Shown here: positions 1 to 64,000 of the stretch, piece after piece
Numbering within the stretch: the first letter of the stretch is position 1
How the letters are laid out: each line of letters begins with the position of its first letter
The notes under the pieces: model-generated
What the model saw: the letters and a program-made list of their open reading frames with translations, nothing else
Databases searched by the model: none
Told to the model about the DNA's origin: nothing
Made by a program: the position numbers and the translations under genes
Assembly: GCA_964016885.1 (NCBI GenBank)
Contig: OZ024740.1
Span: 114,514,001-114,578,000, forward strand
DNA length: 64,000 nucleotides
From: Eledone cirrhosa
Lineage: Eukaryota
Direction of reading: 5' to 3'

Positions 1-252
1 ATTACATATCCAGTGCTTTTATCGAGAATGACACAGCTAGAGACTTATAGAATACTTAGCTGTGTACAGGAACTGGTTTGAAAGAGCGGTTGCCGGTCCG
101 GCAGAAATTAGAATTTGGATATAAAGCTCTGAAATAGCGATATATATGTGAAGACAAACATAGAATATTCGAAAATATTCTGTATGTTTATAATAAACAT
201 TTCGAAGACCCAATCGCTATAGAATAGAATACGTCACGTATTACAATTTGAG

Positions 253-341
253 ATTCTCGATAAAAGCAAGGGAAGTAACCTACGCGTTTCATTCTTATTA
301 GAAATCATCAGGATTACATATCCAGTGCTTTTATCGAGAAT
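253..341 (-). ncRNA. Type I hammerhead ribozyme (312-bp family)
   Basis: Reverse complement of 1156-1244. Confidence 0.8.
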
Positions 342-564
342 GACACAGCTAGAGACTTATAGAATACTTAGCTGTGTACAGGAACTGGTTTGAAAGAGCG
401 GTTGCCGGTCCGGCAGAAATTAGAATTTGGACATAATGCTCTGAAATAGCGATATATATGTGAAGACAAACATAGAATATTCGAAAATATTCTGTATGTT
501 TATAATAAACATTTCGAAGACCCAATCGCTATAGAATAGAATACGTCACGTATTACAATTTGAG

Positions 565-653
565 ATTCTCGATAAAAGCAAGGGAAGTAACCTACGCGTT
601 TCATTCTTATTAGAAATCATCAGGATTACATATCCAGTGCTTTTATCGAGAAT
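565..653 (-). ncRNA. Type I hammerhead ribozyme (312-bp family)
   Basis: Reverse complement of 1156-1244. Confidence 0.8.
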
Positions 654-876
654 GACACAGCTAGAGACTTATAGAATACTTAGCTGTGTACAGGAACTGG
701 TTTAAAAGAGCGGTTGCCGGTCCGGCAGAAATTAGAATTTGGATATAATGCTCTGAAATAGCGATATATATGTGAAGACAAACATAGAATATTCGAAAAT
801 ATTCTGTATGTTTATAATAAACATTTCGAAGACCCAATCGCTATAGAATAGAATACGTCACGTATTACAATTTGAG

Positions 877-965
877 ATTCTCGATAAAAGCAAGGGAAGT
901 AACCTACGCGTTTCATTCTTATTAGAAATCATCAGGATTACATATCCAGTGCTTTTATCGAGAAT
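877..965 (-). ncRNA. Type I hammerhead ribozyme (312-bp family)
   Basis: Reverse complement of 1156-1244. Confidence 0.8.
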
Positions 966-1155
966 GACACAGCTAGAGACTTATATGTTTATTATAAACA
1001 TACAGAATATTTTCGAATATTCTATGTTTGTCTTCACATATATATCGCTATTTCAGAGCATTATATCCAAATTCTAATTTCTGCCGGACCGGCAACCGCT
1101 CTTTCAAACCAGTTCCTGTACACAGCTAAGTATTCTATAAGTCTCTAGCTGTGTC

Positions 1156-1244
1156 ATTCTCGATAAAAGCACTGGATATGTAATCCTGATGATTTCTAAT
1201 AAGAATGAAACGCGTAGGTTACTTCCCTTGCTTTTATCGAGAAT
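1156..1244 (+). ncRNA. Type I hammerhead ribozyme with palindromic minimal stem III
   Basis: Stem I GTAATC/GGTTAC plus a 16-bp distal helix ATTCTCGATAAAAGCA/TGCTTTTATCGAGAAT; CTGATGA 1186-1192; stem II TTCT-AATA-AGAA; GAAA 1207-1210; ACGCGT palindrome; predicted GUA cleavage after 1216. Confidence 0.85.
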
Positions 1245-1467
1245 CTCAAATTGTAATACGTGACGTATTCTATTCTATAGCGATTGGGTCTTCGAAATGT
1301 TTATTATAAACATACAGAATATTTTCGAATATTCTATGTTTGTCTTCACATATATATCACTATTTCAGAGCATTATATCCAAATTCTAATTTCTGCCGGA
1401 CCGGCAACCGCTCTTTCAAACCAGTTCCTGTACACAGCTAAGTATTCTATAAGTCTCTAGCTGTGTC

Positions 1468-1556
1468 ATTCTCGATAAAAGCACTGGATATGTAATCCTG
1501 ATGATTTCTAATAAGAATGAAACGCGTAGGTTACTTCCCTTGCTTTTATCGAGAAT
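1468..1556 (+). ncRNA. Type I hammerhead ribozyme (312-bp family)
   Basis: Same as 1156-1244, offset +312. Confidence 0.85.
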
Positions 1557-1779
1557 CTCAAATTGTAATACGTGACGTATTCTATTCTATAGCGATTGGG
1601 TCTTCGAAATGTTTATTATAAACATACAGAATATTTTCGAATATTCTATGTTTGTGTTCACATATATATCGCTATTTCAGAGCATTATATCCAAATTCTA
1701 ATTTCTGCCGGACCAGCAACCGCTCTTTCAAACCAGTTCCTGTACACAGCTAAGTATTCTATAAGTCTCTAGCTGTGTC

Positions 1780-1868
1780 ATTCTCGATAAAAGCACTGGA
1801 TATGTAATCCTGATGATTTCTAATAAGAATGAAACGCGTAGGTTACTTCCCTTGCTTTTATCGAGAAT
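1780..1868 (+). ncRNA. Type I hammerhead ribozyme (312-bp family)
   Basis: Same as 1156-1244, offset +624. Confidence 0.85.
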
Positions 1869-1970
1869 CTCAAATTGTAATACGTGACGTATTCTATTCT
1901 ATAGCGATTGGGTCTTCGAAATGTTTATTATAAACATACAGAATATTTTCGAATATTCTATGTTTGTCTT

Positions 1971-2015
<45 letters not shown>

Positions 2016-2108
2016 TAACAGAATAACTATGAAGCTTCTTCCCTTCCTTCTACGGTTAGCTCTCCTCTTTGTTGTTATCTTGTCTCACTCGCTTTACGCG
2101 TTTTAATT

Positions 2109-2209
2109 GTCCTAATAACTTAATTTAGTTATTATTGCACCGACGTGAGGTATATGATTTTTAATGCAATGAAATATCTATGATCGTCGGCAAATCACTG
2201 ATGAGGGAC
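2109..2209 (+). ncRNA. Candidate permuted/pseudoknotted hammerhead-like ribozyme with kink-turn (copy 1)
   Basis: AUA site 2152-2154; stem I TGATTT(2155-60)/AAATCA(2192-97); CTGATGA 2198-2204; GAAA 2171-74; stem III GGTAT/ATATC; K-turn TC-TAT-GA-T / T-GA-GG; covariation with 41881-41982. Confidence 0.6.
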
Positions 2210-2627
2210 TTATTTTATTACATGTTATCCATGTGCAACCTGCAGTATTCTTCTCCCCATTTTTTTCACATATATTTACCTAAACTGCGATTCTGTTTTT
2301 TTCTCTCTCTCTCTCTCTCTTACTGCTCCCTCGTTCTCTCTGTTTCTCCTACTTTCTTTCGCCCCCTCTGTCATGTCAGTTAACTCTTCCTCACACTTCC
2401 ACTCACTCACTCACTGTTTCTCCTCTTCTCACTTAACCCCGTTCGTGACGAAAACATTTTCTCTCTTTCTCACATTTGGATTCGTTCCCGAAAGTTCTTT
2501 TTTCTAAGCGCTCATATATTCACCTAGCTTATGCTAACAGAATAACTATGAAGCTTGTTCCCTTCCTTCTACGGTTAGCTCTCCTCTTTGTTGTTATCTT
2601 GTCTCACTCGCTTTACGCGTTTTAATT

Positions 2628-2728
2628 GTCCTAATAACTTAATTTAGTTATTATTGCACCGACGTGAGGTATATGATTTTTAATGCAATGAAATATCTAT
2701 GATCGTCGGCAAATCACTGATGAGGGAC
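2628..2728 (+). ncRNA. Candidate permuted hammerhead-like ribozyme (copy 2)
   Basis: Same motif as 2109-2209. Confidence 0.6.
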
Positions 2729-2812
2729 TTATTTTATTACATGTTATCCATGTGCAACCTGCAGTATTCTTCTCCCCTTTTTTTCACATATATTTACCTA
2801 AACTGCGATTCT

Positions 2813-2884
<72 letters not shown>

Positions 2885-3188
2885 TGCTCCCTCGTTCCCT
2901 CTGTTTCTCCTACTTTCTTTCGCCCCCTCTGTCATGTCAGTTAACTCTTCCTCACACTTCCACTCATTCACTCACTGTTTCTCCTCTTCTCACTTCACCC
3001 CGTTCGTGACGAAAACATTGTCTCTCTTTCTCACATTTGGATTCGTTCCCGAAAGGTCTTTTTTCTAAGCGCTCATATATTCACCTAGCTTATGCTAACA
3101 GAATAACCATGAAGCTTGTTCCCTTCCTTCTACGGTTAGCTCTCCTCTTTGTTGTTATCTTGTCTCACTCGCTTTACGCGTTTTAATT

Positions 3189-3289
3189 GTCCTAATAACT
3201 TAATTTAGTTATTATTGCACCGACGTGAGGTATATGATTTTTAATGCAATGAAATATCTATGATCGTCGGCAAATCACTGATGAGGGAC
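3189..3289 (+). ncRNA. Candidate permuted hammerhead-like ribozyme (copy 3)
   Basis: Same motif as 2109-2209. Confidence 0.6.
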
Positions 3290-3544
3290 TTATTTTATTA
3301 CATGTTATCCATGTGCAACCTGCAGTATTCTTCTCCCCATTTTTTCACATATATATAGGTATATATATGTATGTATATATATAATATCCGTATATGCGAG
3401 CGTATACCTACTCTTGACACAATTCTGAAATACATTTATCTGATTTAATGGACACCTACAGCATTATGATTTATCATGAGATATCAGACATAGGCACACA
3501 CTCATATACACGCACACTCACACACATAAACACACAACACATGT

Positions 3545-3590
<46 letters not shown>

Positions 3591-3675
3591 GAGTGTGTGG
3601 ATAAATTTAATTGTATCGTATGATTTTGGGTCAATGTGTAATATGTATGCACACACACACACACATACACACACG

Positions 3676-3737
<62 letters not shown>

Positions 3738-3857
3738 ACTCACACGGAAACATCCAATCTGTCTACGAAATTCGGCGTCAGATAGACTGCAAGTTATCAT
3801 TTAAAAAGCCTGAGAAAGCAGATTATCAAACGACCTACTGATATGTACTTATGCGCA

Positions 3858-3942
<85 letters not shown>

Positions 3943-3959
3943 GCACAAACACACACTGG

Positions 3960-5300
3960 AATGCCAAGATATAATGTCATATTAGGATAATGAAGTGAAT
4001 GAAGTGAATGAAGCTTTTGACTGAAGTCCTTCGTCAGGAAATGAAATGTGCGGATAGGGAGAAAATGTAACCGGGTTTGTTAGTAGTTAGCTGTGAGTGA
4101 GAGCGTGTGTAACGTTTGTGGAGCAGCGGAGAGCGAATGTAGATTGTTAGTATTATTAGCCATTGAGGCGGTGGTTTGGCAGTATCGGTAGAGGGTTGGA
4201 CGCCATGCTTTGAAGCATAGAGTTACGGCCCTTTATGATCTGAGTTCAAATCCTGCTGAGGTTAACTTTGCCTTTCATCCTTACCCGCGTCGATAAATTA
4301 AAGTACCAGTAATGCAATGGGATAATTATTAGCCACTGAGTTGGTTCGAGTGTGTATATGTAAGGGTGGTAGAGCGGAAAGGTGTGGAGACAGACGGGAG
4401 TCAGTAGTGTTAGTTGTGGTTGATTATGGTACGTTAGTTAATCAGTGGCTGGGGTTAAAATTGTATGGGGATCATATGGGCTTAACTGGTAAATTGATTG
4501 TGTTAGTGTGTCTGGGTATGTTGCTGAAGAAGTGAAGCAAGTGTCGCTAAGGGATGATTGACAAGGCTAACGGAAGAGGAGTGGGGAATAATTTAGACCA
4601 TTTTCGGTCCAAGAGTAAAAATAAAAGTGCACGGCTCATGTCTCAGTGTGTACCATGGGCCCCAGAGCGCGCGATAAAGCCACATACAGTGTGGTTGTGG
4701 GTGAAGTGTCCGGTGGAGGGGAAACGTCGAGCATAGAGTACAACGGATCCCGTAGACACGGCTGCAAGAGGTATATCTGAAGGATTCCTGGATTTGGAAG
4801 GATTGGTCGTTGGTTTCACGGATGGTGATTGAGTTAGTGATGCAACTGCAAAAATGACAGCGGGGTCAGGAGCAGGGGAAGGATCCGGGAGCGGAATTCG
4901 AGGGAGGAAGGGAGCTGCGGAAGAGGAGGATCTCGAGGTTGTGTGTGCGCTTAAAAGGAGAGAGGAGAGGGAGGAGGAAGATGGTGGAGATAGAAGGGTC
5001 CGACCGAAGGCGGCGGAGGAGTCGGAGGACCGTCCTCTGAAGAGGCAAGATGTAAGAGGAAATGGGAATCGGTTAGTGGGGGGGGGGGGGGGATAGGGCG
5101 GTGGTGCGGTCAACTCACGGGCGCGGCTGAGAGCAGTGTGGATCAAGCGCGGGAGATAACCTCGCCGAGTGAAGTGCCCAGCCATGTAATGGTCTTGGGC
5201 CTCAAAGTCATGGGTTTATCTTCATAGGTAGTGGTGACAGAGGGATTGGTAATAGGGATGGAGTGTTTCCTGTGGTTGGGGTGGGATGAGCTGATATCTA
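3960..5300 (-). mobile_element. Decayed Penelope-like element 3' part (RT C-terminus, linker, GIY-YIG start, 3' UTR)
   Basis: Minus ORF HFTRRGYLPRLIHTALSRAR resembles a PLE RT thumb; an alternative frame reads CSRPRCHFC..ESFRYTSCSRVYGIRCTLC, like a GIY-YIG start; a degenerate HHR lies near 4005-4040; boundaries approximate. Confidence 0.7.
4165..4322 (+). mobile_element. tRNA-derived SINE with conserved GCCTTTCATCC..GTCGATAAA..AAGTACCAG core
   Basis: B-box-like GAGTTCAAATCC followed by a core shared by more than 10 copies in the window. Confidence 0.8.
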
Positions 5301-5716
5301 GGGGAGGGAGTCAGTAGATTTAAAGAAGGTGGAGATGTTGAGTGAGCGAATGAAGACGTCAATATAAATGATGTCCAAGAAGTGAACGGGGATCGTGAAC
5401 TCAAGTGCGGATGGCACGAGCGGAGGAACAAGGGACACTAGTCGAGCTGTCCTCGAATATGACGGCCTATAGCTCGGTTATGGGATCAATGAATTGTACT
5501 ACGATTTCGGCCTTAACGAAGCCGACGAATAGGATGGCGTAGTTGGAGCCCATTGTTGTACCAATGGCCACCTCGGTTAACTGTTGGTAGAAATCGCCCG
5601 AAAAGGAAAAGCAGTTGAAGGTGAGGACCAGCCCGGCAAGGTGGGTGAGAATGGAAGTGGAGGCTTGAGCGGAGAGGTGAAGGCCGGGGAAGTGTCAGAG
5701 GGAACGTATCTATATA

Positions 5717-5924
<208 letters not shown>

Positions 5925-6399
5925 AGCTGCGTGTGTGGCTGTATGTGTGCGTGTGTGTGTGCGTATGTGTGAATGTATGTACGTATGTATGTATAAAGAA
6001 AATCAACAATCAACAAGGAAATAAACATGGCAGAACAATACAGTACAATAAAGATGTATATTAATTTATGCGTTGACATTGTAGGAAAATAGTCTTATCA
6101 TTTTCGACGTTAGTACATCGTCGGAAGACAGAATAAGAGGCAAAATATGAAATCTAAAAAGTAAACGTATGCTTATTTAGTCAACCACTATAGAAGATTG
6201 GATTTCAGAACAAAATTCGTGTATTGCAGAGTATCAAAAAGGGAGATAAGCAAGGAAGAGGTATGAACATAACTGCGTGATTATATATACACGTATATAT
6301 ATAATTGCATGAATGGAATTGCATGAATATAGTGAAGAGGGAAATTACCTTAAAAGGTAAGAAATAAGTAAATGAATTGTATGTTATAACTTTGCAGAG

Positions 6400-9380
6400 A
6401 TTGAGAGAAAACAGTCGATAAGACGAGAGTACTTCTCAGTAAATACCGTATTTTGGCGCTCTATGTATTTTGGCACTGTTTTACCATCAGTTCTATAACC
6501 TACATTCACGGCATGCTTTCTGTCCTCACCGTCAAACACTGACTAAACTTACTTGCAGATGTTGCTTTGAAGGGATAATTAAATATCCTATGTTTTAAGA
6601 AATGCAATTATATGCGATATTTTTTATTTTTTATGCTAAGTTGTCGGTCCTTAATTTTTCGTGTCAATCAACGCTTGCGAAAGAATATTTGACAGCCCTT
6701 TTTTTTTCTGTGAAAACATACTTTTACTACAAATAATTTTCTTGTTCTCTTCATTTTGCCAAACATGTGTGTTTTTGTTAAGAGTATCATATTCCTGTAA
6801 AATTACCTTCTTTAACAGTAAAGTATCGTTAGATATTTTCCTGCAAATTGCATATTTGTTATAAATTGTGTAATGTACATTCTCTTAATTTCATCAACAT
6901 TCCAAATTTTTATATTTAGCCTGTAAGTGACAACTGGGATTGCAAGCGCATTTATGGCAGTTAGTTTATTTCTCGAGTTAAGCTCAGTTTTCAAGAAAGC
7001 ACGTACTTTCCAGTAGAATTCCCCTTTCATGATTGTATGGGGAATATCTTGGCTTTCATTGATCACTAGATATATGTAGGTTTGTTCATGTTCTAGTTAT
7101 CTAATTATTCACATCTATTTCTGTTGAGATTATGCTTGTTTTGGCCTATTTTTCCAGTCCAAACTCCATCCTTACATCATCTCTGAACAACTTAATTGTC
7201 TTCAACAGTTCTTCCAATTCGTTGTCATTATTAGCATACAGCTTCAGCTCATTCATATTAAACCGCGGATTTATGCTTGGTTTTGCTGTCTATTTTGTAG
7301 CTATATTTAACTTGGATGAGCGCTAAATACAGCGGTGTGAGTGTAATGCAAAATATCAGAGAAGAAAACGAATTACCTTGAAAAATACCACAGTTAATAC
7401 TTATGGTGATGGAACGTGTAGTTCTATCACTGTGTGACAGTGACGGATTTGTATTCCGTATTTCAGGAGGTTTGATATTACTGGAGAAATCTTCAGAACA
7501 TCCAGTTTATGAGTTGGGAACACTATCAAATGATTTCTTAATTTCAATCCAAGCAATACTCAGATGCCTTTAATTTTTATGACATATTTCCAGAATCATA
7601 CGGTTATTGAGATATTGCTCTTTGCAACCGTAAGTCTGACCACGACAACCTTTCTGCTCAAAAGGGAAAATATGATTTCCATCCATAAATCTGTAGGTTT
7701 TCTCAGTCAAGATTGAAGTAAGACGATAATGTTTTGGAATATTTGTTTCTGTCGATTTTGACAAGAGACATGTTACACCTTGTGCAAAGCAATCAGGATT
7801 TTTGTCAGGATTGTGAATTATTTCGTTATAACATTTTACTAACATATCATGGGTTAGAGAAGATAACCAGAAGCGTGGCTCTTTATCAATACCAGGATAT
7901 TCCAATTGTTGGCTTTCTTTAATGCCAATTCCAGTTCTACTAAAGTCATGTATTACCGATTCTACCTTTCTAAATTGTTGTATGTTTCTTCCATGTTTTT
8001 TATCCATTCTACATTCGTATGATAAGAATTTTCTCTACTCCATAATGTTTTCCAGAATTCATAAATTTCATGAATTGTCTGTGTCCTAATTTCCCTATAT
8101 ACCTTTTTGCATCTGACATAAAACAGCTTATTTTGCCTGTAAAACCTATTTCGCTTTTCAAATAGACTTATTCGTTGAGATCTCACCTGTAATTACTGTT
8201 TCAGGGTTTCTTTCATTGATAGAGTATCAGTTTTTAAAGTTACTTCGTATTTCTTATTCACTTTTCTTCCTTTTTCTTGACATATTTTCAAGCACTTATT
8301 TCCTCCAGGATTGATATTTCTCATCCCATCATTTCAATTTCTTTCTGAATATTTATCTTCGAAGTTATTTTGTGAGTGTTAACGAAAAGACGAAAAGGTT
8401 TTCGTCTTTTCGTTAACCCATATTTCCTTTCTATTACCTTTGCTGCTGTATAAATTACCTCATTTAATTCTGATATATCAGGCTCCACCCTCTCAATTAT
8501 TGCTTTAATAATCGGATTTCCATGTTTCAACTTTTGAAAAGACTCTCTTTCACCCATATTAATATTTTTTTTTTTTTAAAGTTCATTGTGAATTTCTTCT
8601 TTTAGGTTCTATCCGATCTTTATGTTTTTGCGCAGAAGAACCCTCAGCCATATTGTTAATCTGTATTACAGCTTAATTCTGCTCTGCTGTGTTTTTGATA
8701 CCCTCAATGTTCCATTAAATCTCTCCTGGTGACAACAATACAGTGTCTTTGTCTTTTCTGTGACATATTCATTTCTATCCATTTCTGATACTGGTTTTCT
8801 GAAATATATTTAAACATTCCTCTTAATTTCATTTACCTCTGCATCTGCCAGTCTCTTGTTTCTTACATTTGCAACTTTGCTTTCGCTCAGATTTGGTCTG
8901 CTTTCATGATTTCTTTCCTTACAGAATTTACTCTGTGTTTTTATTCCGATTGTTTGCTCAATGAATAATAGAATCCGTATATCACTTCTTCATACTCACC
9001 TCGAGTGTATTTGATACGTTAAGATTTTTTTCTTTCCTGTGGTGCTGAACTTGAAAAGTTTGGGTTGAAATTATTCTCGTTCAAGTGACTATTCATGTTC
9101 GTATTTTGAAAATACCTTTTTTAAGCTGCAGACTTTTCGACCATAGGCTGATTCCTCCCTGAGAGACGTGGTCTTTGTTGACACGGGCGACGACCGATCT
9201 CGTATGTGTTTTTGACGGTAGATATTCTTGGGCCTTTTTGTTGTTTTTTATGTGTTATATCCTTCACCATTAAGAGTTAATTTTGTTCAAGATACCACTT
9301 ATAGGACGATTATCAAGCAAGATTAATGAGCTCATCCTGCCTCTGATACACATCTATTCGTCACCAGGTGCCAGGGGGTT
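6400..9380 (-). mobile_element. Decayed R4/Dong-like non-LTR retrotransposon
   Basis: Minus ORF pieces EQKGCRGQTYGCKEQYLNN, KTELNSRNKLTAINALAIPVVTY, FYRQNKLF; many stops and frameshifts; ends approximate. Confidence 0.8.
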
Positions 9381-10028
9381 TATTATATTTAGAGCTGTTC
9401 TGAATGTTTTCTTCGTGTAAAAATGTTGTGGTCAGTAGTGATATTATCACCACCAGCATCGTCATCATCACCATTACTATTTCTGTTGTTGCTACCATAT
9501 ATAATTTGTTGTTAAGATTCCAGCAGTATTCCAGGCTTAGTAAGATCTTTTTGGTACCTCGCTGACTCTTGGCTACCATATTATTTTGATGGTCATAGGG
9601 ATAGAGTGCTACTATCCTCCATAGTATTTCATCAGTCTACCAGAGATGCGTGGTGGTGGTATTGGGGACCGGGTTTGGACCAGAGACTTTCTGATTAAGG
9701 AATTGAAGATACAATAAAAAATCACAGATGATAGAGAGGGAAAGGGAGAAAGTCCAATAGTCCACAAAGAGAAGGTAGTGGGATCAGAGCGGCAAGACGC
9801 ACCATGGAATGGTGGTAGAAAAAATGAATTAAAATGAAATAAAATGAAGTAAAATATAACTGAATATGAAATTGAATTACACATTGCCGTCTGAAATTTC
9901 TGAAGTTAAGTAGTTTCATGCTTATACTCTAGCTTAAAGGTTCTCACCGGGGGAATATGCAGGTATATATACAAATGTATAAATGCATAGCTATATACAT
10001 ACGTAAATGTATGTATATATGTATGTAG

Positions 10029-10178
<150 letters not shown>

Positions 10179-10236
10179 CTACATACATATATATATATAA
10201 ATCTACATACATACATACATATATATAAATATACAT

Positions 10237-10269
<33 letters not shown>

Positions 10270-10270
<1 letters not shown>

Positions 10271-11542
10271 CATCATCATCATCATCATCATCATCATTTT
10301 ACGTCCGCACTTCCCTGCTCGCAAGGGTGGGTCGAGTCTTATTCAGCACAGCATCTGTCCACTCGTCACGGTCCTTCGTCATCTCCACCGTGAGCCTCAA
10401 CGATCTGAGGTCTGTTCTCACCACCTCCGCCCATGTTTTTCGTGGTCTACCTCTACCACGTCTTCCTTCAACTGGCATTTCCTGGCACTTCTTCACCCAT
10501 CGGTCATCCTCCATGCGCATGACATGTCCATACCACCTGAGTCTCCTCTCCCGTACACTACCTTATATCCCTCTCTGACACAGTTTCTCTCTCAACACAT
10601 TCATGCTGGGTCGTTCACGCACATTTACACTGCACATCCAACGGAGCATGCTTGCCTCATTTCTCTCCAGCCGTCGCATATCCTCTGCAGTTGCTGCCCA
10701 TGTCTGACTACCATGCAGCATCACGCTCCTCACACAGGCATCGTACAACCGGCCTTTCGCACGCAGGGAGAAACCCTTCTTCGTCAGCAGAAGAAGCAGC
10801 TCCCTAAACTTCTTCCAACCCGTCCTTATTCTAGATACTATGGCCTCGGAACACCCTCCCCCAATGCAAATCTGATCTCCTAGGTACCGGAAGCTATCCA
10901 CCACTTATACAGCACCCACCTGCATTTGAAAAAATGTGTCTATCAATGCGACTTCTACTGTCTAATTTCCCTGTACATCTACTGCATACATATTTCTCCC
11001 TACCTGTTAGTTTGCCTGCTATCCCGCTACATCTCTTGTGTACCCAGGATCTGCATTGTGTGTATTTTATATAATTTATGCCAGTTCTTTTTCTGCATAT
11101 CGAACATGGCCACTTCCCTTACGGAATCAGAGTTTTTTCTTCTTTTCTACTCATCAACACTTTTGTCTTAGCTCGGTTCACTCTCAGTCCTCTTGCTTCC
11201 AACTGCTGTTTCCATAGCCAGAATTTATTCTCTAGCTCCTCTACTGATTCTGCTATAAGTACCAGATCGTCAGCATAGAGAAGTTGCCATGGACAGCCAG
11301 TCTTAAACTCCTCTGTTATGGCTTGGAGGACTATAATGAACAAGAGCGGGCTGAGGACCGAACCTTGATGTACTCCTACTTGTATCTGGAATTCCTCACT
11401 AAACTCCATTCCTACCCTGACTTTACTGAGAGTACATCTGTACAAAGTGTGCACTGTCCTCACAAGCCATTCATCAACACCTAGCTTCCTTAGAGACCGC
11501 CAGATGACAGATCGGGGTACCCTATCAAAGGCCTTCTCTAGG

Positions 11543-11545
<3 letters not shown>
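10270..11545 (-). mobile_element. 5'-truncated RTE/RTE-X LINE
   Basis: [44 protein letters not shown]; (GAT)n tail at 10270-10297. Confidence 0.9.
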
Positions 11546-11593
<48 letters not shown>

Positions 11594-11710
11594 CATACAT
11601 AAATCTACATACATACATACATATATACATACATACATTTACGTATATATATAGCTATGCATTTATACATTTGTATATATATACATGCATTTATATTTAA
11701 GTGTGTAAGG

Positions 11711-11804
<94 letters not shown>

Positions 11805-11849
11805 ATAATATATATTATGTACACACATACACACATATATATATATATA

Positions 11850-12095
11850 TATGCAGTGTGACAAGAAGCTTGTTTCCCAACCACATATTTCCGGGTTCAG
11901 TCCCACTGCCCGAGCCGACCAAAGCCCTGTGAGTGGATTTGATAGATCGCAATTAAAAGAAGCCCGTCGTATATATGTATATATGTCTGTGTGTGTCTTT
12001 GCGTTTGTGTCTGCCCTCCCACCAATGCTTGTTGGTTTGTTGACGTCCCCATAACTTACCAAGGTGATGCTCCAGCATGGGCGTAGTCTAGAGAC
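11850..12095 (+). mobile_element. tRNA-related SINE, second family (related copy about 31925-32280)
   Basis: Head GGGTTCAGTCCCACTGC; body GCCCTGTGAGTGGATTTG..AAGAAGCCCGTCGTATAT; diverged similarity to the 31.9-kb copy. Confidence 0.55.
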
Positions 12096-12187
12096 AGAAA
12101 AAAAGTAAAATATATGGGTGTGTGTGTGTGTGTGTCTGCGTGCGTTTGTGTGTGTGTGTGTGTGTCTGCGTGCGTTTGTGTGTAGAA

Positions 12188-12586
12188 GCGGGGTCTCAAA
12201 CTCAAGGACACAAAAGGGCTGTTACGTCCTGGAGGAGAAGCACAGTGGGCCAAACGTGGTGGTGTGTGAACATTTTCACCAGTTATAATCATTTCTACTA
12301 TAGGAACAAGGCATGAAATTTTGAGTTTAAGTTTCAGTCGGTTGCATCGATCCTACTACACTACTGGTACTTAATTAATCGACCCAAAAAGGATGTAAGG
12401 CAAAGTTGAGATCGGCGGATTTCAACTCAGAACGTAAAAACGGAAGAAGTACCGTTAAGCATTTCGCCAGATGTGCTAACGATTCCACCAGCTCGCCGCC
12501 TTAAGTTCACCAGTTATAATGCGAAATATTGGTTGTACCACTGGCCACAGATAAGTAGTTCGTGGGCCGCATGTGTGAGCCCCCTG
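12188..12586. mobile_element. hAT-type MITE interrupted by a SINE
   Basis: CGGGGTCTCAAACTC at the left end and GGGCCGCATGTGTGAGCCCCCTG at the right end. Confidence 0.55.
12290..12505 (-). mobile_element. Full-length core SINE with 15-bp target-site duplication
   Basis: TTCACCAGTTATAAT at 12275-12289 and 12506-12520 flanks a reverse-strand SINE. Confidence 0.85.
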
Positions 12587-12675
12587 TTGGAGATAAATAG
12601 ATAGATAGATAGATAGACGTGTACCAAACACACACACATCTTTTACTCTCTCTGTCCCTCCCTCTTTCTCTTTTC

Positions 12676-12731
<56 letters not shown>

Positions 12732-13528
12732 CTCTGTGTGTGTGGAGTGTTGTTATTTGGCGTTGTTGAAAAGAGCTGTGGCCTTTGACATGGTAATAAA
12801 AACTGTAGACAAAATTCTTTCTGTACCAAGGCACACACACACAAATTTGTGTGTGTGTATGTATATGTGTGTATGTTTATATATAAGGCGTAAAAATATT
12901 GCTTTCTCAGTCACCAAGCTTCTCAATTCATTCCTTACTACTTATTTTGCTACGAGGTATATTATTTTGCAAGGTACTATTTTCCCCCTGAGTTTGTGAT
13001 TTCAGAGAAAGGTAAGAAATTCTTCATATGTTGCATCTTTTGTATTTTCACTTTGCAGTTTCAATTGTCTATCCACTCAAAATATTACAACAGCTAACAG
13101 TGAAATATAGAATTTAAAAAAAAAGAAGCTTTTTTGACTGAGATGAAATGTTTGTTTTTTATTTCAAAAATATATAATTTGAAATAGCTTGCTTTTGTTT
13201 TGGACTGAAACTTTTTTGTATTTAATTCGTACGAGTATTATTTAAAGAATCTAAGATAACTTGATTTGGCCCAGTAATCTACTGATGTCAAAATCAGTAG
13301 TATATTGAAAAATGGAAAAGTAGGGTAGGGGGCGTTTCGTGATTTCGAGGGACAAAAGGGGGAGTTTGGCCAAAATGGGTTGAGAACCTTTGCTCTAGCA
13401 GTGCTCTAGAGGTGCTGATAATCAAATGTTGTAGATATTATTTTTATTATTATTATTATCATTATTACTGATGTTGTTGTTGTTATTGTTTTTGTTACTG
13501 TTGTTGTTCTACGAAAGGCTGATGATGG

Positions 13529-13565
<37 letters not shown>

Positions 13566-13644
13566 AATTCATATATATAGCTGAGGTTTTTCTACATAGA
13601 CATTCATCGCACACACATATATATATTTATATATATATATATAT

Positions 13645-14060
<416 letters not shown>

Positions 14061-14227
14061 AGTATATATATATATAAATATATATGTGTGTATGTGGGTG
14101 TGATGAATGACTATGTAGAAAAACCTCACCTATATATATGAATTATCATCATCATCATCCTCTTCATCACCATCATCAGCCTTTCATGGAATAACAACAG
14201 TAACAAAAACAAAAACAATATGTATAT

Positions 14228-14258
<31 letters not shown>

Positions 14259-14424
14259 CATATATATAATATATATATATATATATATTTTATATATATG
14301 TATATGTATATACATGTATATATACATATTGTTGTTGTTTTTGTTACTATTGTTGTTCTCTGAAAGGCTGATGTGGTGATGATAATAGTTCATATATACA
14401 TGTATCTATGTATATATATATAAT

Positions 14425-14563
<139 letters not shown>

Positions 14564-15075
14564 ATATATATATATGCATGACCCTCCAGGAGTACTCTTT
14601 TAATATCATTTCATTGGACTTCCCTTTGTATTGAAATTGTTGAAGTTATGGATATTTTCCATACTGGAAACTAGATTCACTTTCTATTTAAAATCCCATA
14701 TGAAAGGAAAACACTAGAAGAACGCCCTGGCAAAACGTGGGTTACTAACAGCGTGGCTTCCTTTGATAATTTCACTGGTCTATTCAATAAATGTACGGAC
14801 TGAAGTCATATGTCTGTATTGATTGTTATCAAATCAACAGCAGAAGCTTTATATGCTTACCTAAATACTATTGGTTGGTTGCTAGCCAATTGTCAATAAC
14901 TTCTAGTACAAACGTCGGTATACATAGAAAGATAGATAGATAAATAGATACATAGATATATATACATATACAGACAAAAATATATTTTCAAACATACATA
15001 AACACAAATGACACACGCACAAACACGCAAGCACACACACACACATGTATATATGTATATATGTATATATATATT

Positions 15076-15128
<53 letters not shown>

Positions 15129-15139
15129 TTAATATAGAT

Positions 15140-15192
15140 GAGATTCTACAGGACTAGAACTGTTTCATTCATTAGAAATCATCAGGAATCTC
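15140..15192 (-). ncRNA. Type I hammerhead ribozyme within a 129-bp palindrome (15125-15253)
   Basis: Minus strand GAGATTC-CTGATGA-TTTCTAATGAAT-GAAA-CAG ttctagtc CTG-TA^-GAATCTC: 7-bp stem I and 4-bp stem III. Confidence 0.75.
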
Positions 15193-15319
15193 CTGATGAT
15201 TTCTAATGAATGAAACAGTTCTAGTCCTGTAGAATCTCATCTATATTAAAACTGTTATACTCTGCTATGTATTGAGTACCTTACTTACTGTGGTTACCTC
15301 CGATTCAACCCGGAATAAC

Positions 15320-15407
<88 letters not shown>

Positions 15408-15517
15408 TAGGAACGAGTAGGACCCCGACGGCTGAGCTCAAGCCGTTTCTACGGCTAATTCTGGACTAAATTAGCCGTCGAAACGGCTTGAGCTCAGCCG
15501 TCGGGGTCCTACTCGTT

Positions 15518-15521
<4 letters not shown>
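15408..15521. repeat. Fold-back palindrome in (TA)n; family shared with 37168-37700
   Basis: TAGGAACGAGTAGGACCCCGACGG... followed by its reverse complement. Confidence 0.85.
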
Positions 15522-15614
<93 letters not shown>

Positions 15615-15788
15615 ATATATATAAATATATATATACATATATACATATATACATGTGTGTGTGTGTGCGTGCGTGTTTGTGGGTGTGTCATTTGTGTTTA
15701 TATATGTTTGAAAATATATTTTTATATGTATATGTATATATATCTATGTATCTATAATATCTCTTTATATTTATATATTTATATATCT

Positions 15789-15922
15789 ATAATATCTCTT
15801 CTTCAGAGTGAAATAAAGGTCTCAAACCAGCGTTCTAAATAGCTTGCCAAGTCATGCAATTTGGCAAGCTACTTAGAACGCTGGTTTGAGACATTTATTT
15901 CACTCTGAAGAAGAGATATTAT
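15789..15922. repeat. Fold-back palindrome with a degenerate HHR core at its right end
   Basis: Arms ATAATATCTCTTCTTCAGAGTG.. / ..CACTCTGAAGAAGAGATATTAT; CTGAAGA-a-GAGAT-att-ATCTC-GAAA at 15905-15929. Confidence 0.7.
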
Positions 15923-16095
15923 CTCGAAAATTAAGAACAGTTATATAAATCTAAGGTAAAAGACTAATTATCAACAATATCTTTTGCATTTACATTCTTT
16001 ATTCTATGTCCATACCTGCATTGTTTTGGCTTTATTATACATATTCAAACGTTTATACCTCATTACACAATGCTTCAAGTGAACTATAACCTCCT

Positions 16096-16141
<46 letters not shown>

Positions 16142-19100
16142 AAACGAAAAATCAGTGATGCATCTGGACTAAGTTTATTGTGTGATACAATTGTTTCGCC
16201 GGCAAATACCTCGAGACACGATTATTGTATGGATCTGTCTGATTCTAGAATTGCGGGTTATTCTGATACATGCAATGCTTTCGGAGCAAATGTTCTCACT
16301 GGGGTGTTACCTTAAACAAAAAACCTTAAAAAAACATCTTCCACTCTTATCTTGCTATTGGCTGTAGTTTTTCTACGTCATCATAAATTCTGCTCAATAA
16401 TTGCTGCCACACTGGTCATCAGCTACTCTCCGTCCGACACGCTTCAATGGACTCATGCTGGGTTTGGTATTTCACAAGTCCGCTCACACTCACAAATATA
16501 TACACACACACATATAAATACACATACACATACGCACACACGCAGACACATACATATATATGCAATCACATATGTACGCACACATATGTAGATATACACA
16601 CCCATATACATATACACACACACTCCCTCTCTTACACACATCCACCCACAACCATATACACCAACACACGCGTCCACTGGCGCCTGCCTATATACCCCCA
16701 TACATCCGGTCTCAAACGCACGCACATGCGCACACACGCACACACACGTACACTCATACAAGGACACATATCAGCGTTCGCGTACATCGGCACATATATA
16801 CAAACACGCACAGACGTATACATAGACACACACATGCACACATACACGCCTGTCCTTATTGATAGGCACAAAGACAGACACACTTCCAAAGTCAAAAACA
16901 CACATACACACATACATACACACATGTATAGATATCTACACATATGTATATGTACACGCACATAAACATACAAACAAACCCTACTCTATGTAGGTGCACA
17001 TACACACACATACACACACGCATCCACAGACACACGCACACACACATACACACACACACACACCCACCCACGCACACACTCACTGGCCCATATACATTCC
17101 AACAAATACGCGCCCAATTACTCCCGTGTCCACGTACATCCACAAAGAAGATACACGCACGCATGTATATATCTCTGTACCCCAATGTGATATACTCACA
17201 GTCATATAAATCTGCACGAAAGGTCATATAGGGTCATCCATGGATATATATATATACATATGTATATACAAAAATACATACAAGTGTACATACTATATTG
17301 AATTATTTCAATGAACGGGTTTATATTTACATATATGTTTGTGGATGTGAATGTGAGTGTCTGTGTTCCTGTGTGTATGTCCCTATGTTATATATTCTAC
17401 AATAGACTATATTATGGCGATATTTTAAGGAAACATTTTTCATTGGTCACATGATTTTCTGACACCATTGCAATACACAGCAAAGAATTTCACATTTCTT
17501 TACATTACCTCATTAAAATAAAGAGCAATATAAAACCAATAACAATAATAACTTTTTTTAATGCCTTATCAGGAGATTTATATTTATCACTTCTACGTCT
17601 CTAGTTTTTCTGAATAAGAATAATGGTTTTAATAGATCCAAAATAAAAAAAAACTATAATGGTAGTTCAGCCAGCTAGGAAAACATGCCACATTTCCCTC
17701 GAATTAAAAAAGTAAAACCTAGTCTCATGAAGAGACACATTTGCTGATGTAGTCCTACATATGCGCTACCCAGATGAAGGCAAGGGTTGATTATGAATTT
17801 GCTCAGTCGGATTGGTAGCAAATGAAATGTTCTCGTATGCGTCCAAGCATCTGGAATCGCTGAATAAATACTTTACTGGGATATCTATGAGTATATTTCT
17901 ATTTCCGACGAAAGAATGGTCCGAGTCTACAAACAGCTTCTACTGTGTTGCTCTAAGTGTAGGCGAAAGATAATGAAAAGAAAAGTATAACGGCAAAAAA
18001 TGTAAATATCGGAAATAAAACTGAACTTCCAATGATTGAATGACGATGCTTGCGAAATTTTCTTTCTGTAGCTAGTCTCAGACGGACTGAATGCCTGACC
18101 GTTTGAAAGCTGTAACCATTGGTATTATTGTTCACTAATACCAAGGTAACAAATATAAAGAAATAAAACCACTAAAGTATTTATGTAAATACCTTGTATT
18201 ATATCTACAATGTTCCAGACACTTTCTTGTTACTTGTCCTTTGTATGACATTTATTTTGTCTCCTTTCGTAATAACTGTACATCCTTGAAATAGAACTTT
18301 GTCATATTCACTTGATTTGTATTTACAAACTTGTTCCGCGTCTCAAATCATCTTGAGATAGCTAAAATATATTTTGTCATATTTTCTTTTTTTTTTTTTT
18401 CTTTTTCTTGTCTCGAGGATTCTCTACTTTTATGGTCTCAATGTTTAATTCAGTCACATGTTTCCGTTTATCATCAACGATTTCATTTTGTTCAAAATTT
18501 ATTCATTTATATATTAATTTTATCTCGAATCTGTGCATTCGTAAACCTTCGAAATTCACTTTTTGAATTAATATTTCTTTTCTGTCTTCTTTTTTTTTTT
18601 TTTTCTTTTGAGTGGTGATGGAATTTATTTTTTTCTTTATGCTTAAATTTAAGTCTTCAGTAAACATCGATTTTGTCTTGGTTGATGATATTTTCGTTTT
18701 CTGTTTGATTTTTGTGTGTTTTTATCGTTTCAAATATTGTTTTCGCTTTCTATGTGTTTTCACTTTCTATAGATTAGCTGTTGAAACTTTTGTTTCCAGG
18801 CTAATTTTATTGTATGTTTACATGTTTTCCCTGTGATTTTTACACTAGAGATTTTACTAACTAAAACCTGAGTGGCATACATTAGTAGGATTATAAACAT
18901 TATATCCATATAATCTATGCTAAGTGCAGTGTAATTATTTCTCATGTGCAAATATCTTGCCTGCTGAAACCGCTACTTTTTATATATAACTTTCCGGTTT
19001 GGATTATGTCGTCGAATTGTATAAAATATAACTATTTACTTTTTATTTTCATTTTCATTACAAATGTAAGAAAATATAATAACACCATTTCAGCCGTGCT

Positions 19101-19194
19101 ATTTATATTGAGTGCTTTCACCGCATAATCAGATGCAGCTCTGTATACCTTGTGTATGTGCAAAACTTTTCCATACTCACATCCATATATATAT

Positions 19195-19321
19195 CTTCTT
19201 CTTCTTCTTCTTCTTCTTCTTCTTCTTCTTCTTCTTCTTCTTCTTCTTCTTCTTCTTCTTCTTCTTCTTCTTCTTCTTCTTCTTCTTCTTCTTCTTCTTC
19301 TTCTTCTTCTTCTTCTTCTTC
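19195..19321. repeat. (CTT)n microsatellite
   Basis: Pure trinucleotide tract of about 42 units. Confidence 0.97.
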
Positions 19322-19484
19322 CTGAGAGGGCCGTGGGTGCAAAGTCCTCAAACACTCCTTCCAGCGGGTTCTGTCAGAAGCAACCCTCTCACTGATCAGA
19401 GACCAGCCAAGCTCATGGAGGGTATATATATATATATGTATATATGTCATGGGGGTTATATATATATATATATATATATATGTC

Positions 19485-19660
19485 TTTCCGGAAAGACAAA
19501 AACAAATGTGGAAACAAAGACGGAAGACCCATTGTCACAGTGCTAGCGACAGAACGCAACGTCGGCACGTTACGAATCAAGGAAGCACTTTGGATCAAAC
19601 ACCTAGGGCCACAAATAAATAACAGATCCGTGAGAAGCGAAATGAGGTGGTTGGTGTAAA
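19485..19660 (+). mobile_element. PLE GIY-YIG C-terminal fragment
   Basis: VTVLATERNVGTLRIKEALWIKHLGPQIN resembles the PLE endonuclease end (R..KEA..I....P.IN). Confidence 0.6.
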
Positions 19661-20283
19661 CAAACGAGACAAAAACACACGCACGCACACACACACACAG
19701 TAACATATAACTGACCAGGCAGACGAATAATACTTGTTTCTACTTTAGGCACAAGGCCAGCAATTACCCAGTGCATTACTGGTACTTTATTTTATCGACC
19801 CCGTAAGGATGAAAGGCACGACACTGCTAATACAGAAACCAGCACAGATAAATAGTACAATGAATTGACAGATAACGCCATCCCACTCCCACAATTAAAA
19901 GAACTACTTCGACCGTCAACCTTTGCTGGACCGCACTTATTTCGGGAGTCCGCGCGCTCTGCTGAATACCTCAGTTAGTCAAAAACAGCGAACAGTAGAG
20001 GACACGTACCGTTCCTCTACGACAGAACCCCCCCCCCCCCCCTGGAAAAACCCCAAGTTGATGGATGCGAATCCGAAATATAGGGACAATTAAATCTCTC
20101 CCAAGGTAACTCTATCTCGTGTTATTATTTTTATTTGTTACGCTTTTTCCTACGTTCCTCTACACACTATACATCTCATTCTACTTTCCCTTACATCTCT
20201 CTCTTCACCACCGGATCCTGTTACCCGGAGAATTACCCATCTGCCTTGCTGAGGCTTCCAAAACGATCAAAAGAAAATAAATC

Positions 20284-20367
<84 letters not shown>

Positions 20368-21763
20368 TATGTGTATATAAAGGGAAAATGCAAAATGTAC
20401 CTTATCTCTCTTTCGGAGAATAAAGTCTGATAGGGAGAGATGTGGCTACTACTTCAGCAGATCACGCGATCACTATAAAGTCTCCGTTTGTTTGTCAGTA
20501 CCACCCAAACATTATTCCCTGGCAAATATTGATACAGATAATTTCCACAAGACTCTCCTTCTTTCGATAGACTTCATAAAAGGCATAAAATGTCCGTATC
20601 TCAGAGGTTTTATTCAATAAATTATATTTTATAAATATACAAATCCAAAGCTAGTTATTCAAAATGAATGAATAAATAGAACTAAATTGCATTCAAGTAA
20701 AACAAGAGTACCAACACAATCGCTGAACGCGCACGTCTCTCGCAAATTACACTCTACCGTCTTGCAAAAGAATCCCTTGAATAATAGACTACGTTATCTT
20801 CTGAAAAGATCACATGGCTACATAAGTACGTCTTTAAGTATGTGATTTTAACATATTGATCATGAATGTAGTAGCGTTAAGCAGCAGAAACAATAACAGC
20901 AAGAATGATGAAATGGTTTATTTGAGAACACTTGTTTCCAAGGTTTATATATATTTTGTTTTATTTTTCTAAGGACAGTTGGTAGAGATACGGTTAAACA
21001 TTCCTTACAATATTTAGTTATCGCACATTTACATTCTGAGCATGCAGCGGGAGATTTGGCAATGTATTCTTTTGATGTCAAGTAAATAGGTACCATCAAC
21101 TGACTCATCTCGGAATCTTTGAGTGAGGACATGAGCCGAATTTTGATATCAATTTGAATATTTGCATATCTGCATATATACAATTATATCAATGTACCTC
21201 TGATTATATGTGTATTTCTGTGAGTGATTATGTGTGTATAAAAGTGCAGCTGAAAAAAACAACAACAACGGAAACATCATCTTTGTTTTAATCATATGAT
21301 GTGATAACAGAGGGATAGGTTTCGGGCTTTCAAAATTCATTACCAATCTATACTTCAGAGAAGTTCACATACACAAAGGGAGTGAAGAAACGAAATACAA
21401 ATATATATTGATAATGAGGGAAGTAAAAGAACGGTGGGTTAACATTGAAGAGATATTGAAGATTTTAGTTATACCTAAATAATTTTCAAAGGATTCAAAT
21501 TTGCTGTGATCAAAATCTATCGGAAAAGAAGAAATATGGAGATAAGAGAAGCAGTATTTGGCCTAAAGGGGAAAATGAATGATAAGCTAATCCCTTCAAT
21601 AGTATGGTACACCTTTTTTCTTTAAGAGGATCTTTGATGTTGTGTGCTTCCTTTTACATTTTTTTCCTATTTTCCCCAATTTCCGCGCATTTTATCTGAT
21701 AGTACACATACTCACACGCACGCATACACACGTACTCACATACACACACACAAACCCATACGA

Positions 21764-21822
<59 letters not shown>

Positions 21823-21839
21823 TAGATATATAGAGAGAT

Positions 21840-21870
<31 letters not shown>

Positions 21871-22082
21871 TGGATAGATAGATAGATAGAAACTGACAGA
21901 AAACCACACACGCAATTTATTAATATATTTCACCAGATTGACTTTGACAATATTTTTACATAGAAATCAATAATTACTTTTGCATGCGGATGTGTGCGCT
22001 TTCACGCACACACAAACATAAACAAATATATGTACACACACACAGATGTGCACATACTCACACATATGTGTATATCTATATA

Positions 22083-22114
<32 letters not shown>

Positions 22115-22439
22115 GAAAGAGAGAGAGAGCGTGAGTGAGAGAGAAAGAAGTGGGTAACTATATGTAGTTGTTGATTCCGCTGCTGACAGAGAGAGGGAGA
22201 GAGGGAGAAGGGAGAGAGCGAGGGGGAGTGAGAATGTGAGACAGAGTGATTATAAAGAAGATACTAAATTGTCATTTCCCAAACAAATCTAACAGAGTTG
22301 TTGTGACACAACTCTCGCATTTTATTATAAAGTTACATATATATATATAGGAACGATCGACTTTCGTCAAATCGGACCGAGGGAACAATGTTTCCGTTGG
22401 TCTTTCCAATTGCTAATACTATCTATCGGTCGCAACTCC

Positions 22440-22566
22440 AGGTAGAAGGAGCAACGTGAAATAAAGTGTCTTGCTCAAGGACATAACGCATCGCCTGGTC
22501 CAGGAATCGAACTCACAACCTTACGATTGCGAATCCAATTCTCTAACCACTCAGCCACACGCCTTC
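22440..22566 (-). mobile_element. tRNA-derived SINE 5' part (third family)
   Basis: AAGTGTCTTGCTCAAGGACA..GGAATCGAACTC..CTCTAACCACTCAGCCAC is the reverse complement of a tRNA-like A/B-box head. Confidence 0.65.
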
Positions 22567-22752
22567 ACATATATATATAACTTCATAATAAAATGTAAGA
22601 ATTTTGTCACGAATTCTTTCTCACTCACTCTCACTCTTTCTCACTGCTCACTCACTCTCACCCCCTCTCTCCCTGAGTATTGACAAGCCGGTCAGCAGCG
22701 GAAACAACTAAATCTAGTTACCCATGCCTCTATCTCACAACCTATAATTATC

Positions 22753-23013
22753 TTCAATTCAACTCAATTCAACATATTTGGCAGAAAATAAAACATAGAT
22801 GCTTCAGATGCCATGTAAGGAGGGGAGAGGGGAAAAATTTACAAATTCGGAAACAAAGTGGTCCAACACCGGTCCAATTTCGCCGTTAATTGTTGCGTGG
22901 TTGGCGCGTTGACTACTTCCTCTGGAAGCCGATTCCAGGGTCCAGAGATGCGGATCGAGAAACCAGCTTTCCGTCCAATTAGGCGAAAGCGGCGGTGAAA
23001 TAGCTTTTTGTCA
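22753..23013 (-). mobile_element. CR1-like LINE 3' end
   Basis: Closely similar to 39952-40207; (TTGAA)n-like tail. Confidence 0.85.
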
Positions 23014-23082
23014 TGTATGTATGTATGTATGTATGTATGTATGTGTGTATGTATGTATGTATGTATATATATATATATATAT

Positions 23083-25800
23083 ATTGTTATACTTTGGGAG
23101 GGTCATGTTGCCAATAAGAAACACACGCACCAGTTGCTTTCACTTCAATTTATTATAATAAATTTATAAATTTAGGAATTTATAAATTTCCGGTTGGTTG
23201 GTTGGTTGGTTCTACAACCAGATGGTTGTTTATATATTGTCAAAGTTCTTTCGTCACACATTCTGTGACCTCTTCAGTGACTGGTGGTTCTTTTCTTTGT
23301 TTTTTTGTTTTTTGTGCCTCTCCTTTGTTCTGTCCTACGCCATCTTGTTTTTGCGTGTGTGCTTAGTTTGCGCATGTGTTACATCCGGGTGTCTGTGTGT
23401 GTTTATATTCGTTTATGTATTTGTTTATGAACATGTTACTGGTTGGTTGATTGTTCTATGTGTGTGTGTGTTTTCATTTTGTCCTTAATTGTAAGTTGGG
23501 ATGTTGCTGTTCCACTCATGTTTTCTATTTAATTTTGGTTGTAATTCATTTATGTTTATTGACTCTGTGATTTGTGTAAACATTGCGTCTTTTCAGTGTG
23601 TAGATTCTATTTTTATTTCTATGTTCTCTAATTTACCCTTATGTTCTATTTTAGCATGTTGGTAGAGTACAGATGATTCTTTACTATCTTAAAGGTCTCG
23701 CCAGTGTTCATTTATCCGTCACCCTATAATACGAGCTGTCTCACCTATGTACACTATATTTTTATCTCTACATTGTCCTTCAGTACATCTTATGCTATAT
23801 ACTAAATTTCTAGTTTTACAGTTAATATGGGGGCTTAATTTACAGATTATACATTTCTTATCTATACAGGGAGGTCTTTGAAAAGGGTATGTCTTGCTAA
23901 TAAGTGTTTTTTATGGAGGTACCAGGTCTTTCTACTATCTTAATATTGAGTTTATGTTTATCTAGGGCCCTTCTGAATTTGTAAGCTAATTCACCTATAG
24001 GGGTTGTATCGATGAACATTACACTCTGGTATTTATTGCTATCATACCATGAGTTTATTCTATTAGACTTATCCCTAGTTCTTTCTATTCTATTCCAAAA
24101 TTTGCTCCTATACAAGGGGCAGGTCCGATTTGTGTCATTATTTACCATTTTTTCCCATTTGGTTCTGGCTCCTCTATACACTCTGATTTTATCTCTCTGA
24201 TTGTAACCAGAGAACTGCATACGCTGGATGAAGTGTTGTATGTGTCTCTCTAGTTCTTCGGGGTTGCACATGGGGGACACGTTTCTCATCACCCGTACCA
24301 AATCAGCAATCAGTATGTTGATTTTGGTATGGTCCGAAACAGCTGAGTTTCGGTGGATCAGATATTTGGAAGTCATGGGAATGGAGGATTTGTTTTTTGT
24401 TATTAATGGTATCTAACCACAGCTCTGTGTCTAGTACAGGTAATCGATGGTTGGGGTGTTTACTTGGGTAGTCTATAGTAAATCTAATACTCTGGTGGAT
24501 GGAGTTAGCTATTTGCTGGATGCTTTCCATTGTGTTTTTCTCTAGTTCCTGACTGTTCTCTAGTGGGGGTGTTTTAACTACGATGTTTATATCATCAACG
24601 TAGCCGGAGTACATTATCAGGGTTAAGGGGTCTTCTAATTGTTCTTTAAGTTTAAGTTTAAGTCTACTGTCCCACCATACCATGAATAAGTTAGCTATGT
24701 CGCCTGCAATGCTAACCACAATGGCTGCTCCTTCCTCTTGGGCATATGTTTGTCCATTAAATTTGAACATATGTTCCTTAAGGGTTAATTTTATGCTGGC
24801 CCCCACCGCATGTGCAATCATTTTCTTTAGTTCATCGTGGTTTTCGGGGGTCCGTATGGCATGGTCCACCCGTTCCATCTATCTGTGTGGGTTTTCTTGG
24901 CCATTGAGGTAATGGTCGGTGGTCTGCCTCTTGCTGGTCTTGTAGGGCACAGGTTGCTAAGGTAATATGTGTCTAGATAATTATTACTATAGGTAAGTTT
25001 GAGTAGGAATCCCAGCTCATTGGTATCAATCCCATGGAATTCAACATTACTCTCACTGATCATTTCTACGCATTTCTCCACAGCAAAATCCACGTCAATA
25101 GATGGATACAGGGACACAACATCCATACTACCTATTATGCAGTTTGTTAGGTCCCTAGATCGGTTACTCACGCTGATTCTGCTGAGGAGGTCCTCCGTGC
25201 TGTAACATACATCTGGGGACATTTCAATGATGGGGCGTATGATCAGGGAGAGGAAGTAGCACAGTCTGTAGTTACTAGCAATGTTAGCTCCACAGACTGG
25301 CCGTGGTGGTGGTCCCGTGACAGGGTCACTGCTCGCTTTATGGTCTTTTCGAAGCCCATACAACGTTGGCACGTCATTGTTCCAGGTCTGGAAGTTGTTG
25401 GCAGTCCTTTTGTTGGGCTGCATTATATTTGTCCACATCACCATATGGGCATTGAGGGCTTTTTCTCTATCCTTATGCTCTTGTGGTGTTACTTCTCTTG
25501 TGTTAGTGATGTGGGGTTGCATTGCCTGGATGTAGTTTGGCAGACTCTCAACCGACATTCTGCCAGACCTGTCTGTTGGAAAGCATACTATCTCTCAATT
25601 ACGCGAGCGCTGCATGAGCTTACGCAAGCCATTTGCAGATTTTTTCCCAGTTGCTGGGCCTCCATTCTATTATGCTTCTTGCTATACTGTTCTATAATAT
25701 TTCTAAGTTTAGATCTAGCTATACTAAATTGTGCTTCTGTTTGTTCATCGACCTAAGACGGCAATTGCGTGCGTTTGTTAAAAGCTAAAGTCGTCGCGTG
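23083..25800 (-). mobile_element. Penelope-like retroelement (RT plus C-terminal GIY-YIG), frameshifted
   Basis: LYGLRKDHK, IGSMDVVSLYPSI, GYVDDI, LPVLD, FSGY; 23530-23890 reads NLVYSIRC..VYIGETAR..RINEH; 3' pseudo-LTR at about 23083-23530. Confidence 0.92.
23239..23281 (-). ncRNA. Minimal hammerhead ribozyme in the PLE pseudo-LTR
   Basis: GTCA-CTGAAGA-g-GTCACA gaatg TGTGAC-GAAA-gaac-TT^-TGAC, on the same strand as the PLE ORF. Confidence 0.75.
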
Positions 25801-27784
25801 GACTCGTCAAAGGTCGAATGACTTATCGGAGGGATTATAAAAAGTAGAGTTCCAGGCTGCTGCTTTATGTGTACTAGTGCTATTGTTATTGTTAGTTGTG
25901 TTGTTTCTATTTCTATTTCCACCAACAGCCTCATGGTTGTTTCTATGTCTCTCATTATTACTCCTGTCTCTTTCCTCTGGCTCATTGTTATTATCTACTC
26001 TATTTTGTGTGTGTGTTCGTCTTGGTTATTTTCTCTGTCCATAGTCTCCCTTCTCCTTTCAATCCTATTACCTTCCCTTATTTCTGTGCTACTGTCATTA
26101 CCTGTTTTCTGTGTCTGTGTGTTTGGTGGTGGTGAGAGGCATTGAATGTGTGTTGTTGTTGATGTGTGCTGTTGTTGATGTGTGTTGTTGTTGTTGTTCC
26201 GTGTATGTTATTATTGTTGTGTGTGTTGTTATTGTTGTTTGTGTCTGCGTGTCTGTTGTTGTTGTTTCTGAGTATGTTATTATTGTTGATGTGTGTTGTT
26301 GTTATTGTTGTTTGTGTCTGTGTGTCTGTTGTTGTTGGGATGTGTGTTGTATATGTGTGTGTGTGTATGTTGTTACTTTTGTTTTTGTTTTTGTACAAAT
26401 AATATGTGTTGCCGTATGTATGTATGCATGCACACATGCAGCACACACACAATATATAATTATTCGATTAGCCAAGGTTTCATTTAAATTAGACGATTCT
26501 AACAGAAATGTCTAGTTCGTTCATCCGATAAAATATCTGTTATGCATATAAGATTGGAAATTTAAATCTATTACAAGTGAAAGTATAAATATACATAGTT
26601 GTATACATACATATATATATATATAAACACACACACGTGTATTTGTCTGTGGATAAAGAAAACAACAAAGGGAGATAGGTGGGGGGGGGGGAGAAAGGGT
26701 ATTTTTCTTTCCATGTATTCACACTCGATTCTATTCCCCTTGGCATGTTTTGTACTTCTTTAAAACATATGAATTGAACATGTAATTCAAGGGGCCAGCC
26801 GCACTGAATAACCCTCAAACATACACGCGCCTACCAGACATGTTGACGTCCAATTTCACGAGAACTTTTCATATTCAACCAACTGAAAAGCTAGATGCGG
26901 AGTGAACGGAAACATTTCACGGTTATAAATAGTCACCTGAACAGAAAAATAAAGTAAATCTATAGAGTAACTCATCAGAATTGTTGCAAGAACATATTTC
27001 CATGCAAAGCAATTATTATATATATAAATGCCAAAAAACATCAAGCTGTGTATCAGTATTATCTGATATATATGTGTGTGTGTGCGTGTGTGTGTGCGTG
27101 CGTGTGTGTGTGTGTGTTTTATGCGCGTGTGTGTGTGTGTTGTGCGTGTGAATGAATATGTATGCATGTGTTTATATATATGTGTGAGTGAAGGAATGTG
27201 TGTATACATGTGTACGAACACAATTTAATCGAACAGGTTTTATATGGCTTTAAATACCATTTCAGCTGTAAATATATTTCGAAAATATTAATATACATAA
27301 TACACGTTCCTGCCGGGGGAATTTTACAACGTATTTCGAATGATATGATATGCTATATGGATATTTCTTTATGTAAAACTTCTATATCTTATAATGCATT
27401 TGAAATATAATGTGTATCTATATGGAAATATAGTTATTTTGATATGACTCAAAATATCATGACTCCTTTGGTGACGAAACATCCACAGGGGTATAGCGAT
27501 ATCTACACCTTCACGATGCTAAACATTTTAATATTTGTTTCTGGTTACTAGTTACAATCACACACTGGTCATTCTGTGACACCAATTGAAATGTGTTTTA
27601 GTGAAACATGTCGACCCCAGAACTTATATTTTTTGTCGTTCTCTTTCTAATCGAACCACTAATGTACGAAACATATATTCACAGGTACAAACTCGTACAT
27701 AGATACACACTAACAGGCACACATATTATATTACTGAAATTACTGACTACTGCAATTTTAAGTTTCATTATTATTCATTTGCAT

Positions 27785-28205
27785 AGGGTGGAGGATTGGT
27801 AGTATTGGTAGAGGGTGGGACCCCATGCTTTGACGAATAGAGTTACGGTCCTTGCCATTCTGAGTTCAAATCATGCCGAGGTTAACTTTGCCTTTCATCC
27901 TTTCGGGGTCGATAAAATAAAGCACCAGTAATACAGTGGTTATTTCCTGGCCTTGTGCCAAATGTAGAAACAATTATTATTCATTTGCAGGGCGATTGAT
28001 TGGTAGTATTGGTAAAACGTCGGACACCATGCTTCGCGACAGAGATTTGCGGCCATTTACGTCCTGAGATCAAATTTCGCCTAGGTTAGCTTTGGCTTTC
28101 ATCCTTAAGGGGTCGATAAAGAAAGCAACAGTAATGCAATAGGATCGATTTAATCGAATTTCCCTTCCTCGAAAATCGATGGTCTTGTGCCCAAAGTAGA
28201 AACAA
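27785..28205 (+). mobile_element. Two tandem core SINEs
   Basis: Two successive GAGTTCAAATC/GAGATCAAATT B-boxes, each followed by the TTTCATCCTT..GGGGTCGATAAA core. Confidence 0.8.
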
Positions 28206-28886
28206 CTATTACATGTTTGCGTATCCAGGGAGTAATTGCGAAATTTAGACTACAATCGAAGAACATGTTCAGTAATATCATCAAAATATACAATATTCTC
28301 TACTAAGTTAGTCAGCAACTTTTCAACGTTTCTTCGTGTGTGAGCAAATCCGAAAATGCGGATATGTATATATATATACATATTTCACTGAGGACGTGAC
28401 ACAAAAGACCACACACACACGTACAAACAGGCAGCCTAAACACAACAATTAACGCAAGCAGTTTGCCTCAATTTCATTATACATATGGCAATTGATGTCA
28501 TCTTACTTTTTCATGCTGATACAGCAAACTTCAAAGCACGACGCTTGAAAGAAGTTTCTAAATTTTAAATTTAAATCAAATTTCAAAGCGATAAGACCGG
28601 AACAGTTTACTCTGAGAGTTCCCCATAATCTGAAGAAGGGAGTTTTAAGTCACGAAATATTAGAACTAAAAACAAAAGATAATGATAAATACCAGGTAAC
28701 AGAAACAGTTTTGTTACCTTCATTTAAATCACATGTTACTGTCCATTTGTGATTTTCTCCGTCTACTTAAAACATACTTTCTACATTATATACTGTACGC
28801 AATGCTTTAGGCAAACTACAACATCCTACTATATATATATATATATGTATATCCTACTATATATATATATTACATATATATATATA

Positions 28887-29487
28887 TTACATACAGAATA
28901 GCTGGGCTGCTCACAGTAAAGCAACCAGTGAAAGACTTGTTACACCTACATATGTATACGTGTGTGTATTCATATACACACTAGTATTTCAGTATGAATA
29001 TGTAGATGTACATTTTTAACTTAATTGTTTAAGCGTCAGTCATACAAAAGTGAGTTACAAACGAAACGAAATTTAATTTCGTTTCGTTATTTGATTTTAT
29101 CGTCTCCGCTGAACCGGTGCGTACTCACACTCTATGCAAATTAGTCTGCCCACTACTAATTTTCATAGAAAAAGCATATAACGATATGTGCTTTTACAAT
29201 TCTCCAGAAGGGCCGGTAGATAGGTAAATATTGCTGATGAGTTGTAACAACAACGAAACTAGTTCAATATTCCTTGTCTGGCTTTCTGGAGAATAGAGGG
29301 AAGGTGTTCCCCCGAAAACCAGTATGACTCTAAAAACCGGTTTGTCTGTGTGTTTACATACAGAATAGCTGGGCTGCTCACAGTAAAGCAACCAGTGAAA
29401 GACTTGTTACACCTACATATGTATACGTGTGTGTATTCATATACACACTAGTATTTCAGTATGCATATGTAGATGTACATTTTTAAC

Positions 29488-29493
<6 letters not shown>
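28887..29493 (+). mobile_element. Terminally redundant 467-bp non-coding element (1.3 units) with hammerhead; retrozyme-like
   Basis: 28887-29026 is repeated at 29354-29493; flanked by (TA)n; no meaningful ORF. Confidence 0.8.
29199..29294 (+). ncRNA. Type I hammerhead ribozyme with extended stem I
   Basis: AATATTG-CTGATGA(29234-40)-GTTG taacaa CAAC-GAAA-CTAG-TT^-CAATATT; distal helix TTCTCCAGAAG/TTTCTGGAGAA. Confidence 0.85.
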
Positions 29494-29582
<89 letters not shown>

Positions 29583-29979
29583 GAGAGAATTATATTTAGC
29601 TGCGAACATAGCTGTACATAAATATGTATTTGAATTTCGTATTCCTAAAGGAATACGGCATTAATAATCATTTGGAAAGCCATAGTTATGAATGATACTA
29701 GAAGCTAACGCCACCAGACGGTGCTCGAGAACCAGTTAAGCTGGAAATGCAAAGACGATTGTTCCCCTTGCTTCTGCCGAGCACCGCCTGGTTGTATTAG
29801 CTGCCAGCATCATTCATAGCAATGTCTTTCGAATATATATAACAATTATATATATGCATATACATATATATATATATACTGTATATATATTTAAAGGAAC
29901 GATCGAATTTCGTCAAATCGGACCGAGGGAACAATGTTTCCGTTGGTCTTTCCAATTGCTAATACTATCTATCTATCTA

Positions 29980-30044
<65 letters not shown>

Positions 30045-30363
30045 TGTTCAACATATTCATTTCGCATTCGTATGCGACATATTACAATGTCCGCTGAATA
30101 TATCTTTCCTAGAGAGTCCTATAGCACCGATTAAGGCCCAGAGTGTTGGGAAACTCGTGTTACGCGGGAGTATGAAAAATATATTTTGGGCTGAAATTTC
30201 GATCTCTTTTATAATATAAACACTCATATATTAACAAAAAGATGTCAATGTTAATCCACACATTCTAACACCGCTTATCGATTCGACATAGAGGCATTGA
30301 GTGCTGAAACCGATACCACCTCTAGTAATTAGCACGTGATATATATCTATATACATACACACG

Positions 30364-30404
<41 letters not shown>

Positions 30405-32414
30405 CCACGCACAGACACACACACATGCACACACACACACACACACACATACATATATATATATGTATAAGTGTGTGTGTATGTGAGTTTGTGTGTACAT
30501 TTACGCAAACACACATATTCATATATATAAGCTTATGTGTGTGTGTTTATATATTTAAGTATACATAATGCGTATGTTCATGTAATATTTATTCATTATT
30601 GTTAAAAAATATAATCTTTCAAGATGGAAAGTCACTCCGAATATAATCGGATTAAGATGTGTTTTCATATGGCTTCAAAACCATATCCGCAACAGCGTCT
30701 CATGACAACTCTGTTCTGTGTAAGTTTTGCAGTAAATCATATATTATCTAACCAACGAATGATTATGAGATGCAGTGTATTCTCTAAGCTTAGAAAATAG
30801 ATTATCTTAGTCAGATATTTAAATAACCAAAATGTCGTGTGTTATATTCATATTTCAAATGTATTATATGATATTGATATCTTACAAGTGGATAATTCAT
30901 GTTACCATATAATTTCGAGTATGCTGTAAAATCTCGATATCTCATCACCTTATAAGTTATAGATTCATGAAACGGTTATTAAGTATCTCATAAACAAGTG
31001 AGATAGAGAGGTGTTTAGTTAGTCATGTGCTGATAATAGCAGTCCTTTTCGTCAATGTAAAATAAGCTTGTGTTAATGCCAGCAGCATTTCAAAATTGTC
31101 ATAATTCTAAGAAACGTTTTATCCGTTTATAAACATTGATTTTTCCTCTTGGAAATATCAACGTGATGTACTACCTCAACAAATTCGAAAACAATTAATA
31201 TTGGTTAAACATCCGTTTTACGCTGGCAGCAAATGAATGCTAATCAATCCATATATTATTCCTTAAGGCAGAAAACAAAGAGGCGGATGCCTGAGAAAAT
31301 TTGTATATCTGTGAGTAACTGATGCATAATCTTCAGCTTTGAAACCTATAAATCCATTTATACACAGGTATTGTTGCAGTGGACATCAGTAACCAAATGT
31401 CTGTGCATCACACCGGAGCAGTTCAGCTGAGTTTCTGAAGAAAGAACAAGACCATCTGACACGTATACATCGAATTACATGCTATATTTGTCTCGGTTTT
31501 CAGGAAGAATTTTACATAATTCATAATGGCATGTAGAGCTGCGCAAAATGCAGATAAACCCAATACAATAGATCTATGTGTTACCAATCGTTAAAAAAAG
31601 GCAAATGTATATACACCATCTCTGGAAACCTACAATATCAGACTGATTATATCGTTCATGATATCCACGTAAAACCAGTGCCAAAGATATAGTAAGCTAT
31701 GTAAACTCAATCGTGAAAAACCTGCAATTTGTATATGTTATCGCTGGACACAAACATCACCACACTGATTTTACCTAAAGTAGTATCCATTGTAAATATT
31801 TAAATAACAGCTATTCTGTAAATACTGCTGCAGTATAATTACTGAAATGACCATTACGAATAAACATCAAATTCTATTCAGTACCAAGGAGTGTCCAAAT
31901 ATAGTTGATCTTTGAATAATTTAAACAGGCGCAGCCGTGAGTGAGTGTTAAAATATTTAACATCGCAAAGAAGTGGGTCTAGTTTCTGACTTGATGTTGG
32001 AGACCTTGGCCAACTGTCTTCTAATATAGCCTCAGTCTCACTGTAATGCTTTCTGTGGTGAATTTGGTAGGCGGGAAGTGCGCAAGCCTGTTGTATATAT
32101 AAATGAGTGTGTGTATCTGTCTGAGTTTACTGTTTTGTCAGCGTTTGTATTTATGTCCTGTAATTCAAAGGTTCAACTGAGCAGAGATTGATAACATTTG
32201 TACCAGTCTTGATAATCATAAATACTGTGGTTGAGGTGTCTCAAAAGGGTTGTAATATTATGACTGTAAAACAATAAAAGAAAGAATACTAAACTCATTT
32301 ATAAAATGCATTTACTTCTTACGTCACTATCACACACACACATACAATATTCCATCTCTCTCTCTCTCTATCTCCCTCTCACACACACACACAAACACCC
32401 ACTCGCTCTCTCTT

Positions 32415-32497
<83 letters not shown>

Positions 32498-32498
32498 G

Positions 32499-32544
<46 letters not shown>

Positions 32545-32564
32545 CCCACTCGCTCTCTCTTGCT

Positions 32565-32626
<62 letters not shown>

Positions 32627-32632
32627 CTCTTC

Positions 32633-32706
<74 letters not shown>

Positions 32707-33167
32707 CTTCCTCTCTCTCTTTCACTCTGTCCCTAGCACACTCGCTCGCTTTCTCTGTGTGTGCGTGGAAGAAATCACCTGAATTCAGACCTGTAGGTGG
32801 TAGGCCTCTGCAAGGTTTAAATACCCAATACACCATATATATCACTATGTTGTCTCTACTCTCAATCAAGTGTTATAGGCCTATAGTGTGATGACATAAC
32901 AATGAGTACCATAGATAAGACTAGTAAGGTACAAAATTATTGACAATCGAGTTAAGAACTCCAGGATGATAACCCAATAAACTGTAAGAAATACATATCT
33001 AAATCTGAAAACAAAAAGAGCTTTGGTATTTACTTGACAAAACAAATAGGAATCGAAATAAAAAAGCGTTTAAAAATCGTGCATTCTTTACATTGTCAAA
33101 ATGAAAAACTGTTTTCTATGCACAGAATTATATATATGTAAGAAAAACCACAGATCCTCCATTTCAA

Positions 33168-33211
33168 TTCTACTTTTGAAAAGCAGAAGAATTGCGAAAC
33201 GCGTAAAGGAA
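33168..33211 (+). ncRNA. Hammerhead variant with U3-A8 core (element about 33140-33350)
   Basis: CTT-TTGAAAA-GCAG aagaa TTGC-GAAA-CGCG-TA^-AAG; second copy at 60044-60086. Confidence 0.55.
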
Positions 33212-33374
33212 CCAAATAAATATATATTTAAAAGAAAAAATAGAAAAAAAAGACTCTATTTGAATTTTCGATTTCATCTTTTTTACTTATACATTCACTC
33301 GTGTAGGACACCTCGTTTTTTTTTCATTTTGTAAAAATCTCACTTTCTAATATATGATTTTTTAGTTTCAGAGT

Positions 33375-33560
33375 GCTCTTGAGTGCTACTGGTAACATGT
33401 AACCCAGTACAACCTGTCGCATGGTCGAGTTGTCGGCGACTAAACCGGCAACCCCACCAAGTTTACTTGGTGAGGAGGGTGATTTTGGACACCCTGCAGG
33501 ACAAAAAACAAAACCTGACAAAGGGCGGAAGAACTCATAAGAGTCAACGGCCATCCGAAA
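33375..33560 (+). mobile_element. RTE-type LINE 5' UTR fragment
   Basis: Homologous to 44236-44356 (+) and 51165-51340 (-). Confidence 0.55.
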
Positions 33561-33644
33561 GTGTCTAAATATGTATATGCACATGTACATATGTATGTAT
33601 ATATGTATATGTGTATATGCATGAGTGCATGTTTATGTATATAC

Positions 33645-33992
33645 GCGGGGACATAGAAATAGTCGGGCTGGACACCCGATACGTGGTTAAACCACTGGGA
33701 GGGAAGGACCCCTAGCCTATGTCAGGGCATTCTTTTAGGAGAAGGTAACTCAGGAAACTGGGATAACTCCGATGCAAAAGCTGCGGCTCAGTAGTTACCG
33801 ATGATGTTGATCTTTTCTTCTTTTCGGGTTATAACTACTGTTGTTCAGAGAGTGGGATTGGCTCAGTGCACAGTCTTTCCTCACTTTAAAAAATATCTTC
33901 ACGCACAGGCATTGCCCGATAGAATTAATTAATAATTATTAATAATGTTATATCGTGCAATGGTCATACTCGATGACGAGGGGGCAACCATC
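33645..33992 (+). mobile_element. Non-autonomous bipartite RTE derivative (5' UTR joined to 3' end)
   Basis: 33645-33945 is the reverse complement of the RTE 5' UTR at 49885-50190; 33950-33992 matches the 3' end seen at 44500-44545. Confidence 0.75.
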
Positions 33993-34228
33993 CTATATAT
34001 ATGTATATGTATGTATATGTGTATGAATTTTTTTCTCACGTGTCAGTTCTTTCGTTACTACGGACCCCGGCTGAATTACCGGTCGCTGTCTTCATTTTGT
34101 AAAGCCCTTTAAACTGTATGTTATTACTCTGTATGTTATTACCTTGTCGAGTGCTTGGCTGCACTGCTGAAAGCATTCGTCGACTTTGCTGAGGCTCTGG
34201 CTTCGAATATGCTGTACTTACATTTGTG

Positions 34229-34306
<78 letters not shown>

Positions 34307-34367
34307 GCATCAAGTATGAAATTTGTAGAATTTTGTAGAAAAAACAAATTTCATTCTTCACGACTCA

Positions 34368-34448
<81 letters not shown>

Positions 34449-34768
34449 TGTGTGTGTGTTGTTTCTTGGCTAATAAATTTAAATATGTAAAATAACTAAT
34501 ACCATTTTATATTGTGATCGATATGATATTTCTATTATAGAGACTTTTCGTTTCATATAGACTATAATAAATCACATATAGGAAAACGTGACATAAGTGC
34601 TTTAGCCTAACTAAAATGCTGAATCTCATTCTGCTAATATCATAATATGTAAAATATACATTTGCAACTGCGTTTATATAGATTGTTTCTTTTTTCTGAC
34701 AGTCACTAATTTTTTTAGATACACGCACACACACACAAACACATAAACATACTTACACGCTCACACAA

Positions 34769-34856
<88 letters not shown>

Positions 34857-34999
34857 AGAGAGGGAGAGAGACAGAAAGAGAGGGAGAGAGAGGGAGAAAG
34901 ATATGTAAGATCCGATCGCGGCGCCAAGTGGTTTGGGGTTATGTGTTGAGATATATATATATGTGTGTATCTCTTTCTCTCTCTCTCTCTCTATATATA

Positions 35000-35207
35000 T
35001 ATATTTCGTTTCTGAATTTGTTTAGCAAGGTTCTTTATCTGAAAACGTGTGTTGAAACCGATATTGTTATACTTTGGGAGAGTCATGTTGCCAATAAGAA
35101 ACACACGCACCACCTGCTATCACTTAAATTTATTATAATAAATTTAAGTGAAATCAACTGGTGCGTGTGTTTCTTATTGTCAACATGACCCTCCCAAAGT
35201 ATAACAA

Positions 35208-35212
<5 letters not shown>
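35000..35212. mobile_element. Head-to-head pair of PLE 3' termini
   Basis: TATTGTTATACTTTGGGAG..AAGAAACACACGCACC followed by its reverse complement; same terminus as 23083. Confidence 0.8.
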
Positions 35213-35265
<53 letters not shown>

Positions 35266-35329
35266 CATACATACATACATACATACATACATACATACAT
35301 ACATACATACACGTATGATGGGTTCTTAT

Positions 35330-35450
35330 ATAGGCACAAGGTCAGCAAATTTGTGGGAGTGGAAAGTCGATTAAATCGACCCCAGTACGTGACTGGTACT
35401 TTATTTATCGACCCTGTAAGGATGAAAGGCAAAGTTAACCTCGGCGAGAT
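35330..35450 (-). mobile_element. Core SINE, 5'-truncated
   Basis: ACTGGTACTTTATTTATCGACCC..GGATGAAAGGCAAAGTTAACCTC. Confidence 0.75.
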
Positions 35451-35747
35451 GCATATATGTATAATATATAGAGAGAGATTTAAGACTGCCATTTATATCC
35501 TTTACATCCTAATAAACATGATTGCTTTGTATCTAATCACCTTAAAGAGACGCCTGTAATGTTTATTTTAAAGTACTTTACTTTACTGCCTTCGGTTAGT
35601 TTGTGCCTTACTTGAGATATTTCAATACCTATATTTATAAGCTTCTCTAAATTAGATTCAAGGCAATCATATATATTGACTTGTAAAGTATAATTCTGAG
35701 AAGTATTTAAATATATAGGTTATTTGCAACTCTTTATATATATATAT

Positions 35748-36416
35748 ATTGTTATACTTTTGGAGGGTCATGTTGCCAATAAGAAACACACGCACCAGCT
35801 ATTTTCACTCCAATTTATAATAAATTAAATTATAAATTTAAAAAATTTATAAATTTTCGGTTGGTTGGTTGGTTCCACAACCGGATGATTGTTCATATAT
35901 TGTCAAAGTTCTTTCGTCAGACATTATGTGACCTCATCAGTGACCAGGGATTCTTTTCTTTGTTTTGTGCCTCTCCTTTGTTCTGTCCTACGCAATCTTG
36001 TTTTTGTGTGTGTTGTGTGCTTAGTTTGCGCATGTGTTACATCCGGGTGTCTGTGTGTGTTTTTATTTGTTTATTTATTTGTTTATTTACATGATACTAG
36101 TTGGTTGTTTGTTCTATGTGTGTGTGTTTTCATTTTGTCCTTAATTGTAAGTTGTGATGTTGCTATTCCATTCATGTTTTCTATCTAATTTTGGTTGGAG
36201 TTCATTTATGTTTATTGCCTCAGTTATTTCTATGTTCTCTAATTTGCCCTTATGTTCTATTTTAGCATGTTGGTGGAATACTGATGAGTATTTTCTATCT
36301 CGAAGCTCTCGCCAGTGTTCATTTCTTATTGGAAACATCACCCTCCCAAAGGATAACAATATCGGTTTCAACACACGTTTTCAGATAACGAATCTTGCTA
36401 AACAAATTCAGAAACG

Positions 36417-36420
<4 letters not shown>
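35748..36420 (-). mobile_element. 5'-truncated PLE copy with inverted terminal segment; HHR at 35902-35944
   Basis: 35748-36320 matches 23083-23710 with a deletion; 36324-36420 is the inverted terminus plus an extension. Confidence 0.85.
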
Positions 36421-36495
<75 letters not shown>

Positions 36496-36502
<7 letters not shown>

Positions 36503-37062
36503 CAGATTAAAGTTTAAGCAAAGAATCGCTGCTTTCACCCTTAACGGGATCTTCTGAAAGTAAAAAAAATCAACTGTGAACGCAGAAGTAAATATTTCAA
36601 AAAACGTTGCAACCGAGGGAAGACAGGAAGACGATACTATGATTCGTTGAAACGTTCCCTGGCAAAGAACGGAAAACAACGAAGATAATACGTCATTATT
36701 TGGAGCGGTAAACTTTGCCTTTCATGCTTACGGGGTCGATAAAATAAAGTACCAGTAATGTACTGGGTAATTGCTGGCCTTGTGCCTAAAGTAGAAACAA
36801 TTATTTGGAGCGGTAAAAATAATTACACGCAAAGACAAAACCACGTTTATGATATTAAATAATGAAGTATTATCTTCCTTTTTTTCCGTTCTTTGCCATG
36901 GAACGTTTCCACGAACCAAAGTATCGTCTTCCTGTCTTCCTTCGGTTGCAAGGTTTTTTGAAATATTTACTTCTGCGTTCACAGATTGATTTTTTTAGTT
37001 TCAGATGATCCCGTTAAGGGTGAAAGCAGCGATTCTTTGCTTAAACTTTAATCTGTTATTTT
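36496..37062. repeat. ~205-bp inverted repeat with a truncated SINE (36713-36799) in the spacer
   Basis: 36496-36701 is the diverged reverse complement of 36857-37062; ATTATTTGGAGCGGTAAA is duplicated at 36695 and 36800 (18-bp TSD). Confidence 0.85.
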
Positions 37063-37167
37063 AATAAATATTTGCTCTACGGTTCTTATATATTTGATAT
37101 ATATTTATCCTTATTGAGCCCTCTTTGGATTTAGTCTTCAAATTTATTATAATTACTATATATATAT

Positions 37168-37700
<533 letters not shown>

Positions 37701-37969
37701 ATATTGACGTCAATACTCATCTTTTTCTCCGAGGGTTCTTAACCCCACTATCAGGCTAAATAATTTCTTTAATTTCTTTAGTCAAAATACGGCGATAACT
37801 TACATTTCTAATAATTTCAAACCCACTCGCTGTATCGAAAATATTCAATTGAGACGTCCGTATAGAGCAAGTTTAAAGTTCCATAATAACCTAGCCTCGC
37901 ACGCGGAAGAGCCGAACTCTACTGTCATGGCCTCCACCTCTTTCACCCTACCCATCTCACTGAATTAGG

Positions 37970-39160
37970 AGCAGATGGGATTCCACGTGTTGGCCGTCCC
38001 ATTGCACTGGCGGACAGATTGGAGAAGGTGTTTCCCCGGAGGATGGTTAGGGAGATGCACTAGCTGAGCCGTTCTACTTCGCGAGGCTCACACCTGCGGC
38101 TGGCCAGCCTAGATCCTATGGTGGTAAGAGGGAGGTAGCATTAGGGCCGAGGACACCAGAAGTCTACCCTGCTAAGGGCACGACACCAAACCTGTCGGAG
38201 AGCGACCGGTACTTGGAGAGTTTTCTCTCCCCAGCCCGAAGTGCAGCAGAACCTGGGTTAATCGCCGACTGCACCAGGTTGCGGCTGGAAAAAATGTCGC
38301 TGCAAATGGCATCCCAAACGAGGGGTTTGCCACCGCGGAACAGGCAGATGCTCATACCGCCTGGCCTTTTGCCGTCCCCGCGATCCAGCCCCACCGGCTA
38401 CAGCTCGGGGTGTAGTGTGTGGGGGGGGGGTCTTCAGCATCCAAGCTATGCTTTATGGTGACATGGCGTTTTGAGCGACATGGCGTGAAAGGCGGCGGGC
38501 ATTGTAGCGATAGGAAAGCGAGTGAAGGCCGAAAGACTCCACGGTGGATCCGCAGCGACAATTGTGTGGCTCGCAGTTCCGGAGGCCAAGTCTCAGGGAA
38601 ACCCCGATGCGTAGGCCAGTGGAGAAGGAGGGTAATGCATGGAACCAGGCACCACTGTGGGATTATGAGGCGGCGCAAAAACAGGCAAGTTGGTGCTGGT
38701 CAAGCTTGCGCATTACCCTGTCTGAGGCCAGGCTGCACTGGATGTCATCCCAAATACATTGAAGGGAATTGACGTCAGCAGAGGGAGAAGGAGGAGGAGG
38801 GACGTCTACGGGGCTAACTTTCAGCCGGTTCCAGGTCTTGCAGGCAGCCTAAAGTTCCTCGATCACTTAGGTTCCATTGTGTTTAGGAGAACCCTGTTGA
38901 CGAGGACGCGGCATGGGGTTACCGACGAAAGAAACGCCGGCAAAGCCAGCGAGATAGGGGACCGGAGGCTAAGGCCACCATATCTAACATATAAGGTGGC
39001 CTGTTGCCATCCAATGTCGTCAAGCATGACGTTGCATATCACCTCAGCGGCCGCTCGGATACAAATGTCGAGGTCAGCGAGTAGAGATGCGTGGCTGAAA
39101 AACGGACCGCTGCGAAGGGTATAGAGGATCTTCGGCATGGCGAAGCAGTTCCTTAACATT
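37970..39160 (-). mobile_element. CRE-clade non-LTR retrotransposon 3' part (RT thumb plus RLE nuclease)
   Basis: PKILYTLRS, WQQATLYVRYGGLSLR, DGKRPGG..GKPLVWD, ERKLSKY. Confidence 0.8.
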
Positions 39161-39815
39161 CATTGGCTGCTATTTCTAATAACAGTTTTATACTCGTCAC
39201 CAAATCTATAACGTACAAATGTTTATCTTGTTGTTAGTTCTATGCATGCGTACACTATACTGCACCATCCACCATGCATATGTAATCTTCAGCAACAGGT
39301 AAATATAACTATTTTTTTAAATAATAATATTCAGAATCCTCCCTTATAATCGAGACCTTTTGGCTGAATGAGCAATCTTAATTGATAAATTTATTAATAA
39401 ATTACTTGGGATAGTAAATTATGTTTTTTTGCTCGTGAAACTGCAGTAAGGGGATCATTTGTTGAGCCCTATCACTTTATATGAAATATTCTACCACTGG
39501 GGTGACATGATTGTGAAGTTTCTTTATTTTAAATTGCTTCATCTGTGGTCTTTCCTTTGATTAGCCTGTGCAATATTTGATATATATTCACATATATAAA
39601 TATATACATACTACTGTAGATCTGTATACATATATGTATGTACGTATACATACTTATATTTAAGTATCAGCTGTACTAAGAGTGAGAAATGAAATTTCAT
39701 TTTTGCCATTTATCGTTTTCTGTACGCCCAGCCGACTAACTCACTCGATATGAAAATTAGGCTGATCAGCCGTTAATATGCATAAGGAAAGTATATACTT
39801 TCAAACGTTCAATCG

Positions 39816-39887
39816 ACTGACAGGAAGGTATACGGTGCTGATGAGGAGCTAATAAGCTAGAAACTAGTTCATCGTTCCTTTGTCAGT
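39816..39887 (+). ncRNA. Type I hammerhead ribozyme
   Basis: ACGGTG-CTGATGA(39838-44)-ggAGCT aata AGCTa-GAAA-CTAG-TT^-CATCGT; distal helix ACTGACA/TGTCAGT. Confidence 0.75.
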
Positions 39888-39951
39888 GTTGGACAAAAGG
39901 GCAACGATGGTTGCCGAACACTGTACGGCTTAATTCGGGCTGTTTTCTTTT

Positions 39952-41230
39952 TAAATTCAATTCAATATATTTGGCAGAAAATAAAAGATAGATGCTTCAG
40001 ATGCCATGTAAGGAGAGGAGAGGGGCAAAACTTACATAGTCGGAAACACAGTGGTTCAACCCGGTCCAATTTCGCCTTGAATTGTTGCGTGGTTGGCGCG
40101 TTGACTACTTCTTCTGGAAGCCGATTCCAGGGTCCAGAGATGCGGATCGAGAAAACAGTTTTTCGTCTATTTAGGCGAAAGCGGCGGTGAAACAGCGTTT
40201 TGTCATGTCCACGTAGACCCCTTTCAAGTGCCGGAGTGAATAGGAGATCTTGAGGGAGATCGTAATGGCCATTGAAGAGATTGTAAGCCAAAATGAGATC
40301 GCCTCGTAGCCGTCGACGCTCGAAGGAGAAGAGGTTCAGCTTCTGCAGCCGGCTTTCGTAGGGCAGCTCATGAAGACCCTGTACCATTCGAGTCTCTAGT
40401 CGTTGATCTTTCTCCAAGTGATGAGATATGTGTTTGATGCTTGGATGCCATATTCTAGGTGCGGTCTCACGAGGGCGACATAAAGAGGCCTGAAAATTTC
40501 TGGAGTGAATTTGGCAAAGGAGCGTCGAATAAGAAAAACAGAGCTCCTTGCATTGTTTGCGGCTTGAATACAATGTTTTGATGGTTTGAAGGACGAGTCG
40601 ACCAGCAGACCAAGATCTTTAGTCTCGTCAACCTCCTTCAAAGAAGCAGTGCCACCGTTGAAGGTAAGAGCTAACTTTTAAGGTGTACCCACTTCCATAT
40701 GGCAACACTTATCGAGATTGAGGTATAAATCCCAGTCAATGAACCAACTCCAAGTGAGCTGGAGGTTGGACTTGAGATTGTCGAGCTCGCTCCTACGGGC
40801 TACCATTTTCACATCATCTGCAAATCACCAATCACGTCCGGCATGTCGTTGATGTATAGAAGGAAGAGAATTGGGCCCAACACAGAGCCCTGGCGAACGC
40901 CACTGCCTACACCCAACCCAGATGACAGACTGCCATTGATCCGAACTCTGCAACTAAGAACCTCATGAAATGATCCAATCCAATTTATAATCGAGTTATG
41001 GAGATCGTAGTTGCTGAGCTTATACAGGAGCAGGCGGTGGTTGACAAGGTCAAAGGCTTTGGCGAAGTCGAGAAAGATAATATCGGCCGCATCTCCATCG
41101 TCCACTATCCTCGTCACCCATTCTTCTATCACGAGTAGGTTTGTGAGACAGGAACATTTCGGGATGAAACCGTGTTGAGATGGAGAGATGGCAGTGAAAG
41201 ACACAAGATGGGCCATAATTGTTTGTTTAC
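39952..41230 (-). mobile_element. 5'-truncated CR1-like LINE
   Basis: QHGFIPKCSCLTNLL, DFAKAFD, QGSVLGPILFLLYIND, VRPHLEY, RRLRGDLI, WNRLP. Confidence 0.92.
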
Positions 41231-41272
41231 AAACAAACCGAACATTAAAATAATTGTTCGGTAAACCCATAC

Positions 41273-41358
<86 letters not shown>

Positions 41359-41836
41359 ATATATGCATGTATGTATGCATATACATACTACTGTACGTCT
41401 GTATACATATATGTATGTACGTATACATACTTATATTTAAGTATCAGCCGTACTAAGAGTGAGAAATGAAATTCCATTTTTTCCAATATATATATATTTA
41501 TGCGTGTGTGTGTGGCGGGGGGGTATGTGTGCGTGTGTGTGTGTGAAGAAAAGTCATGGGATAATAGTGTTTGTGTGATTGTTTGTATGCGTGTGTGTAT
41601 GTGGCTGTGTTTGACGCTATGTGTGGTTGTGTATCGCTGCAGAAAAATATAATAGAAACTAGGTAATACGGTGACTGAATCCTGATGACCCCAGTCGGTG
41701 ACAGTTTTGATTTACTGGGAAAGCTTTTGTGTCGGTTTCAGAAAAGTGATTGAATTTCATTTCTGCCTTGTATGATATGCATATGAGATGGTGGGTGGCA
41801 TGAGATATGTTGGTTCTAGGTAAGATGGATATATAT

Positions 41837-41872
<36 letters not shown>

Positions 41873-41880
41873 TAAAATTA

Positions 41881-41982
41881 GTCCTTCATCAGTGATCTCC
41901 CAGCCTTCATTGGTATTTCATCGCTTTAAAGATCATATACCTCTGGTTGGTACGAGCAACGGCTAAAGAAAGTCGTTGGGAC
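41881..41982 (-). ncRNA. Diverged homolog of the permuted K-turn hammerhead-like motif
   Basis: Minus strand GTCCC AACGACT ttcttt AGCCGTT gCTCGTA CCAACC A GA GG TATA^TGATCT ttaa AGCGAT GAAA TACC AAT GA A GGCTGG g AGATCA CTGATGA AGGAC. Confidence 0.6.
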
Positions 41983-42380
41983 ACGTAAAATAGGGTGAAA
42001 CGAGCGAGACATGTAAACAAACAAAGATGGTAATGCAATAAAGTAAAGCAACGGAGTAAAGGACCCGTGTATAAACCTGTAATTTAATAAGCTCATTCAA
42101 TTACAGGGATATACGCGAGTCCTTTACTCCGTTGCTTTACTTGATATTAGCTCCTTACGTTTCTGCTAGTCGAGCACTATAAATTGAATGGTTATAAGCT
42201 GCCATTTCTAGCGGCTTCTTGTTCTATTCATACCACAAGTCACTCCCTCACGCAGTGGTTTTTTCACATTAAAGTATCCTATTAATTATAATGTAACTCC
42301 CAAACCTCTCGCAGCTTATATGTTCTTCACGCTAGTGGTCTTATAGCTCATGTAAGTGAAAACACACTCTCCTGTGTTTT

Positions 42381-42497
<117 letters not shown>

Positions 42498-42601
42498 TAT
42501 ATATATATATATGGGGAATGGCTGTCTGTGTGTGTAGGTATGTGGTGCATGCGTGTGTGTATGCATATGTATATATGAATATATATATATACATATATAG
42601 A

Positions 42602-42874
42602 TAGGGTGTCCCAAAAATGTATACACACTTTGATTACAAGCATTATTTATTAGAATGTGAGTGTGTGTATTTATATTCGATGGGTGTGCTCGACTAAAAT
42701 GATAGCCGTTATATAGGTGAGATGCTGCTGTTTAAGACCAGTAAGACTATTGTTCAAGTACTCCAAACTTGCGTAATGTAGTATATTCTGCCCTACGATG
42801 AAAGCCTGTATATATATATGTGGATATATACATGACCATATGAAAATATATACCTGAATATAAATATACATATG

Positions 42875-42948
<74 letters not shown>

Positions 42949-43130
42949 TGTGTGTGTGTGGGGTGGGGGGGGGGGGGGGGGGAGGGGGGGGGGGGTAATT
43001 GTTTTTATGTGTGTGTTTTGTTTCCAGTAATTTTCGATGCAGTCAATTTGACGGCCGACGAACACTTCTTTTCCGTGTTCTACGAATATTTCTAACTAGA
43101 AAATCGTTTAAATTTAAGGGAGTGGAATGA
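42602..43130. mobile_element. Tc1/mariner remnant (one TIR), interrupted by microsatellites
   Basis: TAGGGTGTCCCAAAAATGTATACACACTTT resembles the TIR at 5717. Confidence 0.4.
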
Positions 43131-43202
43131 CATAACCAGCTCATATATCCAGCAAGTCTGATAAGTCTATTACATACATACATACGTACATACATACATA
43201 CT

Positions 43203-43730
43203 TACATAACAAAATTAACAACAAACGAGGAAGAATATATTGAGACAGATGGCACTAAGGAATACTGGTGGAACCTGAAAATAAAAACTGCCACCAAATT
43301 AAAGCACAACCGGCCTGATATTGTAGTTTGGGACCACACATTGAAAACGTGTTTTGTTGTGGAGATCAGCTGCCCACTTGATGTAAACGTTGTCAGAAAA
43401 ATACAGGAGAAGGACATCTACGGACCATTGATGAGGAGTTTACAAATCCAGTATCCAAGATACACCTTTAGCTTCATACCCATCATTATTGGTGCTACGG
43501 GTTATATACCAACCCGCTTGGACCAAAGTATGACTGAACTTGGATTTGCGGACAAAAAGTGCAGCTCCCTAATTCATAGTCTACAAATGGCTGCGATAGC
43601 TGGCACCTTCAAAATTTGCAAAACATTCTTTCGATTCAAGGGATGACAATTTCTTTTCTTTTACAACCTTGCCACCAGGAAGGTGGCCGGTCAAAAAAAT
43701 ATACTCGAAATTAAGAGAAAGAGAAAACAT
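43203..43730 (+). mobile_element. R4/Dong-like element 3' end (RLE nuclease) in (ATAC)n
   Basis: WWNLKI..HNRPDIVVWD..CFVVEISCP..IPIIIGATG; flanked by (ATAC)n on both sides. Confidence 0.85.
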
Positions 43731-43762
43731 ACATACATACCTACATACATACATACATACAT

Positions 43763-44356
43763 ACATGGTGGCTGCCAACTCGTTTTCGAGTAAGGCCACT
43801 ACTGTATATCCATGTAGGAGAACCCCAACCGATGCGCTGATCGAGTGTGACTTTTTAGTCCAGCCAGCGACTTGAAAACCCTGGTACAAACACTAGAATT
43901 TGTGACAATTACTTACAGATAGTGCTGGGCCCATGGTACCATGTGACGATAAGAGCTGAGAGATCTCCAGATATAAAGCAATGCCTGTGCCGTGAAGCTT
44001 TTATAGTGAGCAAAGGCACTGCACAAAGCCAGTCCCACTCTCTTAACCAAGATGATATTTACCAAAAAGAATAACAAGTCAACATAATTGGATACCATCA
44101 GGGTTGCAGGTGTTATATCAGAGTTTTCCTTATCCTAGAATTCTGCCTTGACAAAGGCTAAGTGGTCATCTCTCCCGGTGATTTTGGATGGCCATTGGCT
44201 CTTAAGAGCTCCTTTGCCCTTTGACAGGTTTTGTTGATGTTACTGATAACATGTATCCAAGTACAACCTGTCTCAAGGTCGGGTGGTTGGCGACTAATCT
44301 GGCAATCCCACCAAGGCTTCTTGGTGAGGAGGGTGACTTTGGACATCCTGCAGGAC
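43763..44356 (-). mobile_element. Non-autonomous RTE-type element with inverted 5' segment
   Basis: GCAGCCACCATGTATG tail on the minus strand; 44120-44235 is antisense and 44236-44356 sense relative to 33375-33560. Confidence 0.55.
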
Positions 44357-44604
44357 ATACATACATACATACATACATGCATACATACATGCATGCATAC
44401 ATACACGCATTCGTACATACAGGCATTTATACATGATTTGCCTTCTCCTACATACATACACACATACATACATGCATGAATGTATGCATACATACATGAT
44501 GATGATGGCTGCCCCCTCGTTATCGAGTATGGCCATTGCACGAGGAGAAATAATAAAAAATAAAAAATTAATAAATAAATTTAAAAAAAATTAAAAAAAT
44601 AAAA

Positions 44605-44669
<65 letters not shown>

Positions 44670-44714
44670 TATAAATATATACACACACACACATATACAC
44701 ACACACATATACAT

Positions 44715-47700
44715 TAATAACAATAATAATAATAATAATAATAACAACAATAATAACGACAACAACAATAATAATGATTTCTTTATTAACCACAAGGGTT
44801 TACATAAAGTAGACATTAAGGACAGTACAGGGCAATACAGGGCGGTACAAATGGGCATTTCTGCGTGTAAAAAAAACAAGAAACAGAGGATGTAATAATA
44901 GAACAATTAAAAAATTCCCCAATGGGGGGGAGACTTCCGAGGGACATTCGTGGAGAAAGCCCATTAAAAAGCCATAGTGACCCTGACCACAAGGGCAAGT
45001 GCCCTCTCCCAGTTGTCCACCTTTAATTTACAGACACATACTCAGAGTAGGCCCATTCACTCGGACCATTCTTGCCTCTCTCACCCATCTTTCAACAAAA
45101 TGCTGGGAAGAGAGTACTTCCCTTTCTACCCTGATTTTCCTTTTCAAATGAAATTTGAAAAAATTAATCAGGGCATCACCGAAGAGGTAAGTGCTCGTCT
45201 TCAGTCCTTTCAAACGTGTCCACCATACTATCTCTTTAGCCATGTCCACCAGACAGATAAAAACTGCCCGCTCGACCTTTCAGGGATATCTTCCTCTCCG
45301 CCCATTTCTGGGTGAGAGAAGCCACCCTGCTCGTCACCTCGTCTGAGTTTTTGTCCGTCTGGAGGTCTGGACCGAACCAGACACCTAGCAATTTAACTGG
45401 TCCGTCCGTCCAGCGCCCGACGACGCTGTTGGACGGCATGAACCTGCCTCTCCAGGTGCCGAGCTGCAGGATCACTGACTTTTCCTGGTTGATCATTGCT
45501 CCTGTCACCGCTTCGTATTCTCTTAGTGTAGTGCCGATCGCCTCGATGTGTTTGGCGTTCGACACCACTACGGTGACATCGTCCGCATATGCTGACACGG
45601 ATCTTCCGCATCCTAGTTCGCGCGGGACCCCCCTCAACGTCTCCAGTTTGTGCAGTAATGGCTCGAGAGTCAATACGTACACGAGGGACGAGAGGGGACA
45701 TCCTTGGCGGACCGAGCGCATGATGTTGAACGGTTCCAAAAGGTGACCGTTCACTCTCACCAAAGAGCAGATGTCGCTGTGCATGGCAGTGATCCAGCCT
45801 CAGAAGACGGGCCCAAAGCCAGCCGCCCTCAGGACTGCCGCTAGGTAACGATGGTCGATCCTATCGAAAGCTTTCGACGTATCTAAATTGATCAAGGAGC
45901 CACTCGTGCCAGGTTCCCTAGCTACCCTTTCTACGATGTATGGCATGAGGTGGAGGTTGTCGTGGATAGATCTGTCGGGAATGGCGCAAGTCTGCGCCTC
46001 TCCCACCAGGTCCACCAACGACAAGCGCCAACCTCTTTGCTAGCACCTTGGCCAAAATCTTGAACTGTGTTTAGCAGAGTTATGGACCTAAAATTATCTG
46101 TTATCCCCCTTGTTCGGATCCTTTCTCAGCAGCGCCATAGCTCCTCGGCTCACAGAGCTGGGAATTCTCCCGTTCTGTTGCCAGTTGCAGTAGACGTCGC
46201 CAAGAGGCCTCCGAACAAGTCTGGCATCAGTACGTAAAGTTCATATGGTAGACCATACAAACCAGGCGATTTACCCCTTGTGCAGCTAGTCATTGCCTCC
46301 CGTCTTCTGCGGCTGTTATCGGCTTTTCGCCACACTCCACTTCAGTGGCCGAGAGCCGCGGCTGTCCGTCGAGGTAGACACTAAACTCCATCCCACGATC
46401 CGGCTCGCCGGTGCCCCCGCACAACTGAGCGAAGTGTCGCTGAAAAGCTTTACACATTTGCCCGGGATCGAGTAGCATGCGCCCGTCGTGGTCCACCAAA
46501 GACCAGATCGTGGCTTTGTTGCCACGACGCGCCTCCGCCACTCGGGCCCATTGAACGGCTTTCGTCCCCTCGTGTCTGAGAGCACGCACCCTAGCTCTGA
46601 CAACGCAGCCTTCGTGCTTTGCATTGAAGAATTGGTCAAGGGCCAATTTCGCCGCAAGCACGTCGGTCGTGATGCCTTTGCTAAGCGCCTCGTCTAATTT
46701 TCTGACTAATTCTCCTTCTGCTCTATTTTTCTCTATTGCTAAAGCCTTACTAAAACTAATGGACTCCATTCTAATTGCTATTTTCAGAGCAAACCACCAC
46801 TTGTTGTTGACAATGTCCCCCGTCAACGCCCGCTTAACTAGTTCGCTAATCCGGTCTCTGTAGGCCTTGCGCGCTGGTAAAGACGCGTTTAGCTTCCAGT
46901 AGCCGGGTCCTCGTCTATGAAGCCTATCTAAGTCAAGCACACAGATCACGAATTTGTGGTCCGTGTAGCTGACTATCTTGAATTGTAGACAGCCTATGCT
47001 AGACCTATCTATTTCTCTACAAACTACTCTATCTAGATATGCGATTTGTCCAAGTCCACATTGGCACATTCGCGAAATCCAATCGCTACCTGTGAGACAG
47101 TTCAAAACGCCTGAGCAGTTTGGTGAGGCTCTTGCACCCTCCTCCCCTATCCGCTAATCCCACACAGTCCCAGCGTGCATCTAAGATCACGTTCCAGTCA
47201 TCCACTAACACTAAAGAGCGGGACGTTCCGAGAAAGCTCTCCAGACGCCGGAAGAAATCAGGCCGCCATGCTCCTGTCGGGTCATAGCCGGCCACTAGCC
47301 TGAAAGCTTGCCAGTCTCCGCTGGTCACGTCTAGAACCACCAACTTATCTTCTGGGTCCAGGAAGATGGACCGTATGGCGAAATCCAAAATCTCCGAAAA
47401 AGCACAGCAACTCCTCCCCCCGATCCCGGACGGCTGGGAGATGCGTACACATCGTAGCCGCCGAAGATCGGTGCGGAGGCCCGTACATCGGAGATTCTGA
47501 TCTCGCTGATGGCTACTACATCTTTGTTTAGTGACCTGAGGTCGTTGAGCAGGTGGCCCTGCTTCCATGACGACCCCAAGCCACGCTCATTTATGCTGCC
47601 TATTCTGAGTGAGGTCATGTTGAAATGGAGTGGAAAAGATGGGAAAGACCACTTACCTTACTTCTCGTAGAGGAAGGATGGTTTGTCCATCCTTTTCACT

Positions 47701-48115
47701 GCTTGTGGCCTCCTCCGGAAGGATGTCCTTATAAATCCTCCTGGAGAGTGTTTGTCGGAAGTCTCCGATGTCTTTGGTGAATTTTTGTTTTAGTTTCGTG
47801 TACGTTTTCTGTGTGATGCGAGTGATTTGTATGTGTGGAAGTGGTGTGAACTTTTGGGCTGCTGTGTAGTCTTTTTCTGTGATGCTGGTGTTGTGTTGCA
47901 TGTAGTGTAATCATTGGTTGTTGTTCAAATTTAATGCTGTGTAGTGTGTATCGTTTTGGTTGTTTTGTTTTGTTTGCGTTTGTTGTGGGTTTGTTTCTGT
48001 TACGCTTTTTGGTGACATTTGTGGTGTTGGTGATGGTGGTGTTGGGGTTAATGATGGTGATGGTGTTGGTGTTTGTGGTGATGGGGTTGGTGATGCTGGT
48101 GTGGATGGTGGCATA
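44715..48115 (-). mobile_element. L1/Tx1-clade LINE: ORF1 end plus decayed ORF2 (APE plus RT)
   Basis: ORF2 starts at 47618 MTSLRIGSINERGL; TDHK, GYWKLN, GKSPGLYGLPYE, SKAFDRIDH, RQGCPLS, YADD; (TTA)n tail. Confidence 0.9.
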
Positions 48116-48119
48116 TCTG

Positions 48120-50190
48120 TCTTAACTTTCTTCAAGGAATCCTTATACCTCTTTTTTGGTTTATGTGGCGGTCGTTTTCCTTTAACCAACTCTCCATAAA
48201 AGAGTTGTTTTGGTATTCTAGAATCCTTTATCCTGGCAAGGTGACCACTCCAACGGAGTCGTTGCTTAAGCGCAAGAGCTTCTATACTGTCACACATAGA
48301 GCTTTCCAAAATCTCGACATCACTTATGTGGTCCCTCCAGTGAACGCCATGGATCCGTCTGAGACACATCTGATGGAAACGCTCCAATTGCTTAAGGTGG
48401 TGTCGATATGTCACCCAGGTCTCGCAGGCATCAAGAAGACAAGAGAGCACACATGCCCTGTACACCTTTACCTTTGTCCTCCTGCATATGCCTCGCCGAC
48501 CCCCAGAGTCGCCTTTCTAGCTTTCCGAAAGCATCACTTGCTTTCCTAATCCTAAGTGAGATTTCACTGTCAAGGTTGCTGTATCGATCGACAGTGCTTC
48601 CCAGGTAGACAAACTGATCAACCACTCCAAGTTGTTTACCATACACATAGATATTTGGTTCAGTGTACTGCTTACCAGGGACAGGTTGGTACATGACGAT
48701 GGTTTTCTTGATACTGACAGTCAATCCTAGGACAGTGCAAGCGTCAGAGTATGCATTCAAAATATGCTGCATATAACTCTCTGTATGCGCTACAAGATCG
48801 CAATCATCTGCGTACAAGAGGTCTGTTATTATTGATGTAAATACTTTTGTCTATGCAGCAAAGCGCCTGATGTTAAATATGCTGCCTGAGGTTCGATATC
48901 GGATGTTAACACCATGCTCGCAATTCCTGAATGCAATACAGAAAACCATTGCAAAGTATATGGCAAACAGGGTCGGTGCTGGAATATCCCCCTGTTTCAA
49001 TCCATTTTTTACTGAGATAGGCTCCGACATGTTACCTCCGACATTAACCCAAGCCTTCACGACGTTATGGAAAGACCTAACTAAAGCAAGGAACTTATCA
49101 GGGCAACCAAGTTTCTGGAGAACCTTCCATAATGCATCTCTGTTAACAGTATCGAAAGCTTTTGTCAGATTAACAAAAACCTGATACAGATCCAAGCCTT
49201 GTTCCATGCACGTCTAGCTGAGAAGATCACATCAGTAGTGCCGCGTCCAGCACGAAAACCAGATTGACTTTCAGGAAGAACACAATCTGCAATGTTTGTC
49301 AGCAGACGGTCGAGAAGCACCCTATATAAAACTTTCCCTACGACAGAAAGCAATATCTTCCTTTGTCCAGCGGATTTCTCATGGACATAAGACGCTCACT
49401 AATCCCTTCCGGGAATTCTTCTAATTTATTCACCAGTACAGTCTTAACAGCAAATCCTACCCCAGCTTCTCTTCTGGTTCCTTCATCTCTTCCTTTCCAG
49501 AAGAATGTATATTCTCCACAAAATTCTGTAAGATGACCATCTCCAGCTAACCTCGTCTCAGATAAAGCCACGATGTCAAGATCGTAACGTCGAAGCTCCT
49601 TTGCAACAAGAGCGGTCCTTCGTTCAGGACGCTCCAAGGAATCCCTGTCAAGCAGCGTCCGTACGTTCCAGCAGCCAAGACTAAATGCCTTGTTTAGCTC
49701 TATTACAATGGCACGATGACGAGCGGGCCCAGGCTGTGATAAACTGGGGCCCCTGCCCTTATTGCCAATTATCTTTTTTGTTCCAGAACCTAAATTGCCA
49801 ATTATCTCTTTTATATTGTTCTGGAACATCATTGAATTGGAAAAAAAAAAAAAGTAATAATAATAATAGTAACAATAATAATAATAGTGCACTATTAATA
49901 ATTATTAATGCACTCGCGCAATGTCTGTGCGTGACGAATATTTTTAAAGTGAGGAAAGACTGTGCACTGAGCCAATCCCACTCTCTGAGCGACAGTAGCG
50001 ATAACCCGAAAAGAAGAAAAGATCAACATCATCGGTAACTACTGAGCCGCAGGTTTTATGTCGGAGTTAACCCAGTTTCCTGAGCTGCCTTCTCCTAGAA
50101 GAATGCCCTGACAAGGGCTAGGGGTTCTTCACTCCCAGTGGTTTAACTGCGCGATCGGGTATCCAGCCCGATTATTTCTGTCCCCGCGCG
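48120..50190 (-). mobile_element. RTE-BovB-like LINE with 5' UTR, internal deletion and missing 3' end
   Basis: WNVRTLLD..ERRTALVAKEL..ALSETR (APE); ESQSGFRAGRGTTD, TKAFDTV, YADD, YLGS, RLRWSGH, QLFYGEL. Confidence 0.9.
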
Positions 50191-50311
50191 CAAAAAAAAA
50201 AAAAAACTCACTTATTGACACTTATACATACGACATACACACACACGCATACATACGCGCGCACACAGCAACACTCATACATACAAACAAACACACACAC
50301 GCTACTCACTT

Positions 50312-50343
<32 letters not shown>

Positions 50344-50796
50344 TACCGTCATTACTGATACAAGATTACAAGATTATGTCAACTGTTGACTTTCAAGAGT
50401 TTGTATAGTTGAAGCCGTTCGTATTACAGTCCAGTATTATTATAATTGCTTTACAGCATAGAGTTATGGCTCTCCACGCTCTGAGCTTAAATCCCGCTGA
50501 GGTCAACCTTGCCTTTCATCCCCACAGAGTCAAAAAAAGAGAGTACCAGTGATGCGCTGGACCAGTCGCTGGATCCGTGCCAAAAGCAGAAAAATTATTA
50601 TTAAAGTTTTTTTCTTAAGGCCCGGTCGCTGGTGATGGTGATGGCGGTGGTGGTGGCGGTGGTGGTGGTGGTGGCAGTTGATATTGTGGTTGTGTTGTGT
50701 GTGTGTGTGTGTTTTGTTATTTTGAGTTGTTTTGTTTGTTTGTGGGGTTTTTTTTATAACATACATACATATATACATACATACATACATATATAC

Positions 50797-51340
50797 ATGA
50801 TGGCTGCAACTCAATTTCGCGTAATGCCACCACTTGATATTTAAGCATGACATTCATAGACGTGGCTTTATAATCCTACTAGGGATTTGCCTATAGCCAG
50901 AAATACCATGCATCGCAGAAAATTGTGACATTTCAAGAGATGCCTGGTCTTGAAGCTTTTTTAAATGAGTGAAATGCTTTGCATGGAGCCAACCCCACTC
51001 TCTGAACACTGAATGTATTTGCCCCGAAAGAGGAACTGGTCTACATCATTGGATGCAAACTAAGTCGCAGGTTTTAGATCAGAGTGACCTTCTTGAAGAG
51101 ATATGTCTTAATGAAGACAAGGTGTCCCTCGCTCCACACAAAAAAACAATGCTTTATTAAATGGCCGTTGACGCTATTGATTTCCTCCACCCTTTAACGG
51201 GTTTTGTTTTTCATGCCACAGGGTGTCCAAAATGACCCTTCTCACCAAGCAGGCCTGGTAGGGTTGGCGGTTTAGTCATCGACGACCCGACTATGCACAG
51301 GTTGTACTTGGTTGCATGTTACCAGTAGCACTGAAGAGCG
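50797..51340 (-). mobile_element. Non-autonomous RTE-type element (5' UTR plus 3' end with (TATG)n tail)
   Basis: 51165-51340 is the reverse complement of 33375-33560; GCAGCCATCATG tail at 50797. Confidence 0.55.
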
Positions 51341-51513
51341 AACATACACATATATATATATATATATACATAAGTACATACATTCATGCATACATGCATA
51401 CATGCATACATGCATACATACATACATACATACATACATACATACATACATACATACATACATGCATAGTTACATACATACATGCATGCATGCATACATA
51501 CATACATACTTAC

Positions 51514-51544
<31 letters not shown>

Positions 51545-51594
51545 CATACATACATACATACATACGTGCATACATACATACTTACATACTTTAC

Positions 51595-52640
51595 TTGAAA
51601 CGTAAGTAGGGAGGCAGAGGCCTAACATCAGTCCAGACGACATTTGAATGTCGCATCATATCTCTCCGACAACATCTACGAACCTCGAATCGTAGGAGCC
51701 CGTTTCTCGAGAAAGTCTATCTGCATGAAACAGATAAGATCATGAGAGTTGGGAAGGAACTCCTCGAGAGATATTCTCTATGTGATAATCAAAAACTCAC
51801 ACCCAGGTAGGTCGCTCAGCAGTATCGAAGTGGATCCATGGGTGAAAAACTGCATGCTTATCAGCAAAAAATCATGCATGGATATTTTGTCAGGAAGCTC
51901 CAAAATGAGAGTAATATAGATAAGGAAAGTAATCTATATTAGACCAACAAACGCTATATTGGCTCCCACTTTGAGGGATACGCTTTTGCAATCCAAGAAC
52001 AGGAGATTAACACGAAATACATGATTCACAAAGGAGATAGGGATGTAGGCAAAACACCTAGATGTAATAACAAGTGCAGACTCTGCAGAACTAACATCGA
52101 GGATATCACCCATGTCATCAGCAGCTGTCCAAAGATGTCAGCGCGGTACTATCTACATATGAGGCATGATGTAGTGGCCAAAACACTGTACAATGCAGTT
52201 CGTTAAAAGCTACTGCAATGTGGAAGACATCCATGTACATAATATGAAAGAGTACTGTTGGAATGTTCCAGTAAAACCCCAATAAAACGCAGGCATAACA
52301 GACCAGATATTATGATATGGGACATGGAGAAGATAGCATGCACAGTAGTGGAAATTAGCTGCCCAGCAGATGCTTATATAATATCAAAGATTAGCGAAAA
52401 GGAGAATATTTATGCACAACTGATGAGAAATCTGCAGATACTCCACCCTGATTACACCTTCAGATTTATGCCTGTGATTATTGGGACACTGGGGTATGTC
52501 AGTAACTGCCTCAATGCAAATCTTGAGGAGCTAGGCTTCACAGGAACAGAAAGAACACAACTAGTTCGGAAATTACAAGTACAATCCATCAATGGAACAG
52601 TAAAAATATGTAAAACATTCCAAAAATGTTGCATCTAATA
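51595..52640 (+). mobile_element. R4/Dong-like element 3' part (CCHC knuckle plus RLE)
   Basis: GGRGL, AIQEQ, CRLC..HVISSC..RHDVVA, HNRPDI..VVEISCP; preceded by (ATAC)n. Confidence 0.88.
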
Positions 52641-54239
52641 ACTGCCTATACACATGTACAGATACAACGCATATACACATGCACACATACAACTCAAAAC
52701 ATCCACATCCACACATACAATAACATCCATATCTACACATGCATGCATAGATATCTACCTAGTTGATGTTGTGTAAATTCCAATGAGAGAGTCTTGTGTC
52801 TATGTTAGAAACCGACTCTCTCTTTATTGGTAAAAAATTTGTGAAATTATAAAACCAGAAAAACATACATACATATATACTTACATACATACATGCATAC
52901 ATACATACATACATACATACATACATACATACATACATACATACATACATACATACTTACATACATGCATACTTACCTACATACTTACATACATACATAC
53001 ACACTTACATACATACTTACATACATACATACATACATACACACTTACATACATACATACATACTTACATACATACTTACATACATATATGATGGCTGCC
53101 TCTCGATTTCAATTTCAAGAATTGTCACCACCTTATCCACGTCTCACATACCGGTGACACGAACATCACGTTTTGAACCTGCCAGGATTTACATTCCTTT
53201 CTGGATATGCTGCCATGATAAACATACATACACACACATACATACATACATGCATACATACAAACATATATACATATATACATACATATATGATGGCTGC
53301 AAACTCTGCTAAGTGTATTGCAATCGTTTGTCAGATTACAGAGTTTGGTGCCCTTTTAGGCTACCGCAAGCCACACGAACCTGTAACATATCTTAAACAA
53401 GCAATACCTGTTCTTTGAACTTTTTTACGTGGGGAAATGCCTTGCACTTGACTAATCCCACTCTCTGAGCATCGAAAACACTACCCGAAAAGGAGAAGTG
53501 GTCAACATCATCTGATGCTTCCGAAGCCGCAGGTCTTTTTTTTTTTTTTTCTTTCAGAGTTCCCTCTCATAGAAAGGTGTTGTGACAACAACTGGGGGCC
53601 TTTCACTCCCATACACACAAATACATACTCAACACTCAGATATTGTTATAATTAAAAACACTTCAATGTCATGTATGTCTGTTTTATTCTGTCTGACAAT
53701 GTTAAACAATAACAATATTTGAAGGAACGTGCGCAGCGATTTATCAAAACATTATATTTTATATGATATGGTTCATCGTACCATGACAAAAATTAAAAGC
53801 GTTAAAGAATGTTCAATCTTTTTTTTCCTCTCATTTAATTATATATTATTATTTTTTAGATGTTTTATTTCATTTTTTATTCGTTGCAGTTTAGAAAACC
53901 ATACTGAATATAAAAGAAAAATAGGGGAAAAAGACTAATAAATTAAATAACAGATGAACACATTATTTTGGGTCTGAAGTGTTAATTATATTGATGTATT
54001 ACCGTTGTGTTTGTACTTTAATAAATTTCTACTATAATTAGTTGGTGGGGACGAGTAGAAGCCACGCTCCAATAAATAATAGGTCAGTTGGCTTTTAGAA
54101 CGTGTCTAAACAGCCATGTTTTGAAAGTTAGTTTTATTGTTGGTTAGTAGTTTATTGACCACAACCTGCAATCTTGCCAAACCATTTGCATTATGATATT
54201 ATTATTTAAAAGGTAGGACATCACTCACTCTCTCTCTAT

Positions 54240-54359
<120 letters not shown>

Positions 54360-54649
54360 ATGTGCCTGTGTCTGTGTCTGTGTGTGCGTACGTTGAACTT
54401 CGTCAGTTCCAGCTACGTATGTTTCAGTTTTGTGAACAATGGAACTGCCGGCTCATGAAAATAAGCTGCATATACCCGAGCATTCTGCTGATATGCGTAA
54501 ACTCTTTCCAGTTGAATTAACTCCCGATCATGAGTGGAAAAACTCAACCGCTAAGCGATGTGCTTTCACAGAACAGCATTTGTCCCAGACTGATGGAAAG
54601 AAAATGCTACGATTGTATTATGACGGATATTACAATTCTGATTTTATCT

Positions 54650-54792
54650 GCAACCTGGTAGAATTAGCAGAGTAATTAGATAGTCGGATAGAATGCTTTG
54701 CAGTATACCTTTGGCTCTCTGTTCTCTGAGCTCAAATCCCACGGAGGTGAAATTTGTCTTTCCTCCATTCAAGGTTGATAAAAAGTACCAGT
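54650..54792 (+). mobile_element. Core SINE (diverged)
   Basis: CTGAGCTCAAATCCC..GTCTTTCCTCC..GTTGATAAAAAGTACCAG. Confidence 0.65.
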
Positions 54793-55569
54793 CTATATAT
54801 ATTTCTAAATTCCATTCTCGGGAAGAAATTCAAACCTCAGAAGTATGGCTCCAGACATACATACAAACATTGTGCTTTATATTTTGATGTTTTGCTAGTA
54901 TCGGTTTACCACAACATAGAATCCCTACTTACGATCATCTCCATATTAGAGGGGATCAAGAATATTTTCGGCGAATTGAAATCTATAATAATAAATATAT
55001 TTTCAACTTGTTAACCTCATTTATCTTATATCACGTACTGAATTATATAGGGTATTCTTTGATTTCATTTTTGTTTATTCTTGTTGTAATGGTTTGTAAA
55101 GCGATTGGGGATATTTAGTGAATAAAACATTGTATTTAAATCATAAATTTCGCGAACGCTACATACCCGTTAATTGTATCAGTAAAATGAAATGTTACTC
55201 TCAATAGTTGCCAGAAATAGAAGACATAGCTCCTAGGAAATGTATTCACTTCCTTTAAGGATCATACTTAAATAAGACGAGTCATCATTTGATAGGGACG
55301 CTTACTATACGAAACATGATCGTGTATCATGTATCCATCCTGAAGGCAGCTTTGTCTCTTGTATCTTACAGACGTTTCAGAGTAAATATGAGGGTGATTT
55401 TATGTATGTTTGTATTCACATACAAGAAAGCACACATCATGTTTATCTATTGTATAGAGTTTATTTTTACAAAGATGTAGTAGACAGTGACTGCGACTGT
55501 GGCTTCTATAGTTGTAGGTACCAATTATGTTATATTATATCCATCGTGTGGGGAAAGTACAATAAGATT

Positions 55570-55762
55570 AGTAAAAATATGTTAGAGCGTCGGGCACCTT
55601 GGTTTGCGGCCTATAATTACGTTCCTTTACGTTATGAGTTTAAATCTCACCGAGGTTAGCTTTGTCTTTCATCCTTACTGGGTCACGAGTAACGCATGGG
55701 GTCGATTTAATCGACTTTCCCTTCCCCAAAATTGTTGGCCTTTGTGCCTGAATCAGAAACCA
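55570..55762 (+). mobile_element. Core SINE (diverged)
   Basis: GAGTTTAAATCTCACCGAGGTTAGCTTTGTCTTTCATCC..GGTCGATTTAATCGAC..GGCCTTTGTGCC. Confidence 0.65.
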
Positions 55763-57492
55763 TTATTACAACGATTGTTCCTTTTGTTATTTAATTAATG
55801 TTTGGTGTTAGTACAAATACGTTGTTATATTTTAATGAAAAAGAGTAAATAAATATTACTCTCCGAATGTCTGTGTTCATTAAAAAAAACGGAAAAATCA
55901 ACGACAAAAGCATTGTATGAAATAATAATTGAAATTTTGTGTTTGGATGACCAATCGATCTGTAGACAGTTCAACTGTTTCCTCTCAGAATATTGGATAA
56001 CATATTTTTTTTAATACAGATTTTAGACAAATAAAGCAATTTCTTTCTTTTTTTCAAACAAATCAGCATTAGCTTAAAGGTATGTGCCTGTATGTGTATG
56101 TGTGTATATGTATATGTGTGTGTATATATGTGTGTATGCATAAGTGTGGGTGTGTGATTTGGTGCGGTGATTAAGCTGACATTATGTTTGGTTTAGTAGA
56201 GTTGGATTCGCATAGACGAATTCATTCACAAACACATACATCTATCTAAACAGGCAAGCAAAAATAGGCACGCGTGGGCAGGAGCAAACATAACACATCT
56301 ACGCAAATGCACCACCACTCACAGTAAACATAATTACGAGCAGAATTGTTAAACAACAAATACACAAGACAAAAACGGTTAACTTCATAAAACACTAGAC
56401 TTAAAGATAATTAAAAACCGCCATGAAAATTGCTTCGAAGAGAACACATTTTTAACGGAAAAGTAAGCGAGAATTAAAAAACACACAATATAGAGGGAAG
56501 AAAAGACACAGAGATAAATGTAGTCTCTCATTAAGTGGGTGGAATTAACTTTTAATTCATTAATATATTTTCCTAGCATGTGTTTCCCAATTCTGACTCT
56601 GGATTTTGATCCTGAATTGAGATAATATATACATTAATCTATCACTTGAACGTGACCATAGTTATGGCTGAAATTGGTACAGAAGGTTAGATGTTTTAGT
56701 CCTTATATTATTTTAGTGACAAACGAAACAAAACAAAATTAAAAGCAATGTCGATCTGGCTTGACTTGACCTGGAAAAGTAAAGCGGTATAACTAACAAA
56801 ACGCAACAATCCAGACAGATTTTTCTTATTTATGGAATATATATGTTAGCCATTTTGATATGTATCCTTTTGACCAATGTATGCTTTCCCTATTTCAGAT
56901 GTTGGCATAGAATTTGAAGGAAATTTCGTGGTTATTTCTAGTGGTTAAAGTGAGGGTACAAAGGACTTTTCCCGTTGGCTCATATTATACTTGGTTGTTG
57001 TTAACGATTTGCCCCAGATAAGCCGTGATCAAAGCAGACCTGTGTTGAAAGGTGTTCCAAATGTGACAACTACAAAATGTTATCACTTAAACTAGTCAAT
57101 ACACATGAACCTCATTTTATCACAAGCTCTAATACATACGAAAACAACTGTCTCTCACTTAAACCTTCTATTTGAGCCTTCATGGTGAGTAAGATAAGTA
57201 CGATAAGAGGCGGAGTGAGGTATGATTTACTTAGGGAAGACGTGATAGAAAAAGCTTAGATATTCATATATCAATATCATCATAATAACGATACAGCCAT
57301 CCTATTTAAAGATAATTTGGGAATTTATTGGGGATAATTTGGGAATATATTGGCTATATATCGACATAACCTATTTACTGTAGGATTCTTCATATTTGAA
57401 TAATGAAGAGTAAACCAAGAAAGTTATTCATACATATTTATATATACATATATCAACGAATATCAATTTATCACGTGCGAGATATATATATT

Positions 57493-57546
<54 letters not shown>

Positions 57547-58310
57547 TGTGTGTGTCTTTGTATATATATATATATGGCGGTGGGGGTGAATATATCAAAG
57601 AATACCTATTTATCATGCTACAAGATAAATAGCTTTAATTATTAGAGTGTTTTTAATCAATTCATTAATTAAGATTATCGATTTCGAAGACTTTGCCTTT
57701 ACCATACAAACCCATATTAGGATACCGACTCATCACTGTAAATATTCAAGAGACAAGTCATATTTCCAGGATTTATTTGCTTATATAGCACGGTGGCTAG
57801 TTACACAGTAGCACGCTATATCTCATAACATCGGAGCTATAATATATTATATCAACATAATGTTGTTCATCGAACAATCTCGTAATTCTTATCTTCTGTA
57901 AATTCTCAAATGATGTCTAAATAGTTTGCTTCTATACGTTATACATACTAGAAAGACGTTAATGTAATGCAAGAATATTTATAGTTCACTTCTAAACCAA
58001 CTGGCTTCCGATTCAGTCCCACTACGTGGCATCTTGTGTTCACAAAGAGATTTAAGTGAAGATACGGGCCTACGCACCCAAACAGGTTGTCGATATTACT
58101 GTGATAGATGATTCGAATAACAAGCTTTTGATTTGGTGTTTAGATCCTATTATATGGATTTATCTCTACATACTGAAGCCCTGTTTAACTTAAAGTCTTC
58201 CATTTGTATTTCATTTGTTGAAACACGTCAGAGATGAATAAAAATGTATTAAATTCCTTCGAAACTATTAGGATTATATATATACCTATATATATCTTTA
58301 TTTATTTTGC

Positions 58311-58470
58311 ACAGGGGTGTACAAAAATGTGACATTACAATACGCGACGGCGGGGTTTTACATACAAATATCTTTAACATTAATAAATAAAAATAAACTA
58401 TATATAATAAAATAACAATTGAAATCCACAATAGGGGGGAACGTTACTGCAGAGTTGTTTTACACCCCGT
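58311..58470. mobile_element. Possible short MITE
   Basis: ACAGGGGTGTACAAAA / GTTTTACACCCCGT imperfect TIRs. Confidence 0.35.
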
Positions 58471-60043
58471 AGATAGAATACCAGGAACACGTTTTGTAGG
58501 TGTTCCCGTCTTCCCTCTGTTTATCTTCCTCAACCTACAGGTTTATATACAAAGAACGCCTATTCACTCGGGCCATTTTCGCCACATTCACCCACCTTCC
58601 AGCGAATTTACTGGGGTGTAGCACCTCTCTCTCCATTCCCACCTACCTTCTGAAGTGGCACTTAAAGAAGGGTATGGGGTGTTGTCCGGAGAGAAAGGTG
58701 TTTGCCCTCAGTCCTTTTAACCTCGTCCACCATATTACATCTTTCGCCATAGCCACCAGACAGAGGAAAACCGCCTCTACTTCGTTCTTAAATGAAGGCA
58801 ACGGGGTTATGCTCATATATATATATATATATTCTTTTTAAAATTTTCTTATTTTACGTCTTTCATATTATTGTTCTGCATCCTCCTGCATTGAACCACC
58901 TAGGTACTATGACATAACTTATTTATTTGCTAGCATTAGCGTACATATGTACGCATATGTTAGTAGATATACTAAATTCTCTATATTTATCTCCAAATTA
59001 TTTATTTGTTGAGCAAACCTGCCAAAACCACTACTAATTTATTGGTGTGGTAGTAGGCTTCTGTCATCTTACCATCCCACTCCTACCGACTAGCCTCAGT
59101 GTCACGTGATTGATTCTTTAGAATCTGCCATTTGACCAGAGACAGCGAGCTTTTCAGTGCATGGAATCCAGTCCCCGCTAGTTGTTCCATCTACCGAATT
59201 ATTATTATTTTTATATGAGTCCCCAGTGTCCGCGCATTGCCTGGAGACTTAGCTGAGAATAGATTCCCTGATGACGCAATGACTTCTCGACAGTTATATT
59301 ACGTAACTGTCTTTATCCCATTGCAGAAACTAATTAGTTGGAGTGAAAATTTTAGTAAGTAAGTTAATTTTTTAAATTCTTTTTACAATTTTCTTATTTT
59401 ACGTCTTTCATATATATATATATATATACAGAGAGAGAATGTGTGGGTGGGTGCGTGTTGGCAGTGGGAAGTCGGGAAAGACCACAAATCCGAGCAGTAC
59501 TCGATGCATGGTGCGATTCTAAGCGAGTGTTTTAATCAGGTAAAGGTCAAGGTCAGACCACGAGTTTTGCGGTTTCCACTTGAAATCTATCCAATCTTCT
59601 CCAGGGAAAATCGTGTGTGTGTGTGTGTGTGTGCGTGTGTGTGTGTGTGCGTGTGTGTGTGTATGTGTATGTGTGCATATGTGCGTGTATGTGTTAGTGT
59701 GTGTGTGTGTGTGTGTGGTATGTGCGCGCATCTGTGGAATTGTTTTTTAATATTTATGCTTATAAGGAGTGTTATTTAAACCAGAAAGGAAGTGTAATAT
59801 AGAAATAAAACAGAAACATTTAAAAGTAAGTAGATTTTTTTAAAGCATTAAAAAAATTTGAAATGTAATATATAGGTATACATGCCCACGCAGATGCATA
59901 AACATACAGATCAACACAAGCACAGCCAAACACAGACGCACACGCACAGACACACACAAACATGTATATATATATATATATGATCTATACATATACATGT
60001 ATATATATATATGTGAGAAAAACCACAGACCCTCCATCTCAAC

Positions 60044-60086
60044 TCTACTTTTGAAAAGCAGAAGAACTGCGAAACCAGTAAAGGAA
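60044..60086 (+). ncRNA. U3-A8 hammerhead variant, second copy (element about 60015-60225)
   Basis: CTT-TTGAAAA-GCAG aagaa CTGC-GAAA-CCAG-TA^-AAG. Confidence 0.5.
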
Positions 60087-60221
60087 CCAAATAAATATAT
60101 ATATTTTTAAAAAAAATAAGACTCCAGTTGCATTTTCGATTTCATCTTTTTCTCTTTATACTTTCACTCGTGTAGGACACCTCGGTTATTTTTCATTTTG
60201 TAAAAAAAACCTCACTTTCTA

Positions 60222-60298
<77 letters not shown>

Positions 60299-60745
60299 TA
60301 GAAAAAAGATGAAATCGAAAATGCAACTGGAGTCTTATTTTTTAATAGAATAGAAAATACAACAAGAATTAAAAGCATATATTAAAGTGTACAGACCATT
60401 GTTTATATCTATGTCTCCTGGACACGCTAAAAGCATGCTTCGCCACAAATTAAGTGTAGAATCATACCGTCGCTGGTTTATCAACATGAGAAACAAACGA
60501 TATGATCTACACATCTAAACATATACCAGACGACTGGCAATACCGCATGGTGTAGACAGGAAAACCGTACGTTATTCCTCACACATAATTGAACACACAT
60601 CTCTTTGTGTACTGTTCTCTATATACTGTCTTATAAAGAGTCCGGTTCTATCCATTGAGTTCATTAAATCAGAGGGGATTAATGTGAGTCTTTAACTCCG
60701 TCTTTTAATTTGACACACAAACACACATATATATATATATATGTG

Positions 60746-60829
<84 letters not shown>

Positions 60830-60875
60830 CATATACATATATATATTATATATATATATATATATATAGCCTGCT

Positions 60876-60940
<65 letters not shown>

Positions 60941-61159
60941 CAGAAAGACAGACAGACAGACAGACATATAAATGCATTTAATCGAGATATTTGCTGAGAA
61001 TGTAATTTGAGGGATTATATGTTATTTTGAGGCAATAATGTAAATGGGAGTGAGGTGGATGGTTATTAAGCTAAAGCAATAAATAATGAAACAAAATATG
61101 TAAATTAATGAGAAACATAAAGAAACAAAAATATCAAATGAATTAGAAACTCTATTGCA

Positions 61160-62040
61160 TCGTTCTTCCATCACTACCATCAACACTACTATTAACTCCA
61201 ATACTATTAACACCAATACGACGACTAACATTAGCGTCGTTACATCCATCAACAGCCCCATCACTACCAACATCACCTTTTCAAATCCCGCCAGCTTCAT
61301 CCTCATCATCAACACCAACACAACCACCACAAGCAACAACTACAAGATTTGCAACACCAAAAATATTTTCACTAACATCATCACCACCTAGCAACTTTCT
61401 ATCATCATAATGATTAACTTATGTATTATTATCGCCATCTTCACAACTACTGTGAGTTGAAAATAGTAGCAATACCATCACTACCATCAGTCTCACCACT
61501 AACCTCACTGCCACTCTCACTACCACTCTCACTGCCACCCTCACTGCCACTCTCACTACCACCCTCACTGCTACCCTCACACTCTTGCCATGAATATCAA
61601 CACCATTTTCATCACAACTCTCACCACAATGCTTACCATTAACAACAGCGATTCATTTTCTCCACTACACCACCGCACCAATTTCAAAACTGCTGCTATC
61701 ACCAACACCACCAACAACAACAGCAACACCGCTACTGACCAATATCTCCACCATCACCACCAGCAACCACAACAACAACACCACCACCACGAGAACCATC
61801 ACTACCAACACCATCATCAACGACCAATATCTCCACAGCCACCACCTCAACTAACACCACCAGCAACAACAACGCCACCACCATCACCACCACTACCTCA
61901 ATCACCACCACCAGCAACAACAATACCATAATCGACCAACATCTCCACCACTACCACGAGCACCACCAACACCATCATCGATCAACATCTCCACCACCAT
62001 CACCATCCTTACCACCACTACTAACAACATCATCAACAAC
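61160..62040. repeat. Degenerate (ACC/AAC/ATC)n low-complexity tract with a 12-bp CTCACTGCCACY minisatellite
   Basis: Direct inspection. Confidence 0.85.
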
Positions 62041-62199
62041 AAAAAGCTCTTAATGAAAATAACAGGATAAATGTTAATTAAAATGAAAGTAACAAAAGAT
62101 AGTTAAACAAATATATATTTCTATAAATCACGCGAGAAATTTTCAATGACCTTTAGAATTGAATATCGTGTCAATGTTAAAATTCTACGTAGGACAGAT

Positions 62200-62440
62200 G
62201 TATTAGGTGTAGTGTATGTAGGGGGTATTAGGTGTAGTGTCTGTAGGGGGTATTAGGTGTAGTGTCTGTAGGGGGTATTAGGTGTGGTGTAGGGGGTATT
62301 AGGTGTGATGTTGTAGGGATATTAGGTGTGGTGTTGTGGGGGGTATTAGGTGTGGTGTTGTAGGGGGTATTAGGTGTGGTGTTGGGGTATTAGGTGTGAT
62401 GTTGTAGGGATATTAGGTGTGGTGTTGTAGGGGGTATTAC
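62200..62440. repeat. G/T-rich minisatellite, 21-25-bp unit GTATTAGGTGT(A/G)GTGT..GTAGGGG
   Basis: About 10 copies of TATTAGGTGT. Confidence 0.9.
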
Positions 62441-62699
62441 GTGTGCAGTTTTCTGGGAGACATATCTATTTATATATTTTGTTTTACCTCATTTTAATTT
62501 TTTTCATTTGTTTCTACATTGTCTTCTTCTTCCCCAGTGAAAGAAATAATCGATCGATGTTGATAGGAAAGTCATTGTTAGGATTACACTACTGTGCTGT
62601 TTCAACCATATTCTTGCCATTTACCTAATACTACTACTTCTACTACTAATACGGCTGCTGCTGATGGTGTTGCTGATACTAATAATGCTACTAAATGGT

Positions 62700-63310
62700 T
62701 TCTTATATAGTCACAAGGCCAGCAATTTGGGGTGAGGGGAAAGTCGATTAAATCGACTCCAGTGTGTGACTGATACTTTATTTTATCGACCCCGTAAGGA
62801 TAAAAAGCAAAGTTAACCTCTGCGGGATTTGAACTCAGACCCTAAAGGGCCGTAACTCTATGCTGCAAAGCATGGTGTCTGACTCTCAATCGATACTGTT
62901 AATCCACCGGCCTTTTAATAATTATTTCTACTTTTGGCACAAGGCCAGCAATTATCCTTTATTTTATCGACCCCATAAGGATGAAAAGCAAAGTTAACCG
63001 TGGCGGGATTTGAAATCAGACCGTAAAGAGGCGTAACTCTATGCTACAAAACATGGCGTCCGACCCTCTACCGATACTACCAATCCACCGCCCTTTTAAT
63101 GATTTCTAGTACAAGCATAAGGCCAGTAAATTGGGAGGAGGGGGAATTCAATTAAATCGATCCCTGTACATTACTGGTGCTTTATTTTATCGATCCCGTA
63201 AGGATGAAAGGCAAAGCTAACCTTGGCGGGACTGGAATTCGAAACGTAAAGGGCCGTACCTCTATTCCACGAAGCAGGGTGTCCGACACTCTACCGATAC
63301 TGCTAATCCA
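62700..63310 (-). mobile_element. Three tandem core SINEs
   Basis: Three successive AAGGCCAG..TTTATTTTATCGA..AAGGAT..CAAAG..AACC..CGATAC units. Confidence 0.85.
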
Positions 63311-64000
63311 GGTGCTAATGATTATAAGAATATTCACATTGGCAATCACAAATTTGAAGGAATGGCCCAGTTCGCGTGTATTTCACTGATAGTAAATGTT
63401 AAAATCAAGCTGAGGTGGGTTGAAGACTTGGGTGGCATGTAAAAATATGAACAAAAACAAAGAAGCCATATCACTGCTCACAACTCGACACACTGTCCCA
63501 TAAATATCTCTATTTGGAACTGCCCACATCCTGCTCAAGTCAATATCGATTCAGTTACTGAACGTAAATAGAACAATCTCCACGCAAAATACACACTCTA
63601 TGCAATAAGCACATAATAAAATAAAACAATGCAACTCATACGACTTATACTCAATAAAATAATATAATCCACATTACACATAAAACACACAACAGAACAC
63701 ACTATAATAACACTACACACATTGCACGTACAACACACAACCCACATTACACGTATTACACACATCACGCTTACAACACACAACAGAACAAACACTAAAA
63801 TAACAAAAGAAACAACAAGCTAAACCCTATAATAAAACAAGGCTGATACAGTACATTAATAGAATTCTCTATTACTCTGTATCTCTACAAATATATGAAC
63901 ACACCTCAGGAACATGGAGAGGGCCCCACGTTATGTAGTAGTAGTGGTGGTGGTGGTGGTGGTGGTGGTGGTGGTGGTGGTCGTCGTCGTCGTCGTCGTC

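Follow-up and report, generated by a model that had tools for sequence, protein, structure and literature searches.

Metazoan non-LTR retrozymes, as described for coral, mussel and axolotl (PMC7229834; bioRxiv 10.64898/2026.07.22.740005), are dispersed in short arrays of an AT-rich tandem unit of 150-450 bp that has no open reading frame (ORF) and carries one type I hammerhead with a short palindromic stem III. The same two papers already propose Penelope-like elements (PLEs) as the mobilizer of retrozymes. In EN+ PLEs, partial tandems, an inverted copy, a tail, a hammerhead and a microsatellite target without a readable target-site duplication have all been described (PMC8557442, PMC3846280); the inverted copy alongside is 5'-truncated, the tail measures 30-40 bp and is often found at one end only, and insertion is biased towards (TA)n or other microsatellites (PMC8557442). 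The protein of the PLE Poseidon is reported to cut and extend both strands from two internal starts bounding the tail; hammerhead mutants left insertion unaffected in those experiments, and uncleaved RNA was the dominant substrate (PMC11167929).

The window analyzed here is a stretch of 64,000 nucleotides (contig positions 114514001-114578000) from the 3.0-Gb genome of Eledone cirrhosa, and it opens with repeats of a 312-bp unit. Like the metazoan retrozymes, this element is AT-rich (GC 0.34), has one type I hammerhead per unit with a short palindromic stem III, occurs in dispersed short arrays and lacks an ORF of at least 120 aa in window positions 1-1981. Its arms consist of the unit alone, with neither LTR organization nor coding capacity. 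Unlike the described retrozymes, its arrays are built as two head-to-head arms with fixed short and tailed ends in (TA)n. The main texts of PMC7229834 and bioRxiv 10.64898/2026.07.22.740005 do not describe inverted, tailed or head-to-head arrays, and literature searches found no two-armed, one-tail retrozyme layout, which supplements, Repbase reports or subscription papers may contain. Cleavage and circles have been demonstrated for metazoan retrozymes, whereas for the 312-bp family they are predicted. The Xenopus retrozyme families are linked by sequence to autonomous pLTRs (bioRxiv 10.64898/2026.07.22.740005); no such link emerged for the 312-bp unit among the families sampled. It differs from EN+ PLEs in having no RT/EN ORF, and its hammerhead has the "canonical metazoan" layout of a 6-bp stem I and a 4-bp stem II, unlike the PLE min-HHR (PMC4209133). 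There is also a likeness with Poseidon of Anolis (PAc) in vitro, where both strands are cut and extended from two starts 3' of the hammerhead cut at an AT-rich target; the PAc experiments gave no start-site difference between strands (PMC11167929), whereas nearly every two-armed insertion of the 312-bp family has one inferred start of each kind.

Retrozyme, hammerhead and PLE tail are thus each known, and a Penelope link has already been proposed. The element has those features of a metazoan non-LTR retrozyme that can be read from DNA, and its insertions bear the Penelope signature. We consider it probable that the locus is one young insertion of a 312-bp hammerhead repeat, written by Penelope machinery from both cut strands and from one, probably circular, monomer RNA.

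Anatomy of the locus and its hammerhead motifs

Unit positions are given as c, with c1 being the first base past the predicted cleavage site (window position 1217). The sequence-only reading described six complete type I hammerheads spaced 312 bp apart in a single tandem. A core scan confirmed the six motifs and Tandem Repeats Finder (TRF) the period, but the single tandem proved to be two opposed arms: TRF split the repeats into one array at 1-985 and another at 985-1981, both of 312-bp period and each with a consensus unit that is the reverse complement of the other, with three motifs on each strand and 251 bp between the inner cores of the two arms (Table 1). The outer end of the left arm lies at contig position 114513801, where the tailed, or "long", end (c~166-168) adjoins (TA)n. 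Such tracts flank the locus on both sides, and no target-site duplication is readable in the tract.

Table 1 Features of the window and examples of subfamily B (window positions unless a locus is named)
Feature	Position	Strand	Remarks
Left arm	1..985	-	3.8 units in all; starts 200 bp upstream of the window
Edge of seventh hammerhead motif	1..5	-	straddles the window start (contig 114513970-114514005)
Type I hammerhead motif	275..317 (core 311-281)	-	predicted cleavage at 281
Type I hammerhead motif	587..629 (core 623-593)	-	predicted cleavage at 593
Type I hammerhead motif	899..941 (core 935-905)	-	predicted cleavage at 905
Head-to-head junction of two 5'-truncated arms	985		c232 joined to c81, 1-nt overlap
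Right arm	985..1972	+	3.2 units; short end (c~132) on the outside
Type I hammerhead motif	1180..1222 (core 1186-1216)	+	predicted cleavage after A1216
Full unit, cleavage site to cleavage site	1217..1528	+	predicted 312-nt monomer or circle
Predicted long hairpin c81-132	1297..1348	+	directly before the short end
Internal copy of the ~35-nt "tail"	1348..1382	+	between the inferred RT start sites c131 and c166
Type I hammerhead motif	1492..1534 (core 1498-1528)	+	predicted cleavage after 1528
Type I hammerhead motif	1804..1846 (core 1810-1840)	+	predicted cleavage after 1840
(TA)n target tract, right end	1973..2013		
Decayed copy of the abundant EN-bearing PLE	23080-26100	-	RT motifs, GIY-YIG-like region
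Subfamily B examples	L075:2530-2870, L086:1013-1712, L084:1469-2065		U3-A8 core, both end positions kept

The near-identity of the units that had been noticed is real, as full units, of which the window has four, differ at 2-3 of 312 bases, and all five of the hairpin arm pairs named earlier fall within one unit. The predicted hairpin at c81-132 has one stem pair that differs on both sides in subfamily B, an older relative described below. The internal tail copy includes a motif common to subfamily B and carries a small hairpin in the predicted circle fold. When the unit (1529-1840) was folded as a circle, a free energy of -70.8 kcal/mol was obtained (z = -4.3 relative to 200 dinucleotide-shuffled sequences). 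The fold of the opposite strand is as good or better, at -78.9 kcal/mol, so folding cannot choose the strand.

Each motif comprises a 6-bp stem I, CUGAUGA, a stem II of U.U plus 4 bp, GAAA and a 6-nt palindromic stem III. The palindromic ACGCGT stem III and the long, interrupted stem I were described correctly by the sequence-only reading, as were the positions of the predicted cleavage nucleotide, A1216, and of G5, G1188. Two copies of the stem III stretch co-fold as a 6-bp duplex. The proposal that tandem copies supply the pairing partner in cis could apply within each arm, which has three to four motifs on its strand, and not to the array as a whole. The canonical core is present (CUGANGA, GAAA, UH and stems I-III), while the canonical G10.1-C11.1 pair of stem II is replaced by U.U in subfamily A and by C.A in subfamily B; a cleaving axolotl retrozyme hammerhead, HHR_Amex2, shares U.U at the stem II base (PMC7229834). 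No Rfam model matched at its gathering score, the best match being Hammerhead_HH9 with 19.9 bits (E 0.051; gathering 52), and constraining the fold to the hammerhead costs 3.3 kcal/mol in stability compared with the unconstrained fold. Core and cleavable nucleotide are kept in 213 of 226 complete motifs from 62 loci.

Subfamily B has a 328-bp unit that is 65-78% identical to the 312-bp unit in matched stretches; 40 of its 1609 first-look candidates were scored. Relative to subfamily A, its C3-G8 pair has become U3-A8, a hammerhead variant described in PMC4209133, stems I and II each have two pairs that have changed on both sides, and stem III is an 8-nt palindrome. In the A/B alignment (21 distinct rows), pairing is kept in 92.2% of cells, and both partners have changed in 5 of 17 pairs; this covariation counts as about five changes and not 23, because most are single events between the two subfamilies. 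The hammerhead pairs, the catalytic core included, are conserved through compensatory change as judged from this alignment. We regard the hammerheads as genuine motifs with predicted self-cleavage. Against activity speak the stem II without G10.1-C11.1, the greater stability of the unconstrained fold and the precedent of Xenopus retrozymes, of which only one of nine predicted dimers cleaved (bioRxiv 10.64898/2026.07.22.740005).

Layout and ends of the insertions across the genome

The copy count suggested by the sequence-only reading came to 582 exact matches of a 36-base core, with none for the reversed control. The first 100 core matches listed fall in 34 places, which extrapolates to ~200 loci. 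Sixty-two loci on many contigs were compared. Thirty-nine were selected by BLAST, grouped from 150 listed of 210 matches (40 of 895 candidates scored), and 23 by pattern, these being all further contig-1 loci among the first 100 listed core-pattern matches. Arms are mostly 96-99.6% identical to the window unit and reach 7 units. A dispersed young family without an ORF and with compensatory hammerhead changes supports the earlier description of a recently active non-LTR retrozyme. Among four read sets of unrecorded kind, one has the unit in a lone contig of 342 bases (unit + 30), while contigs of a second one join left-arm to right-arm sequence; such contigs cannot separate circles from tandem DNA.

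Forty-five of the 62 loci are head-to-head, 17 lack an adjacent inverted arm and none is tail-to-tail. One of the 17, L030, conceals a 17-nt second arm of the long class. The outer ends fall into two classes. Short ends have a BLAST end at c137-151 and a modal last base before the TA run at c131, and long ends have a BLAST end at c162-174 and a modal last base at c166, 35 nt beyond the short. The exact position of the short end is blurred by a AUAUAUAU stretch at c134-141, which could pair with the target. Of the head-to-head loci, 44/45 have one short and one long end; short-short and long-long pairs do not occur, and the one remaining locus, L082, was left unclassed. The rule is present in the BLAST-selected and the pattern-selected loci alike, and it amounts to 43 independent cases since L028 and L071 are one duplicated insertion. 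A TA run of at least 10 nt adjoins 83 of 90 outer ends.

Inner junctions vary between loci. Of 24 junctions that could be called, 12 have at least 3 nt of microhomology, where chance predicts 6%; inserted bases are present, or extension fails, at 20 of 44 junctions. In subfamily B (27 distinct places, 13 of them two-armed), the outer ends lie at the same distances from the cleavage site as in the 312-bp family, and the one-short-one-long rule is clear in 8 of the 13 two-armed places, apparently broken in three and ambiguous in two. On the evidence of these alignments, the layout, namely an inverted copy, a one-sided tail of 30-40 nt and two putative RT starts, is the published signature of Penelope-like insertion.

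Penelope-like elements and other repeats in the same genome

Starting from a decayed PLE copy in our window, we searched for an autonomous partner by scoring 150 of 20353 first-look RT candidates. The search revealed an abundant family with RT and GIY-YIG-like regions and open frames of up to 1241 aa, which we class as probably Neptune/Nematis-like from its visible Cx4CxxC linker (compare PMC8557442). Its RT-EN part gave no sequence match in PDB and a sub-threshold Pfam match to GIY-YIG. Short and long opposed ends in (TA)n were present in 5 of 8 long copies; the other three comprise a copy with two long ends, a copy with a single end and an uncalled copy. The decayed copy in our window (Table 1) has a minimal hammerhead-like motif near 23275-23230 and a 3' end in (TA)n. 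The tail of this family is ~58-60 nt long, against 35 nt in the 312-bp family and 30-40 nt in PMC8557442, and there is no shared sequence with the unit; the abundant family therefore shows the mechanism operating in this genome and not a partnership. More broadly, no autonomous PLE sharing sequence with the unit was found among 30 RT-hit loci, 8 long copies and one family compared by eye. Three candidates were set aside as partners for want of clear sequence in common with the unit, namely the abundant PLE, the PLE of L051 and a short palindromic hammerhead family.

The L051 element (L051:302-1777) consists of another RT ORF, matched by Pfam RVT_1 at E 1.7e-07, whose C-terminal part resembles an endonuclease and which is followed by a decayed hammerhead-like motif; its RT is ~31% identical to that of the abundant family. 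A second, GC-richer decayed PLE was identified by eye at window 3950-5700 on the minus strand; it ends in (GT)n and has a degenerate hammerhead near 4035-4010. The short palindromic hammerhead family (~190 bp; L151-L175, ~1500-1720 in each; 40 of 3403 candidates scored) has, by eye, an almost fixed head-to-head junction, a ~65-nt tail on the same arm and U.U at the stem II base. Adjoining the array at window 1990-3360 are ~2.5 copies of a ~520-560-bp tandem repeat, which exceeds the 500-bp period limit of TRF, is dispersed in other loci and has CUGAUGA and GAAA elements far apart. At L041 this repeat adjoins a retrozyme arm, starting ~36-45 nt further in, and may represent another tail. Inverted 53-bp units beside a (TA)n tract at window 37419-37635 are possibly another short two-armed insertion.

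Template, priming and implications

We propose that an arm would be transcribed outward as a multimer, that neighbouring hammerheads would pair via the palindromic stem III to release 312-nt monomers and that a host RtcB-type ligase would close these, by analogy with PMC7229834. A borrowed Penelope-like reverse transcriptase/GIY-YIG endonuclease would cut both (TA)n strands, and cDNA synthesis would start from the two 3' ends, at c~131 on one and c~166 on the other, flanking a small conserved element. Each cDNA would then roll around the circle for 0.1-7 turns up to a random stop, and the cDNA ends would be joined through 1-6-nt microhomology and filled in.

More than one unit is present in 69 of 88 arms and more than two in 43, the longest having 7.2 units. 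Inner ends within 8 nt of the cleavage site occur at chance level (5/90 against 4.6 expected), so copying ran through that site; a linear monomer template was rejected for this lack of enrichment of 5' ends. Within loci, 137 variants are fixed in all units, 20 are mosaic, 206 are single and 31 uninformative. With L071 excluded, 18 of 1225 sites compared between the two arms of a locus are different (1.5%), whereas shuffled pairs of arms give 11.7% (minimum 7.5%), and of eight fixed variants that are private to a locus, four occur in both arms. A-to-I editing of the circle was discarded as a source of these variants, as fixed changes in the first 39 loci include T>C, at three sites, as well as A>G, at five. 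For a variant to be fixed throughout both arms, a single-unit bottleneck is required, most simply a circle. A circular monomer template is thus favoured, not proven.

The same two-sided Penelope insertion could instead have copied an uncleaved linear multimer from the donor, or have begun as a short insert that unequal exchange later expanded, leaving hammerhead and circle off the integration path; we think this rather unlikely. Read-through of the cleavage site could equally come from a linear multimer, given the dominance of unprocessed RNA and the indifference to hammerhead mutations in PMC11167929, and a homogeneous donor multimer could also yield fixed variants. The 20 mosaic variants speak for it, as does the whole-unit difference in one arm between L028 and L071, which share junction and flank; unit number can evidently change after insertion or in assembly. 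So do the loci with a predicted non-cleavable nucleotide. Of 235 units, 10 carry a G at c312 and one carries a T, the G occurring in 3/3 units of L044 and 5/6 of L024, also in L022 and L068, and on more than one haplotype background. It is possible that the G arose by junction misreading, or that uncleavable RNA was copied preferentially; as a predicted non-cleaving nucleotide it is not easily squared with a self-cleaved circle. Against a multimer, new variants in all units of both arms (the four private ones and many that are lineage-wide) demand the single-unit bottleneck, copying of multimers would pass on changes in single units as mosaics and could make arrays shorter but never longer, and hammerhead pairs have been kept through compensatory change.

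It is quite improbable that only one priming event took place, the first cDNA folding back to self-prime the inverted arm (compare rotifer PLEs, PMC3846280). Identical haplotypes in both arms would be expected here as well, BLAST overlaps of 15-37 nt exist at 6 of 45 junctions, mostly inside the hairpin that c81-132 naturally forms, and the bin c79-117 contains 21 of 90 inner ends against ~11 expected, with an overall p of 0.13. However, in 11 of 44 loci neither arm is possible as a contiguous copy of the other, the longer arm is the short-ended one in 26 and the tailed one in 18, and the lengths of the two arms show no correlation (Spearman -0.10, p 0.53). Assembly is known to create perfect palindromes as artefacts, and the Rfam score lies under gathering, but we find it scarcely credible that the locus is a long-read fold-back artefact or an inert satellite with a chance hammerhead-like motif. 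The loci are dispersed with differing flanks and junctions, their asymmetric arms have a fixed pair of ends, the same ends recur in a subfamily that is ~70% identical, and compensatory changes reach the catalytic core; the fixed short-plus-long rule refutes the assembly reading.

Returning to two-sided priming on a probably circular monomer, independent choice of the start on two RNAs would make half of all pairs same-class; the young family has none, which points to coupled priming of the two strands. Tentatively, we suggest that a dimer of the Penelope protein may sit on one 312-nt circle, with coupled priming of the two cut (TA)n strands at two fixed sites 35 nt apart, one of each in every case, both RTs rolling on that circle and the products joined head to head. 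A transcript that entered from a flank and crossed the entire locus would form a hairpin of up to ~1 kb, in which the hammerheads would be masked and which could be a source for RNA silencing; to yield monomers, transcription would need to start within an arm and head outward.

The origin of tandem, inverted and tailed PLE insertions is still called undefined in PMC8557442, and the travel of retrozymes on Penelope enzymes via circles rested on co-occurrence and trees in the accounts of PMC7229834 and bioRxiv 10.64898/2026.07.22.740005. The young 312-bp family shows the insertion signature directly and quantitatively, with unusually clean statistics, and a 312-nt RNA with its two mapped start sites provides a minimal substrate on which circle and linear template, or coupled and independent priming, could be compared. 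If the coupled rolling-circle model is true, a single step would account for the tails, inversions and tandem structure seen in Penelope-like elements, and the family would provide genomic evidence for an animal circular RNA as a template of retrotransposition.

Follow-up and report, generated by a model that had tools for sequence, protein, structure and literature searches.

The tandem repeats at positions 2011-3357 of the window (the whole 64,000-nucleotide stretch of the Eledone cirrhosa genome analyzed here; contig OZ024740.1, positions 114,514,001 to 114,578,000) were found to belong to a dispersed, multi-copy, non-coding family, the units of which each carry a rearranged hammerhead motif. 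The motif is not a chance occurrence, as its pattern was matched 5,574 times in the genome compared with 3 times in a reversed control. On balance, the array is best read as one insertion of a non-coding retroelement family that carries this rearranged hammerhead, is more likely than not copied from a circular template, and is very likely moved by Penelope-like elements (PLEs).

Structure of the array and its surroundings

The initial annotation had described 2.5 near-identical units set in (TA)n with one motif per unit, and this arrangement was confirmed: the units are head-to-tail, span 2011-3357, and comprise the following features.

1973-2013, no strand: left-flanking (TA)20 microsatellite, the likely target; the neighboring 312-bp array ends there too
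2011-2529, plus strand: unit 1, 519 bp, beginning at an arbitrary phase that marks the 5′-truncation point (other copies start at scattered phases)
2530-3090, plus strand: unit 2, 561 bp, with an expanded CT tract
3091-3357, plus strand: partial unit 3, about half a unit, stopping at the fixed 3′ end of the family
2296-2320, plus strand: T7(CT)9 tract of unit 1
2815-2881, plus strand: (TC)33.5 tract of unit 2
41866-42040, minus strand: short, 5′-truncated member of an older subfamily that shares the fold, with (TA)n at its end

At the right end of the array, a short, degenerate TA tract is reached at about 3350. The three units are 99% identical over their first 255 nt, and only a few sites outside the pyrimidine tract distinguish unit 1 from unit 2; the difference between the 519- and 561-bp unit lengths is located in the CT tract, as had been annotated. 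Each of the three units holds the 101-nt motif domain with exactly the same letters (2109-2209, 2628-2728, and 3189-3289). Positions 2154, 2673, and 3234, which had been put forward as cut positions, correspond to H17 of the NUH site (AUA), and cuts predicted there would give monomers of 519 and 561 nt. The longest ATG-started ORF on the circularized, non-coding unit is 67 aa. Its GC content is 39%, its body is 72-76% pyrimidine, the monomer is 42% paired when folded as a circle, and the linear RNA of the unit has a folding z-score of −1.85.

Several other features were observed in the window. A 312-bp tandem family, back-to-back with an inversion at 985, occupies 1-1981; each of its units has a minimal type I hammerhead with a palindromic stem III, and the family looks like a canonical retrozyme and has the (TA)n tract in common with the studied array. 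At about 4400-5700 on the minus strand, broken ORF fragments resemble by eye a Penelope-type reverse transcriptase (RT), a linker, and a GIY-YIG remnant, and Pfam gave no match for the two fragments tested from this region. Short type I hammerhead-like cores lie at 15185-15230 (both strands, with an inverted pair among these cores), 29234, and 39838, while LINE-type RT fragments are found on the minus strand at 10300-11600 and 6800-8600, with an RVT_1 match at 11122-11604. Two 53-bp dimers are present in inverted orientation at 37419-37635, and sequence similar to them adjoins several insertions at other loci.

Architecture of the rearranged hammerhead domain

The domain was resolved into the parts listed below.

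2109-2209, plus strand: unit 1 hammerhead domain; helix X, formed by 2109-2113 and 2205-2209, closes it
2628-2728, plus strand: unit 2 ribozyme domain, with a cut predicted at 2673/2674
3189-3289, plus strand: unit 3 ribozyme domain, with a cut predicted at 3234/3235
2114-2133, plus strand: hairpin H, 7 bp, an extra helix between helix X and the stem II strand
2134-2139, plus strand: detached stem II strand, partner 2165-2170, directly before G12
2140-2145, plus strand: helix B strand (I-II interaction helix), partner 2185-2190
2146-2148, plus strand: strand without the bulge in the k-turn predicted to link stem III and helix B
2149-2160, plus strand: block S, with a stem III strand, U16.1 (2153), H17 (A2154), predicted cut 2154/2155, and a stem I strand
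2165-2178, plus strand: block G, with a stem II strand, G12-A13-A14 (2171-2173), and a stem III strand
2192-2204, plus strand: first half of block C, with a stem I strand and C3-A9 (CUGAUGA, 2198-2204)

The block order is a non-circular S-G-C, and every hammerhead core nucleotide is present together with the NUH site. A 4-nt linker joins the stem I strand of block S to the strand before G12, the strand that pairs next to G12 is located 5′ of block S, and the whole domain is closed by helix X, in which the segment following A9 is paired. The stem III strand of block G and the helix B strand are separated by a 6-nt internal loop; the predicted k-turn partner at 2179-2184 reads as a 3-nt bulge followed by G, A, and U. 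From k-turn rules, the junction between stem III and helix B is predicted to be a k-turn. Two extra helices and this predicted k-turn would brace the core. Across the 30 copies compared, H17 is A or C in all subfamilies (a single G in L055 lies at 15.2/16.2, not at H17), A2148, A2183, and the GAAA of block G are invariant, and G2182 is kept in at least 90%. Helix X shows by eye a register shift and covariation between subfamilies.

In the studied superfamily, A9 is nearly always followed by G and the pair adjoining G12 is variable. A family unrelated in sequence (L220, L221, and L223) has the full six-helix fold with a G-C pair adjoining G12, and in this family, as by eye in published Naiad elements, the base after A9 varies while G-C stands next to G12, which favors the detached strand as stem II. 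A long-range stem II formed via a GAAA at about 2491 was rejected by eye, as its stem III pairing was poor and the stretch is absent from the next subfamily. In window positions 1-6000, Rfam did not detect the motif at E ≤ 5, and elsewhere in that region returned just weak HH9 matches on the 312-bp array and microsatellite noise. The best nested fold lacks stems I and II and the stems are weak, so activity is not guaranteed; nonetheless, the fold is likely to self-cleave.

Covariation and selection on the fold

Covariation was examined in 30 copies (29 distinct) picked for diversity and completeness. Across this set 90.6% of cells were paired, compared with 28-43% in slid controls, and a two-sided change was observed in 18 of the 35 pairs; six helices covary across subfamilies, where the tallies are of sequences rather than events and the signal derives from about six subfamilies. 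None of 500 shuffles reached the score on four of the five measures, while the fifth (further pair types) failed to beat the shuffles. When taken helix by helix, two-sided change was found in (i) all six pairs of helix B; (ii) four of the seven pairs of hairpin H, with 98% of cells paired; (iii) three of the five pairs of the detached stem II strand, with 84% paired; (iv) three of the six pairs of stem I, with 96.6% paired; and (v) one of the six pairs of stem III. The core letters belonged to the search pattern, and core invariance therefore arises by selection of the copies and is not independent evidence; independent of the pattern are the stems, U16.1, the three k-turn purines, and the restriction of H17 to A or C. 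The block order and these paired changes uphold the annotated permuted hammerhead in each unit.

Conservation was found to be concentrated in the domain. In nine pairs of units from distant subfamilies (A3 row excluded), domain identity was 65-77% versus 50-57% when shuffled, while body identity was 53-64% versus 53-61% when shuffled; unit length was kept at 480-531 nt. Two long arrays (L169 and L168) have core-breaking changes common to several of their own units, with a change at G12 in five units of a 10-unit array and in two units of the other, showing DNA-level expansion of dead units. Since resident copies decay and the domain is conserved while bodies diverge, selection appears to act on the founders that spread rather than on resident copies.

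Distribution of the family in the genome

A DNA search of the 3.0-Gb genome returned 1,996 first-look candidates, and the 40 of these that were scored were 98-100% identical and distributed over five contigs. A looser pattern for diverged subfamilies matched 1,546 times (80 in the control) and families unrelated in sequence accounted for 2,791 matches (228 in the control), all of these pattern totals, including that of the motif itself, being motif counts and not insertion counts. The initial annotation had proposed a retrozyme-like carrier and had named as its refutation a single-locus duplication lacking dispersed copies; the genome-wide matches reported above (5,574 versus 3) speak against such a duplication. 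The studied subfamily is young, at 3% between arrays. Viral and metagenome collections gave two pattern matches each, none of which had the helices on inspection, and three contig-type sequencing runs showed family variants only and no ends. A 521-bp tandem family in which GAAA precedes CUGAUGA was observed at L202, L207, L216, and G000:C1:94,666,000-94,674,000; its stem I does not pair as in the studied motif, and it may represent another wiring.

Insertion ends and the nature of the template

Insertion ends were surveyed at the loci of the first 100 listed pattern matches (contig C1, first 78 Mb). Seventy-one of the 74 sampled loci were mapped; L039-L041 were too diverged, and L037 had been dropped beforehand as a chance pattern match. 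The 3′ end fell at unit position 260-275 in 61 of the 71 loci, at 245 with a variant tail in seven, and elsewhere in three, while the 5′ ends were spread over all four unit quarters (26, 19, 10, and 16). A TA run was present at the 3′ end in 65 loci and TA at the 5′ side in 45, a target in which target-site duplications are unreadable, and an inverted copy was found at the 5′ end in four. The median insertion was 497 bp, less than one unit. In the studied array, the site in question is as follows.

2260-2275, plus strand: internal site where insertions end (U-run, CA, AU repeat); also at 2778-2793 and, as the terminal occurrence, 3340-3357

We infer that reverse transcription starts at this internal site. 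The cut site was crossed by 68 of the 71 insertions, with two or more cut sites crossed by about 20; the other three began at the last cut site or within it, one of them exactly there. Insertions from a linear cut monomer would be about 120 nt long; such insertions were detectable in this sample yet rare. Thus, the template is a circle or an uncut multimer that is internally primed at a fixed site, and the annotation was borne out to the extent that a linear cut monomer is not the template. The non-integer copy number, previously taken as a mark of circular RNA, proved not to be diagnostic, because 3′ ends are fixed and only 5′ ends vary, and internal priming on a circle or on an uncut multimer fits this pattern equally. 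Of the start and end phases for which a survey had been proposed, the starts varied in the 71 loci and the ends were fixed at one site and not random. A conserved tail hairpin as the start signal was discarded, as none of the four tails examined folded better than its shuffled versions (z −0.83 to 0.81).

Arrays of 10-14 units have repeating variant patterns and grew by DNA-level duplication. Variants are common to units within an array, as predicted by both the circle and the multimer models, and the distance within arrays (2.3%) versus between arrays (3.0%) does not separate the two.

A probable Penelope-like partner and a possible link to Naiad elements

An abundant PLE family of the genome was found to have RWR, DKT, LYRDD, and CxCX5C motifs; from comparison of these by eye with the features given by Craig et al., the family would belong to the Hydra clade, and an earlier Neptune-like assignment was dropped on account of the same motifs. 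Its 14 top-hit copies have a mean RT identity of 96.8% over 91 pairs, and the L100 copy has an open 850-aa frame. The six downstream regions read for this family all terminate in a U-run, CA, and a TA repeat (five long and one degenerate), while the other 14 of the 20 PLE downstream regions have different or merely similar ends. The Hydra-clade junction lies about 85 nt after a type I hammerhead, and in an internal copy a short AU repeat continues past the junction site, as it likewise does in the retrozyme unit. The 68 retrozyme junctions read TTTTCA in 33 cases, TTCACA in five, and TTATCA in three, with the rest variable; the match between Hydra and retrozyme junctions is of a short, low-complexity sequence.

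The units had no BLAST match to 50 PLE loci, a sample outside which most PLE families of the genome lie, and the rearranged motif was absent from the same 50 loci. A motif at L268 was considered as part of a PLE; it lies about 700 nt beyond the PLE hammerhead, past a TA run, and was read as a separate insertion. No long ORF indicative of an autonomous carrier was found beside a true motif in L001-L082. The footprints that had been expected of PLE mobilization, namely a fixed 3′ end, 5′ truncation, a (TA)n target, and inverted 5′ copies, were all found among the 71 loci. Overall, mobilization of the family by PLEs is very likely, and the Hydra clade is favored as the present partner. Internal RT initiation has been reported in vitro for an Anolis PLE, for which hammerhead cleavage was dispensable for insertion and the main substrate was uncut RNA (PMC11167929).

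A link to Naiad elements is suggested by published Naiad 3′ ends, including those of two octopus Naiads, in which the same fold with G-C next to G12 was recognized by eye. Among the 30 of 62 supplement places viewed, the fold occurs in at least four sequence families, and one Naiad with the fold carries a half core flag from Craig et al. in those parts of PMC8557442. In the genome, the octopus Naiad motif had two matches, both without RT frames; an RT motif had four, all false; and the best 30 of 150 GIY-YIG matches were all C-terminal. The lack of a Naiad in these three narrow looks is consistent with the statement, in the portion of Craig et al. used here, that cephalopod Naiads are remnants only. 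A Naiad origin and present mobilization by Hydra elements are mutually compatible and would together be the simplest joint reading.

Alternative explanations and proposed mechanism

A different template is conceivable for the same family and enzyme: the uncut tandem transcript itself, with a fold that cuts rarely or late or serves mainly as a protein-binding handle. The fixed 3′ and ragged 5′ ends and the read-through fit this equally well, the median insertion is shorter than one unit, long source arrays are present in the genome, and the Anolis PLE mainly uses uncut RNA in vitro (PMC11167929). However, an active ribozyme would destroy such a template by cutting it some 120 nt 5′ of where priming occurs, the catalytic positions and the NUH rule are kept across families whose bodies have turned over, and the core-breaking changes of long arrays were not seen to spread among the short copies examined (a weak point that concerns top hits). 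We regard the uncut template as rather unlikely, and a circular template as the more plausible of the two, as an active ribozyme would destroy its own uncut template and yet the catalytic core is conserved; the dispensability of cleavage for insertion of the Anolis PLE counts against the circle.

It is improbable that the element still parasitizes Naiad PLEs, with a fold taken from Naiad 3′ ends and movement by Naiad proteins. While the same fold is seen by eye at those ends and Naiads target (TA)n (parts of PMC8557442), no Naiad was detected in the genome by the three narrow, non-exhaustive looks, and cephalopod Naiads are described as remnants in that source, which is at odds with the youth of the subfamily (3% between arrays). 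Most improbable is a plain satellite or local duplication in which a hammerhead-like motif arose by chance, a reading with which the DNA-level duplication in long arrays and the lack of an Rfam score for the motif would agree; it is refuted by thousands of dispersed copies, the fixed 3′ end, and compensatory helix changes.

For the preferred reading of a circle-templated, PLE-moved family, the proposed course of events is the following: (i) the fold would self-cleave the RNA into monomers of about 520 nt; (ii) the monomers would circularize; (iii) (TA)n DNA would be nicked by a Penelope-like RT/GIY-YIG protein that is likely a Hydra-clade one; (iv) priming would occur at the fixed internal site, some 120 nt 3′ of the cut; (v) the enzyme would copy round the ring until drop-off; and (vi) inserted copies would decay neutrally, with CT tracts slipping and a few arrays expanding by DNA duplication. 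More tentatively, and with some doubt, the four-strand hammerhead, with CUGAUGA separated from stem II and docked again through two helices and a k-turn, may be active and born in Naiads, which had been considered hammerhead-free, then freed as a circular RNA parasite that changed over to Hydra-clade enzymes when it adopted their priming site.

If these readings are correct, animal genomes hold a large retrozyme class invisible to current descriptors, a non-circularly permuted ribozyme is present in thousands of copies in an animal genome, hammerhead architecture comprises more than the six permutations of three blocks put forward in 2023, and the apparent lack of hammerheads in Naiads is explained. 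With the priming site, cut site, and candidate enzyme all specified, the question of circle versus uncut multimer becomes directly testable, as does the role of the ribozyme for PLEs.

Comparison with known systems

The statements on published systems in this section refer to parts of the sources cited. The Naiad and Hydra clades (Craig et al. 2021, PMC8557442) have the same (TA)n targeting, 5′ truncation, and inverted 5′ copies as the studied family; Naiad 3′ ends share its fold by eye, and the Hydra-type elements of this genome share its 3′ junction. Unlike these elements, the unit encodes no protein. As described in the parts of PMC8557442 consulted, Hydra elements have canonical type I hammerheads, while Naiads have no canonical hammerhead and eight are flagged 'HHR_half_core' without a structure.

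Type-SGC hammerheads (HRIMA-1 and variants; Eckert et al. 2023, PMC10085705) have the same S-G-C order with all core nucleotides, and in both these and the studied motif a helix connects stems I and II at their distal ends and the linker from stem I to stem II is short (about 3 nt in the former, 4 nt in the latter). Their stem II strand is assumed to follow CUGAnGA directly, whereas in the studied motif it lies 5′ of block S. The studied motif also differs in having helix X and hairpin H between A9 and the stem II strand and a predicted k-turn that joins stem III to the interaction helix; these features set it apart from the main text of PMC10085705, while figures S6-S8 of that paper could show similar peripheral helices. 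No type-SGC RNA is reported from the genome of a known organism in the text of PMC10085705 drawn on here, in contrast to the studied motif, which resides in an animal mobile element. A description of the detached-stem II wiring was not found in the literature covered, which comprised open-access papers and parts of PMC12192606.

Metazoan non-LTR retrozymes (Cervera and de la Pena 2020, PMC7229834; 10.64898/2026.07.22.740005) are the same kind of non-coding, low-GC tandem units with one hammerhead each, are likewise dispersed in thousands of copies, and are tied to PLEs; the 51-972 bp range of Li, Clavereau and Pollet (10.64898/2026.07.22.740005) covers the studied unit length. In Xenopus, eight of nine retrozyme dimers were uncleaved in vitro (10.64898/2026.07.22.740005). 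Two differences stand out: (i) the hammerhead of these retrozymes is type I, whereas that of the studied unit is non-circularly permuted and missed by type I descriptors; and (ii) described retrozyme circles are highly self-paired, whereas the studied monomer, for which the circle is predicted, is pyrimidine-rich and 42% paired. Similarity of the studied unit to a PLE pLTR was not found among the 50 PLE loci sampled. The initial suggestion of a new retrozyme class is better narrowed to a retrozyme variant, which shares the retrozyme life style and differs in the wiring of its ribozyme, S-G-C and not type I.
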